Positions 1 through 56,663 of a stretch of DNA of 56,663 nucleotides are shown piece after piece. Position 1 is the first letter of the stretch, and every line of letters starts with the position of its first letter. The DNA lies in the IMG/VR virus record IMGVR_UViG_3300032284_000958, positions 1 through 56,663 of that record; one strand, given 5' to 3'. The notes beneath the pieces are model-generated. The model made no database searches and had not been told where the DNA came from. It saw nothing but the letters and a program-made list of their open reading frames with translations. The translations under genes were made by a program, and so were the position numbers. This DNA comes from a virus (Duplodnaviria > Caudoviricetes).

Positions 1-1
1 A

Positions 2-526
2 AGCATCAATGTTAAGGACAATTACATTGAGTTCCGTAGTGCTGGCGGTAATTACTTTGAAATGCAGCAAGAAATTAAAGATACCATGATGCGTTATGTT
101 TATGTCATGGGTATCAGTGCTGTTCCTGAATTATATCGCAATGAGTATATGAAGAAACTGTATAAGTTGATTACTGATGCGATACCACAAAAAGATAGTA
201 GTATTGATTTGTTTGTTAAATTTACCAGTGGCATGATAACAAAGGATGAATTAGTTAAGAACCTACAGTTGAAGCGTGGTCTTGATAAACCTGCACCTAA
301 ACTAAAAACACCAAAACAACCACGCCAGCCTCGCACTCGTGCACCACGACGTAACCCAAACCAATATCTCATTACTGATGAGTCTGGCAATAGGGAATTG
401 CATTATTTTATTGCAAGAAATGAAGAGGAAGCATTGTATTATGCTTCTGAATGGGCTGGAAATCATGGTCTTGAAAGTTATGCAGTATATCATGATGACG
501 GCAGTGGTGTACGCACCGAAGTATAA
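2..526 (+). CDS. 5'-truncated amidoligase-domain protein (paralog of the next gene)
   Basis: The frame is open from base 2: SINVKDNYIEFRSAGGNYFEMQQEI. This matches the end of both amidoligase domains of 557..5449 (SINTKDNRVEFRSPGGNW; TVNIKKTYIEFRAAGDDY), followed by EYMKKLYKL versus EYQKKYYKL. Confidence 0.8.
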   Translation, partial: SINVKDNYIEFRSAGGNYFEMQQEIKDTMMRYVYVMGISAVPELYRNEYMKKLYKLITDAIPQKDSSIDLFVKFTSGMITKDELVKNLQLKRGLDKPAPKLKTPKQPRQPRTRAPRRNPNQYLITDESGNRELHYFIARNEEEALYYASEWAGNHGLESYAVYHDDGSGVRTEV

Positions 527-545
527 GTTGTAAAAAAGATTTAGG

Positions 546-551
546 TAAATA
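546..551 (+). promoter_or_regulatory. T4-like late promoter core TAAATA
   Basis: GTAAATATT lies 5 nt before the ATG at 557. The same hexamer precedes many structural genes in the window. Confidence 0.6.
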
Positions 552-556
552 TTAAT

Positions 557-3500
557 ATGAAACAACACGAAATCCTCTCTGAAGAAGAAATCCTTAACGA
601 AGTAAACATGAGTCCATCAGCATTACGTGATGCTGTTAAAAAGATTCCTGGAGCCAGAGCAGGTCTTGAGTTTGAACTCATTGTTACCGCTGATGGCGAC
701 GATGTTGATGATGACTATGACCCATATGAGGATTTTGATAGCGAACCAGATTATGACATGGATGAATATATCCGTGAAAGTAGTTGGGGTGGTTTGGAAG
801 GGGCTGTTATGGACTTCTTCCGTGGTGACCACAATTCTCGCCGTCAGATAACCACAGAATTAGTATCTGCAAGAGAAGATTACGAAGGTTGGCTATCTAA
901 TAAGTTTGTAGAATGGGGCGATGGCTACGACACTGATAGTCAACTTACTCGTCTCGGTGCATGGATTGAAAAAATGTATGGCGGAGTTGACCCAAAATAT
1001 CAGGGTGAACTATTCGGTGATGAACCACTTGATGCATTTGCTAGTTTTAAGAAAGAGTATTTTACAAACTGGATAGAGATGTCCGAAGAAGAGTCAGACT
1101 TCATTGAGAAATGGTTAGAGGACCAATGTGGTGGCACCTCAATGAGTGACTTCGGTAACACATATGATTTAAATTGGCCACACTGGACTGAACCTGATTA
1201 TGATAATCGTTCAAGCAGAGATGGTGGTCCACCAATCGGCAGTTTCAGTAGTGCAGTTGGTATGAACGTTGACTATAGTGGTTCATATCATGGTCGTAGT
1301 AAGAGTTTAAGAAATTATACTGTTGAACCTGATAGCAGCCTACGTGCAAATGGGCGTAAGGGTGGAGAAGGTTGGGAGTTTGTTTCTCCTCCACTGCCAG
1401 TTGATGACATGATTGAACAACTTCGTAAGGTTGCAGAATGGGCAAAGTCTGGTAATGCTTACACCAATGATAGCACTGGTCTACACATGAATATCAGTTT
1501 GCCTGGTTATAATTTAGCTAAACTTGACTATGTTAAGTTAGCACTATTCTTAGGTGACAAGTATGTTCTTGAAACATTTGGTCGTCTTGGTAATACATAT
1601 GCCGAGAGTGCATTTGAAAAAATTACTAGTACAATTAAAAACAATCCCGACCGTGCTGGACAAGCACTTGACCTACTACGTAAGAGTCTTAATCTCGAAG
1701 CTGGTAAGGCAATTCATAGTGGACAAACACAGAAGTTTGTTAGTATCAATACCAAAGACAATCGTGTAGAGTTCCGTAGTCCAGGTGGTAACTGGTTGGA
1801 CATGGACTTAGATACTGTTGTCAACACAATTCTACGAACTGTTCTAGCACTTGATATTGCTATGGACCCTACTAAAGAAGTAAAAGAATACCAGAAAAAA
1901 TATTATAAGTTACTATCACAGGCTAAAGGTACTGACAATGATACTATTAAGTATTTCGTTCAGTATGCCAGTGGCAATCTACCAAAGACTGCACTGCTAT
2001 CATTTGTGCGTGATGCACAACGTAAGCGTGATGTAGCAAAGGGAAAAGATACTAAAGACAGTGATAACAGAACTAACTTAGCTGGTACTACACCACCTGC
2101 CGAATACAATCCAAAGTATTCAATCTACCTACCAAATACTAACATGACTGCACGAGATATACCAAATAATGAACCTGTAGTGCAATATGTTAGAGCATGG
2201 GCAGAACGTCGTAATGGAAACCTAGATACTATACGTATTCTTAGCAATGAAACTGGAATGTTATATGACCTTGAAGGTAATCGTGATAGAAACTTAAGAA
2301 GTGTTGATTTAGGCACAGTTCGTCGTCCAGTAACCGCACAAATTAGATATTATGTAAAAAGTGGCACACCAGAAAACAATTATAATATGACATCATTCGT
2401 GGCTGATGGTGACAGTTCTGCTCGTAGTTATGTAACTGATAATAGACCGTATGGTCAATGGTTCCTTATTCGTGATGATAAACCAAATGAATCAATTATG
2501 AGTGTTGGGCCAGCCAGTGATTCTAATGCTGCACCACAGTCATCATCAGCAAGCACAATTCCCGATTTAACTTCATCAGAAACAACAGGCGGACAGCTAT
2601 ATCAAATGCTACGACCAAGTGGTCCAAATCCAGTGATTGCACAAGGTAGATTTAACGATCCAAGTGAAGCAGTGCAGAGATTTGGTGCTTATGCTGATGC
2701 AAATAATATTGCACGTAATGAATACCATGTGCATCGTCCAACTCAACAACCTGAACAAGCCGCATCACAAGGTGGACAACAGTTTGAAATTGTATCAGGT
2801 GGTAATGTTATACATCGTTTTAATGCAGCAAGCCAACCAGAAGCATATCAAATTGCCGTTCGTTATGCACGTGATAATGGACTTGTAAATGGTAGATGGA
2901 CATGGAGAACTGTAGGTGGTGAACGTCAACAATCTGCAAATCCAGAAGGTCCAATGTATGAAATAGTAGCTGAAGGTAATATTGTTCATGAGTTTCGTGC
3001 CGTATCACCACGTGCTGCTGAACGCTATGCACAATCATGGGTAGATGAGCATTTAGGTGATTTTGGTTATGACGTTCGTCTTGCATCACGTAATGAAAGT
3101 TTAGGTGAAAGTATTCTAAACGAAATCAATATGAGTCCAACATCTCTACAGAAATTTGCTGATTCACCATTTGCACAGAGTATGAAAGTTGGATTTGAAA
3201 CTGAACTTTATGTTCCCGACCTTGAAAACGATAACAATCGAAATTATAGTGACAGCGAAGAAGATATGGATGAAGATATATCCTTTCCCGCACGTGCAAA
3301 TTATATAGACCGTCGTGATAGAGTTACTGTTTTCTTTATAGGCGGTGATAATCAGCCAAATGACCGTAGTGATATTCGTGCTGCACTTGACGAAACCGAT
3401 GAAGCATTCATGGAATGGGTAAGTGAAGAGTTTTATAACTATAAAGACTCAAGTGAATATAAATCAAATTTAGCAAGACACTTAGCAGATGAGGGTGTTG

Positions 3501-5449
3501 ATACAGAAGATGAAGATGCAGTAGAAGCTGCCACAGAAGAATTTGAAGAACAGGAACGTGAAGAGTACGAAAATGAAGAAGCACGTTGGCGTGAGTTTTT
3601 AAGTGAGAAAGATATTGATTCAATGCACGATTGGATGCGTTGGGTGAATCGTAATAGTCCAAGAATTACTATCTATTGGCCATATATGATATATCGTGGT
3701 GGCGGTGATTTAACACGTGACGATATCGCAGATTTGTTTACACAACAAACTGGATTAGGTCCAACTAAAGTAGGTGATGGTTATCATAGTGTTAAACGTG
3801 ATGAAACACACTGGATTTTTGAACCAGATGGCAGTTTAGATGAACCAGATGATGATAATGATGGCAGTGTAGAAATTGTTTCTCCGCCAATGTCTCTTGA
3901 AAATGCGTTAAGTTCTCTTGAAACAGTATTCAAGTGGGCAAGTAAGAATGGTTATTATACTAACCAATCAACTGGTTTCCATATGGGTGTTAGTATTCCA
4001 GAACAGACTATGGAAAATATTGACCACCTAAAAGTAATCATGTTACTTGGCGATAATTATGTTCTTAAAAAGTTCAATCGTTATGGTGCATACTTTGCAC
4101 AAAGCACAATTGACCGTATCACTGAATTTTTAAAGAATAAAGACAGGGAAGGATTAGCTTCAGTATTTGATGAGTTCCGCAATGGTATACGTGAGTTTGC
4201 ATATAAAGAAATCAATAAATTATTGCTTCCTGGCGCAGACCATAGATTAACTGTCAATATTAAGAAAACGTATATTGAGTTCCGTGCAGCAGGTGATGAT
4301 TATCTACCACAATTTGAAGAAATTCGCAAAACAATGTTGCGATATGTTCGTGTATTAGCTGCTGCGGCTGACCCCGAAGATGGTCGCAGAGAGTATCAAA
4401 AGAAATTGTATAAAAATATCATGAGTTCTATTAAAAAATCTGATGATACGGTTGACACTACAATTAATATACTTTCAGATTTTGTTGCTAATCCTGACTC
4501 TAAGAAAGAGGATTTACAACCATTATTATTAAAATTAGTAAGAAAATCTAATATAGCTCGCACTGTGCCAAAAACCATTGGTAGTGGTGAAACCCAAGTT
4601 AAAGTCTTTAGAAGAAAAAATGATGACGTTTTAACCAGTGATGACCAGATTAGTACTATTAATGCAACAACAGTTAATGAACTTGTAAAATATGCAAGAG
4701 AGATGGCTGATAAGGCTAATATGAATTATGAAGATATAGTTCTTAAGCCAGTGGCAAAATATTTTATTCGTTATCGCATAGAAACAGGCGATGCCAGAGA
4801 AAATTATGGCATAATGGCTCTTGGTCAAAATAGAAATTATAATTTAGGAATCGCTGCCGATCTGATGAATGTTCCTAAAGAGTATGCAGAGAAGGTAATA
4901 AAGTTTTATATTGAACATCAATATGCGTTGAGTAATTTAGTTAGTGATTTAAGTTACATCAAACTGCCCACCAAAGAGGCAGTTGACCGTGCTATTTCGT
5001 TGGTTAACCCAGAACAAAAAAATGACAATCCAGACGATAATGGGCCAGGACGATATGCGATATTTGTTCAAGGCAGACAATTATCGGCGGATCGTCAATT
5101 GGATAGTAAAGAAGCCGCTGAAGATTTTTTTAGTGACGTAGCAAGAACTATTGGATTACAGAATTGGGAGGTTAAACGTGTTCAATCTCAACAACCCGCA
5201 CAACAGCGTCAGAGTGCTCAGCAAGAACGTCAGGATTTGACACTTGTTAGAACTATTGGTAATCCAAATCTAAGAACTCCCAATTACATATTCTATGTGG
5301 TAAATTCTAATAATGTAGTTGTGCTTAGAATACAGGCAGCTACGATAGAAGATGCGAACAGTTATCTACAGAGAGATTTGAATCAAACGGCAGATGGCAT
5401 ATCAGAATTAAATTTATCTGTAATACCATCAACACAGTGGCATAGTTAA
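557..5449 (+). CDS. 1630-aa protein with two tandem putative amidoligase (COOH-NH2 ligase type 2) domains plus small repeated modules; probable virion protein
   Basis: The motif set occurs twice: GLEFE/GFETE, EPDSSL/EPDGSL, EFVSPPL/EIVSPPM, STGLHMNIS/STGFHMGVS, VEFR/IEFR. Each copy is preceded by ILNE-(V/I)NMSP. Confidence 0.75.
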   Translation: MKQHEILSEEEILNEVNMSPSALRDAVKKIPGARAGLEFELIVTADGDDVDDDYDPYEDFDSEPDYDMDEYIRESSWGGLEGAVMDFFRGDHNSRRQITTELVSAREDYEGWLSNKFVEWGDGYDTDSQLTRLGAWIEKMYGGVDPKYQGELFGDEPLDAFASFKKEYFTNWIEMSEEESDFIEKWLEDQCGGTSMSDFGNTYDLNWPHWTEPDYDNRSSRDGGPPIGSFSSAVGMNVDYSGSYHGRSKSLRNYTVEPDSSLRANGRKGGEGWEFVSPPLPVDDMIEQLRKVAEWAKSGNAYTNDSTGLHMNISLPGYNLAKLDYVKLALFLGDKYVLETFGRLGNTYAESAFEKITSTIKNNPDRAGQALDLLRKSLNLEAGKAIHSGQTQKFVSINTKDNRVEFRSPGGNWLDMDLDTVVNTILRTVLALDIAMDPTKEVKEYQKKYYKLLSQAKGTDNDTIKYFVQYASGNLPKTALLSFVRDAQRKRDVAKGKDTKDSDNRTNLAGTTPPAEYNPKYSIYLPNTNMTARDIPNNEPVVQYVRAWAERRNGNLDTIRILSNETGMLYDLEGNRDRNLRSVDLGTVRRPVTAQIRYYVKSGTPENNYNMTSFVADGDSSARSYVTDNRPYGQWFLIRDDKPNESIMSVGPASDSNAAPQSSSASTIPDLTSSETTGGQLYQMLRPSGPNPVIAQGRFNDPSEAVQRFGAYADANNIARNEYHVHRPTQQPEQAASQGGQQFEIVSGGNVIHRFNAASQPEAYQIAVRYARDNGLVNGRWTWRTVGGERQQSANPEGPMYEIVAEGNIVHEFRAVSPRAAERYAQSWVDEHLGDFGYDVRLASRNESLGESILNEINMSPTSLQKFADSPFAQSMKVGFETELYVPDLENDNNRNYSDSEEDMDEDISFPARANYIDRRDRVTVFFIGGDNQPNDRSDIRAALDETDEAFMEWVSEEFYNYKDSSEYKSNLARHLADEGVDTEDEDAVEAATEEFEEQEREEYENEEARWREFLSEKDIDSMHDWMRWVNRNSPRITIYWPYMIYRGGGDLTRDDIADLFTQQTGLGPTKVGDGYHSVKRDETHWIFEPDGSLDEPDDDNDGSVEIVSPPMSLENALSSLETVFKWASKNGYYTNQSTGFHMGVSIPEQTMENIDHLKVIMLLGDNYVLKKFNRYGAYFAQSTIDRITEFLKNKDREGLASVFDEFRNGIREFAYKEINKLLLPGADHRLTVNIKKTYIEFRAAGDDYLPQFEEIRKTMLRYVRVLAAAADPEDGRREYQKKLYKNIMSSIKKSDDTVDTTINILSDFVANPDSKKEDLQPLLLKLVRKSNIARTVPKTIGSGETQVKVFRRKNDDVLTSDDQISTINATTVNELVKYAREMADKANMNYEDIVLKPVAKYFIRYRIETGDARENYGIMALGQNRNYNLGIAADLMNVPKEYAEKVIKFYIEHQYALSNLVSDLSYIKLPTKEAVDRAISLVNPEQKNDNPDDNGPGRYAIFVQGRQLSADRQLDSKEAAEDFFSDVARTIGLQNWEVKRVQSQQPAQQRQSAQQERQDLTLVRTIGNPNLRTPNYIFYVVNSNNVVVLRIQAATIEDANSYLQRDLNQTADGISELNLSVIPSTQWHS

Positions 5450-5451
5450 TC

Positions 5452-5619
5452 ATGAGGGCACACGAGTTTATAACTGAAACACTTAAGAGGGTAAAAGGTC
5501 GGTGGGCGTTGGTCAGTAAGTCCAACCCCAAAAAGGTGTTGCAGTATTATCGTGGCAGTGGTCGCCCAAGTAAAGCATGGGTAAGAAAAGTAGAACGACG
5601 TGTTCACTCGTTTGAGTAA
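5452..5619 (+). CDS. 55-aa basic protein, absent from the ORF track; probable internal head protein
   Basis: Manual translation gives MRAHEFITETLKRVKGRWALVSKSNPKKVLQYYRGSGRPSKAWVRKVERRVHSFE*. It fills the gap exactly and carries the shared leader. Confidence 0.75.
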   Translation: MRAHEFITETLKRVKGRWALVSKSNPKKVLQYYRGSGRPSKAWVRKVERRVHSFE

Positions 5620-5620
5620 A

Positions 5621-5980
5621 TTACTTCATCTCTTGATTACTGATTTTTTTAACTACGGCTTTTTGAATGTTAGGCTTACTTGGCTGACCAATGCCGCTTT
5701 CATCATGTGTAAAGAACCCATATAAGCTGATAATTTGTGGGTTCTGTCCAGAGATAGAATAAAATAAACTAATGTCTTTAGTCATGCCAGCATGAATTAT
5801 GCGTGGCTTGTGCATTCCAAGTGGGCCATCGCCAGTAAATGGGCGGTCCTTACTGCCAAATGGTGTCATGGCATTGGATTCTTTAATTTTCTTAAACTCA
5901 GCAAATGCTGCTAATACGTTTCTACCGTGTTTAACCAATGATTCATCAAATAGTGCACAGGTTCTAAAAAGTGTCGCCAT
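5621..5980 (-). CDS. RelE/YafQ-like ribosome-dependent mRNase (putative toxin)
   Basis: 119 aa. KDRPFTG...IIHAG...DISLFYSI...LYGFFTHDE parallels the YafQ pattern DHxLxG...H...DxxLxY...GSHSE. Confidence 0.55.
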   Translation of the reverse strand: MATLFRTCALFDESLVKHGRNVLAAFAEFKKIKESNAMTPFGSKDRPFTGDGPLGMHKPRIIHAGMTKDISLFYSISGQNPQIISLYGFFTHDESGIGQPSKPNIQKAVVKKISNQEMK

Positions 5981-6160
5981 TTATTTCTGAACCCCAAGAA
6001 CAGCATAAAGATGTTCCATGAGTTCATCACCAGTCATTGGCTGGCTAAAGTCTTCATCACGAACCGAGAGAATAGCTGCAATATCTTCTTCAGAAATAAC
6101 AGGGTCTGGCTGAGCAACAAACTCGTTAACTTGACCTTCGGTAATTTCCTTGACACGCAT
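5981..6160 (-). CDS. 59-aa acidic protein, absent from the ORF track; putative antitoxin
   Basis: MRVKEITEGQVNEFVAQPDPVISEEDIAAILSVRDEDFSQPMTGDELMEHLYAVLGVQK*. It has a GGAG RBS and its TAA abuts the toxin ATG. Confidence 0.6.
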   Translation of the reverse strand: MRVKEITEGQVNEFVAQPDPVISEEDIAAILSVRDEDFSQPMTGDELMEHLYAVLGVQK

Positions 6161-6177
6161 ATGATTTTCTCCACTAA

Positions 6178-6217
6178 TATTTATATGTCATATTACCATA
6201 TTATCGTGTCCTGTCAA
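6178..6217 (-). promoter_or_regulatory. Sigma70-like promoter plus late promoter TATAAATA for the toxin/antitoxin pair
   Basis: The minus strand reads TTGACA-N16-TAATAT, followed by TATAAATA (6178-6185). Confidence 0.6.
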
Positions 6218-6231
6218 GCAAAAAATATCCC

Positions 6232-6290
6232 TTGACAGTTGACAAATGTGTGATAGTATATGTATATAGGGTCAAAAAGGAGAATAAATA
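6232..6290 (+). promoter_or_regulatory. Divergent sigma70-like promoter and late TAAATA box
   Basis: TTGACA at 6232 and 6239, TAGTAT downstream, TAAATA at 6285-6290. Confidence 0.5.
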
Positions 6291-6294
6291 CTAT

Positions 6295-6819
6295 ATGCGT
6301 GTTTCAGAAGTCATAAAACGCCCACCACACCGTGTATATCTTGATATGGACGGCGTTTTGGCTGATTTCTTTGGCGAGTGGGCCAGACTTGATGGCGTAG
6401 ACCACTACAAAGACATTGACAATCCTGAAGCCAAACTCCAGTTAGTCAGAGAGCATCCTACCTTTTGGGTAGATTTGCCACCCCTACCAAATGCTAAAAA
6501 TCTTATACGCACTGTTGTATCACTGTTTGGTGAATACTATATTTGCAGTTCACCACTGGCAAATGACCCACGTAGTGAGCCAGGAAAATTAGAGTGGATT
6601 CGTAAACATTTGAGTTTCATGCCACCGACCGATGTGGTATTAACACATAATAAAGCACAATTTGCAACACATAACGGCGTTCCAGCAATTCTTGTCGATG
6701 ATTATGGCAAGAATGTTCGTGCGTGGGACGCTGCTGGCGGAATAGCTATCAAGTATGACGATAGTAGTTTCGGCCAAGTCAGAAAGATTCTTACCACCAT
6801 TGCTAAAGGTGAGAAATAA
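6295..6819 (+). CDS. HAD-family 5'(3')-deoxyribonucleotidase
   Basis: YLDMDGVLADF (motif I), K..W, ILVDDYGKN..W..AGG. The ATG at 6295 is preferred over the TTG at 6232. Confidence 0.85.
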   Translation: MRVSEVIKRPPHRVYLDMDGVLADFFGEWARLDGVDHYKDIDNPEAKLQLVREHPTFWVDLPPLPNAKNLIRTVVSLFGEYYICSSPLANDPRSEPGKLEWIRKHLSFMPPTDVVLTHNKAQFATHNGVPAILVDDYGKNVRAWDAAGGIAIKYDDSSFGQVRKILTTIAKGEK

Positions 6820-6832
6820 TGGGGAGTACATT

Positions 6833-7111
6833 ATGCGTGAAGATAATTGGACTGAAATCAATACTATCTGGGAAGAGTTTGATCAAAGCAATAACGCCCA
6901 GTTTGAACCACTAAATATACGACACCGAGCAGTTCGTTATCTACGCAAAAAAATATTTGGTAAGATGAGCCGACGTGATATGCGTCGGCTTTGTGCTAAA
7001 ATAAACAAGATGAAAAACAGTGTAGAGAAATCTGAAAAGGCTCGTGGTGCAGAACTTAAACGCCGATTACAGAGAATAATTAACACCAACAATGACCGAA
7101 ACATTTGTTAA
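6833..7111 (+). CDS. Hypothetical basic protein
   Basis: GGGAG RBS before ATG 6833; overlaps the next gene. Confidence 0.6.
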   Translation: MREDNWTEINTIWEEFDQSNNAQFEPLNIRHRAVRYLRKKIFGKMSRRDMRRLCAKINKMKNSVEKSEKARGAELKRRLQRIINTNNDRNIC

Positions 7112-7463
7112 GATTGCTATAATTCCAGAAACATATGACTATAAAGATGGAGACATTGTTTATAGGATATATGTAAGCAATCTTTACAATGATGATAATC
7201 AGTTAGTAATTGAACGTGCAATGCCTGTGATAGAACAAAATCAGGCATTGCTAGAAAACTTTATACTTGATAATACAAAATTTCCAGAAAATAGACCTAA
7301 GATTTTTATATTTACTATAGATGTTTTAACTGAATTAGGCACAAAAGTTGTACAACTGCATGTTAACAATAAATTGGTAGCTACGGGACAAATAAAACTT
7401 CCGTATAAAGATGTTCATGACGATGTAATAGTTAAAATAGTTATGAAGAATCCAAATAAATAA
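7092..7463 (+). CDS. Hypothetical protein
   Basis: 123-aa ORF in an operon-like arrangement. Confidence 0.6.
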   Translation: MTETFVKIAIIPETYDYKDGDIVYRIYVSNLYNDDNQLVIERAMPVIEQNQALLENFILDNTKFPENRPKIFIFTIDVLTELGTKVVQLHVNNKLVATGQIKLPYKDVHDDVIVKIVMKNPNK

Positions 7464-7481
7464 CATAGCAAGGAAATTCCT

Positions 7482-8423
7482 ATGGATTACGAAATCAAAA
7501 ACAGTACTGTATACGGTAAAATATTATATAAGGACGGTCGTCCTGTTATCGTAAATTACGATACTGCAGATAAGTTAGCGGAACGCTTTCGTGGTACACT
7601 TATAAAAGTTTATTCTGGTAGATATATGATTAAACTGCCAGAAAGTGCAAATTCAATTGAAGAATGTGATTGCGGTGGCAGTGATGATGGTATTGAAATT
7701 ACTGGGCAAATTATGCCAGATACCTACAGTCAAGAACCAGACCATGAAGTTCAAATGGCTCGTCAAGAAGTATATCGTACTGCTAAACTTGCAATTAAAC
7801 TACATGAAATGCTTAAGCAAGTTGGCGAACAGCAGGGATTAGAAGGCTGGGTTCAGCGTAAACTAACACGTGCTGCTGATTATATTGAAACTGTATACGA
7901 CTATCTTGATTATGAAATGCGTTATCCAAGTGACATGATGGAAGCAGATGAACAACCAGCCCAAGCACCTGCACCTGCTGGTTCAGATATGGCATTAAAG
8001 CAAAAAAATCTAGCTATGCAACAACAACGTTTGCAGCAAGAAGAACAAAAAAAGGCAATGGGTAAAGTTAAAATGGGTCGTCTTGATGCATCTGGTCGCC
8101 CAATACCTAATAGTATAAAAGAAGTTCCAGATGAACAGATTGAAATGCAGCGCAAGGCTGGATTAACGATTGTTGGCGAAAATGCTAGTGGTGGCGCAAG
8201 CAGTGCTGGTGGTATGGCTGGTGCAATCGGTGGTGGATTTGGTAATGGATTTCTAAATGGTGGTCCAGGTACTATCACTCGTGCGCCTAAGAAGCGTAAG
8301 AAGAAAGTAAGTGAAACAGATATTCCTGTAAAAGAAGGAGAAACTGGTCCAAAATTCACTGGATATTGGAAAGGCACTGATAAAGGCAAACCAGGCAAAA
8401 AGATGGTAGGCGGTGGTCCATGA
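7482..8423 (+). CDS. Modular hypothetical protein, probable internal head protein
   Basis: TAAATA at 7457 and an AAGGA RBS. It has a helical module (PDHEVQMAR...YLDYE), a Q-rich and a G-rich segment, and a basic tail. Confidence 0.7.
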   Translation: MDYEIKNSTVYGKILYKDGRPVIVNYDTADKLAERFRGTLIKVYSGRYMIKLPESANSIEECDCGGSDDGIEITGQIMPDTYSQEPDHEVQMARQEVYRTAKLAIKLHEMLKQVGEQQGLEGWVQRKLTRAADYIETVYDYLDYEMRYPSDMMEADEQPAQAPAPAGSDMALKQKNLAMQQQRLQQEEQKKAMGKVKMGRLDASGRPIPNSIKEVPDEQIEMQRKAGLTIVGENASGGASSAGGMAGAIGGGFGNGFLNGGPGTITRAPKKRKKKVSETDIPVKEGETGPKFTGYWKGTDKGKPGKKMVGGGP

Positions 8424-9508
8424 GAATAACCGAAATCATCTCAGAAGATGACAATGGTAATGTTACAAATAATGGTAGTTGGAAAATTGACCAGCAAAAA
8501 TTCTTTGACCAAATTGGATTAACAAACAGATTACAAAAAGACCCTGCCGCACGTCTTGGTTATGAAATAGCAAAAAACCCAAAAACTGGTGTTATTGATG
8601 CAATCGGCGATGCTGGCACATATTGGGATGCTAAAAAAGGTGAAGGCACCGCTGGCGAATTTACATATAACCAAATTGGTAGTGGCACCATCAAAGCATT
8701 AGACAAAATGGTTGGTAAAGTAGGACAAACTCCTATCACACGAGAATTGTCTGTTGGTGGCATTCCACCAAGAACACAAAATTCACAAGGTTACCCAACA
8801 AGCCCTACGTCAAATCTTGAAATGTATGGTGATGTCTTAGCACACGAGTTAGGACACGTCGGGTCTCTTTATGCACAGGGCGTTCCACAGGCAGACCTCA
8901 CAACTATGGCACCAGATCAGAAAAAAACTATTAGCACTGCTGGTGCAAACAATGAAGAACAACAACGATATAGAGATTTGCAATATACTGCTCCAGGTTC
9001 TAGTCAGTATAATCAAGCTGTTGATTGGTTAGCGAATAACAAATTTAATACTCCCATTAATGACTATAGTGATTATGAAGATTTTGGAAAACAGATTTTA
9101 GACCGTGGTGTTCCAGACCATGTTAACGATGCAGCAAAATTATCATCAGATGCATTAAATGACCCACAAAAATTGCAAAGTTATATACAAGATTATCATG
9201 GTGATAAAACCAACGAGAGTTTGAGAGAACATAAAATGAAAATAAATGAAATTATATCAGAAGCAGCTAATCCCGCAAAACAAGCAGCTATCGCCATCAA
9301 TATGAAAAAACATGGCAAGAAACCTAAAAATGAAACTGCCGTTAGTGAAGTAGCAAAGAAAAAAGGACCAAAGCCAACTAATCCAGCATTGTGGAGTCGT
9401 GCAAAAGCAGCAGCACGTGCAAAATATGATGTATATCCAAGCGCATATGCAAATGGATATGCTTCAAAGTGGTATAAAGAACACGGCGGCGGTTGGAGGG
9501 GAAAGTGA
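8420..9508 (+). CDS. Protein with an HExxH zincin-like motif and basic C-terminal modules
   Basis: VLAHELGH; leader MRITEIISE; second internal leader MKINEIISE at 9236. Confidence 0.65.
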   Translation: MRITEIISEDDNGNVTNNGSWKIDQQKFFDQIGLTNRLQKDPAARLGYEIAKNPKTGVIDAIGDAGTYWDAKKGEGTAGEFTYNQIGSGTIKALDKMVGKVGQTPITRELSVGGIPPRTQNSQGYPTSPTSNLEMYGDVLAHELGHVGSLYAQGVPQADLTTMAPDQKKTISTAGANNEEQQRYRDLQYTAPGSSQYNQAVDWLANNKFNTPINDYSDYEDFGKQILDRGVPDHVNDAAKLSSDALNDPQKLQSYIQDYHGDKTNESLREHKMKINEIISEAANPAKQAAIAINMKKHGKKPKNETAVSEVAKKKGPKPTNPALWSRAKAAARAKYDVYPSAYANGYASKWYKEHGGGWRGK

Positions 9509-9936
9509 TAGTAGAAGACATACTTGGCGAGGCTTGTTGGACTGGTTATAAACAAGTCGGTTATAAAAAGAAAGGCAATCGCAGAGTTCCTAATTGTGTT
9601 CCAGTTAGTGAAGACCTTGACTATTGTGCCAAGTGTGGAAGTTTGATTATACCAGAAGGGTATAGTGGTGGATTGCGTAAGTGGTTCAAAGAAAAATGGG
9701 TTAACATTGGTAAAAAAGTAGGCGGCAAACACCCACCGTGTGGAACAAGTGGCAGTAAAAGTGGTTATGCAAAGTGTGTTCCAGCTAAGAAAGCACGTAG
9801 CATGAGTGCTGATGAGAAGCGTAGTGCTACCACACGTAAACGTCGTGCACAGGGTGCAGCAGGTCGAGGTGGTAAAGATACTGGTGGCAGTGGTAAGACA
9901 CCAATTTATGTAAGCACAAGCAAGAAAAAAGGCTGA
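9505..9936 (+). CDS. Basic Cys-containing hypothetical protein
   Basis: GTGA overlap with the upstream stop; EACWTGYKQVG...VPNCVP, CAKC, GLRKWFKEKWV. Confidence 0.7.
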   Translation: MIVEDILGEACWTGYKQVGYKKKGNRRVPNCVPVSEDLDYCAKCGSLIIPEGYSGGLRKWFKEKWVNIGKKVGGKHPPCGTSGSKSGYAKCVPAKKARSMSADEKRSATTRKRRAQGAAGRGGKDTGGSGKTPIYVSTSKKKG

Positions 9937-9940
9937 TAAA

Positions 9941-10378
9941 ATGAATTTAATGAGAAAATGGATTGATATCCTTAATGAAAATATGCTAAGTGTAGAGCAA
10001 CTTGCCACTATCAGCGACGAAGCATTAGACGCAGCATATCATTACGGTCGTAGTTCTCCTGGAAATACATTTGGTTGGCAAGCTAATCTTAAATCGGCAG
10101 AATTTGCCAAGAGAGTAATTGATTCTGGTGAAACAGATATTGAAGCAATTAGTGATGCTATTCATAAAGGTTGGAATGAAACTGCAAAGGCGTTTGTTTC
10201 CAATCCAGACCAATTCGACGACACTGCAAAACTGCGTGATAGTGGAAAATTAGACGCAAAGTTACAACAGCGTGAAAAACTTATGAACATAAACTATGCA
10301 CAATTGCCAGAAGATGAAAAAGAAAAAGACCGTGTAGTTGCACGTGCACTTCTCAAGGCAATTAAGAATATAGGTTAA
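9941..10378 (+). CDS. RyR-domain-like protein
   Basis: AISDAIHKGW...YAQLPEDEKEKDR matches the RyR repeat pattern H..W...Y..L.E.EK..DR. Confidence 0.55.
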   Translation: MNLMRKWIDILNENMLSVEQLATISDEALDAAYHYGRSSPGNTFGWQANLKSAEFAKRVIDSGETDIEAISDAIHKGWNETAKAFVSNPDQFDDTAKLRDSGKLDAKLQQREKLMNINYAQLPEDEKEKDRVVARALLKAIKNIG

Positions 10379-10410
10379 AAACTAATAAATATTATAACAG
10401 GATTTTAACT

Positions 10411-11148
10411 ATGTCAGATATGCGTTCACTTATTGAAAAACTTACTGCAATTCAGGAAGACCGTCCAAGCGTTGGCGATGGATTCTTATTAGAGTTTGGT
10501 GATAAAATTGAAGTTGAAACGGAGATACTAGAGTTTGCAGACGATGCTATTGTCCTATTAGCAGATGATAAACTCATGCATATCTTAGAAAGCCTATCTG
10601 AGATGGATGACAAGTACGGTTCTCGTCCAGGATATGGACTAATGAGAGCACGTGATTTAGGTGGTCCAGATAATATGGAGCATATTCGTGATGGATATTA
10701 TGTTGTATTTGAAGACCACAGTGATGATGATGTAAGAAAAACATCATTCGTTTTATTCAAAAAAGTAAAAGAAACAAAAGATCAGTTTACGCCAGCATTT
10801 GAGTTTGTAAAAGATTTACCACTTAGTCCATATCGTGTATCACAGCAACAAATTATTCAAGCAGCAGAAGAAGCTATTCAGCACGACATGAGTGAAAGTG
10901 TTAATGAAGCAGAATATCATGGGCGACAGGTGCCGCTTGGCAAACCAATGGCAGGGGATGTTAAAAAGAAAAAAGTGTACGTTAAAGACCCAAAAACTGG
11001 TAATATTAAGAAAATAAATTTCGGTCAAAAAGGCGTTAAAATTAAAAAAAATAACCCTGCACGACGCAAATCATTTAGAGCAAGACACAACTGTAAGACT
11101 GCAAAAGATAGAACAACAGCAAGATATTGGTCTTGTAGGGCTTGGTAA
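10411..11148 (+). CDS. Hypothetical protein, acidic N-terminal half and basic C-terminal module
   Basis: TAAATA at 10386; C-terminal module VNE-AEYHGR...RRKSFRARHNC...ARYWSCRAW. Confidence 0.7.
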   Translation: MSDMRSLIEKLTAIQEDRPSVGDGFLLEFGDKIEVETEILEFADDAIVLLADDKLMHILESLSEMDDKYGSRPGYGLMRARDLGGPDNMEHIRDGYYVVFEDHSDDDVRKTSFVLFKKVKETKDQFTPAFEFVKDLPLSPYRVSQQQIIQAAEEAIQHDMSESVNEAEYHGRQVPLGKPMAGDVKKKKVYVKDPKTGNIKKINFGQKGVKIKKNNPARRKSFRARHNCKTAKDRTTARYWSCRAW

Positions 11149-11697
11149 ATGTTATTAAATGAATTGTTCTCACAGTTAGATGAAGTTGGTGGCGTAGGTG
11201 TCGTTGCTGGCAATAAAAAGATGGCACGTGACCCACGCTATTCCATGAGTCAAACTGTTGATATTGGACCTGGCGAGACACAAAAACAAGCTGCAAAGTT
11301 TGGTAATAAGACTGACAAGTTAGGTGTTCCACCAAGACTTCGTGCTGATGGTAAAGTTACTGAAGCAGCAATGAGTGTTGGCATACAAGGTCGTCATCCT
11401 GTCAGTGCGGGTGCACGTGGACTAATGGCTGCACGTTGGAAATACGATAAGGTTATTGATGGTTCAAATGCTAAGAATCTTGATAATGCAACTGCAAGAT
11501 TGGCACATCGTTTAGGTGATATTGACCATGAAACGGATTATGACAGTATTGATAATACTATGCAAGAAATTTGCATGGCATTTCATATCAATCCAAAAGA
11601 ATTGCATGACGCATTTATTGCACGTTATAATTTGACACCAGACAAATATTCCGTTAAAATGAAGCATGTCCTCAAAAATCGCCCAAAATCAGTCTAA
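11149..11697 (+). CDS. Hypothetical protein, probable internal head protein
   Basis: Leader MLLNELFSQLDE; abuts the previous stop. Confidence 0.7.
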   Translation: MLLNELFSQLDEVGGVGVVAGNKKMARDPRYSMSQTVDIGPGETQKQAAKFGNKTDKLGVPPRLRADGKVTEAAMSVGIQGRHPVSAGARGLMAARWKYDKVIDGSNAKNLDNATARLAHRLGDIDHETDYDSIDNTMQEICMAFHINPKELHDAFIARYNLTPDKYSVKMKHVLKNRPKSV

Positions 11698-12151
11698 TTA
11701 TAGTTCATCACATACTGTCACTTTGCCAACAAACTCACCATCTACCATAACGATTAATCCTGTTGGTTCATCTGGTAATTACCTGTTCAATACGGGAAGC
11801 ACTGTAGGATGGCAAGCTGCACCAACATCTACACAATTTCACAGTCAATTAACAATAAAACCGCCTGATGGGAAAGATGCTGTAATTAGCACCAATAAGA
11901 GCGAATTAAATATTGACCAAGCTGCACGATTTATGCAAGCTATGACACAGAGATATTGTGTTATACCAGAAGATACGCACCTCCTCGAACAGCATCCCAC
12001 ACTACGTGACGCATATGATGAATATAAACGTATACTAATATCGTTAGGCAGCGACGATGCATTTTTGGTAGAAACTACAGATGAACTGCGTAATGCATAC
12101 AAACAATACGAGACACTAAGAGTAATACTAACAACAAAGGAAAACACATAA
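11666..12151 (+). CDS. Hypothetical protein
   Basis: 161-aa ORF coupled by TAATG to the next gene. Confidence 0.6.
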   Translation: MSSKIAQNQSNYSSSHTVTLPTNSPSTITINPVGSSGNYLFNTGSTVGWQAAPTSTQFHSQLTIKPPDGKDAVISTNKSELNIDQAARFMQAMTQRYCVIPEDTHLLEQHPTLRDAYDEYKRILISLGSDDAFLVETTDELRNAYKQYETLRVILTTKENT

Positions 12152-12423
12152 TGGCTACAAGAAACTTTAATCCAGAAGAACGCAATAAGTTAAAGCAGTT
12201 AATGACTGAAAGTATCTCTGTAATGACAGAGGTTGAAGTCCTGACTGGTGGTCTAAATGATACAATCTCTGCTATTGCAGAAGAAATGCAGATTAAGCCA
12301 AGTGTTCTTAAAAAGGCTATCAAGATGGCCCAGAAAAATGATTTTGACAAGGCTCGTGAAGACCTTGACATCATCGAAAGCATTCTGCAATCTACGGATA
12401 AATTGCACGACGGCGACGAATAA
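12151..12423 (+). CDS. Small dsDNA-binding protein (T4 DsbA/GapR-like)
   Basis: 90-aa helical protein (IAEEMQIKPSVLKKAIK) with an AAGGA RBS, upstream of the polymerase. Confidence 0.55.
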   Translation: MATRNFNPEERNKLKQLMTESISVMTEVEVLTGGLNDTISAIAEEMQIKPSVLKKAIKMAQKNDFDKAREDLDIIESILQSTDKLHDGDE

Positions 12424-12431
12424 ATTATAAT
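12403..12431 (+). promoter_or_regulatory. Sigma70-like promoter of the DNA polymerase gene
   Basis: TTGCAC-N17-TATAAT, then an AGGAG RBS. Confidence 0.6.
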
Positions 12432-12451
12432 ATCAACAAACAGGAGTATTA

Positions 12452-15127
12452 ATGTACGTCGATGCAATTATTGATAGACAAAGCGAACGCATTCATGTGG
12501 TTGAACGCATAAATGGCAAGCGTGTTTATAACGATTATCCAGTAAACTATATTTTTTACTATGCGGATGAGCGTGGAAATCATCGTAGTATTTTTAATAC
12601 TCCTGTTCGTCGTGTGAGTTGTCGTTCTAATCGTGAGTTTAAAAAAGAACTCGGCTTAGCACAAGGCAAAGAAATATTTGAGAGTGACATCAATCCTATA
12701 TTTCGATGCCTAGCTGACAATTATCTAGGCAAGGATGCACCAGACCTTCAAACAGTGTTCTTCGACATTGAGACGGACTTTGATAGTGTCCGTGGATACA
12801 GTAAACCAGAAGACCCATTTACTAAAATTACAGCAATTACCCTGTATCTTGATTGGCTAGATCAGCTTATTACGCTGACATTACCACCTGCAGCTATGTC
12901 GATTGAGGAAGCAAACAAGATTGCAGGTGAGTTTGATAACACGTTCATTTTTGAGCGTGAAGAAGATTTATTACTGACATTTATTGAGCTAATTGAAGAT
13001 GCAGACGTTCTAAGCGGATGGAACAGTGAAGGTTTCGATATTCCATACACTGTAAATCGCATTGCTCGTGTATTAAGCAAGGATGACACACGTCGCCTAT
13101 GCTTGTGGAATCAATTTCCCAGAGAACGTGAATATAACAAGTATGGCAAGGCAAGCCAAACGTTTGATTTGGTCGGACGTGTTCATCTCGATTACATGGC
13201 ACTATATCGTAAGTACACATACGAAGAACGTCACAGTTACAGTCTTGATGCTATTGGCGAGTACGAACTAAATGAACGTAAGACCGAATATGAAGGCACA
13301 CTTGATCAGTTATATAATCAAGATTATAAGAAGTTTATTGAATACTCACGCCAAGACGTTGCACTTCTTAATAAGTTAGATAAAAAACTTCGTTTTTTGG
13401 CATTAGCAAATGAACTTGCACATTCCAATACTGTTCTATTGCAAACTACTATGGGAGCAGTTGCAGTTACTGAACAGGCTATTATCAATGAAGCACACGA
13501 GCGTGGTCTTGTTGTACCGAATCGTAAAAAGCAGATTGAGAGTGAAGAGGATGTAAATGAAAAGAAAGCGGCAGGTGCATATGTAGCCTATCCGAAGGTT
13601 GGATTGCATCGTGATATTGGTGCAATCGATATTAACTCACTGTATCCAAGTGTTATTCGTGCGTTGAACATGGCACCAGAAACTATTATTGGTCAGCTAC
13701 GTCCCACAATGACCGATGCCTTAATCAAACAGCGTATGGCAGAAAATAGCAATAAGTTTGCATTGGCATGGGAAGGTTTATTTGGTAGTGTTGAATACAA
13801 TGCTGTAATGGAGCGAGACCCCACAGTTGAAATTACTATTGATTGGGAAAATGGAACTAGTGAGGTTCGCACCGCAGAAGAAATATACGACCTTATTCAT
13901 GGTGGTAGTCAACCTTGGTGCATGAGTGCAAACGGAACTATTTTTAGTCTTGAACGTCAGGGAGTAGTTCCAGGTCTTCTAGAACGTTGGTTCCGTGAAC
14001 GTAAAGAACTACAGGCTAAAATGAAACAGGCAAACTCACCTGATCAGATTGTTTTCTGGGATAAGCGACAGTTAGTCAAAAAGATTAATCTTAATTCACT
14101 ATATGGTGCTATTCTTAACGAAGGTTGCCGTTTCTTTGACCATCGTATCGGTCAATCAACTACGCTAACTGGTCGTGCTATTGCCAAGCATATGGATGCC
14201 ACTGTTAATCAAATTATTACAGGCAAATATGACCATGTTGGCGATAGTATCATTTATGGTGATACAGATTCTGTGTATTTTAGCGCATGGCCAGCTATTA
14301 AAGATGACGTTGAAAGTGGTCGTATGGAGTGGAACAAAGATATTTGTATTCAATTGTATGATGATATTGGCGAACAGGTGAATACAACATTTCCTGATTT
14401 CATGTATCGTGCCTTCCATACAACGCCAGAACTTGGTGCTATCATCCGTGGTGGTCGTGAATTGATTGCATCTCGTGGGTTGTTTATTAAGAAAAAACGT
14501 TATGCCGTGTTGATTTATGACCACGAAAAGAAACGTCTTGATGTAGATGGCAAGTCTGGTAAGGTAAAGGCAATGGGTCTTGATCTCAAGCGCAGCGATA
14601 CGCCAAAGATTGTTCAGGAGTTTTTGAGTAAAATCCTTAAGATGTTGCTTGAGGGTGTGGATAAAGAGAAAATTATTGAAGATATTATAGAGTTTAAACA
14701 TGTTTTTAAAAACCGCCCTGAGTGGGAAAAGGGAACACCAAAACGTGTTAACAATTTAACTAAGTTTACTGATTTAGAAAAGAAACTTGGTAAGGCAAAT
14801 ATGCCAGGCCATGTTCGTGCTGCAATTAACTGGAATATGATGCGCCGTATGCATAGTGACAATCGTAGCATTGAAGTAGTTGATGGTATGAAAACTATTG
14901 TATGCAAACTTAGACCAAATCCGCTTGGAATGACCAGCATTGGTTATCCAACTGACGAATCTCGTTTGCCGCAGTGGTTTAAAGATTTGCCATTTGGTGC
15001 ACAGGAAATGGAAGATACCATTGTTACCCAAAAAGTTCAGAATCTTCTTGGTGTTCTAGAATGGGACATTACAAATGCAACAAACATTTCAAATACATTT
15101 AATACACTATTTGAAGTTGAAGAATGA
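12452..15127 (+). CDS. Family B DNA polymerase (T4 gp43-like)
   Basis: Exonuclease motifs FDIET, GWNSEGFDIPY, YSRQDV; polymerase motifs DINSLYPS, KINLNSLYG, YGDTDS, KKKRY. Confidence 0.97.
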   Translation: MYVDAIIDRQSERIHVVERINGKRVYNDYPVNYIFYYADERGNHRSIFNTPVRRVSCRSNREFKKELGLAQGKEIFESDINPIFRCLADNYLGKDAPDLQTVFFDIETDFDSVRGYSKPEDPFTKITAITLYLDWLDQLITLTLPPAAMSIEEANKIAGEFDNTFIFEREEDLLLTFIELIEDADVLSGWNSEGFDIPYTVNRIARVLSKDDTRRLCLWNQFPREREYNKYGKASQTFDLVGRVHLDYMALYRKYTYEERHSYSLDAIGEYELNERKTEYEGTLDQLYNQDYKKFIEYSRQDVALLNKLDKKLRFLALANELAHSNTVLLQTTMGAVAVTEQAIINEAHERGLVVPNRKKQIESEEDVNEKKAAGAYVAYPKVGLHRDIGAIDINSLYPSVIRALNMAPETIIGQLRPTMTDALIKQRMAENSNKFALAWEGLFGSVEYNAVMERDPTVEITIDWENGTSEVRTAEEIYDLIHGGSQPWCMSANGTIFSLERQGVVPGLLERWFRERKELQAKMKQANSPDQIVFWDKRQLVKKINLNSLYGAILNEGCRFFDHRIGQSTTLTGRAIAKHMDATVNQIITGKYDHVGDSIIYGDTDSVYFSAWPAIKDDVESGRMEWNKDICIQLYDDIGEQVNTTFPDFMYRAFHTTPELGAIIRGGRELIASRGLFIKKKRYAVLIYDHEKKRLDVDGKSGKVKAMGLDLKRSDTPKIVQEFLSKILKMLLEGVDKEKIIEDIIEFKHVFKNRPEWEKGTPKRVNNLTKFTDLEKKLGKANMPGHVRAAINWNMMRRMHSDNRSIEVVDGMKTIVCKLRPNPLGMTSIGYPTDESRLPQWFKDLPFGAQEMEDTIVTQKVQNLLGVLEWDITNATNISNTFNTLFEVEE

Positions 15128-15963
15128 ATATTATAGAAAAACAAAGATATTATAATATGATATTGGAGGCACGTAATAGTTACAGCAATCAAGCTGACTA
15201 TTATCGTGAAACTACAAAACTTTTTGACGACTTGTTAGATAAAATAAACGATGACTTGCAGAGCAGTAAACAGACTCTCGAAGATAGTAGTCGTATTATG
15301 TGTGAGAAATTAAATAAAAATGATTTAGGATTTCGTAAACACTTTATTGAAGTTAATAAGTTTAATGTTAACGATCTAGAAAAACTATCAGGAATTATAT
15401 CTAGGGAGTTGATGTTTGACTCTCCAACTATTGAACTTTTTCCTGGAACTGGTCAATTTTTGCCATACGCTGTTGCATCTGAACCACTTTATATCTACGA
15501 TAGATATATGGATATATGTGACATTGCAGCAAAGGCAGTGAATAATGATCTATACGTTAAAAGACGCTTACGCAAATATGATGCCTATCATACTCTTCCA
15601 AAAAATGCATTTAATTTAGTATATTGTTTTAATGAGTTTTTTTATGCAGACACCGATTATGTATACGAAACTAGCAAAAAAGCTATGGAATTACTACACG
15701 CTGGTGGGAAATATATTTTTAATTTCTTACCAAATGACCAAGAGTGGGCAATAGAGTTTAATAAATTAGGACATTTTTCTGTTATTGATTATAAAAAAGT
15801 TATAGACTTAATGGTTGCAGACGGATGGGAATTAATGAATTGCGAGCTACAACCTATAAAATCAAGTCATATTATGATGCGTAAGCCAGGAAAGTTTATA
15901 CCAAAATATAAAATATCAGGCGGTGTTGCAGAAATTATTGACATTGATCCATCAATCTTATAA
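15124..15963 (+). CDS. Class I SAM-methyltransferase-fold protein (degenerate)
   Basis: IELFPGTGQF resembles motif I; FNLVYCFN; LHAGGKYIF. Confidence 0.5.
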   Translation: MNIIEKQRYYNMILEARNSYSNQADYYRETTKLFDDLLDKINDDLQSSKQTLEDSSRIMCEKLNKNDLGFRKHFIEVNKFNVNDLEKLSGIISRELMFDSPTIELFPGTGQFLPYAVASEPLYIYDRYMDICDIAAKAVNNDLYVKRRLRKYDAYHTLPKNAFNLVYCFNEFFYADTDYVYETSKKAMELLHAGGKYIFNFLPNDQEWAIEFNKLGHFSVIDYKKVIDLMVADGWELMNCELQPIKSSHIMMRKPGKFIPKYKISGGVAEIIDIDPSIL

Positions 15964-15966
15964 TAT
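15938..15966 (+). promoter_or_regulatory. Sigma70-like promoter
   Basis: TTGACA-N17-TAATAT upstream of the clamp gene. Confidence 0.55.
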
Positions 15967-15984
15967 TATTAAAAAGGTGTAAAC

Positions 15985-16713
15985 ATGAAAGATTTTCTAT
16001 CAGATATCGTATCTCATACTCAACCAGTTGGTATTGACCTAATCAAGGTCATTGGTGATGACAAAGAAACCACTATTAAAAGCAAAGATGCAAATAATAA
16101 TGTTATTTTGAGTGCCAAGTTCAATAATGTAAATCAAGCATTTATCGGAACTTTTGGTATGCCAGACCTTTCAAAATTAAATGTCATTCTCAATATTCCA
16201 GAATATGCAGAAAATGCAAAAATCAATGTAGTAACACAAAGCCGAAACGGAACTGATGTTCCAGTTGGATTACATTTTGAAAATGCCGTAGGTGATTTTA
16301 AAAATGAATATCGCTTTATGGCACAAGAAATTATCAATGAGAAATTAAAAACAGTCAAGTTTGGCGGTGCTGCTTGGAATATTACATTTGAACCAACAGT
16401 TTCAAGCATCAATCGCCTTAAGTTTATGGCTTCTGCAAATCGTGAAGTTGAAAACTTTGTTGCAAAAACAGAAAATGGCAATCTAAAGTTTTATTTTGGT
16501 GATCCATCTACTCATGCAGGTAACTTTGTGTTCCAAAGCGGAGTAAAAGGCACACTGACTAAGAACTTAAGTTGGAATGTTGGATTACTACAAAGTATCC
16601 TTAACCTACAGGGAGATAAAACTATTGATTTCAGTGATGCTGGCGTTGCACGTATTACTGTTAACAGTGGATTAATTACATACGAATACCTATTACCAGC
16701 AAAGGTTTCATAA
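15985..16713 (+). CDS. Sliding clamp (gp45-like processivity factor)
   Basis: 242 aa with a two-domain clamp-like pattern (FGMPDLSKL; C-terminal YEYLLPA), next to the polymerase. Confidence 0.65.
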   Translation: MKDFLSDIVSHTQPVGIDLIKVIGDDKETTIKSKDANNNVILSAKFNNVNQAFIGTFGMPDLSKLNVILNIPEYAENAKINVVTQSRNGTDVPVGLHFENAVGDFKNEYRFMAQEIINEKLKTVKFGGAAWNITFEPTVSSINRLKFMASANREVENFVAKTENGNLKFYFGDPSTHAGNFVFQSGVKGTLTKNLSWNVGLLQSILNLQGDKTIDFSDAGVARITVNSGLITYEYLLPAKVS

Positions 16714-16714
16714 A

Positions 16715-17032
16715 ATGGAAAAGAATAAGTTTGGCGATATCCGAGAATATCTTGAGTGCGACTGTTATGACATTGAGCATCTTGTTTGTATTGATGTAAC
16801 CCAGTGGGATGAAGATTGGCCACCTGAGTTTTCTTTGCAGACACAAGCAAGACAGTGGCGACCATTTCATCGTCGTGTGTGGGCAGCATTAAAATACATT
16901 TTTGGCAGTCCACTTGTATGGGATGGCACCGCTCTTAACAAAGAAAAAGTTGATAAACTTCAATTGGTTATCAATGAGTTTTATAAAATGTATGCTGATT
17001 TTGAGGCTAAACGTCCTAATGGAAAAAAATGA
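16715..17032 (+). CDS. Hypothetical protein
   Basis: ECDC...EH motif; tight spacing to neighbours. Confidence 0.65.
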   Translation: MEKNKFGDIREYLECDCYDIEHLVCIDVTQWDEDWPPEFSLQTQARQWRPFHRRVWAALKYIFGSPLVWDGTALNKEKVDKLQLVINEFYKMYADFEAKRPNGKK

Positions 17033-17651
17033 TATAAATCTGTTTCAATATGGTGGTTGTGGTGCTGCATACCTATTCCACCAACTTTTATTGACTGATG
17101 ACTTTGATATGTGTTTCAAGTTTGGCAAATCTGCAGAGTACTCAAGAGATAAAAACTTTAGAAAAGATAGAATTAAATCATGGAAGGCGGAAGAAGTTCC
17201 ACCAGATAATCCTGCTACACTACTACTAGAAACAGATAAAAGAAGAATATTTTCAGTAGTAAACAGTCTAGATTTATGGCACAAATACCCAGGCAGAAAA
17301 ATAGTCTTGTATACTGATTTGCGAACACAGATACGAATGACACATTGGAAGAAGGCATTTTGGTTTTTTGAACGTCCAACGCATGACTGGCAAATAGAAG
17401 ATTCTTGTAGGGGATTTAGACAATTAGTCAAAGACAATCCAAATAATATATTTGGAAAATATATAGAAAATAATCTTTTTGATTATTATACTATAAAATT
17501 ACAAGATATATTAACAGTAGATGGGCTTGCAAAAGTATTTGAAGATTTAGGTACTAAAATTACCCAAAAAAATATAGATTTTATAAATTACTACCTTGAT
17601 GCACATCCACCAAAATTATTAGATAAGTGTGGTATTAAAAAAATACATTGA
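17019..17651 (+). CDS. Hypothetical AT-rich gene, weak sulfotransferase-like pattern
   Basis: ATG at 17019; N-terminal GGCGAAYLFHQLL and a late IKLQDIL segment. Confidence 0.5.
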   Translation: MEKNDINLFQYGGCGAAYLFHQLLLTDDFDMCFKFGKSAEYSRDKNFRKDRIKSWKAEEVPPDNPATLLLETDKRRIFSVVNSLDLWHKYPGRKIVLYTDLRTQIRMTHWKKAFWFFERPTHDWQIEDSCRGFRQLVKDNPNNIFGKYIENNLFDYYTIKLQDILTVDGLAKVFEDLGTKITQKNIDFINYYLDAHPPKLLDKCGIKKIH

Positions 17652-17676
17652 CAACTATTAACGACTTGTATAATAT
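17648..17676 (+). promoter_or_regulatory. Sigma70-like promoter
   Basis: TTGACA-N17-TAATAT. Confidence 0.6.
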
Positions 17677-17723
17677 ATAAACTGTGGCACTGGAAATCCA
17701 CACAACATAAAAAGAGAAAAAGA

Positions 17724-17942
17724 ATGATTAAAAATAAAACAGTCAATCGTGTGTTCAATGATTTGGACGATTATCGCAACTTCTGCCGTGATTATGGCTA
17801 TGTTTTTAAGGAAGCAGACCTTTATCATCGAAATACTACCTACTCACTATTTGAGAAGTCTCGTCGTGGTGAATATGTAAAAAATAACTGGGACGCAGAT
17901 GCTGAACTAACTGCAGCACCTGTTCACACAACCGTTCAGTAA
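17724..17942 (+). CDS. Hypothetical protein
   Basis: 72-aa ORF after the promoter. Confidence 0.7.
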   Translation: MIKNKTVNRVFNDLDDYRNFCRDYGYVFKEADLYHRNTTYSLFEKSRRGEYVKNNWDADAELTAAPVHTTVQ

Positions 17943-17945
17943 CCA

Positions 17946-18227
17946 GTGAGTTTTCCAGTGCCACATGACCAAGAACTTGATGTTAAATTTTATAATACCA
18001 CACTAGAACCAGACCATATTCTTGAGTTTAGCAAGTTTACTAAGTTTTCACCAAACCGAACAAAGCTAATGTATAAATTGAAAGATATGTTTAATCAGCA
18101 AAATCTTAGAAACGGGTCTGATTATCTTTTTTTAAATTCTTATAATAATGGCGGTAAAGTTCAGGTATGGTTCAAAGATAAAGAATATGTAAGTTTATTT
18201 GCAGTAATGTATACAAAAGATGAGTGA
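17946..18227 (+). CDS. Hypothetical protein
   Basis: GTG start; operon spacing. Confidence 0.55.
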   Translation: MSFPVPHDQELDVKFYNTTLEPDHILEFSKFTKFSPNRTKLMYKLKDMFNQQNLRNGSDYLFLNSYNNGGKVQVWFKDKEYVSLFAVMYTKDE

Positions 18228-18579
18228 ATTTTTAGACATGGAAGTAGAAAAACGTATTTGGGGTCACTTTGAAGTTATCAAAGAATACTCTAATGTAAAA
18301 GTTAAAGAACTTGTAGTAGAACCTAGTCGCACACTTAGCTTTCAACGTCACGAAAAACGTAATGAGTTTTGGGTTGTTGAGACTGGTGTGGCACAAGTTA
18401 TTACACAAAATATGGAAAATGAAGTTCAAACATTCTTTTTGAATAAGGGCGATATTTTACTAATTCCAGTAGGTTCGTGGCACCAGTGTATTAATCCTGG
18501 CAAAGAGTTATTGCGTATTGTTGAAGTTCAATACGGCGAAGCCTGTGAAGAATCAGATATTGAGAGGATGTATCAATGA
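18220..18579 (+). CDS. Mannose-6-phosphate isomerase type II-like cupin
   Basis: RIWGHF, LSFQRHEKRNEFWVV, WH...NPG, IVEVQYG...ESDIER. Confidence 0.85.
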   Translation: MSEFLDMEVEKRIWGHFEVIKEYSNVKVKELVVEPSRTLSFQRHEKRNEFWVVETGVAQVITQNMENEVQTFFLNKGDILLIPVGSWHQCINPGKELLRIVEVQYGEACEESDIERMYQ

Positions 18580-18941
18580 AGTTTATGCAGCGTTGGATTG
18601 CTAAAAAGTTAAAGTGGTATTGGGAAAATCATGACAGGCTCGTACATGGTTATGAACAAGATTCAGATATGGTTTATCCTACTACTTCGGGACCATCGCC
18701 TATGGGTAGTAGTAAACCACGATTTTCTGGTAATGTTACCCGTGCCGACTCACAACTTCGTGGCAATCCAGTTGAAATGAAAATCCATATGGCTAATGGT
18801 GGGTATGTCATTGAGTTTTATCGTTACGATGCTGCAAAAGACCATTCATCTATTGAAACATATGTTATCGACGATAACGTTGATAAACTTGGCGAGAATA
18901 TTGCACAGATTGTAGTTCAATACACAATTCAGAATCGGTAA
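18576..18941 (+). CDS. Hypothetical protein
   Basis: ATGA overlap with the upstream gene. Confidence 0.65.
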   Translation: MKFMQRWIAKKLKWYWENHDRLVHGYEQDSDMVYPTTSGPSPMGSSKPRFSGNVTRADSQLRGNPVEMKIHMANGGYVIEFYRYDAAKDHSSIETYVIDDNVDKLGENIAQIVVQYTIQNR

Positions 18942-18950
18942 ATATCTATA

Positions 18951-19202
18951 ATGGGTGATGATTTCAGGTACAATTGGAGCGTAATTCCAAACGATAGCCA
19001 AGGATGGCAGAGGCTTAGAGAACGTGGGCAAATGAACAACTGGATTATGGATGCCGTTGTTCATAAACACGATGAGGTATTTTTTCGTGTGCCATGGAGT
19101 AAACAGCTTAGCCTACAAAATACTAATCCAACCTTGGCAGAGGCATGGAATCATTACCTAACACTACTAGCAGTATTGGAAAACAGTGAAGATGATCACT
19201 AA
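18951..19202 (+). CDS. Hypothetical protein
   Basis: The C-terminal NPTLAEAWNHY resembles HPTLRDAYDEY of 11666..12151. Confidence 0.6.
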   Translation: MGDDFRYNWSVIPNDSQGWQRLRERGQMNNWIMDAVVHKHDEVFFRVPWSKQLSLQNTNPTLAEAWNHYLTLLAVLENSEDDH

Positions 19203-19434
19203 TCCCGATGATTATGATATTGAAATTACCGATGACGAGGTTGCATACCTTATTATGAAATATCTGTCCGACCAAAAGAAGTTGGGCAGGAATATAGTCC
19301 CAATGCGGGAAGTTTATCAATATCTAGAATGTGATCTTCCAGACGATCTAGAAAACGAGTTTATGGTAATTCGTGATGAAATTGCTGATCAGCTAGCCGA
19401 AGAAGATGCCAAGCGCCGTCTTCTTCTAAATTAA
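19192..19434 (+). CDS. Hypothetical acidic protein
   Basis: Operon context. Confidence 0.6.
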   Translation: MITNPDDYDIEITDDEVAYLIMKYLSDQKKLGRNIVPMREVYQYLECDLPDDLENEFMVIRDEIADQLAEEDAKRRLLLN

Positions 19435-19497
19435 ACTTTGACACGGGTGGTAAATATGTTATATTGGATTTATCAATTGGTGTTAGGAGAACACAAC

Positions 19498-19785
19498 ATG
19501 CGTAAAATTGCAGCAACTTTTGCAGTCCTTGGTTCATTATTGGTGGCAACCGCTGCCCAAGCCGATGGATATTATTACCATCATCATAATCACTATTATA
19601 ACGGCGGTGGTGGCGGTGGTGCATTGATTGGTGGCCTCATCGGCGGTATGATCATCGGTGGCATGTTAGCTCAGCCTCGTTATGAACAACCACGCTATTA
19701 TGAAGAAGAAGTTCCAGTTTGCCATCGTGAGTTTCGTGGATATGACTACTATGGTCGCCCTGTTTATATCAAGGTTTGCGAATAA
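19498..19785 (+). CDS. Small exported Gly/Tyr-rich protein
   Basis: AGGAG RBS and its own promoter (TTGACA at 19438); signal peptide ending AQA; GALIGGLIGGMIIGG glycine zipper; two C-terminal Cys. Confidence 0.75.
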   Translation: MRKIAATFAVLGSLLVATAAQADGYYYHHHNHYYNGGGGGGALIGGLIGGMIIGGMLAQPRYEQPRYYEEEVPVCHREFRGYDYYGRPVYIKVCE

Positions 19786-20204
19786 TGCCGTATATGGATG
19801 GAATAGTTGATATGTGGGATTTATTAAAAAACCTAGCAAAAAAATCAAAACCTGTAAAAGAGAAGCCAAAAACTCCTCGTAAACCTCGTGCAAAAAAAGC
19901 TAACGCAGAAGCTAAAGTTGAAGCAGCCGAACCTAAAGTTTCCGTAATAAATGTTGGATTTGATAAAAACAATCCACGTGTAGGTGACCTTGAACTTGAA
20001 TGGAATGCAGAGTTTATCGCATTGCTTTCAAAGCATGGGTATCAGGGAAATACCGACGAAGACAAAGTTGATGCATGGTTGAACGACATTTGTCGGACAA
20101 TTTTATCAAATAACCCTCCTGATATTGGTCTTGCAAATCTTGAAGGAAATAATCGGTATATTAGTCGAACCAATCTTGGCGACGGAAAAACCGAAGTAAA
20201 ATAA
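19785..20204 (+). CDS. Hypothetical protein
   Basis: Long ORF; start uncertain (19785 or 19812). Confidence 0.65.
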   Translation: MPYMDGIVDMWDLLKNLAKKSKPVKEKPKTPRKPRAKKANAEAKVEAAEPKVSVINVGFDKNNPRVGDLELEWNAEFIALLSKHGYQGNTDEDKVDAWLNDICRTILSNNPPDIGLANLEGNNRYISRTNLGDGKTEVK

Positions 20205-20207
20205 CCC

Positions 20208-20236
20208 TTGACATTCCTCTAATAAGAGATTATATT
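20208..20236 (+). promoter_or_regulatory. Sigma70-like promoter, probably yielding a leaderless mRNA
   Basis: TTGACA-N17-TATATT, with the ATG 6 nt after the -10 box and no RBS. Confidence 0.6.
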
Positions 20237-20242
20237 AGTCAC

Positions 20243-21244
20243 ATGAAATATCTTCTTATAGATACCGCTAACCTATTTGCACGTGCACGTCATAGCACAC
20301 CAGGTGGAGCAGATACTTGGCAAAAAATTGGTTTAGCATTACATATTATGCTTAATTCAGTGATGAAAGTTCATCGTCTGTATAAACCAGATCACGTTAT
20401 TTTTGCACTTGAAAGTCGTAGCTGGCGCAAGGATCATACTGGTACATATAAAGCAAATCGTGCTGTTACAAAAGCTAAAATGACTGTTCGTGAACTTGAA
20501 GAAGATAAAGAGTTTTGGGAAGTGTATGAGCAGTTTACAAATTGGCTCAATGAACGCACTAATTGCACTGTTATTAAAGTTGCTGCCGCAGAAGCAGATG
20601 ACATTATTGCTCGTTGGACTGCACTTCATCCCAACGATGAACATATTATCTTGTCCAATGACACTGATTTTTATCAACTCCTTAGTGAAAATGTTACTAT
20701 CTACAATGGCATGACAAATAACTTTATCACTACTACTGGGTTTTTTGACGATAAGGGAAAACCCGTTGTTGATAAAAAGACAAATGAACACAAAACTGTT
20801 GGAGACCCTAAGTTTGTGCTATTTGAAAAATGTATGCGTGGTGATCCAACTGACCATATTATGAGTGCGTATCCAGGTGTTCGCACCAAGGGTAGCACTA
20901 AAAAAGTTGGATTAATTGAAGCCTATGCTGACCGTGAAAAACGTGGTTGGGCATGGAATAACATGATGCTTCAGCGTTGGGTTGACCACAATGGTGTCGA
21001 GCATCGTGTGCTTGACCGTTATGAAGAAAACCGTGTGTTAGTTGATCTTACTGCACAACCAAGTGAAATCCGTGATGCAATAGATGCTGCGCTTGTTGCA
21101 GTAACACCTAAATCCAATTCTCAAATTGGAACACATCTTATTAAGTTTTGTAGTAAGTATGAACTTAATAAGATGCTTGAAAATGTAAATCATCTTGCTG
21201 AAGTTCTTAGTCTTAGTCTACCAAAGGAGACAATCAATGAATAA
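20243..21244 (+). CDS. rnh: T4-type RNase H / 5'-3' flap exonuclease
   Basis: LLIDTAN, SWRK, YKANR, EADDII, SNDTDFYQL, GDPTDHI. Confidence 0.9.
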   Translation: MKYLLIDTANLFARARHSTPGGADTWQKIGLALHIMLNSVMKVHRLYKPDHVIFALESRSWRKDHTGTYKANRAVTKAKMTVRELEEDKEFWEVYEQFTNWLNERTNCTVIKVAAAEADDIIARWTALHPNDEHIILSNDTDFYQLLSENVTIYNGMTNNFITTTGFFDDKGKPVVDKKTNEHKTVGDPKFVLFEKCMRGDPTDHIMSAYPGVRTKGSTKKVGLIEAYADREKRGWAWNNMMLQRWVDHNGVEHRVLDRYEENRVLVDLTAQPSEIRDAIDAALVAVTPKSNSQIGTHLIKFCSKYELNKMLENVNHLAEVLSLSLPKETINE

Positions 21245-21449
21245 ACTTGTTACCTATTTTTCTAAATATTTCCCATATGTCGTATTAGCGGCATTTATCG
21301 GGGATATCTATGTGTTCTGGCACGTTGATCAAGATCGTGTTCTTATGGATATTGCTGGTGCTATTGGATGGGCAAGTTTCATTGAAGTCAGAAAAGATTA
21401 CGATAGTCTTCTTACTATGATTGAAGGAAAAACTAAACATGACGCTTAA
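21237..21449 (+). CDS. Small membrane protein
   Basis: AAGGAG RBS; two hydrophobic segments. Confidence 0.65.
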   Translation: MNKLVTYFSKYFPYVVLAAFIGDIYVFWHVDQDRVLMDIAGAIGWASFIEVRKDYDSLLTMIEGKTKHDA

Positions 21450-21918
21450 GGCAAAAAACATTGTTGAAAATCGTTTTTGGATTATTGAAAACGACAAAGG
21501 TGAACGTATTGGTAACATTGCACAGACTAGCAATGGTGTTCGCTGCACAGTAAGTGATATGGTAGAAGTGTTTCCATCTCTAGATGAAATGGTTGCACGT
21601 AAGGGTATTACTATTGCACGTAAGACACGTGAAGCTAAGATTACTAACATTCCTGAAACGGATGTTTATGGATATTCGACCAATCATACGCCACATAATA
21701 AAATGTGGAATGTACAGTTGAAGTTGCCCCTTTATACTAAAAATGAAAAGAGCAGCAGTTATTTCTGTGCAGGATATTATATTATTAAGTTTGACAAGTC
21801 TTGGTCACGTGTCTTTACGCCAAAACTTATTACACTCCAACGATATGAATATGAAGGTCCATTCAAAACAAAGATAGAACAAGCTGAAAGGTTTAAACAA
21901 CTACATGAGACAGCCTAG
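21439..21918 (+). CDS. Hypothetical protein
   Basis: GAAGGA RBS; about 160 aa. Confidence 0.7.
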   Translation: MTLKAKNIVENRFWIIENDKGERIGNIAQTSNGVRCTVSDMVEVFPSLDEMVARKGITIARKTREAKITNIPETDVYGYSTNHTPHNKMWNVQLKLPLYTKNEKSSSYFCAGYYIIKFDKSWSRVFTPKLITLQRYEYEGPFKTKIEQAERFKQLHETA

Positions 21919-22129
21919 TACATATCATATTAGAGAGTTCATCAACCGTGGTGAAAACGTTTCTGGAAACGGATTGATTGTCCAAAAAGAAACAGTTGCA
22001 AATGTTACAAGAGAACTTGCTGATTTATTGGCATTTACACTTGAACTTCAAAATGAAATTGCTGATTTGAAAGAACAAGCTGAAAAAAATCAAATTACGG
22101 ATGTTGAACTTATTGGTAAAGATTTTTAA
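21905..22129 (+). CDS. Hypothetical coiled-coil protein
   Basis: Overlapping ORF. Confidence 0.6.
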   Translation: MRQPSTYHIREFINRGENVSGNGLIVQKETVANVTRELADLLAFTLELQNEIADLKEQAEKNQITDVELIGKDF

Positions 22130-22171
22130 CCCATTTTTATGAAGATAAATAATTCATAAGAATAATCAATT

Positions 22172-22477
22172 ATGTCCAGACCAAAGCCACAGATACTAAT
22201 CGAAGTAACTAATAAAACTACATATAAGTCTGACCAAGTTTTGGCCAGCGAAGGCATTTGGGCAATTTATCTTGACAATAAACCCATAAACCTTAAAACT
22301 ACCAGTTTATTAGCACAGTATCCTGGACCAAAATATCGCAAAACAAGTTTCTCAAATCCTGGCCACGCAATTAATCTATGCAAGAAACTCAATGCACAGT
22401 TCAAAACAACCCGCTTTAGCGTTGTCTTGCTCAACAGTGGAACTCCAGTTTTCCCAAAAAATGAAAAGCAAGGATGA
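22172..22477 (+). CDS. Hypothetical protein
   Basis: TAAATA at 22146 upstream; MSRPKP...YRKTSFSNPGHA. Confidence 0.7.
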   Translation: MSRPKPQILIEVTNKTTYKSDQVLASEGIWAIYLDNKPINLKTTSLLAQYPGPKYRKTSFSNPGHAINLCKKLNAQFKTTRFSVVLLNSGTPVFPKNEKQG

Positions 22478-22832
22478 GTGGACGCTAGAGTTATATCAAT
22501 TATATGCCAGTAGTCGCAGTGACTTACGTAAAATTCACACCGATGTTAATATATTATTTTGGTATAATCTTAGCAAAACTCAAGGATTGAGGCTAACACC
22601 TCTAGGATTTGATTTGATGCGTGAGGCGGGTTATAAGTTTTATGAAAATCCTATAGATGTTAAAAAATATCCTATAAATGGTAGGGAATTAGTCCTAATG
22701 GACCGATACCATCCTCACCCATGGTTTCACCTTACTGGCAAGGGGAGTTTATTCCTAACCGATGGGGAGTTATCCACAATCCTTGCCATGTGTGAGAATA
22801 ATTTATTGCAAGCAATTCAATTTTTAGGTTGA
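22461..22832 (+). CDS. Hypothetical protein
   Basis: ATG at 22461 overlaps the previous gene. Confidence 0.65.
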   Translation: MKSKDEWTLELYQLYASSRSDLRKIHTDVNILFWYNLSKTQGLRLTPLGFDLMREAGYKFYENPIDVKKYPINGRELVLMDRYHPHPWFHLTGKGSLFLTDGELSTILAMCENNLLQAIQFLG

Positions 22833-22877
22833 CAAGCTATATAAGTGTGATATTATCACCTTATGTTGATGGAGACG
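22829..22877 (+). promoter_or_regulatory. Early promoter and TGATGGAGA leader/RBS
   Basis: TTGACA-N16-TATTAT with a TG extension; TTGATGGAGACG. Confidence 0.7.
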
Positions 22878-22881
22878 AGAA

Positions 22882-23004
22882 ATGCGTAGTGCTTATGCAA
22901 AATCCCTTGCTGACGCAAAATACCGTCAGCGTGTAGTAAAAGCCCGTAAGGGTAAAGGTTCATATTCCCGTAAAACTAGCAAGAAAGACCAATCAAATGG
23001 CTGA
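22882..23004 (+). CDS. ArfA-like alternative ribosome-rescue peptide (40 aa, absent from the ORF track)
   Basis: MRSAYAKSLADAKYRQRVVKARKGKGSYSRKTSKKDQSNG* contains the ArfA signature (F/Y)RQRV...KGKGSY.RK. It has its own promoter and RBS. Confidence 0.7.
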   Translation: MRSAYAKSLADAKYRQRVVKARKGKGSYSRKTSKKDQSNG

Positions 23005-23677
23005 TTTTCCCTTTGTAGACGTTATTGCTGCCTCATGTGCTGCCCTTCGTGTCAATGGTCGTTATATTAAACGCCATGAAGGCGGAGAGGGCGAACTCAG
23101 TAATAATGTTGTTCTAAAGTACATTCTTGACCCTGCCTCATTCTCTACTGGCAGTGCAGAGATTCCAGAAAAGTATATTGGTCAAACAGTTACTGATGCT
23201 GATCTTGCGGAAGCAAGTGCAATTGTTCAGTATCTTGACCATCAGATGCTTGAACTGATTGCAGGTAATCTTCAGGATTACTGGAAAAACCTTGTTCTTC
23301 TTACTGAACGTAAGACGATTTCTTCTACCGATTACCGTACTCTTGCGCTGGTTGCAAGTGTTCCTTCCTCATATAAAAATGCTATGGCACGTGAAACTGC
23401 TATTGACAAAATTAACACTTTGAGCCAGAATAGCAAGTGGATTGGTAAGATTGGTGACAATTTTCCGCAACAGAATGTGGAAATCATCAGCAGCGTGTTC
23501 AGTGCCACATACAATAAGTGGTTCTATACAGCACTTACCGCTGACAAGAATATCATCAAGTTTCCCCATGCCCAAGCTATGGGCACTGGTGATACCCTTG
23601 AACTGTCAGGGCGTGTATATAAGCACGATGAAAATAACACGACTCGCCTTCATTATGTTCGTGTAAAAAAAATCTAA
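22997..23677 (+). CDS. Hypothetical early protein with a possible C-terminal OB fold
   Basis: WIGKIGD...LELSGRVYKH...TRLHYVR beta-strand pattern. Confidence 0.7.
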   Translation: MADFPFVDVIAASCAALRVNGRYIKRHEGGEGELSNNVVLKYILDPASFSTGSAEIPEKYIGQTVTDADLAEASAIVQYLDHQMLELIAGNLQDYWKNLVLLTERKTISSTDYRTLALVASVPSSYKNAMARETAIDKINTLSQNSKWIGKIGDNFPQQNVEIISSVFSATYNKWFYTALTADKNIIKFPHAQAMGTGDTLELSGRVYKHDENNTTRLHYVRVKKI

Positions 23678-23694
23678 AAAAGATAAAAAAGTTC

Positions 23695-23746
23695 TTGACA
23701 CCATATAATGGTGTGGTATTATCTCAATATAGTCAACTGATGGAGA
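23695..23746 (+). promoter_or_regulatory. Early promoter and TGATGGAGA leader/RBS
   Basis: A-rich UP element, TTGACA-N16-TATTAT, CTGATGGAGA. Confidence 0.7.
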
Positions 23747-23752
23747 AAACAA

Positions 23753-24883
23753 ATGGCTAAGAATACCGATGCCGCACTCTCTGAAGTGCGTTCTGTCACC
23801 CTCGCTGCTGCTAAGCGTGAGATTATGGTTTGCGTTCGTCGCAAACGTCCTGTGTTCCTGTGGGGTGCTCCAGGTATCGGCAAGTCCGAACTGGTTGCAG
23901 GTCTCTGCGATAGCATGGGTGGCAAGTTGTATGACCTTCGTCTTGCACTTATGGACCCTTCCGATTTGAAGGGTGTTCTCTACTACAATCCTGTTGCAGG
24001 TTCTGCAATGTGGAACCAGCCGCCAGACCTTCCTACGAAAGAGGAAGCTGCCAAGTATCCGATTGTGTTCTTGTTCCTCGACGAAATGAACTCGGCTGCT
24101 CCTGCAACACAGGCTGCTGCTTACCAGTTGGTTCTTAACCGTCGTGTCGGTACATATGAACTGCCTGATAACGTTGTTATCGTTGCCGCAGGTAACCGTG
24201 ATACTGACCGTGGTGTTGTGTATCGTATGCCTTCCCCGCTTGCCAACCGTTTTGTTCACTTGAACTTGCGTGTTGACTTCGAGTCGTGGAACGAATGGGC
24301 ACTCAACAACAAGATCAATCCTGACGTTGTTGCCTATGTTACGTGCAATAAGAACGATCTGTTCAACTTCGATCCTCGTTCTTCTGGTACGGCATTCGCT
24401 ACGCCTCGTTCGTGGTCGTTCGTTTCGGAACTTCTGCAAGAAGACCTTAACGATGTCGAACTCAATGACCTTGTGTCAGGTACGGTTGGTGAGGGAATTG
24501 CTCTCAAGTTTGCTGCACACCGCAAGGTTGCATCGCAGATGCCTAACCCGTCTGACATTCTGGCAGGTAAGGTTAAGGAACTCCGCACTAAGGAAATTGG
24601 TGCAAAGTACTCCTTGACGGTTTCTATCTGCTACGAACTCAAGGACAGCTACGATAAGTTTGGCGGTGATCGTATGAAGGACGCTGACAATACCCAGTGG
24701 CATGGTGAACTGGACAACGTGTTCCGCTTCTTCTTGGATAACATGGATACTGAACTTCAGGTCATGATGCTCGCTACTATCCTGCGTAACTACAAGTTGC
24801 CTATGAAGGCTAGCAAGCTGACGAACTACAAGGAATATCACGCTAAGAATGGCGACTTCATTCTTAGTGCGGTGCGGGACTAA
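23753..24883 (+). CDS. MoxR-like AAA+ ATPase
   Basis: Walker A GAPGIGKS, Walker B LFLDE, AAGN, LANRF, TPRSW. Confidence 0.92.
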   Translation: MAKNTDAALSEVRSVTLAAAKREIMVCVRRKRPVFLWGAPGIGKSELVAGLCDSMGGKLYDLRLALMDPSDLKGVLYYNPVAGSAMWNQPPDLPTKEEAAKYPIVFLFLDEMNSAAPATQAAAYQLVLNRRVGTYELPDNVVIVAAGNRDTDRGVVYRMPSPLANRFVHLNLRVDFESWNEWALNNKINPDVVAYVTCNKNDLFNFDPRSSGTAFATPRSWSFVSELLQEDLNDVELNDLVSGTVGEGIALKFAAHRKVASQMPNPSDILAGKVKELRTKEIGAKYSLTVSICYELKDSYDKFGGDRMKDADNTQWHGELDNVFRFFLDNMDTELQVMMLATILRNYKLPMKASKLTNYKEYHAKNGDFILSAVRD

Positions 24884-24920
24884 TCTCGCCCTACCCGTCT
24901 CCATCCGTTAGGGGGCGAGA
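24884..24920 (+). ncRNA. Candidate 3'-UTR stem-loop/sRNA with an anti-RBS loop
   Basis: Stem TCTCGCCC (24884-91) / GGGCGAGA (24913-20). The loop contains CGTCTCCATC, the reverse complement of GATGGAGACG. Confidence 0.45.
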
Positions 24921-24926
24921 GCAACG

Positions 24927-24964
24927 CAGCAGGGTAGACCGTGAATCTACCCTGCTGTTTTTTA
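24927..24964 (+). terminator. Rho-independent terminator
   Basis: CAGCAGGGTAGA-ccgtgaa-TCTACCCTGCTG followed by TTTTTTT. Confidence 0.9.
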
Positions 24965-24977
24965 TAGGAATTATATA

Positions 24978-25709
24978 ATGGCATATTTTATAACTGGTGC
25001 AGGACATTTAAACGGGCTTGGTGGTGCGCTAGCACTGCATCTGCTTGAATGTGGCAAGAATGTTGTTATTAATGGTAGAAACATCGATGACAAATGGTAT
25101 GAATATAAAATGGCATATGCAGATAGATTGCATATTGTTGTAGGTGATATTACTGATCCCGAAATCCAAGAACTTTTTATCAACGAAGCATATACTCTTG
25201 GTGGTATGGATGCCCTAATCAATAATGCCAGTAGCATCGAAAGCGACCCTCGCAATCGTGACGATTGGCAAAATGATTATTTGATAAATGTTATTGTTCC
25301 GTATGAATTGAGTTGGAAGGCTAGGTTGCATTTATCTAAAACAAAAGGGTGTATTGTCAATATTGGGAGCAGAGCAGGATTACAAGTTACGAATGAGGGC
25401 GGAAATGTTCCATACAGTATAGCAAAAGCTGCATTACATCATCTTACAATAACATTAGCATCGCAATTTCATTTTGATCCAGTTAGAGTAAATGCTATTG
25501 CACCTGGTATGTTTGAAAGTGACCGATTAAAGATAAAATTTGCTGGCGATTACTCTGATAATGAACAACGTTTTTTTAAAAAATCTATCATAAAAGATAG
25601 AATAACACATGAAGAATTGGTAAAATCTGTCATGTTTTTGATAGAAAATAAGAATATTACAGGCCAAATCTTACCAATTTGTAATGGTGCGTCGATAAAT
25701 CGTGCATAA
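24978..25709 (+). CDS. Short-chain dehydrogenase/reductase (SDR)
   Basis: ITGA...GLG, LINNAS, IVNIGS, YSIAK (YxxxK), RVNAIAPG, ITGQ. Confidence 0.9.
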   Translation: MAYFITGAGHLNGLGGALALHLLECGKNVVINGRNIDDKWYEYKMAYADRLHIVVGDITDPEIQELFINEAYTLGGMDALINNASSIESDPRNRDDWQNDYLINVIVPYELSWKARLHLSKTKGCIVNIGSRAGLQVTNEGGNVPYSIAKAALHHLTITLASQFHFDPVRVNAIAPGMFESDRLKIKFAGDYSDNEQRFFKKSIIKDRITHEELVKSVMFLIENKNITGQILPICNGASINRA

Positions 25710-25716
25710 AAAATGC

Positions 25717-25762
25717 TTGACATAACCGATATATATGGTAATATTGGTTATATTGATGGAGA
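25717..25762 (+). promoter_or_regulatory. Early promoter and TGATGGAGA leader/RBS
   Basis: TTGACA-N16-TAATAT, TTGATGGAGA. Confidence 0.7.
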
Positions 25763-25768
25763 ACTAAT

Positions 25769-27031
25769 ATGGCTAAAAAATCGTCTAATCCAGCTATCAA
25801 GCTGAGCGAAACAATCGATCCTGTGGCAGATGCCAAGGCTCGTGAAAACATCCTTAAAGCACGTATTGCGCTTGTGCTCAAACAGCCGTTTTTCGGCAAT
25901 CTTGCTATGCGTCTTAAATTGGTAAATGCCGATAGCTGGCTTACCACGGCGGCTACAGATGGTCGTCACTTCTATTACAATTCCTCGTTCATCAATCTGC
26001 TTGACACTCAACAGAACCTGTTCTTGTTCTGCCATGAGTTGCTTCACTGTGCATATGACCATATGAGCCGTGGTATCGGCAAACAGAAAGATATTGCCAA
26101 TATTGCCATGGATTATGTAGTCAATGCCGATTGTCTCAAGTATGGTCTTGGTAAGAAAATCACGGTTGTTCCTATCCTGTATGACCGCAAGTATGAAGAT
26201 TGGAACTTTGAACAGGTGTATGAAGACCTGATCAAGAATGCAACCAAAATTAACATGGATGACCTTCTTGACCAACTTCTTGATGACCATCTTGATAACA
26301 ATAAAGATGAAAAAGATGGTAATGGCGATAAGAAAGATGGCAAGGGTAATGGTCGCCCATCGTTGTCGCCAGAAGAACGTCAGGCTATCCGTGATGAGTT
26401 CAAGGAAGCTATGCTTGCTGCTGCTCAAAGTGCAGGTGCTGGGAACGTCCCAGGAAACATCAAGCGTATGATCAACGAACTGACCAACCCTAAAATCAAT
26501 TGGCGTGAGTTGATTACTCAACAAATCCAGTCTACTGTTAAAAACGATTACACATGGACTGTGCCTAACAAGAAGCATTTTTCTAACGGATTTGTGCTTC
26601 CTAACATGCGTAAGGATCAGGCTATTGATGTTTGCTGTGCAATTGATACCAGTGGTTCTATCTCACAGGAACAAGTAACTGAGTTCGTAAGTGAGATTGC
26701 AGGTATCATGCAGACTTTTGATGATTACAAAGTCAAAGTATGGTGCTTTGATACCTCTGTCCACAATGCGGCAGACTATGACATTGGCAATGGTCACGAA
26801 ATTGCCGCATATGAAATGGGTGGTGGTGGCGGTACTGACTTTGACGCTAACTGGCAGTGGATGAAATACGAAGACATTACACCAAAAATGCTCATCGTAT
26901 TTACTGATGGTGAACCATACGGTTCATGGGGTGATGAAAACTATTGCGATACCGTATGGATCATCCACAACCGTTATCGCAAGGATATTGTCCCACCATT
27001 TGGTGTAAGTGCATACTACGACGAAGCATAA
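25769..27031 (+). CDS. DUF2201-type HExxH metallopeptidase-like plus vWA-domain protein (MoxR partner)
   Basis: TAATDG, HELLH, NIAMD, MIDAS motif DTSGS, GGGGTDF, FTDG. Confidence 0.88.
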   Translation: MAKKSSNPAIKLSETIDPVADAKARENILKARIALVLKQPFFGNLAMRLKLVNADSWLTTAATDGRHFYYNSSFINLLDTQQNLFLFCHELLHCAYDHMSRGIGKQKDIANIAMDYVVNADCLKYGLGKKITVVPILYDRKYEDWNFEQVYEDLIKNATKINMDDLLDQLLDDHLDNNKDEKDGNGDKKDGKGNGRPSLSPEERQAIRDEFKEAMLAAAQSAGAGNVPGNIKRMINELTNPKINWRELITQQIQSTVKNDYTWTVPNKKHFSNGFVLPNMRKDQAIDVCCAIDTSGSISQEQVTEFVSEIAGIMQTFDDYKVKVWCFDTSVHNAADYDIGNGHEIAAYEMGGGGGTDFDANWQWMKYEDITPKMLIVFTDGEPYGSWGDENYCDTVWIIHNRYRKDIVPPFGVSAYYDEA

Positions 27032-27037
27032 CAATCA

Positions 27038-27067
27038 TGGCGGGGGTAAAACCTCGCCAATTTTTTT
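27038..27067 (+). terminator. Rho-independent terminator
   Basis: TGGCGGGG...CCTCGCCA hairpin followed by a T-tract. Confidence 0.75.
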
Positions 27068-27114
27068 ATCATAATTTTATTATTATTAAATACATATATA
27101 ATGGAGAAAAACCA

Positions 27115-27354
27115 ATGAGTGAAGAAGTTAATAGTCAAATCACTGATTCAGTGACCCAAACACCAGCGCCAAATATTACTATTGCAGATATCGCATTTCT
27201 TGTACAGATTGTAGAAGTATGCAGTCAGCGTGGTGCATTTCGTGCAGAAGAACTAACCAATGTTGGTGCAGTTTATGATAGAGTAAAAGCATTTATCGTC
27301 GCTAATACTCCAGCACCACAAGCTAATGACGATACAACAGAGGAATCAGAATAA
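27115..27354 (+). CDS. Hypothetical protein
   Basis: TAAATA at 27087 and a GGAG RBS; CSQRGAFRAEEL. Confidence 0.75.
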   Translation: MSEEVNSQITDSVTQTPAPNITIADIAFLVQIVEVCSQRGAFRAEELTNVGAVYDRVKAFIVANTPAPQANDDTTEESE

Positions 27355-28016
27355 TGAGTTTTTTCAAGCACGTTGGTAAAGTCAACGGAAAGAAAGTTAT
27401 TATTGTACAGAGACATCTGCCAGGTGAAGAACACATGGCAGTTGTTATTTACAGTGATATTATGCCAAGTAAGTATCATGATGATGTTATGCAGCTACTA
27501 GAAAGCGAAGGCGGACAGCAAGCATTTGAGTTTCGTGATATGCTAGAACGTCGTATGATGAGTGATGGACAAAATATGCTTTCAGCACTTAGTCAAGAAG
27601 GTTACTTGAAGCGTGTTGCTGCTAACAATGTTATGGTAACGCCAAACAGCAAGAGCAGTATGCGTCTTGATGAACTTAATGCACTTCTTAATACTGTAGG
27701 CAAGGGTGAAGAAGCGGTAAAGCGTCTTGATCGTATGGAAGCCAATCAAGGTATGAGCGACCCTGCAAAGCGCAGCGTTGACTCTGATACTATTAGCTTA
27801 GATACCATGAATGGTTTACAATCAGCACCAGTTGCACCTGCGGTGGCTGCACCTACAGCAGCACCAATTGACCAAACTGCACTTATGATGCAAATGATGC
27901 AGACTATGCAAGCGATGCAGCAGCAGCTTAATGACATGAAGGCACCAAAGGTACCAAAGGCAACAACAATACCAAAGAATAATGCAAAAGTAGCCAAGAC
28001 AAAAACAAGTGCATAA
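27354..28016 (+). CDS. Hypothetical protein
   Basis: TAATG coupling; low-complexity M/Q tail. Confidence 0.75.
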   Translation: MSFFKHVGKVNGKKVIIVQRHLPGEEHMAVVIYSDIMPSKYHDDVMQLLESEGGQQAFEFRDMLERRMMSDGQNMLSALSQEGYLKRVAANNVMVTPNSKSSMRLDELNALLNTVGKGEEAVKRLDRMEANQGMSDPAKRSVDSDTISLDTMNGLQSAPVAPAVAAPTAAPIDQTALMMQMMQTMQAMQQQLNDMKAPKVPKATTIPKNNAKVAKTKTSA

Positions 28017-28314
28017 TTTCAGTGATGAGTTTTATGAACGGTGGGAACATCTACTTTCTGATGCAGAAATAACAGAGGTTCCCATGCGGTTTATAAAAGA
28101 AGTAAGCGTAACATTTGATAATGATGACCAGAAAATCTTTGACATAGCACACATGTTAGCGTCTGGTCATGATATTGAATTAATAGAAGAAACCATCGAA
28201 GAGTTCCTTGAAGAACACGATGATGATATTGCAGTTGTCGATTTCCATATTAACATCCCTGCATTAGCTGAAGAAGTTGATGCAAAAACAAACAAATTGT
28301 TAGACAGTGATTAA
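28009..28314 (+). CDS. Hypothetical acidic protein
   Basis: Overlapping operon ORF. Confidence 0.65.
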   Translation: MHNFSDEFYERWEHLLSDAEITEVPMRFIKEVSVTFDNDDQKIFDIAHMLASGHDIELIEETIEEFLEEHDDDIAVVDFHINIPALAEEVDAKTNKLLDSD

Positions 28315-28801
28315 AGCAATCTTTGCAGTAGATCGTAATGGTGGATTAGGTCAAGGCGGTTCGCTGCCTTGGCCACACGACCGTGAAGATATGTTGTGGT
28401 TTAAAAATGCCACAACTAATCACATTGTTGTTATGGGTAGTAACACATGGTTAGACCCAGTGATGCCCAAACCACTTCCAAACCGTCATTGTGTGGTTGT
28501 ATCCAATCAAGACGTTTCATTATTTCCGCAAGCCCACGATACTATCTGGGGCGGTGCACTCGAAAAAAGTTTACGTGTATTAGAATTACAAAACCCTGAT
28601 AAACATATTTGGATTATTGGCGGTGCCAAGCTAATTAATAGTACAAAACATCTTTTCCGTGAAATCCATCTCACAATATTTGACAAAGCATATGATTGTG
28701 ATGTATTATTAGATGTTGATGGATTGCTTAGCGGGTTTGAAGAACGTTATAAAACTTGGGGTAAAGATAAAACTTTTTCGGTGTGGAATGCAAAATTATA
28801 A
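28307..28801 (+). CDS. frd: Dihydrofolate reductase
   Basis: GSLPWP..EDM.WFK..T, VVMGSNTW, PLPNR, WIIGG. Confidence 0.93.
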   Translation: MIKAIFAVDRNGGLGQGGSLPWPHDREDMLWFKNATTNHIVVMGSNTWLDPVMPKPLPNRHCVVVSNQDVSLFPQAHDTIWGGALEKSLRVLELQNPDKHIWIIGGAKLINSTKHLFREIHLTIFDKAYDCDVLLDVDGLLSGFEERYKTWGKDKTFSVWNAKL

Positions 28802-29675
28802 TCATTTATGTTCTAAAATAATTCTTAATGGTATTGAAAGCACGGACAGAACTGGCGTTGGTACGCTAAGTATGTTCGGCGAGCAGTTACGATTTAACCT
28901 TGCTGATGGGTTTCCCGCAGTAACGACTAAAAAATTAGCATGGAAATCCATGGTAAGCGAACTGCTGTGGTTTATTGAGGGTAGTGGCAATGAAAGACGA
29001 TTGGCAGAAATATTATACGGACTATCGGGTGCAGAAGGAAAGCAGACCATCTGGACTGCAAATGCTGACGCACCTTATTGGAAGCCAGGTGCTCGCTATG
29101 TTGGCGATCTTGGTCGTGTATATGGTGTTCAGTGGCGGCACTGGCGGACAGTAGACGAGAACGAACAACCATGGATTACTGGTCTTAATAAAATAAATTA
29201 TCGTGAAACTGACCAACTTGTTGACCTTATAAACGGTCTTAAGAACGATCCAACAGGCCGTCGTCATATACTCAGTGCATGGAATCCAGGTGAGTTGAAG
29301 CAAATGGCTCTACCACCTTGTCACATGTTTGCACAATTTTATCTACGTAATAACAAACTTAGTTGTCAGATGTATCAACGCAGTGCTGACGTATTCTTAG
29401 GTGTACCATTTAATATTGCCAGCTACGCATTGCTTACACATCTTGTGGCTAAAGAAATCGGTGCTGATGTTGGTGAACTTATCCTAACATTCGGTGATGT
29501 TCATATCTATAAGAACCACGTAGACCAAGTTAAAGAACAGATTAGTCGTCGTCCATATCCACTGCCTACGCTTGATATTAGTGCCGTAGATAGTCTCTTT
29601 ACAGCTACTATGGACCAAATCAAACTGGTAAATTATCAATCACATCCTGCTATCAAAGCTGATATGGCGGTATAA
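28788..29675 (+). CDS. thyA: Thymidylate synthase (ThyA)
   Basis: DRTGVGT, ELLWF, YGVQWR, MALPPCH, YQRSADVFLGVPFN, HIYKNH. Confidence 0.97.
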   Translation: MQNYNHLCSKIILNGIESTDRTGVGTLSMFGEQLRFNLADGFPAVTTKKLAWKSMVSELLWFIEGSGNERRLAEILYGLSGAEGKQTIWTANADAPYWKPGARYVGDLGRVYGVQWRHWRTVDENEQPWITGLNKINYRETDQLVDLINGLKNDPTGRRHILSAWNPGELKQMALPPCHMFAQFYLRNNKLSCQMYQRSADVFLGVPFNIASYALLTHLVAKEIGADVGELILTFGDVHIYKNHVDQVKEQISRRPYPLPTLDISAVDSLFTATMDQIKLVNYQSHPAIKADMAV

Positions 29676-30581
29676 ATGCGTTACTATGTTCTTGGTGGGT
29701 CTGGTTTTATCGGACATGTCGTGGTCAATAAACTGCTTGAACTTGGTGAAGAGGTTGTCGTTATCGATTGCCTAAGTCCATATTCCGAGGTGTATAAAAA
29801 ACGTAGACCACCAAGGCATCTTCGTAAAAACTTTAAGTTGCGGAACTATTACGTTTCGTATGCTATTAAAAATAACCCCTTACGTCCATCTGACGTTGTT
29901 ATACACTTGGCAAATACTCCAAATCAAGCTGGGTTTTCAAACTCACCAGATGGTCATTACCAAAGTGTATTTGTAGATAATATGAGCACAAATCAACACG
30001 TGATTGAATGGTGTGCTGTTGCCAGTGCAAGATTGGTGTATGTTAGTAGCAGTATGGTATATGGAAATTGGACAGGTAGCGTCAGTGAAAGTGTTGCCCC
30101 AAATCCTGTAAATGCATATGGTCGTATGAAACTATGCACTGAAAATATCATAACTGACTCACTGCACAAATATACTATTATCCGCCCAACGGCTGTATAT
30201 GGACCAAATGATAGCTTGGGCCGTGTTATTTCTCTTTGGGTGCATGATGCAAAAGTTGGTGACCCAATATACGTTGACTCGCCTGATGCACAACTTGATT
30301 TCACACATGTGGATGATACTGCTAATGGTATCGTCGCAGCAGCACTGGCTAATTATTACACGCAAGGTGTGTTTAATATTAGTGCAGGACGTGCATGGAC
30401 GCTATTAGATGCAGCACAACTAATTGTTAAAACAATTGGTAGTAAGAGTGAAATCATATGTGGTAAAGGATTGCCACCAGATATGCCACGCCGTGGTGCG
30501 CTTGATATTACCAAGGCAGATAGTATGTTGAATTATAGACCACGTATTAAGTTTGAAGACGGAATTAGAACACTACTATGA
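29676..30581 (+). CDS. NAD-dependent nucleotide-sugar epimerase/dehydratase
   Basis: GGSGFIG, SSSMVYG, YGRMK, VYGP, DFTHVDD. Confidence 0.9.
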   Translation: MRYYVLGGSGFIGHVVVNKLLELGEEVVVIDCLSPYSEVYKKRRPPRHLRKNFKLRNYYVSYAIKNNPLRPSDVVIHLANTPNQAGFSNSPDGHYQSVFVDNMSTNQHVIEWCAVASARLVYVSSSMVYGNWTGSVSESVAPNPVNAYGRMKLCTENIITDSLHKYTIIRPTAVYGPNDSLGRVISLWVHDAKVGDPIYVDSPDAQLDFTHVDDTANGIVAAALANYYTQGVFNISAGRAWTLLDAAQLIVKTIGSKSEIICGKGLPPDMPRRGALDITKADSMLNYRPRIKFEDGIRTLL

Positions 30582-31645
30582 ACATTCCATTTACTGATTT
30601 ATATCAACAATATCGTGAGGCAGAGTCTGCGATAGACCTTGCCATTGCTCGCACGATTGCAACCAACAGCTTTATCACTGGCCCAGATGTCATCACATTT
30701 GAGACTACGATGGCAGAGTATCTTGGTGTGCCAGCATTTGCGAGCACAGGTAGCTGCACAACAGCCCTACAGGTAGCACTTAAGGCATGTAATGTTGGCG
30801 TAGGTGACGAGGTTATTACAACCAGTCATACGTTTGTAAGCACTGTAGAGGCCATTGTAAACGTAGGTGCTACACCTATCATGGTTGATATTGACGAGTA
30901 TTATCAGCTATCACCGCATAAGTTAGACAAATATATTACACCAAAGACAAAAGCCATACTTGCTATGGATGCATATGGTCAAAGTTGCGACATTCATACA
31001 CTGCGTTATTATGCAGATGAGTTTGGATTATACCTTATCAATGATAGTGCACACAGCTTTGGCAGTGCTATTATGAATGTAGCTGACCTTAACTGTTTCT
31101 CATTCAATCCTATCAAAAACTTTGGTGCTATGGGAGATGCTGGTGGCGTAGGTGGTCGTGCAGACCTTGTTGAACGTTGCCGTATGTTCCGTGACCATGG
31201 ACGTAATACAAAGTTTGTATTTGAAGAAGTTGGATACAATGCACGTATTGATAACATGCAAGCCAATATCCTGCTTGCCAAGTTGCCATACCTAAAAGGT
31301 TGGAACGAGGGTAGAGCACGTGTAGCTGCACGGTATGATACTGCACTTAAGGATATTGTGAGCATCCCACTACGCTCTGGTCTTAGTGACCATGTGTATT
31401 ATGTGTATGTCATACAGGTTGATAACCGTGATAATCTTGCACAATATCTTAAAGAGTGTGGTATTGCTACTAATATTCATTATCCTATACCGTGCCACTT
31501 ACAACCAGCGTTTAAGCAGTGGCATAGAGAATTACCAAACTGTGAACGTGCAAGTAAGCGTATACTAAGCCTACCATGCTATCATAGCTTGACAGAACAA
31601 CAACAATATTATATAATTGACAAGATTTGGAATTGGAAACCATGA
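30578..31645 (+). CDS. DegT/DnrJ/EryC1/StrS PLP sugar aminotransferase
   Basis: GDEVIT, DSAHSFG, SFNPIKNFGAMGDAG, GYNARID, LSLP. Confidence 0.93.
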   Translation: MNIPFTDLYQQYREAESAIDLAIARTIATNSFITGPDVITFETTMAEYLGVPAFASTGSCTTALQVALKACNVGVGDEVITTSHTFVSTVEAIVNVGATPIMVDIDEYYQLSPHKLDKYITPKTKAILAMDAYGQSCDIHTLRYYADEFGLYLINDSAHSFGSAIMNVADLNCFSFNPIKNFGAMGDAGGVGGRADLVERCRMFRDHGRNTKFVFEEVGYNARIDNMQANILLAKLPYLKGWNEGRARVAARYDTALKDIVSIPLRSGLSDHVYYVYVIQVDNRDNLAQYLKECGIATNIHYPIPCHLQPAFKQWHRELPNCERASKRILSLPCYHSLTEQQQYYIIDKIWNWKP

Positions 31646-32523
31646 AGATTTGGCTTGTAGGCAGTGGATATTGGGGCAGTAAGATTGCTGCAAAACTAAC
31701 GAAACTTGGTATTGAACATCAGATAATTGATATTAAAAATGGTCAGACTATTGATGATATCAATACACCTGACCCAGTTATGCTTGCGACACCACTGTGG
31801 GAACACTATGCACAAGCACTACAACTAATCCATAATGGTCATGATGTTTATATTGAGAAACCAGCAGCAGAAAATAGTGACCAAGTAATTGATTTACTAA
31901 AGTCTACAAAAGATAATATCGTTATGGTTGGACACATTTACATGTATAACCCAATCCTACACAAATTAAAAAGCATGATTGATACTGGTGTGCTTGGCGA
32001 GATACAATTTATCGGCAGCGTCCGCACAAACCTTGGCATCTATCAAACAAAAACTACGCCGCTACTGAGTTTGGCACCACATGATTTTACTATTATTGAT
32101 CACCTATTAGGTGGTGACCTGTTCATCAAGTCTGGACGTGGATACAAGTATAGTCCTGATAGCCCATATGCAGACCGTGTATTGGTAGGAGGATATAACT
32201 GGCATATTGATGTAAGCTGGGCACATCCTGAACGCAAGCGTGAGGTTACTGTTATTGGGACCAAGGCACAGGCAGTGTGGAATGACGATGCCAAGACATT
32301 AGTCATTCATAAGAACAATGTCGTTGATGGTCGTTTAGTATTGAATGAAGTTAAAGAATCATTTCATTGGAAGTCTGATGTAGACCCACTACAAAATGAA
32401 CTTGAACATTTTATTGATTGTGTGAAGAATAGAAAAAGCCCAATGACTGACTTGAAGTATGCGAGAACAATGGCAGACTACATTGATATTGCACAGTTAC
32501 TCGTTGACTTCTCCATGCAATGA
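31642..32523 (+). CDS. Gfo/Idh/MocA oxidoreductase
   Basis: GSGYWG, ATP..H, IEKP, MVGH, LAPHD. Confidence 0.9.
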   Translation: MKIWLVGSGYWGSKIAAKLTKLGIEHQIIDIKNGQTIDDINTPDPVMLATPLWEHYAQALQLIHNGHDVYIEKPAAENSDQVIDLLKSTKDNIVMVGHIYMYNPILHKLKSMIDTGVLGEIQFIGSVRTNLGIYQTKTTPLLSLAPHDFTIIDHLLGGDLFIKSGRGYKYSPDSPYADRVLVGGYNWHIDVSWAHPERKREVTVIGTKAQAVWNDDAKTLVIHKNNVVDGRLVLNEVKESFHWKSDVDPLQNELEHFIDCVKNRKSPMTDLKYARTMADYIDIAQLLVDFSMQ

Positions 32524-34266
32524 TTTGAAGTAATCACGCAACCATTCCCAACGAAACGTGTTCTTACGATACTCTGGATCGTTACGATACTTTTCATAGA
32601 ATGCTGCACCGTCACGTGCTCCACGTAATGCCCACTCGCTATACTGGCCATGTGCCACATTCTGCCATACATATAATCTGTAATCTGTTTCAACACTTGG
32701 CGTGGTTTCGGAAAACTCTTTTAGCTTATGTGACTCACGGAAAGCGGTTCTCCATGTGTGATAGGGGTCTTGGTCAAACACGCCATAGCAGCTTATAATC
32801 GGCACAACAGCATGGTCAAAACTTAGTGTATAGTCTGTACCAAACACACCAAACTCTGGTGCATTTAGTACCATCTTTGCATTATACATAATAATTCCCA
32901 TGTGACCATATTCTAAGTTATTCACCATGTTACGACTATAGAAAATATAGTGCTTGGGCTTTTGCCAATAATCTGGTGTAAAGTTAAAGTTAAAGTTACG
33001 ATGCACACGAGTTTTAGCAAATACTGCATAGAACCATGGTGTATTACTTGCACGTGCCGCTGCCTTTAGTGCATTCTCCATGCCCTCAACACCATGTACA
33101 CGTTTTACATTTTCAAACCCACGCAATTCTTCGTAGTTTTTATCAGCATCAGGCTCATCATAACTTATAAAAACAATATCACTATATGAACTTGGCATAA
33201 ACTCTGCGGTCTTATCCAAGTATAGATATTCATATATTTCATCTTTAGCTAAGCAGTCACGTGGTACTAATGATATACTATTGTCAGCACTTAGTGATAC
33301 AACAGGACGTTTCTCCCACAGGCATACATCTGGTACAATGTACTCATCAAACTCTTGATTGCTGAACAGTGTGTATATAGCTGATGATTTTTTATGTAGA
33401 GCAGTTGCTAAGCTATCTTGATTGTAGTATACAACAGGCCACTGCTTGCGTGGAACAGCGGTATGATTAAAGTTCCATGTATGAACTTCATTATTAATGA
33501 ATTGTGGAACATATATCAGGAACGTATCACCCTTTTCACAGGTACCACTTGGCCAACAATGCACCTGATGTTCTTGGTCGGCATCTGGTAACCAACCAAA
33601 ATCAAATGCGGTATAATCACAGCAGTCTGCAACAATCCACAACCATGGTGATTTACATTTTCTAACAGCATTCTTGATAGCTTCTTCCATAGTCGTAACC
33701 AATCTAACACGAAAATCGTGTGTCTGGCCAGAACCTACACCAGTATCAAGTAAGCACGTATCATAATATTTTTCGCCGTATGCAAGACCAGCCCAGTGAT
33801 ACTTTACTTCAGGGCTGCGATTGAGTAGCCGTGTATATGATAGTTGTTCCTTGCCATTCATAGTAAAGGCATGACTCATGTTCCAGTCCCATACGGATGG
33901 GAACCAATTGAAATTAAAATCAGTGTAGTCAATACGGTCGTCAGTTGCCCAATGCCACAATTCACCGTGCAGTGGAGTTTTTACTGGCAGTATGTTCTCA
34001 TTGTGAAAAACACTTTCCGCTTGACTCCACTCCACATTAACTGGTATCAACCATGTTGTATAACATTGTGTATTGTGGTGGCTGGGCCAAGCATGATAGA
34101 AGTTCTTCTGATGACGTATTGACATCCAGTGCCAATTAAAGTTACTGTAGTCTACACTACGATGACATAACCAAACATACTCGGTGCGACTATTGGCACG
34201 TGCATGTTCAAACAATAATGTAATATCTATGCAATCGTCGTAGTCATACCAAAACTTATCAAACAT
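32497..34266 (-). CDS. Glycosyltransferase-like protein with repeated degenerate domains
   Basis: The C-terminal domain (IVFISYDEP..RVHGVEG..AA...TWRTAFRE..KL...GARDG) is paralogous to 41826..42764. The N-terminal part repeats DY..F.F.W.P. Confidence 0.65.
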   Translation of the reverse strand: MFDKFWYDYDDCIDITLLFEHARANSRTEYVWLCHRSVDYSNFNWHWMSIRHQKNFYHAWPSHHNTQCYTTWLIPVNVEWSQAESVFHNENILPVKTPLHGELWHWATDDRIDYTDFNFNWFPSVWDWNMSHAFTMNGKEQLSYTRLLNRSPEVKYHWAGLAYGEKYYDTCLLDTGVGSGQTHDFRVRLVTTMEEAIKNAVRKCKSPWLWIVADCCDYTAFDFGWLPDADQEHQVHCWPSGTCEKGDTFLIYVPQFINNEVHTWNFNHTAVPRKQWPVVYYNQDSLATALHKKSSAIYTLFSNQEFDEYIVPDVCLWEKRPVVSLSADNSISLVPRDCLAKDEIYEYLYLDKTAEFMPSSYSDIVFISYDEPDADKNYEELRGFENVKRVHGVEGMENALKAAARASNTPWFYAVFAKTRVHRNFNFNFTPDYWQKPKHYIFYSRNMVNNLEYGHMGIIMYNAKMVLNAPEFGVFGTDYTLSFDHAVVPIISCYGVFDQDPYHTWRTAFRESHKLKEFSETTPSVETDYRLYVWQNVAHGQYSEWALRGARDGAAFYEKYRNDPEYRKNTFRWEWLRDYFKSLHGEVNE

Positions 34267-35377
34267 GTGAGCGATAACCTGGCATTAAGTATGCAATCTG
34301 TCTCTCTTCATGGTCAACATCTGCCCAACTGTAATCGTATACTGCGGTCACACCATCAACTGTGATACTGTAAATATCCAAATAATCACCCATCATTTCC
34401 CAAATCTTATCTACGTCATTAGTTCCAAAACTACGTTGCGTATCAATACGGGCCAACTCAAGATAGCCGAGACTAAGATTGGTGTCACTGGGACTATAAC
34501 CCTCACGAACCAACCAAGCACGATACCTGTCTTGCTCATCGGTATGCCAAGAATGTATTCCATAACATACATCACGACCCCACTCAATATCAAACTCACC
34601 ACTGTAATACTGTAGGTGAGTAATTGCGTCACAGGTTGCCTTATCAAGTTCTGGTGCACCTTCATCTCGGAAAACTTCCATAAGAGTTTTTCCAATTTGT
34701 GTCCAGTGCATATAAATGTGTGCAAATCTTCTATCGTAACCATTTTTTATAAATCCTTGACGATGTTCTGGTGTAAGGTCATGTCGGCGAGCATTTAAGA
34801 ATGTTGTTATTTGGCTAGGGCGAACCCATTGCGGGTCATAGTGCGCCTTACGTATGCTGAGACACAGTGTTTCAATTTCATGGCATAGGTTATTGATTTG
34901 TCTTATGCTGTATTTTACTTCTGGTGATGCAAGTTTGTAATACGGACTAAGATTTTCAACTGTGCCTTGTAGGTGTTCAAAATAATTATGAACAATATTC
35001 ATAACATCATGATTTGGTCCACCACCACGCTTGCCTGATTCGTTTATACCAGTAAGTGGTATCATTACCAGTTGCGGCGTATAGTGCGTGACTAGCGGAT
35101 ATGGGTCAAGGCCCACACTTTGCCAAATATTAGTATCATTAAAGTTATCAACCCGTGTAGTGTGGCGACTTAGTTCACGTGTAAGATATTCAAGATTGCG
35201 TTGAGAGTTAGGCCACCCATGCCAGCAATAATTTTTTTCAAGAACACTGTTACGGTGCAATTCATCCTGCAATGCCACTACCCAATCTTTAGCAAGCTGC
35301 GTATCGTTTGGTTCAATATATACTGGTAATAGTTTAGACTTATCCAGTGGATTGCGTAGTGTCATTATAATGGTCAT
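34259..35377 (-). CDS. Hypothetical protein associated with the radical SAM cluster
   Basis: ATGA overlap; HNYFEHL and NNLCHEIE are possible metal ligands. Confidence 0.75.
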   Translation of the reverse strand: MTIIMTLRNPLDKSKLLPVYIEPNDTQLAKDWVVALQDELHRNSVLEKNYCWHGWPNSQRNLEYLTRELSRHTTRVDNFNDTNIWQSVGLDPYPLVTHYTPQLVMIPLTGINESGKRGGGPNHDVMNIVHNYFEHLQGTVENLSPYYKLASPEVKYSIRQINNLCHEIETLCLSIRKAHYDPQWVRPSQITTFLNARRHDLTPEHRQGFIKNGYDRRFAHIYMHWTQIGKTLMEVFRDEGAPELDKATCDAITHLQYYSGEFDIEWGRDVCYGIHSWHTDEQDRYRAWLVREGYSPSDTNLSLGYLELARIDTQRSFGTNDVDKIWEMMGDYLDIYSITVDGVTAVYDYSWADVDHEERQIAYLMPGYRSHV

Positions 35378-36672
35378 ATGTTGTTCCACCATGCCAGCAC
35401 ATCAAGACGTGCTGATAATATCTTTTCTATTGTTATCTTATCATCTTTACGAACCGTTTCCAATTTTAATAAATGTGCCTTACCAATCTTAGCATCATGT
35501 TCATATGTGTCTGGAAACTGCTCAGCAAAGGTAGGTCGTGTCTTAAGATGTTCAAGTGTATCCCAGAGACTTTGAGTTCGGCGTGTTATCTTATCCTTTA
35601 TTTTAGATTGAATATCTTCAATAAACGGTATAAGAATGTTTCGTGGTAATGCCAGTGGACTTAGTAGTATATCTGGCGAAAACGCAAAGATTACTTTACT
35701 GAGTAAATCTACATTCAGTTCATCAGCAAGAGCAATGATATTTTCCAAATCGTATAGCCCAAGGGTAGTAAGAGTAAAGTCAAGACGCATCTGACGAGGG
35801 TGTCTTGAGTGTATAATGCCATCTCTAAAGTTCCGTAAAAAACTATCATAATCAAGGCCAGTTCTAATATATTCACCGATATCTCCTGTTCCATCTAAAC
35901 TTGCACATATTTCCCAGTGCGGAAATTGCTTTAATAAATCCCATAATGTTCCTACCTTATCTTCTACATAACTTAAGTTAGTATTGTAACGGATACGAAC
36001 TTGGTCTGCGTATCCCAACTCAACAATGCGGCGCATGTATGTCCAGTGTTCATCATATAGCAGTGGCTCACCGCCTACCCAATAGATTTCACGCACACTT
36101 TTATTTTCAATTGCACTACGAAACTCTGGTATTACCGTATCACGTGTGAAGTTACGAATAGCATGGCGATTCTTTGACTGCATCCAAAAGTTTTTAGGAT
36201 TGTTCAGGTCTACCATATTATTTTTAGTGACCTCAACTTCCCACGATGAACTTAACATGTCGCCGCACATACGGCATTTGAAGTTGCATACATTACTGTA
36301 GCGATAATCCCAAGAGATAGGTTCTAGTGTAGTATGCCCGTCAGCATCTGTATTAGCCAAGACGCTATCACGTAGATGACCAAAAAGATGTCCAAAGTAA
36401 TCACGATATACAGAAGTGTTAAGTAACTTTTTATCGCAGACCTCACATGCTGATGGAACTTCACCAGCCAACCATTGCTTTCTAATCGTTCTAATATGTT
36501 CGCCATTCCACCAATCCTTTAATGTGAGCGGCGTAAACTGTCCATCACCACCAGCCGTATCAATATACTGTTTGAAGTTCTGCGCAGGTTCTCGTGACGC
36601 ACAGCACAGTCGCCGTTCACCTTGTGGTGAAATATAGGTGTGCGTAAATGGCGCTAAGCAAAAATCATTCAT
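35374..36672 (-). CDS. Radical SAM protein with N-terminal twitch domain (no. 5)
   Basis: CLAPF..CC..CEVC; CNFKCRMC; GGEPL; YNTN; SLDG. Confidence 0.92.
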   Translation of the reverse strand: MNDFCLAPFTHTYISPQGERRLCCASREPAQNFKQYIDTAGGDGQFTPLTLKDWWNGEHIRTIRKQWLAGEVPSACEVCDKKLLNTSVYRDYFGHLFGHLRDSVLANTDADGHTTLEPISWDYRYSNVCNFKCRMCGDMLSSSWEVEVTKNNMVDLNNPKNFWMQSKNRHAIRNFTRDTVIPEFRSAIENKSVREIYWVGGEPLLYDEHWTYMRRIVELGYADQVRIRYNTNLSYVEDKVGTLWDLLKQFPHWEICASLDGTGDIGEYIRTGLDYDSFLRNFRDGIIHSRHPRQMRLDFTLTTLGLYDLENIIALADELNVDLLSKVIFAFSPDILLSPLALPRNILIPFIEDIQSKIKDKITRRTQSLWDTLEHLKTRPTFAEQFPDTYEHDAKIGKAHLLKLETVRKDDKITIEKILSARLDVLAWWNNI

Positions 36673-37807
36673 AGCCGATTGCCGCCGCTATTTCAGGATG
36701 ATGGTCACTAAACTTTTGATTACGCTGTACATCACTTTGTTTTAGCACACGAACTAAATCTGAGCCATCACTACTCATGCCCTTATACATAAACGTTAGC
36801 AAGTTTTTAACTTCGTCTGCGTATGGTCCACTATAATTTGCATACTTGTTATAAATCAAATCTTTTGCACGTTGTGTTAGGTGTGAGATACTAAAATGCC
36901 AAGCGTCATGCAGTACATTGAAGTAAACATAATCAAACCGTTGATGTGGTATCCACTCACACATCTCATCAATGTAGTAAAAGTTCTGAACGTTTGTTGT
37001 CAGACATAGTTGTAGTATAATATTAGAATTGGCATCACGCAGTTCACGGAACTTCTGTAGATTTTCCAGCGTCTTTTCCCAATTAGCACCATACCGTTGA
37101 TACTCAAATCGTGGGCCGATGTCATCGATACTCAGTGCAATCTCTACTGACTTAAAGTGTGGCCACAGTTCTAACCCACGCTTTGGTATTGTAGTTGTAT
37201 TGGTATTATAGTGTATATCAATGTCTTTGGCGTATCCCATCTCAACTGCTATCTCAAGCAGTGTGAAGTGCTCATCGATAAGGAATGGCTCGCCGCCTGT
37301 AAACTCAAAGTATCTTACGTTGGCTAACAGTTCTGTTAGGTCAGTCCAAAATGCATCTGCTTTACGTGGCCAACGACCATTCATAAGATTTTGTCGTGCC
37401 GTCATATTGTCAGGGTATATGTCTAATTCTTCTGATGCCCACTTACTGCTACTAAAGCTGCCGCATATACGACACTTAAGATTACAAATATTGCCAAGTT
37501 TTAAATCAAGGAATACTAACTTGCTTTCATCAGTGTTGACATTCTTTAACTTATCTAGTGTATGTTGACGTTTGCTTTTACGACCAGCGTCTTCTTCTGC
37601 CCAACAACGACCACACTCTTCTGGCTTTTCACCACGAAGAAACTGCTCACGTAATCCATACATATAATCACTGTTAAAGGCTTCGCTAAGTGTATTTTTC
37701 TTTAAGTTGATATCTGGAATAGTTTTAGTAGACAGGCAGCATACCTTACACTTACCCATTGGGTCAGCTTCGAGACTGGTAAATGGCAATAAACATAGGT
37801 TACTCAT
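36665..37807 (-). CDS. Radical SAM protein with N-terminal twitch domain (no. 4)
   Basis: CLLPF..CC..CGRC; CNLKCRIC; GGEPF; SIDD. Confidence 0.92.
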   Translation of the reverse strand: MSNLCLLPFTSLEADPMGKCKVCCLSTKTIPDINLKKNTLSEAFNSDYMYGLREQFLRGEKPEECGRCWAEEDAGRKSKRQHTLDKLKNVNTDESKLVFLDLKLGNICNLKCRICGSFSSSKWASEELDIYPDNMTARQNLMNGRWPRKADAFWTDLTELLANVRYFEFTGGEPFLIDEHFTLLEIAVEMGYAKDIDIHYNTNTTTIPKRGLELWPHFKSVEIALSIDDIGPRFEYQRYGANWEKTLENLQKFRELRDANSNIILQLCLTTNVQNFYYIDEMCEWIPHQRFDYVYFNVLHDAWHFSISHLTQRAKDLIYNKYANYSGPYADEVKNLLTFMYKGMSSDGSDLVRVLKQSDVQRNQKFSDHHPEIAAAIGYE

Positions 37808-39071
37808 ACAGATATCCTAACTCTGGTATAGCATCTAATATATTTTCATTTCTAATAGAATCTAATTGTGCAGTTTTAATTTTAAACTGTGACAAAAGAT
37901 TACTTCTGTCATCTGCCATCATAAAATTAATTGCACTTTCAAATCCAGTTGTTGCTCGTTTAAGGTGATCTTGGGGTTTAAGCCAATCAATATGTTCTAG
38001 GTATGCTTCTCGTATATCAACTTTATATTGATGTGGTAGCGCATCAATACGATAGTGTGGTGGGTCTTGTAGTATGTTAATATTTAAATCTTGTGGCTTT
38101 AGGAAACCACGGCTTACCCAATCACGATGGAAATGTGGAAGATGCAGTGCATTGAGTATGCTTAACGTAGGACTAATATAAAAATCAACACGTGGGCAAA
38201 TGTTTAACATTTGTTCACGATTCTTTTCAACCTGTGACCAATTAGTTCCTTTACGAATATACTCCGCATGTCTTCCCATAGCATCTAGACTTGCGCCTAC
38301 GCTCACACTATCAAACTCACGCCACAACTCCAACACATTTGTTTTCTTGTAGCTAAGCTGACTAAAATTAGTGTTGTATATTAGGCGAACATCAGTTCGA
38401 CCACGACGAATTAATTCATGTATTAGACGATAGTGTTCTTCCATAATAAGTGGCTCACCGCCAGCAAAGTAAACCTGTTCAAGATTGTCAATCTGTGGTT
38501 CAAGCTGATTCCAAATGTCATCTTCACTACGGCCAGCAAAGTTAATGCGAGTATTAGTGTATGCCCACTCAGGTCCAGCCAACTTAACTTGGTCATCATA
38601 CCAATTTGAACTAAAAATATGACCACAGCTACGACAACGAAGATTACAAAGATTGCTGAAACGAATATCCCAATAAATCATTTTCATAGGTGGCGTAGGA
38701 TTATCAGTTAGCGCAATATGATGACCAAAGTGTTTATTAGCACTCATTCGCATACTAAAGAAACCACTGTCCTCTTGTTCGTAACAGCGAGTGCAACCCT
38801 TTACTGATTCACCACTAAGCATCTTAGTTCTAACGTCGTGCATTGCCTCACTATCCCAAATCTCTTGAAGAGTTTGGTTACGAGTGTTGCCAATAGTCTC
38901 ACTCATTTCGGTGTTACAGCACGGATATGCTTCGCCAGTTGGAAACGCATGTAGATGAATCCACGGATACATGCAGAACGATTTATTTTCAAATATAAGT
39001 TCTTTATGCTTATCACTTAGCTCATCAACAGATATTTTAAGTGGCTCTTTACCATTATAATTATAAGCCAT
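37800..39071 (-). CDS. Radical SAM protein with N-terminal twitch domain (no. 3)
   Basis: CMYPW..CC..CTRC; CNLRCRSC; GGEPL; SLDA. Confidence 0.92.
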   Translation of the reverse strand: MAYNYNGKEPLKISVDELSDKHKELIFENKSFCMYPWIHLHAFPTGEAYPCCNTEMSETIGNTRNQTLQEIWDSEAMHDVRTKMLSGESVKGCTRCYEQEDSGFFSMRMSANKHFGHHIALTDNPTPPMKMIYWDIRFSNLCNLRCRSCGHIFSSNWYDDQVKLAGPEWAYTNTRINFAGRSEDDIWNQLEPQIDNLEQVYFAGGEPLIMEEHYRLIHELIRRGRTDVRLIYNTNFSQLSYKKTNVLELWREFDSVSVGASLDAMGRHAEYIRKGTNWSQVEKNREQMLNICPRVDFYISPTLSILNALHLPHFHRDWVSRGFLKPQDLNINILQDPPHYRIDALPHQYKVDIREAYLEHIDWLKPQDHLKRATTGFESAINFMMADDRSNLLSQFKIKTAQLDSIRNENILDAIPELGYLYE

Positions 39072-40428
39072 TATACCAATCTTTAAGTTCAGGAAACGTT
39101 TCTACAAAGTTCTTTCCACGGCGCACATCATACTGTTGATAGAAGTTCTTAAAATCTTTAAGAAGAACACTATGATTACTTGCACCTTCGTGTGGTGAGT
39201 CTGCTGTATTTAAGTATTCAATCACACGTTTAATATGTTGTATTTCCATATCATGTAGATAATACCCATCACTGTTACGTTCAAGAAATGCCTCTAATTG
39301 TTTCACACACTCTTGTTTCACAAAATCTGGCATGACCGTAGGGCTTTGGAAACTTGGGAAGCGTAGTATATTAAGACTAACGGTAACAACATCACGACCA
39401 TATGACTGCTTGAATGTGAGCATGTGTTCTAAGAACTGTGGAAGTTTAAGCAAGCACAATCCGTTAATAGTCGCCATCACGTGCAATTGCTTAACTGCTC
39501 CGCTCGCACGTAAGTGCAACATATTGTCAAACCAGCTACTATAATCTAACCCATCACGAATATATTCTGCTTGGTTGCCCCAGCTTTCGCAACTTGTGTA
39601 TATTTCTACACCGTTAATATCACGAATCTTATCAATGAACTCGTCAAGTTTTTCCGTAGTCGTACCAAGGTTACTGTTGATAGCAAGAGACGTATCACTC
39701 TTACCACGGTTTTCTTTGAACCAGTCGAGCAACTTCCATGTGTGACCACTCATTAACGGCTCACCGCCAGTGATGCGTAGCTCACGTAGTGTCTTGTGTA
39801 AGTCTGACTCCCACCACGCAAAGAAGGCTTCTACATATGGGTTCGTATCAGTGAAGCCATATAGCTGAGAAGCATCATGTAAATGGGTAAAATGATTGCG
39901 ACCATCGCTAACAAGGTCAGAGTATGGTCCATTATTTTTAATGTCCTTAACCCAAGTAGTACTAAAGGCGGGATTACAATAACTGCAAGCAAAGTTACAA
40001 GTTCTATCAAAGGCTATCTCCAACGTTCGTAGGTTTATATCTTTTGAAGGTGATGCAGCATATGCTTCATCAAGTTCTTCCTCACTATATATCTTACTTT
40101 TGTAAGGACGGTCACTGACAGCATTTGGTGAATTGTCTTCTATACGCCAGCAGTATTCACAACCTTGTGGTCGCTGTCCAGTTTGCATCATAAGACGTTC
40201 CACTTTTTTTTGGTCAGTGTTATGAATCGCACTAGGATTGTCGGCCAACTTATCAAGGGGAATAGCGTGTGGTAGAGGATGGTGACAGCTTGTAGTTTGT
40301 CCACTACCTAACCAGATAGTTGCATTATACCACTTGGCACCACAGAATGATGCACTCTTGGTATCAAGAACACGACTTTTATATTCTTGGTATGTCTCGT
40401 TAGGAAGTTTACTGGAGTTGTGTTTCAT
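39061..40428 (-). CDS. Radical SAM protein with N-terminal twitch domain (no. 2)
   Basis: CGAKW..SCHHP..CEYCW; CNFACSYC; GGEPL. The start is probably at 40428. Confidence 0.92.
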   Translation of the reverse strand: MKHNSSKLPNETYQEYKSRVLDTKSASFCGAKWYNATIWLGSGQTTSCHHPLPHAIPLDKLADNPSAIHNTDQKKVERLMMQTGQRPQGCEYCWRIEDNSPNAVSDRPYKSKIYSEEELDEAYAASPSKDINLRTLEIAFDRTCNFACSYCNPAFSTTWVKDIKNNGPYSDLVSDGRNHFTHLHDASQLYGFTDTNPYVEAFFAWWESDLHKTLRELRITGGEPLMSGHTWKLLDWFKENRGKSDTSLAINSNLGTTTEKLDEFIDKIRDINGVEIYTSCESWGNQAEYIRDGLDYSSWFDNMLHLRASGAVKQLHVMATINGLCLLKLPQFLEHMLTFKQSYGRDVVTVSLNILRFPSFQSPTVMPDFVKQECVKQLEAFLERNSDGYYLHDMEIQHIKRVIEYLNTADSPHEGASNHSVLLKDFKNFYQQYDVRRGKNFVETFPELKDWYNGL

Positions 40429-41860
40429 GGTCTGCCCAATACTTGCATTCATCCCACCATTCAATCATTTCTGGGAAAGTTTGCTTAAAATCTGTGCTAC
40501 GACGTTTATCATGTTCCATAAAGAAACGATAAAAATCTGCCTTTGTATGAATACTATTACCATTACGATGATGTCTCATCCAATCAACAACACGCTCTAC
40601 CTTGGCAATTTCATAATCTTTGAAACCGTTAAACCTTGTATCAAGTGTTTCAATCTGCGGACGCATCCAATCGGCGACACGCTCTAAACTCCATGCATAA
40701 CTTTCTGGTAGTATGTCGATACACTGCCATTTTGGTTCACGTAGTATAGGCGTATCAAACCAAACACGCTGATAAGTTGTGCTGTATTTTGCACGAAGTT
40801 CTGCTATCCATTGCAGCAATTCTTTAATGCTCGTAATGTTTAGTACATTCATTGTAATAATAAATGTTACACTGTTACGATATGGAATATCACGTAGGAA
40901 TCGTTCTACATTAGACTTCATTAATTTAAAATCTAATCCATAACGACCATATTCAGCACGTTCACTCCAACCGTCAATACTAACGAATTGCATAAAATGT
41001 TCAACACATTCATTACTACAAATCTTATCAACATAATTCATATACTTGTCAAATATTATTGACTCTTGACTGAAATTACTTGTTACGTTGACGTGTAAAT
41101 CTTTCTTAGGATTTTCAAGTATCCAATCAAATACACGATAGGTGTTGCGGTCCATGGTTGGCTCGCCGCCCGTCATGCGAAAGTGTTTTAATTCTGGGTA
41201 AAGTTCTGGCCACCACCGCCAGAACGCATCAACATAAGGATTATCCTCACGATTTGGTATAACTCGGCGAGACCCAGTAAAGTGAGTAGGACTATTGTGC
41301 TGATTGCTAGTAGGATAAGCACCGTATTCATTTATCTCCTTTGACCAACTACTACTAAACTGCGGAGAACAGTATGAGCAGCGTAGGTTACATACATTAC
41401 TGAAGTTAACCTCAACATAAGATGGTGTGACGTTCCATGTCATTGGGTCATTCATCACTATCTCTGTTAATTTACCCTCGGCCCAAGGTTCGCCACTACG
41501 ATAATGACGATCACTTAAGTTTCCAGTATCCTCAACTTTCCAACAATAGGAGCATTCTCGTGGTTTTACTCCACTCAACATTTCTAATCTAGCGATACGT
41601 TTTGTGCTAGTGTTATGTAGAGCACTTGGATTATCTACAATTTCACTTTGACTAATTGAATGAAGCGGCGGATGATAACAACTATTGGTTTGCCCAGTTG
41701 TTAAGTGTAGGCTAGTTTGCATCCACTTTGCTGCACATAGTGACGGTCCAAGACGTTCACGCATACGCTCTGCACTTGACATATAATCACTGTGTAGAAC
41801 TCCATCCTCATCAGGCGTGGCTACGTCACCAGAGTTGTTTAGCTGTTTCTCTAATGACAC
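40409..41860 (-). CDS. Radical SAM protein with N-terminal twitch domain (no. 1)
   Basis: CAAKW..SCYHP..CSYCW; CNLRCSYC; GGEPT; SIDG. Confidence 0.92.
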   Translation of the reverse strand: MSLEKQLNNSGDVATPDEDGVLHSDYMSSAERMRERLGPSLCAAKWMQTSLHLTTGQTNSCYHPPLHSISQSEIVDNPSALHNTSTKRIARLEMLSGVKPRECSYCWKVEDTGNLSDRHYRSGEPWAEGKLTEIVMNDPMTWNVTPSYVEVNFSNVCNLRCSYCSPQFSSSWSKEINEYGAYPTSNQHNSPTHFTGSRRVIPNREDNPYVDAFWRWWPELYPELKHFRMTGGEPTMDRNTYRVFDWILENPKKDLHVNVTSNFSQESIIFDKYMNYVDKICSNECVEHFMQFVSIDGWSERAEYGRYGLDFKLMKSNVERFLRDIPYRNSVTFIITMNVLNITSIKELLQWIAELRAKYSTTYQRVWFDTPILREPKWQCIDILPESYAWSLERVADWMRPQIETLDTRFNGFKDYEIAKVERVVDWMRHHRNGNSIHTKADFYRFFMEHDKRRSTDFKQTFPEMIEWWDECKYWADHETQLQ

Positions 41861-42764
41861 GGTTTACATCCCTCTCTGGTAACATGATATCAATGTTCTT
41901 ATACTGTCGTTGGTGATTCTTATACCATGAACTTGTTTCTGGCGTAAGGTTAACAATGTCTAAGTTTAAACGTTTTTTAAGAATATTACCATATGTTTCT
42001 GATTCTTTTAAACCATTGTCAATAGTTTCTAACCAAATGCTTTCTAGTTTATCAAAGTTACGAACCTCGGTATAATTCCAATCACTATCAAACATACACT
42101 TGTATGCGCCCTGACGTGCTCCTAAGATTGCCCACTTTCCATACTCAACATCAGCGCCAACAGAACACCAAACAATAAGATTCTCCCGATTACCACGCCA
42201 AGTAGCACTTTCAAACTCCTCTGGAGATGGTCGTCTCCCACGATCTAAACAAAGTTTAACACCCTCACGAAATCCTGCTTGCCATGCCTGTTGTGGAGAA
42301 GTATTAATATGTGTTGTTCCCCATACATCATGCATCGCCCAATAATGAGCATCAAAGCAAAACTCAACAGCAGTTTCATCACTGCCATTAGTTGCCTCAT
42401 GAGTTTTCATGTTATTAACAAAGTCTTTTGTCCAACTTGAAATACCACCATTGCCATAACACAATCCGTTAATAGCATTGATTGCTCGCCAACGAAATAC
42501 ACAATCACGATTTTCATCATTCAGACGTAACTGTTGATTGAAGAACTCTGGGTTAGGTTGATTGTCAGCATCAACTAATATAAACCTATCTGTCTCACTT
42601 AGAGCAGCCGCAGCTTTGTGTGCAGCATCACTACCCTCAACGCCATCTACACGCTTTGCCCATGGAGCAAAGGTGCGTAGGTATGACCAATTATGCTCAG
42701 CATTTGGTTCTTTATAACTTAAAAATATACAATCAAGGTCACTTATATCAACAATCTCAGTCAT
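41826..42764 (-). CDS. GT-A-fold glycosyltransferase-like protein
   Basis: IFLSYKEP, RVDGVEGSDAAHKAAA, DxD motif VDADN, YGNGG, AWQAGFREGVKL. Confidence 0.7.
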   Translation of the reverse strand: MTEIVDISDLDCIFLSYKEPNAEHNWSYLRTFAPWAKRVDGVEGSDAAHKAAAALSETDRFILVDADNQPNPEFFNQQLRLNDENRDCVFRWRAINAINGLCYGNGGISSWTKDFVNNMKTHEATNGSDETAVEFCFDAHYWAMHDVWGTTHINTSPQQAWQAGFREGVKLCLDRGRRPSPEEFESATWRGNRENLIVWCSVGADVEYGKWAILGARQGAYKCMFDSDWNYTEVRNFDKLESIWLETIDNGLKESETYGNILKKRLNLDIVNLTPETSSWYKNHQRQYKNIDIMLPERDVNRVIRETAKQLW

Positions 42765-42948
42765 CTTTTTTATCAGCAATCATAAATTGGTTATCTCCAA
42801 ATGATATTTTGGATTTTGGTTCTGGCGGTCGTATTTCTTGTTTAACTTCTGACATAGGTACGCAAGGAATTGTCATCTTAGCCAGTTCTATTTCAAACTC
42901 AGCCCACCATGCCTTGATTTCTTCTTCTGTTGGCGTATTCATATTCAT
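42757..42948 (-). CDS. Small hypothetical protein
   Basis: Fills the operon gap and overlaps both neighbours. Confidence 0.55.
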   Translation of the reverse strand: MNMNTPTEEEIKAWWAEFEIELAKMTIPCVPMSEVKQEIRPPEPKSKISFGDNQFMIADKKDD

Positions 42949-43759
42949 ATCTATCCAATAATTCGTCTGTTACAAAAGTTTTTTCTACATAATGTAATGG
43001 CATTCTTTGCTTATAATGTCCAATAGTAGGTATCATATCACTATGTAATTCAAATGGAACCGTTTGTGTCCAAGGGTATTGTCGTGATATGTCCTGCAAA
43101 TCATTTTTCATGTGAACAAACCCATCCATTGAAGTAGACAGTGGCAAATATAGTATTTGCACAGCTATCGCATATACTTCATCAGTGCGTGGAGTTTCAT
43201 ACCGACAATTAACAAGATAATGGTCACGATACCAATCCCAATCATCTATAATTGCACGAACAGTGTCATAGAATTGCTTAGTTCGCAGGTCATATGTAAA
43301 GTATGTCCACGCACTATAGATGTTTGGTAGAAACGTATCATCAAATATACGTCTCTGACTACGATTTGTTATTTCTTTATGATCATATGTATAAACCAGT
43401 TGGGTAAAATCCATAATCTTATGGGCCTTGTTCCACCAAGTAACAGCACAATCACCAGTAAACAACATGTCAGCTTCTGTTTTGATTGTTTGCTTATATG
43501 GACTTAGTGCAAATACCTGACATTCATTATGCATCTTGATTTTACTTGATGCAGCCATATCATTCTTTAATACAATAATATTGTCAAATACACTACGATG
43601 CTTATCTGTGACCTGTTCGGCAGTTTCTTTATCAACGATAACACTAAATCTAGAAAAGTTTGTTTGTGTTATATTGCAACTTAATGCTTGCAAGTATGCC
43701 ATGCGTAAGTAATCAATTGTATCCGTATTCTGAGCGATGCAGACATATCCCCGTGTCAT
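42899..43759 (-). CDS. GT8/mannosyltransferase-like GT-A protein
   Basis: GYVCIA..DY..MA, SPYKQTIKTEADMLF (ExD), TDEVYAIA. Confidence 0.6.
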   Translation of the reverse strand: MTRGYVCIAQNTDTIDYLRMAYLQALSCNITQTNFSRFSVIVDKETAEQVTDKHRSVFDNIIVLKNDMAASSKIKMHNECQVFALSPYKQTIKTEADMLFTGDCAVTWWNKAHKIMDFTQLVYTYDHKEITNRSQRRIFDDTFLPNIYSAWTYFTYDLRTKQFYDTVRAIIDDWDWYRDHYLVNCRYETPRTDEVYAIAVQILYLPLSTSMDGFVHMKNDLQDISRQYPWTQTVPFELHSDMIPTIGHYKQRMPLHYVEKTFVTDELLDRYEYEYANRRRNQGMVG

Positions 43760-44523
43760 AGTTGATCCTTATTCATTAGATGTAAATCTACGCTTTGCAG
43801 TCGGTTCTTGTATGGATTATCACCATTATATTGATAGATGAGTTTATTACCATCCCACGAAATATATTTGATGCTGCTGTTGCAATTAATAATAGGATAG
43901 TTCTGCAGTGCATATGATTTCATACCGTACCCACCCGCAAGATGACAAGCAATGCTAAAAATATAATCATTGCGAACAGGTCTAGGGTAGAACTCATATA
44001 GACTAGCGTAGTAATCATAGTTTTCTTTGACTAGATTGGCGATATCGAATATGAGTTTAGTCTCATCACACTTGTTAAAGATCATAACGGTTGCCCAGCA
44101 TACTGGAATGTGCGTTTGTCCCAATCGTTCTACACCAACTTTTCCAGTAATTGGATTATATACTTCACTAGAAATAAGAAAATCAGCACCGCTATTAACA
44201 TGTGGTAGAAGTGCGTCACTGTTTAAAAAATAATCACAATCAATTAGCAGTGTTCTATCATATGGTGTAATGTTATAAATGTTTGTGCGGTTAAGATTGT
44301 ACCAATCTACAGATTTCCCAGCATTAGGACGACGACGGTTATTCTCTGGTCTGTCCTGTATTATAATGTTGTGGGTAGTATCGAATTGTTTATCAGTGAT
44401 AATACTAACAGGCAAGCCTAGATACTTTACAACACGATCAGCAGCTTCATTTGCTAAACGTGTATAACTAAAATCTTCGGTATCATATGCCGATATTAGA
44501 CAACCACTAGAGTTTGTTGGCAT
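43756..44523 (-). CDS. GT8/mannosyltransferase-like GT-A protein
   Basis: SIITD, TPYDRTLLIDCDY (DxD), WATVMIF, RNDYIFSIA, H.MNK; paralog of the adjacent gene. Confidence 0.65.
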   Translation of the reverse strand: MPTNSSGCLISAYDTEDFSYTRLANEAADRVVKYLGLPVSIITDKQFDTTHNIIIQDRPENNRRRPNAGKSVDWYNLNRTNIYNITPYDRTLLIDCDYFLNSDALLPHVNSGADFLISSEVYNPITGKVGVERLGQTHIPVCWATVMIFNKCDETKLIFDIANLVKENYDYYASLYEFYPRPVRNDYIFSIACHLAGGYGMKSYALQNYPIINCNSSIKYISWDGNKLIYQYNGDNPYKNRLQSVDLHLMNKDQL

Positions 44524-44827
44524 TTCTTATCTGTGCCTGACTTTCGTATTCCTGCTGCCATTCATTCATAACTTCATAATATCGCATCTTGGCAATCTTG
44601 AGTAATTCACTAGCTACAATTTGTACAGGAACGCTATAATCATCTAGTATATAGATGGTATCTTCACCCCAAACTTGTAGAAATGACAGTAATTCACGTG
44701 TAATTGTAAATGCTCCACCAGCATGGCTGACAACCATACGGGAACTCATAGCAACAGCAATGTTTTTCTTAGCTAATTCACGGTCATATGCAGCACGTGC
44801 AGCATCTCGTAATTGTTCTGAAATCAT
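44507..44827 (-). CDS. Hypothetical protein, first gene of the glycosyltransferase/radical SAM operon
   Basis: 106 aa; overlaps the next gene. Confidence 0.7.
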   Translation of the reverse strand: MISEQLRDAARAAYDRELAKKNIAVAMSSRMVVSHAGGAFTITRELLSFLQVWGEDTIYILDDYSVPVQIVASELLKIAKMRYYEVMNEWQQEYESQAQIRNANKL

Positions 44828-44833
44828 ACGGTA

Positions 44834-44862
44834 ATTATAACAGATATATTATGTGCTGTCAA
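44834..44862 (-). promoter_or_regulatory. Consensus sigma70 promoter, leaderless
   Basis: The minus strand reads TTGACA-N17-TATAAT with a TG extension; the ATG is 6 nt after the -10 box. Confidence 0.8.
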
Positions 44863-45777
44863 TTATACTTGCGTATCAACAGTATTAACTGTTGTTATAG
44901 CACCCCAACTGTTTGACAAATAGGTCGTTTCTGGGTAATATATTATAGCTGCTGCACTTATTGAACCAATGATAGTATCATCGAATGTATCAGTAGCATT
45001 ATCAGTCAAAATTAAACTGAGTGTGATAATATTACCTCTATCGCCATTTGCACCTTGTGGTCCGTTACTGCTCAATTGAATAACAGCAGTGTTCAGTGTG
45101 TAGTCAGCTAAACTAGGGTTGTCTGCTAAACTTAACCAAGTTGTTGGTGTGGTTGTTAAATTGTAATAACCGCTTGTGCTAAGATATATTGATCTTTGAT
45201 ACCCTGTTCCATAATGACTAGAGGTTCTTGCACCAACATCCCAGTTATTAAATCCAGAAGTTAAAAAACTATTCCAGTATGTACTTTTAGTAGTTCCACT
45301 TAACGAGGTTCCAGTAAGATTTAAGTTTATGCGACCACCACTATTAAAGAAGTATCGTGCTGCATCTCCACTACTAAAAGTAAATGTCCACGTTTTTGTA
45401 GCAGTTGAAGACCACGTTGTAGAGTTAACTGCTGTATTGGCGGTAACCAGTGGCTGAGTTGCATAATATACTAATCTGTTAGTTTGCAAACTAGCAATAG
45501 CCGTATCAACCGTGCTCAGATAGGTGATAGTGGTACCAAAAGTAGGAGATGTTGGAATACCTGCTGTGCTATTAATTTGATGCTGTTGAATAGTCTGCAA
45601 TTTAGAGATTAGGGTTGCCCACTGAGTTGCAGTTACTATATCGCCTACGTTATTTGTAGAAATAGTAGTTTGGCCGTATCCAGTATCGCCAGAACCAGTG
45701 CCCAACAGTGTGTTGACACTGTTGACACGAAAGTTATAATCTGTTACTTGGATTAATCCGCCACTAGAATACGTCAT
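44863..45777 (-). CDS. Structural tail/baseplate protein
   Basis: Thr/Ser-rich; GYGQT, ARYFFNSGG; TAAATA at 45799. Confidence 0.65.
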   Translation of the reverse strand: MTYSSGGLIQVTDYNFRVNSVNTLLGTGSGDTGYGQTTISTNNVGDIVTATQWATLISKLQTIQQHQINSTAGIPTSPTFGTTITYLSTVDTAIASLQTNRLVYYATQPLVTANTAVNSTTWSSTATKTWTFTFSSGDAARYFFNSGGRINLNLTGTSLSGTTKSTYWNSFLTSGFNNWDVGARTSSHYGTGYQRSIYLSTSGYYNLTTTPTTWLSLADNPSLADYTLNTAVIQLSSNGPQGANGDRGNIITLSLILTDNATDTFDDTIIGSISAAAIIYYPETTYLSNSWGAITTVNTVDTQV

Positions 45778-45801
45778 TTAATATAAAATCCCACAGAATA
45801 T

Positions 45802-46200
45802 TTATCGTATTCCAACAGCCACTTCAATAAGTTGAACACTGTCATCTTCTATATCAAACATTGCTTTTCCAACTATGCAACCGTGAACAAACTTTTTTGG
45901 ATCAAGTTTCTGTCCTATACCTGGTTGATCGCTTGTAACAACACAATCACCTTTGGTAATTGGTCCTTTTACTTGGCAATTAACTCTACCAACAACAGCA
46001 AATGTTGAACATGGAAACCATCCAAAATTAGTAAGAGTTAATTCAGCATCGATATTTGGGTCAATTGCTATACCAGCAACTCGTGGATCGTGTGATGTTT
46101 TACTAATTTCAACATCACGACTTCCACCAAAAACTATAATATTGCCTGGAGATACATTGTCTCCATCAACTGTGTAGAAAGCAACAGATAAACTTGACAT
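45802..46200 (-). CDS. Stand-alone fiber chaperone-like (peptidase G2/IMC-like) domain
   Basis: Aligns with the last about 125 aa of 49436..53833 (VFGG..RVAG..GRV.C.V.GP..KG..VTS..GCI.GK..IE.AVG). AAGGA RBS before ATG 46200. Confidence 0.7.
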   Translation of the reverse strand: MSSLSVAFYTVDGDNVSPGNIIVFGGSRDVEISKTSHDPRVAGIAIDPNIDAELTLTNFGWFPCSTFAVVGRVNCQVKGPITKGDCVVTSDQPGIGQKLDPKKFVHGCIVGKAMFDIEDDSVQLIEVAVGIR

Positions 46201-46216
46201 ATTTTTTTCCTTTTTA

Positions 46217-48097
46217 TTATGGACCAGCATACTGCAGTGTTGGATAGTAACGTGATAGGAAATCACCCAGTAAGAATAATACGTTTCCACTACCATTACT
46301 ATTATTGTGAACTATTTGAACAGTATTCAACCCTACCACAAAGTTCCAAGTAACTACACCTGACACTGGAGTAATGGCAACTCCATTGAGATAATAATAT
46401 GTACCATCGTCGCTATACATTATATATTGAGTAGCGGCGGTTGCTGAAGTAGCATAAATCTTCATTTCAAATAAATGGGAATACCCATTAGGCATATTAA
46501 ACTGGATATCTCCCAAAGAAATATACGTTCCCTGATAAGATTTAGTAAAGGCAGTCGGAGTTGTTCTACTATAACTAGTAACATCATACCACCAAATATA
46601 ACGTGGAGTTGATGTATTTGTATATCTTGCCCACGATGCAGTAGTTCCGTTTGTTACTAAAACATTTCCACCATAATTAGTTTGAGATGGTAGGCCAGTA
46701 GGGGCCGTTGTTTGTACACTATTATCGGCAAATTGAATACCAGTTCCAGCAATCTTAATAGAGTTTGTTTTAATAGTACCTACTGTATTAAAATTACTTG
46801 CATTTACGTTGCCAGTAACACTGAATGTAGTGTTATCAAATGTAACTTTGCTATTACCAGCAACAGCACTTGTTCCAGTATAGATTGGAAGTTGACCCGC
46901 TTGTCCAGTATTATTGAGTGGACTAGTAGCTGCGTCTACCCATGATAGATTTCCTGCACCATCTGTTGTGATGTATTGACCGTTTGCTCCACCAGTAATC
47001 TTTACGTTAGTAATACTACCCAAACTCGTAGTTCCACTAACAGTTAATCCAGTAAGAGTTCCAACGCTAGTGATATTAGTTTGAATTGCACTACTAGCAT
47101 TTAGTGTTCCCCAAATAGTAGCGCCACTATTACCAATCATTCCTGCATTAACGGTTGGAGATACGAGAGCAGTTGTTCCAGTGATATTAGTTGCACGTAA
47201 TGCACCTGTAAATGTACTGAGAGCACCAACCGTAAGAGTTGAACCGATACTAGTTATATTAGGCTGAGATGCTGCACTAACCGTAGCTGCATATCCACTA
47301 ATACTTCCTGCAATAGGATTAGTAACAGTTAATGTATTAAGTGTTCCTAAACTTGTAATATTTGGCTGTGAAGGATTGCTTACTGCTCTTGCATAACCCA
47401 ATATGTTTGCATTTATATCGGAACTAACACTTAACTGGCTCAACGTTCCAACACTGGTGACATAAGGTTGAGCGTTTGTAGTTAGTGTGCCGTTAATCAA
47501 AATACCAGCAGCAGTATAAATTGCAGCGTTAACATTGTAACCTGGATTAACTGTGGGGAATCCAGTTATGGCAGTCTGTGGAGTAAACTGTGCATCTTTA
47601 CTTACAATACCAACTAACACACCACCGACCCATAATTTAAGAACAGTGTGTGGACTGCTTGTATTGTCTACAATAGTATCAGCAAGCGCAGCAGTTAGCT
47701 GCTGGGATGATGTATACGATGGTCCAATTAACAGCCAAGCACCGCCTGTATAGATATACAGTTGACTTGTTGAAGTATTATACCACAGGTCTCCTTGGCT
47801 AGAACCAATCGGTGCGCTACTGTTAGAAATCAATCCAGAAATATTTTTAAAAGATGCACCATTATATATTTTTAATGCATTGTGTAGTGTATCATACCAA
47901 AGTTGACCAATAACAGCACTAGATGGTTGGTTATCACCTGCCCAACTTTGCATCAAGTTTACTAAGTCTTGTGCAATATACGCACCATAATTTGGATAAT
48001 TTCTACCAACAAGCGTTAAGCTAGTTGATGTATCATTTTTGGTTCCATCATTAATGACAATAGTGGGATTTTTTGCTACATTGATATTATAAGACAT
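46217..48097 (-). CDS. Tail fiber with shared N-terminal anchor and PA14-like C-terminal domain
   Basis: GQLWYD/GDLWYN modules, QPNITSLGTL repeats, C-terminal YSDDG. Confidence 0.75.
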   Translation of the reverse strand: MSYNINVAKNPTIVINDGTKNDTSTSLTLVGRNYPNYGAYIAQDLVNLMQSWAGDNQPSSAVIGQLWYDTLHNALKIYNGASFKNISGLISNSSAPIGSSQGDLWYNTSTSQLYIYTGGAWLLIGPSYTSSQQLTAALADTIVDNTSSPHTVLKLWVGGVLVGIVSKDAQFTPQTAITGFPTVNPGYNVNAAIYTAAGILINGTLTTNAQPYVTSVGTLSQLSVSSDINANILGYARAVSNPSQPNITSLGTLNTLTVTNPIAGSISGYAATVSAASQPNITSIGSTLTVGALSTFTGALRATNITGTTALVSPTVNAGMIGNSGATIWGTLNASSAIQTNITSVGTLTGLTVSGTTSLGSITNVKITGGANGQYITTDGAGNLSWVDAATSPLNNTGQAGQLPIYTGTSAVAGNSKVTFDNTTFSVTGNVNASNFNTVGTIKTNSIKIAGTGIQFADNSVQTTAPTGLPSQTNYGGNVLVTNGTTASWARYTNTSTPRYIWWYDVTSYSRTTPTAFTKSYQGTYISLGDIQFNMPNGYSHLFEMKIYATSATAATQYIMYSDDGTYYYLNGVAITPVSGVVTWNFVVGLNTVQIVHNNSNGSGNVLFLLGDFLSRYYPTLQYAGP

Positions 48098-48161
48098 GGT
48101 TCTACCTGTTTACTGTTATAGTATTTATTTGATTTGAACAGGTCAACCGTTACTAATAATA

Positions 48162-49436
48162 TTAAACGAATGATCCAACGTCTAATGATGGTATTCTGGT
48201 TAACTTATAATAACTTCCACGAGACGGAGTGATAGTTCCAGCACTACTTACTACACCAAAATAGAATGTTCCAGCAGTTGAAGCATTACTTTCAATCAAC
48301 GCATTTAGTCTATAAGAATGGTTAACAGCAGTTGTTAGAGAACCAGTAGCAGGTAAAGTAACTGTTACGCCGCTCTGGTTGATTATACCAGCAAACTGTG
48401 ATGTACCAACAGTGGAGATACCACCAACTGGTGAACCATTATACACTATGTTTACGTTCTGAGCACTTTGAGCAAAGTTTAACGAAAATGTAACTGTTCC
48501 TGCTGTAGTTTTAAGGAAGTCTAATACCGCTTCTAGTAGATAAACACTGTTTGATGCAAGTGTTGCATTTGATGCAGCACCAAAGAATGCGTTTGCACCT
48601 GGACCAATTGCGCCACCAGTGGCCTGTATTCTTTGCAGTTGATTAGTTTCAACATATCCACGACCAGAAGATGAATCGATAGTAGCATAATATGCAACAC
48701 CGTCGTATTCTACCGCACCACGTGTTGCAACTGTATTAAGTACACCGTTTATATCAAATGCTAGTGGGGTTTGTGTAGTGGTTCCTGCTCCAAGGCTTAA
48801 AAATGCTACAGGAGATACTTTACCAGCACCAATATTACCAGTAGTCGTCACTGTTCCTGTAGTAACTGTAGTAGCAGTAACACTGGCACCAGTGTTACCA
48901 ATGGTTCCAGCAAATAAAGTTGGTGCACTAATTGTTCCCTGTGCTGTAATAGTACTAGTGGTTGCTAATGTAGTTCCAGTAATAGTAGCACCAGTGATTG
49001 TAGCACCAGTATTGCCGATTGTACCAGCATAAACTGCAGTGCCACTGAAGTTGTTTGCAAACACCGAACCAGTGCTTACCAAACTTCCGTTTGCTTTATA
49101 GTATGTTATTGCAGATGTTCCAGCAAAAGACCCAGCATCATTAAACTGAAGCTGTGTGCTAGTGCCACCGATGGCATTGAGTGAACCACCATTTGGATAG
49201 AAATATGCTGGACTATATACAGCCGTTGTTACGTTTAGGTTGGCCTGTGCTTGAATGTTACCCTGTGAAATAATACCACCAGTACCAATTACAGTTAACT
49301 GAGAAGATATATTAACTGGTGGCTGTGTGCTACCAGCGGATACTTTTTCCCAAGCACCAATGTTGCTATAATAAATGTATTGCACACCATTGGTTGTAGT
49401 TGTTTGTAAATTGGTTGGACTACTTGGAAACGTCAT
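48162..49436 (-). CDS. Tail fiber/appendage protein
   Basis: FPSSPT N-terminal module, AGTIGNTGA repeats, QLQFNDAG. Confidence 0.7.
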   Translation of the reverse strand: MTFPSSPTNLQTTTTNGVQYIYYSNIGAWEKVSAGSTQPPVNISSQLTVIGTGGIISQGNIQAQANLNVTTAVYSPAYFYPNGGSLNAIGGTSTQLQFNDAGSFAGTSAITYYKANGSLVSTGSVFANNFSGTAVYAGTIGNTGATITGATITGTTLATTSTITAQGTISAPTLFAGTIGNTGASVTATTVTTGTVTTTGNIGAGKVSPVAFLSLGAGTTTQTPLAFDINGVLNTVATRGAVEYDGVAYYATIDSSSGRGYVETNQLQRIQATGGAIGPGANAFFGAASNATLASNSVYLLEAVLDFLKTTAGTVTFSLNFAQSAQNVNIVYNGSPVGGISTVGTSQFAGIINQSGVTVTLPATGSLTTAVNHSYRLNALIESNASTAGTFYFGVVSSAGTITPSRGSYYKLTRIPSLDVGSFV

Positions 49437-52400
49437 TAATATCTTCCTACTGCTATTTCAATAAGCACTATATCTGAACTATTTATATCGAGTAAACTCT
49501 TACCAATAATACATCCTGGTCTCCAACGTGACTCATCTAGTGCAATTGCAACGCCACGTTCTTCACTAGTTACTAACAGTTGGCCTTTGTAAACTGGTCC
49601 ACGAACATAACAAGGAACACGCCCTGTCATTGCTATTGGATAACCATTTTCTAAACCATCATTCATTAAGTATGCAGGATTTGTAGAAACAACACCTGCA
49701 ACACGATTATCAGCATAAACATCTGTTGTTGTTATTTCAGCGGCCCCGCCAAATATAACAACTTGTCCTTGATTTAGATCAACATCACTTGTATATTTTT
49801 CTGCCAAGTCGGCGTACTTTGCAGTGGTTGATGTTCCAACAAACGTAGTTCCATAAACTGTATTCCAGTAATTTACTGAAGAACCTAAGTTATATGACGT
49901 ATTAGCTGTTGGTGTTATAGAACCAGTTGACGATATAATACCAGCATTTAGAACGTTAATTGTAGCTGTTGTTGCACCTAAGTTACCAAACGTATTTGGT
50001 GAACTTGTAATATCTACCCAGAAGGATGAGTTTGTATCACTAACTCGCATGAATAGAATATCGGTGTTACCCTGATACCAAGTGTCACCCAATATTGGAT
50101 TTGTCGGAGCAACATTAGCTGCTGTAAACTTCATACCATTGCTATATGCATTACCATTTGGCCAGAATACACCATTTGTCGTAATGACGTTACCAGTAGC
50201 AGCAATTCCACTGAGATTTAAGTTAGCACCAACAAACTGTGCTCCTGTATTACCAATGGTTCCTGCATACAATGCACTACCAGTATGCACGTTGCCATTA
50301 ATTGCACTGGCTGTGTTGCCAATTGTCGTGGCATACATACTAATCGCATTAATTGTTCCACTAACATTGAGACCTGTCAGTGTTCCAACGCTTGTTACGT
50401 TAGGCTGTTGAGCAGTTGTGAGGAAACCTGTTACTAGTGTTCCAAGATTGCCGATGTTTCCAGCATATACTGCACTTGCTGTTACAAGATTTCCGTTAAT
50501 CGCACTTGCAGTATTACCAATAGTCGTACCAAGTATTGATGTACCGTTAATAGTTTGTCCATTGATACTATTACCCAAGGTTAGTGCACCGCTAACTGAC
50601 AGTGAAGAAAGTGTACCGACACTTGTAATATTAGTTTGAGCAGCGGTGGACAATGTTCCAGTTAGAACTGTATTAGTATTACCAATAGTTCCAGCATAAA
50701 CTGCACTTACTGTTACAAGATTTGCGTTAATTGCACTTGCTGTATTGCCGATTGTTGTAGCATACATATTCTGTGCATTGAGAGTAGTCGCATTAACAGT
50801 AGGAACGTTAATTGTAGTTGCATTAATAGTAGTAAACGCACCAGTTGATGGAGTTCCATTACCAATTGGAGTATTTTGAATACTACCAGCATACAATGTG
50901 CGAGCAACTCCAAGACCGCCAGAGATGGTTAATGCACCATTCGTTGTACTTGAGCTATCGAACGCATTAGCAACTATTAAATTGCCAAGTTTTAACGTAT
51001 CTAGAATTGTGTAAGCATTTGCTAGGTCAACAGTACTAGTAGGTTCACTACGAATGTTACTGAATAGATACCAAGCATTGTCAACGTGGTTTCTTACGAG
51101 ACCAGTATGTCCATAACCTTGAACTGCATCATATTTGCTTGAATAGAAACCTATTTCATAAGAATATGATGAGAAATTATTTGCCTGTAGATAAACAAGT
51201 GGAGCATTAACATCAAGCTGACCAAATGTTATCGTGTTGAGGTTTGCAACATACAGATTACCACGAATGTAGCTGTCACCAGCCGCATAGAATCCACCGC
51301 CGATTTGCAGTGCACCACTACCACTACCATAGCTGTTTGCAGTTCCGTTGACTTTAACAACACCAGTAGCATCTGCTTTGGCTAAGTTAATAGTTGTTGC
51401 TGCACCACCGATATTAAGCGTAGTTGCATTAATATTGAATACACTTGCAGTTGTCTGATCTGTTGTAACAGTAGCATTTGAACCAAGTGATAGACCACCA
51501 GTTGTTAAAATACTACCAGTAACACCAAGATTACTGCTTACATAAGCATTGCTAAACGCAGCAACGTTAGGAACGTTTGCACCGATCACACCAGTATGAT
51601 AGCCAATGTGCTGACCACCATTGTATGTGGTAACGTTTGGAAGAAGCACTGCACTAGCAATCGTTACTGTGCCGTTTGCAGCACCCATATTGATACTTGC
51701 AGACTGACCAAGATTAATTGTTGTAGCAACAGTATTAAACAGTGTCTGTGTGGCTTGACTACCGACTATAGTAGGATTACTAATATTTGCGATACCACTT
51801 GTTGCACCTAAGTTGAGTGCAGTAGCAGCACCAAAAGCATTTATAGTAGTTGGTGTTGCAAATAGAGTACCAGTAGTTTGGTCTGTTGTAATATAACCAT
51901 TACCAAGTAGGTTTAATCCTGTTCCAACATTTAGTGCACCGCCAATACCAACACCGCCAGCAACAACTAAAGCACCAGTAGTTTTACTAGTACTAGTAGT
52001 AGCACTATTGCTTACAAGATTTCCACTTGTTTTATTATATTGAACATATGTAGCACCTTGGAAGTTACTTCCATCGTTAAACTGCACCATACTATTACCA
52101 CCACCAGAAGGTGTAGTAATTGTTTGACCGTTACTGAACAGATAATAGTTACTGTAGTATGCATTTGCATTAACATTACCAGAAACACCAAGGCCACCGT
52201 TTATTTGTAGTGCACCTGTTGATGTGTTAGTACTGTTGATTGCACTATTCATACCAATAGCATTGTTGGCATAATAATATAGAGAAGTAGCACCAGCAAA
52301 CGTTGCGTCTGCTGCTCTGTATTGTACAGAATATGCTATACCACCAGGCGATCCGATATTAGCAACGTTTGCAATGTTGGCAACAATCGCACCAAACACT

Positions 52401-53833
52401 GAATCACCGTTTGCGTAATACACACCGTTAGTAGTGTAAAGACTATCTGCACTAATTCTACCACCGACACCGATACCACCACTGCCACTAACGACAATAG
52501 CACCTGTTGTAACGGATGTAGATAGTGATCCACTTGCTGCAATAATATTACCGCCAGAATATAAGTTGCTAGTAGTAACAACAGTAGTAAAATTACCTGT
52601 ATTAGCAATATTAGCACCGATTGCACCAGTCAGGTAACCAACATGTTGTCCACCATTGGTAGTTGTTATTGTTGTAGCTACAACAGTATTAGGAGTATTT
52701 GCTCCAATTTCTCCATTTAGATAGCCATTAATTTGACTTCCGCCTGTGATTATTCCTGTTGTAGTAAGTGTCGTAAATACACCAGTGTTGGCACTGTTAG
52801 CACCAATTGCGCCAGTTAGGTAACCACTGAATTGACCGCCGCCAGAGGTAATATAATTGGCTGCTTGTCCAGTTCCTGTCAATACTTGAGTAGCACCGAC
52901 GAAAGCAGCACCAGTATTGCCAATAGTTCCAGCGGCTAATGTAGGTGCAGATATTGTTCCACTTGCTGAAATTGTTCCACTAAGAGTTATAGTTGCACCA
53001 GTAAATGCAGCACCGCTGTTACCAATTGTTCCAGCGTTTAATGTTTGTGCATAAAGTATATTATTAACGGTTGCTGTGCTAAATGTAGCACTATTTGCAG
53101 CATTGGCACCAATAATGCCTGTAAAATATCCAAAGTATTGACCACCCGCAGATGTAATAAAATTAGCTGCTTGGCTAGTTCCCGTAAGCGTTGAGGTTGC
53201 ACCAGTAAATGCAGCACCCGTATTGCCAATAGTTCCGCCTTGGATAGTAGGGGCACTTATTGTTCCAGATGAGTTTAATGATGTTAAAACTCCAAGAGAT
53301 GTAATATAGGGTTGAGAATTAGTATTAATTAACCCAATAAAATTAGCACCAGTATTACCTATTGTAGCAGCATTGATAGCATTTATATTAGCTGCATTTG
53401 TAATGAATAGATTAGAACCATAAAACGTAGTATTACCAATATTACCTATTCTGGTAGCATAAACACCAGGTGAATTAATATTGCCATATGAACTTACAGC
53501 AATGTTTCCGTTAGCGTTTAGTGTAGTAGTGTTGATGTATGTGTTTACAGTTAATTGATTGTAACTACCATAAACAGTCTGCCAAGTAGAACCATCCCAC
53601 ACATTAAGATAGTTACTAATATTATTCCACCACAATTGACCAGGAATTGGGTTTACTGGACCAGTGCTATTGGCAAAGTTTTCAAGTAAGTAAACAAAGT
53701 TTTGGTTAAGAGCAGTACCGTATGTAGCATAGTTCTTACCGATAAAGGTCAAACTAGTGTCAGTCGTATTTTCCGTATTATCATTTACGGTAATAGTACG
53801 AGTTTGGCTGCTATTTTTAATAGTATATGTCAT
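49436..53833 (-). CDS. 1465-aa long tail fiber with C-terminal intramolecular chaperone
   Basis: Shared anchor (LLENFA..P..P..GQLWW); G/T/N-rich repeats; AKYADLAEKY junction; TAAATA at 53853. Confidence 0.85.
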   Translation of the reverse strand: MTYTIKNSSQTRTITVNDNTENTTDTSLTFIGKNYATYGTALNQNFVYLLENFANSTGPVNPIPGQLWWNNISNYLNVWDGSTWQTVYGSYNQLTVNTYINTTTLNANGNIAVSSYGNINSPGVYATRIGNIGNTTFYGSNLFITNAANINAINAATIGNTGANFIGLINTNSQPYITSLGVLTSLNSSGTISAPTIQGGTIGNTGAAFTGATSTLTGTSQAANFITSAGGQYFGYFTGIIGANAANSATFSTATVNNILYAQTLNAGTIGNSGAAFTGATITLSGTISASGTISAPTLAAGTIGNTGAAFVGATQVLTGTGQAANYITSGGGQFSGYLTGAIGANSANTGVFTTLTTTGIITGGSQINGYLNGEIGANTPNTVVATTITTTNGGQHVGYLTGAIGANIANTGNFTTVVTTSNLYSGGNIIAASGSLSTSVTTGAIVVSGSGGIGVGGRISADSLYTTNGVYYANGDSVFGAIVANIANVANIGSPGGIAYSVQYRAADATFAGATSLYYYANNAIGMNSAINSTNTSTGALQINGGLGVSGNVNANAYYSNYYLFSNGQTITTPSGGGNSMVQFNDGSNFQGATYVQYNKTSGNLVSNSATTSTSKTTGALVVAGGVGIGGALNVGTGLNLLGNGYITTDQTTGTLFATPTTINAFGAATALNLGATSGIANISNPTIVGSQATQTLFNTVATTINLGQSASINMGAANGTVTIASAVLLPNVTTYNGGQHIGYHTGVIGANVPNVAAFSNAYVSSNLGVTGSILTTGGLSLGSNATVTTDQTTASVFNINATTLNIGGAATTINLAKADATGVVKVNGTANSYGSGSGALQIGGGFYAAGDSYIRGNLYVANLNTITFGQLDVNAPLVYLQANNFSSYSYEIGFYSSKYDAVQGYGHTGLVRNHVDNAWYLFSNIRSEPTSTVDLANAYTILDTLKLGNLIVANAFDSSSTTNGALTISGGLGVARTLYAGSIQNTPIGNGTPSTGAFTTINATTINVPTVNATTLNAQNMYATTIGNTASAINANLVTVSAVYAGTIGNTNTVLTGTLSTAAQTNITSVGTLSSLSVSGALTLGNSINGQTINGTSILGTTIGNTASAINGNLVTASAVYAGNIGNLGTLVTGFLTTAQQPNVTSVGTLTGLNVSGTINAISMYATTIGNTASAINGNVHTGSALYAGTIGNTGAQFVGANLNLSGIAATGNVITTNGVFWPNGNAYSNGMKFTAANVAPTNPILGDTWYQGNTDILFMRVSDTNSSFWVDITSSPNTFGNLGATTATINVLNAGIISSTGSITPTANTSYNLGSSVNYWNTVYGTTFVGTSTTAKYADLAEKYTSDVDLNQGQVVIFGGAAEITTTDVYADNRVAGVVSTNPAYLMNDGLENGYPIAMTGRVPCYVRGPVYKGQLLVTSEERGVAIALDESRWRPGCIIGKSLLDINSSDIVLIEIAVGRY

Positions 53834-53872
53834 TCTAATCCACCAACTTTAATATTTAGCAGATTATTAGAG

Positions 53873-55828
53873 TTATGCAACTCGCATAATATAATAAAGA
53901 GCAACCCAAGACGGAGTATTATCAAAATTCATAATGTGAATGTGATCAGATACTGCGTCTGTAGTAATAGAATGAGCATGGTCACCACTTGTTCCAGTGT
54001 TGGCAGTTGCTGCATTTGAACCCGTCGCAAGTGTACGATTTTTAAATGCAAATGTTCCATGATCTTGACCAGCACTCAGACTTGGATTAGTTCCACCCTC
54101 TTGATTGTTAAACCAATACTGTCTACCATTTCCCCAATCGCCACCTGGAAAGTAGAAACTAGGTTGAACATAAACACCATCTGCATCAGCCAAAATAGTA
54201 CTAGGAGAACCATTAGGTCTACTAGTAAACGGGTTGGTTCTTGTTCCAATAGTAGCATTTGCATTATATGGATAATATGTTGGAACACCATTTATGATGT
54301 TATAATTGCCATCAGAACCATTAATATCATCTTGTATTGCGTATACATCATAAAAATCATGAGTATGATATGGAACATTGGTAACCGTAAATGAATGATA
54401 ATGTGTGCCACTATTTGACGTAACACCAGTGTGACTATGACCACCAGCGGCTGCAGTATACGTGCTCATATTATTGTTGCCGCCAGTTCTGCCATATGGA
54501 ACGTTTCCAGCGCCATATGCAAACTTGTCACGCATATCTGGTGTGCCATTGGTGCCATCACAAATCTGCCAACCATTTGGCACATCGATTGCTGCACCAT
54601 ACCACATTATCACACTACCAATTGGTAGGTGGCTTTGTGCAAATACCTCATCGACATATTGTTTATTAGCTAAGTGTTGTGGCTCAGTTGGCAAAAGTTG
54701 ATTAGTTATTTGACCAGTATTAGTAATACCATTTGTTGTAGCATTATTAAACACATGAAGGTCAGTAATGCTAACACCATCTTGCTGATCTAACTGTATA
54801 GACGAATCGCCATGAATAATATACAGTGTATTATCGTTGTGGATAATACCAGTTTGAACACCAGTGTCAAAATATAATCCGTTATTGTTGTTTGGAGTCA
54901 GTGCCCAAATATCACCATCAACTCCAATACTTCCGTTTACCGTTAACTCGTAATACTGTGGATCACCATTATTGACACCAACCCTACCAGTGGTTGTATT
55001 AACCGTAAGTGTAGGATTTACAGCATTCGGAGAAGTTATTTGTATTCTATCATCATAATTGACAATCTGGAATGCTCCACTTCCTCCATAATTGTTATGC
55101 ATTACAACTGCATTAGCAATATTCAATCCATAATTATTACGAATCTTTAATGCACCAGATGTTGCAGCATTTCCGTTACTGTGCATATAGTTGGCATCAG
55201 CAGACGGCGCAAGACCCCTTGCAGTTCTAGCTTCACTAGCAATACCATATAATTCATATCCGTTTGCTAAGTTTATACCTGGATTGATATCAACGATACC
55301 AGACAAATATCCAGTTGAAAAAGAACTACTACTTAAAACCGCTATTAAGTTTTCAGCATTATATTCAGAAGTAACAGTGTGGGTAGCTCCATTAAAGTAA
55401 TCAGATACTGTCTCAACAATTTGTCCGCTTTTTTTCTGACCAAGGCTATAAGCTGGACTTACTAAAATCCATGAGTCTCTATAAAAGAAAAGTTGCTTAT
55501 TAGTATCATCATACCAAAAATCTCCAGCCAATGGAGTTGTAGGGGCATATGCAGATATGGATACTCCACTAAGTGGTCTAAAAATATTACCATCAAAAAC
55601 ATTTAATCTAGTATTAGTTTTGTCCCACCAGATTTGTCCAGCTATAGGAGAAAGTGGAGGAGAACCACTACTAAAGTTTTCCATGAGATGAACTAAGTTT
55701 TCAGCAATAACCTCACTGTAGGCACTGTATCCAATACCTACTAGACTAAGAGATGTTGTGCTATCAATAGTCCCATCACCAACTGTTGTTAATAATGTAC
55801 CATCAGTTTTGTAAACGTTATATGCCAT
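53873..55828 (-). CDS. Baseplate/short tail fiber with collar domain
   Basis: Shared anchor; ANKQYVD; PIGSVIMW..PNGWQICDGTNGTPDMRDKF; HxH repeats; YYIMRVA end. Confidence 0.8.
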   Translation of the reverse strand: MAYNVYKTDGTLLTTVGDGTIDSTTSLSLVGIGYSAYSEVIAENLVHLMENFSSGSPPLSPIAGQIWWDKTNTRLNVFDGNIFRPLSGVSISAYAPTTPLAGDFWYDDTNKQLFFYRDSWILVSPAYSLGQKKSGQIVETVSDYFNGATHTVTSEYNAENLIAVLSSSSFSTGYLSGIVDINPGINLANGYELYGIASEARTARGLAPSADANYMHSNGNAATSGALKIRNNYGLNIANAVVMHNNYGGSGAFQIVNYDDRIQITSPNAVNPTLTVNTTTGRVGVNNGDPQYYELTVNGSIGVDGDIWALTPNNNNGLYFDTGVQTGIIHNDNTLYIIHGDSSIQLDQQDGVSITDLHVFNNATTNGITNTGQITNQLLPTEPQHLANKQYVDEVFAQSHLPIGSVIMWYGAAIDVPNGWQICDGTNGTPDMRDKFAYGAGNVPYGRTGGNNNMSTYTAAAGGHSHTGVTSNSGTHYHSFTVTNVPYHTHDFYDVYAIQDDINGSDGNYNIINGVPTYYPYNANATIGTRTNPFTSRPNGSPSTILADADGVYVQPSFYFPGGDWGNGRQYWFNNQEGGTNPSLSAGQDHGTFAFKNRTLATGSNAATANTGTSGDHAHSITTDAVSDHIHIMNFDNTPSWVALYYIMRVA

Positions 55829-55855
55829 GATTCTTTTCCCGTTGTATTTATGGGA

Positions 55856-56662
55856 TTATTGAACCAAACGTATACTCAAAGAACTATACTTGTAATCAAT
55901 TTTACCGTTAAGATCAGCATACACAATCATTTGTATAATGTCACCAGCGTTGCATTGAATATATCCAGATGCAGTCAGTGGGATTACATAGCCAGTTGAA
56001 TTATCATGACTTGCACGTGCACTAATATTTGTCTCAGTATTATTATGATACCAAGATAAAACTTGTGTTGTTAACGTACTATATGCTAAACTTGACACCG
56101 TGCCGCTTACTTGGTATATGCCATCTACTGGGCAGGTAAATGTACCTGAAACATTATCGTAGCAATTTCCAATGTTAACAGTGACTGTTTTAGGATTCCA
56201 TACGCTAGGAGATGCAATACCACTGAGACTTTGAAATACTGAATCATTGAGTCTACCTGTCGCCTGAACTATTGGATTATACGGCAAGTTTACTCGACCA
56301 CTTGGATCGACCTTAAACATAGTATTTGTTCCAATTTGAACATTATATGTATTTCCAGAAGGAATCTGAATGCTACCAGTGCTACTAGTAATTGGACCAA
56401 TTGTAATCCAATTTAAACTATCATAGTATTTTAATTGCTGACTGGCTGTATCCCACCACAAATCATCTTGCTGTGGTGATGTTGGAACCGTGTCTGAACT
56501 TATAATATTGGTCAATGTTTGCCAATAGTTGCTACTACTTCCGCCTCTGTAATATTTTAACACATGATTTGAGCTATCATACCAAATCTGTCCAACTAAA
56601 GGTGCGTCTGGACTAGTTCCATATGCAAAGTTTTCAAGCATTTGAACTAGGTTTTCGTTTAG
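55856..56662 (-). CDS. 5'-truncated tail protein with C1q-like C-terminal domain
   Basis: The frame is open to the window edge (LNENLVQMLENFA); NIGNCYDNVSGTFTCPVDGIYQ is C1q-like. Confidence 0.75.
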   Translation of the reverse strand, partial: LNENLVQMLENFAYGTSPDAPLVGQIWYDSSNHVLKYYRGGSSSNYWQTLTNIISSDTVPTSPQQDDLWWDTASQQLKYYDSLNWITIGPITSSTGSIQIPSGNTYNVQIGTNTMFKVDPSGRVNLPYNPIVQATGRLNDSVFQSLSGIASPSVWNPKTVTVNIGNCYDNVSGTFTCPVDGIYQVSGTVSSLAYSTLTTQVLSWYHNNTETNISARASHDNSTGYVIPLTASGYIQCNAGDIIQMIVYADLNGKIDYKYSSLSIRLVQ

Positions 56663-56663
56663 A

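Follow-up and report, generated by a model that had tools for sequence, protein, structure and literature searches.

The window, by which we mean the whole stretch of DNA that was analysed, is a viral record of 56,663 bp. CheckV gives it a completeness of 16%, and it is therefore taken to be a fragment of a jumbo phage. No near-identical DNA was found among GenBank phages. A comparison of the whole window with the Rfam 15 covariance models at the gathering score returned 0 matches, and a scan of the window for tRNA and tmRNA genes found none. The locus of interest is a gene for a MoxR-like AAA+ ATPase, which has an ArfA-like gene upstream and a vWA gene downstream. The MoxR-like protein is 46% identical to the ATPase of the PA5oct group. 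Its scores for AAA_3 (26.8 bits, cut-off 27) and bpMoxR (20.8 bits, cut-off 27) are both below the Pfam cut-offs, and its score for the generic AAA family PF00004 (25.7 bits, cut-off 21.2) is above. The ArfA-like protein matches ArfA PF03889 at 34.1 bits (cut-off 25.5), and the vWA gene product matches DUF2201_N and VWA-like DUF2201. The gene names given in an earlier sequence-only reading of this DNA are thus borne out by Pfam, with the MoxR families at or below their cut-offs save PF00004. The features that matter for what follows are these:

22829-22856, plus strand: predicted sigma70-like promoter of the ArfA-like operon
22868-22877, plus strand: ribosome-binding site (RBS) of the ArfA-like gene (coding sequence 22882-23004), a perfect 10-nt complement of the hairpin loop described below
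23695-23722, plus strand: predicted sigma70-like promoter of moxR (TTGACA, 16 nt, TATTAT, with TG preceding), 11 of 12 consensus matches
23730-23755, plus strand: short leader and translation-initiation region of moxR, in which 23739-23746 (GATGGAGA) could pair with the loop
23753-24883, plus strand: open reading frame of the moxR-like AAA+ ATPase gene, 376 aa, with weak Pfam AAA-type matches
24884-24920, plus strand: candidate anti-RBS hairpin with a 9-bp G+C-rich stem and a 19-nt loop, starting one base past the stop
24926-24964, plus strand: predicted intrinsic terminator of moxR, a 13-bp stem with a 7-nt loop (stem-loop 24926-24958) followed by a T-run
25755-25762, plus strand: RBS of the vWA/DUF2201 gene (coding sequence 25769-27031, promoter at 25717), an 8-nt complement of the loop

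The moxR stop codon is a TAA at 24881-24883, and the entire 3'UTR behind it is about 80 nt long. An extra hairpin between this stop and the terminator had been noticed from the letters of the sequence, and it is indeed present. Its 5' arm (24884-24892) and 3' arm (24912-24920) enclose a loop (24893-24911) with an anti-Shine-Dalgarno (anti-SD) core at 24896-24905, which is the reverse complement of GATGGAGACG. The terminator begins five bases beyond the hairpin. Folding of the 101-nt region gives -40.1 kcal/mol with a z-score of -3.58, and the loop is left unpaired; none of 200 shuffled sequences is as stable. The hairpin at 24884-24920 was considered as an intrinsic terminator itself and rejected, since no T-run stands behind it and the true terminator is the next hairpin. 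An antisense gene starting in the loop was also rejected; the reading frames that open at the loop ATGs range from 4 to 174 aa, with shifts of frame among 13 relatives. The moxR leader is about 20-25 nt long. The promoter lies upstream of this leader and the terminator lies downstream of the hairpin, so both segments are predicted to be on one transcript, with the promoter and terminator being predictions from consensus scans rather than mapped RNA ends. A look for RNA runs covering 23600-25100 turned up DNA contig runs only.

The loop is complementary to several leaders in the window. Over 10 nt, 24896-24905 is a perfect reverse complement of 22868-22877, as the sequence-only reading had stated, and the window has no other exact match to this 10-mer. 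The positions that it gave for the 8-nt matches at the RBSs of moxR (23739) and vWA (25755), and for ATGGAGA before the ATG at 27115, are likewise all correct. The two strands of the window have 6 copies of the octamer GATGGAGA, where 0.96 would be expected; a count of 6 is reached in 0 of 100 shuffles. Three of the copies stand as an RBS directly after a strong sigma70-like promoter, at 22868 (ArfA-like), 23739 (moxR), and 25755 (vWA/DUF2201). One further copy is the complement of the loop, and two are inside coding sequence, at 7146, which had been pointed out before, and at 46160 on the minus strand, which is an addition. The predicted duplex of the loop with the ArfA-like leader has 10 nt and -23.9 kcal/mol, and the duplex with moxR's own leader has 8 nt and -17 kcal/mol. 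Past one mismatch, three further pairs with the loop are possible at 23735-23737 of the moxR leader.

The hairpin is a conserved feature of close relatives. A MoxR search yielded 35 viral contigs, 32 of them with 84-90% MoxR identity, and three of these 32 end before the 3'UTR. In all 29 close relatives with sequence beyond the stop, a hairpin directly follows the stop and carries CTCCAT in its loop, a motif that 13 of 13 representatives have unaltered. The layout of a sigma70-like promoter followed by a leader of about 20-25 nt and the ATG is found in 32 of 32 close relatives. The terminator varies freely among them, both in its sequence and in how many hairpins it has. Because hairpin and CTCCAT are kept in every one of the 29 while the terminator changes freely, the comparison indicates that the hairpin element is under selection. 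Among 14 representatives, the loop window averages 0.83 and the leader 0.81 in pairwise identity, as against about 0.51 for third codon positions in the last 300 nt of the coding sequence, an approximate value since one representative is shifted by a codon.

The stem is less constant than the loop core. Folded as single sequences, 18 of 22 variants have the outer stem in the minimum free energy (MFE) structure; pairing with downstream sequence displaces it in three variants, and the structure of L032/L033 is different. RNAalifold applied to a 13-sequence alignment gave an alternative 8-bp helix, not the outer stem, and in that alignment MAFFT had placed the stems out of register. The stem of L022 has been wholly replaced by another G+C-rich stem, with the loop core kept.

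The one partner of the loop that is matched in every close relative is the leader of moxR itself. The perfect complement between own leader and loop extends over 10-13 nt in 29 of 29 close relatives (12 nt in 20, 10 nt in 8, and 13 nt in L022) and over 8 nt in the window. Shuffled tails reach the length of the own match in 0 of 5000 cases for L002, L018, L022, and L032, in 3 of 5000 for L020, and in 20 of 5000 for the window. In all lineages with a match, the paired segment of the moxR leader overlaps the SD or the start codon. The 3'UTR of moxR thus contains what defines an icaR-type element, a segment complementary to the SD/start region of its own mRNA. Folding of full-length transcripts points in the same direction to a varying degree. 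In the MFE structure of the window mRNA, leader bases are paired with transcript positions 1170-1181, which are the loop, with a probability of about 0.18. For the L002 mRNA (1224 nt), the predicted probability of leader-loop pairing is 0.54-1.0 per base and at least 0.8 at 11 of 12 bases. The full-length fold of L022 does not predict the pairing, which would need a pseudoknot there and so is beyond the model of the program.

If the loop addresses an RBS, the two should change together, and covariation of loop and RBS in related phages had been put forward as telling. The comparisons indicate that leader and tail co-vary lineage by lineage. Within the close relatives, L022 has changed both the 3' flank of the loop core and the 5' flank of the leader; its complement is 13 nt with its own partner vs 8-10 nt with the partners of other lineages. 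L032/L033 (58% identity) have an unrelated pair of 10-mers, one right behind the stop and the other over the RBS, which match over 10 nt with each other vs 3-5 nt in cross combinations. A wider set came from a profile-based scan that reported 542 moxR relatives, from which the best 80 were taken; 78 of the 80 have both ends. These 78, together with the window, L022, and L036, make 81 loci, which form 25 clusters at 80% protein identity. Lineage clusters based on shared 8-mers were dropped, as nearly all loci were lumped in one, and the protein-identity clusters were used instead. Matches were sought between the leader from -35 to +3 and the first 60 nt after the stop. The start codons of distant relatives were picked by a simple rule, so some of their leaders may be misplaced.

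Nine of the 25 clusters hold a member with an own match of at least 8 nt, and the matching sequence is different in each. The leader sites lie between -22 and +3, with the ATG included in one clade, and the tail sites between +3 and +43. Every lineage that has the match has an element that starts 1-33 nt past the stop, set in a small hairpin loop, in a large terminator loop, or in single-stranded sequence just ahead of the terminator. With the first member of each cluster taken, own matches of at least 8 nt are found in 7 of 25 vs 13 of 600 cross pairs (Fisher p = 3.7e-6), and own matches of at least 9 nt in 5 of 25 vs 4 of 600 (Fisher p = 7.7e-6). In about 13 of the 25 clusters, an own match is absent or undetectable above background. 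The element was not found in PA5oct, Phosso, and L036, whose longest own matches are 4-6 nt. In G001, a complete relative of 338 kb, only 3 of 388 called genes have an own match of at least 10 nt, namely moxR, the vWA gene next to it (in that subclade), and a gene of 73 aa. A six-member clade was also examined column by column. Its leader and tail are paired in 57 of 58 cells, and 2 pairs have changed on both sides, as compared to 23-50% paired when the partners are slid by 1-3 columns; 36 of 500 shuffles equal the observed score, a modest statistic from few sequences. The complementarity of leader and tail has therefore been maintained by compensatory change, as seen in the own and cross comparison, in L022, in L032, and in the count within this clade. 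Since relatives keep the match with different sequences, the tail of the moxR mRNA most likely folds back and limits its own translation.

The same procedure was applied to a second gene as a control. For vWA/DUF2201, with 79 loci plus the window in 17 clusters, own matches of at least 8 nt occur in 0 of 17 vs 6 of 272 cross pairs. Leaders and terminators that are short and A+T-rich consequently do not explain the moxR signal. This result bears on the simplest explanation, in which composition and chance account for the match, a GC-rich hairpin happening to hold a CUCC that is complementary to any GGAG-type RBS. The GGAG/CUCC core is indeed generic, the own match of the window stops at 8 nt, and the 8-mer has two more copies inside genes. 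The matches in relatives run well past GGAG to 10-13 nt, however; 29 of 29 relatives keep them, their two sides have switched jointly in independent lineages, and the vWA control lacks them. Chance alone is thus hardly credible as the source of the pattern. The caveat that the complementarity might be fortuitous had been raised with the original observation. It is disfavoured by the shuffles, the relatives, and the vWA control, and retains some force for the window taken alone, where 8 nt are matched and 20 of 5000 shuffled tails do as well.

A constraint on the DNA rather than the RNA would give the same pattern, because perfect inverted repeats of 8-13 bp flank the open reading frame and co-vary. 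Such repeats could bind a protein, or could be where an invertible or mobile cassette recombines. The placement of the two copies speaks for RNA. The SD or start codon always coincides with one copy; its counterpart is in the transcribed 3'UTR, often in a hairpin loop whose stem is kept or replaced. A cassette that inverts should be found in both orientations; relative to its promoter, moxR points the same way in 32 of 32 close relatives, these being assemblies in which a minor form could be hidden. No recombinase was noticed beside moxR, where the neighbourhood was viewed without a systematic search. We regard a DNA-level role of the repeats as very improbable.

A more serious question is which RBS the loop acts upon. 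The headline of the sequence-only reading was a 3'UTR-derived small RNA that tunes a class of early mRNAs. In this scheme, an RNase would free the hairpin and terminator as an RNA of about 80 nt, which would act in trans on early mRNAs with GATGGAGA-type leaders. A loop seed followed by a terminator with a U-tail is suited to a 3'UTR-derived sRNA, and the Vibrio cholerae sRNAs OppZ and CarZ are a reported precedent (PMC7398697). The class of leaders also exists beyond the window, where 6 copies of GATGGAGA stand against 0.96 expected. The complete 338-kb relative G001 has 12 GATGGAGA sites vs 1 for the control, and 7 of the 12 are RBSs just past sigma70-like promoters. Among its 388 genes, the five best duplexes between the loop and a translation-initiation region are all with promoter-proximal GATGGAGA leaders. 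The best of these (12 nt, -24.2 kcal/mol) belongs to a gene other than moxR, which ranks fifth. In the window itself, the loop fits the ArfA-like leader (10 nt) better than the leader of moxR (8 nt). The two also share a one-base difference, GAGAC vs the GAGAAC of relatives, which keeps 10 nt paired.

The distribution of these targets argues against a class-wide role. The hairpin is kept in L022, whose record of 86.5 kb has only 2 GATGGAGA sites and so lacks such a class, and the loop of L022 tracks its own altered leader. The pairs of distant lineages are unique to moxR; the lineage 10-mers occur solely at the moxR leader and, reversed, in the tail, both in L022 (86.5 kb) and in L088/L089 (26 kb and 76 kb). 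The ArfA-like leader is an inconstant partner. Its match across relatives is 6-11 nt when the internal MRS start is used and 4-11 nt with script-picked starts, and it is only 6-8 nt in several relatives with an unchanged loop. No ArfA-like gene was found in the 3 kb upstream of moxR in 9 of the 29 relatives that keep the hairpin. A scan for an internal promoter near the 3' end of moxR, from which an independent sRNA could arise, found none, and a trans-acting sRNA would therefore need processing. In the record of L123, the 8-mer ACACAGCC was considered as a common leader and rejected, as most of the 20 inspected sites are inside genes.

Taken together, these comparisons favour 3'-5' pairing and autoregulation of moxR over a class-wide sRNA, and we consider the latter unlikely, though it deserves to be kept in mind. 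From the original proposal, the hairpin, the anti-SD loop, and selection on the element are upheld, and long-range pairing for autoregulation, which it had offered as the alternative, becomes the favoured option; the class-wide sRNA fares less well. A spill-over of the moxR element onto other early genes, the ArfA-like gene especially, is possible because the leader motif is common to a few other early genes in the window and in close relatives. The ArfA-like RBS could be a second target of the loop, either on the same read-through RNA or in trans. No convincing terminator was found between the ArfA-like promoter (22829) and moxR. The ArfA-like leader may accordingly share a read-through RNA with the loop, and in that case even this contact would be in cis. 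The vWA/DUF2201 RBS is a possible target in trans only.

The moxR 3'UTR hairpin is thus probably an anti-RBS element of the icaR type that pairs with the RBS of its own mRNA. The loop would expose a pyrimidine-rich stretch that complements the SD region of its own transcript. After synthesis of the 3' end, the loop could pair with the leader, either within the molecule or by way of a 3' fragment of the same gene. The pairing, which the complementarity leads us to expect in vivo, would hide the RBS and block 30S binding, limiting further initiation, and it would probably speed mRNA decay. The yield of MoxR per transcript would then be capped, a form of negative autoregulation or a timer of translation. 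An action in cis is proposed by analogy with known cases.

By the same analogy, the sign of the effect is probably repressive rather than activating. A positive closed loop can be conceived, in which 5'-3' pairing either guards both ends against RNases or places ribosomes that have finished the gene next to the start site. A ribosome that comes to a stop 1-20 nt before the element would melt it and free the RBS again, and translation would be self-sustaining. A contact between the 5' and 3'UTRs of Bacillus subtilis hbs, reported to govern stability, is a parallel (PMC5737220). The start of the element 1-33 nt past the stop, inside a terminating ribosome's footprint or a little past it, would also suit an activating loop, although this proximity carries little weight because the 3'UTRs are short. 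The leader segment, on the other hand, always reaches into the SD or the start codon (-22 to +3), which is a signature of occlusion and not of end protection, and anti-SD-like sequences that were put to experiment are reported to repress (PMC12697547). An activating role is improbable on these grounds.

Repression through an anti-SD sequence in the 3'UTR has a clear counterpart in icaR of Staphylococcus aureus. A UCCCCUG motif in the icaR 3'UTR pairs with the SD region of its own mRNA, blocks initiation, and hastens decay; the study, as far as its accessible text goes, concerns 3'UTRs of more than 100 nt and demonstrates cleavage by RNase III (PMC3868564). Both icaR and moxR have a pyrimidine-rich anti-SD motif in the 3'UTR that complements the SD of the mRNA carrying it. 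The icaR 3'UTR is long, whereas that of moxR is about 80 nt and has the motif in a hairpin loop, with the hairpin one base past the stop, and a leader of about 20-25 nt. The icaR case is experimental and the support for moxR of the jumbo phage is comparative. The two are without sequence homology, so the likeness is one of mechanism class and not of a homologous family.

In B. subtilis, anti-SD-like sequences that lie several hundred nt further down the mRNA base-pair with the RBS, with the effect that translation is inhibited and decay promoted (PMC12697547). The portion of that work available to us describes tests of synthetic 8-mers and a depletion of anti-SD-like sequences from natural genes (Gill et al., bioRxiv 2025, PMC12697547). 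In contrast to those synthetic sequences, the moxR anti-SD is natural, conserved, and co-varying. Its occurrence where such sequences are normally depleted points to selection for it. If anti-SD-like sequences are normally purged, as that work reports (PMC12697547), the conservation of the one in moxR strongly signals deliberate down-tuning.

Control from the 3' end of a transcript is also known in other forms. OppZ and CarZ of V. cholerae are 3'UTR-derived sRNAs that autoregulate their own operon (PMC7398697). As is proposed for moxR, the 3' end of the mRNA, with its seed and terminator, acts on an RBS within its own transcription unit in negative feedback. Both sRNAs arise by processing and work in trans, and they need an RNase and a chaperone. 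The hok mRNA of plasmid R1 is subject to fold-back inhibition (fbi/tac), in which the 3' end pairs with the 5' end; hok belongs to a toxin-antitoxin system and is activated by 3' trimming. In the retroregulation of lambda int by sib, RNase III cleaves a hairpin of the read-through transcript, and there is no pairing with an SD. In hok and sib, as is proposed for moxR, a 3'-terminal element of a mobile-element mRNA controls the upstream open reading frame. In the literature on jumbo phages, UTRs, anti-SD sequences, phage 3'UTR-derived sRNAs, and MoxR, no report of such an element was found. The Moraphage paper deals with a different phage lineage with Bacteroidota hosts, and MoxR goes unmentioned in the accessible part of its text (PMC12619734).

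The moxR element is best placed as a new phage example of a known mechanism, 5'-3'UTR anti-SD pairing. End-to-end regulatory contacts in bacterial mRNAs comprise a handful of experimental cases, and we found none in a dsDNA phage. What sets moxR apart is the breadth of comparative support and the apparent selection for a sequence of a kind usually selected against. The element would be part of a simple, portable module in which a promoter and a leader of about 20-25 nt precede an open reading frame, with a 37-nt hairpin behind it. Its presence would mark the phage MoxR ATPase as a protein with tightly controlled dosage.

A bolder form of autoregulation is that, across a large group of freshwater jumbo phages, each moxR mRNA has a translation limiter built in, a closed 5'-3' loop that sets the protein yield per transcript. 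Ribosomes would load only during transcription, and the finished 3'UTR would close the mRNA on itself. Terminating ribosomes, with a footprint that reaches the element, would decide whether the loop stays closed. We think this version rather unlikely. If true, it would be the first prokaryotic mRNA device of this sort backed by family-wide co-variation. It would be a module reinvented with unrelated sequences in at least 9 lineages, and extended in some genomes to other early genes such as the ArfA-like and vWA genes.

A second gene in the window is flanked by complementary sequences at its two ends, and this pair is unrelated to the one found around moxR.
17685-17697 with 17953-17965: 5'-3' complementary pair around gene 17724-17942
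The enclosed gene encodes a product of 72 aa for which no Pfam match was found. Its upstream partner comprises the first 13 nt of the transcript predicted from a promoter at 17648, and this predicted 5' end is a perfect complement (13/13 nt) of the downstream partner, which lies about 10 nt past the stop of the first ORF and adjoins the start of the next. The homologue in a complete 338-kb relative has a long match as well, scored by script at 10 nt within a 43-nt leader window and extending to 13 nt when read further. Between the pairs of the window and the relative, two positions are altered on both sides, changes that were judged by eye to be compensatory.

The vWA/DUF2201 gene, the downstream neighbour of moxR, served as a control, and across the family it shows no enrichment of matches between its own leader and tail. 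In the window, the tail of this gene (27032-27075) holds a plain terminator only, with no anti-RBS element. In one subclade the gene does carry such an element.
L018/L035 4294-5556; also L019, L020 and L030: vWA/DUF2201 gene of the subclade
In these contigs, an element of 8-10 nt immediately past the vWA stop is complementary to the gene's own leader, which is unlike the moxR leader. A 7-nt version, placed in a hairpin loop, is associated with the vWA gene of another contig, L025.

For the moxR hairpin itself, RNAalifold applied to the aligned hairpins of 13 relatives (alignment A1) gave a different helix of 8 bp: here the 5' half of the anti-SD loop, not the outer arm, is the partner of the 3' arm. 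Two mutually exclusive folds, one of them masking the anti-SD, would result from this helix. The register of the alignment may have created the helix as an artefact. At the end of contig L009 (~4190-4245), the hairpin and the moxR 3' end recur exactly as their reverse complement, which looks like a fold-back assembly artefact. The 8-mer ACACAGCC occurs 32 times in the 236-kb record of contig L123, versus 8 times for the reversed control. Most of 20 inspected sites fall within genes, and among these 20 only the moxR leader/tail pair looks regulatory.

Two further genes lie close to moxR.
24978-25709: short-chain dehydrogenase gene (adh_short, E = 5e-25)
22882-23004: ArfA-like gene, 40 aa (PF03889, 34.1 bits; cut-off 25.5)
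The dehydrogenase gene separates the moxR terminator from the vWA promoter. Since the promoter directly follows the terminator in most relatives, this gene looks like a lineage-specific insertion. ArfA is alternative ribosome-rescue factor A; the ArfA-like gene has a strong promoter of its own, and among 29 relatives, 20 were found to have a homologue no more than 3 kb upstream of moxR.

Many sigma70-like promoters in the window and the 338-kb relative (G001) place an ATG just 5-9 nt past the -10 hexamer.
Window 20208-20243: promoter with closely spaced ATG
Window 44862, minus strand: promoter with closely spaced ATG
G001, many sites, e.g. 29017, 34650 and 217708: promoters with closely spaced ATG
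With this spacing, a considerable fraction of the phage transcripts may be leaderless.
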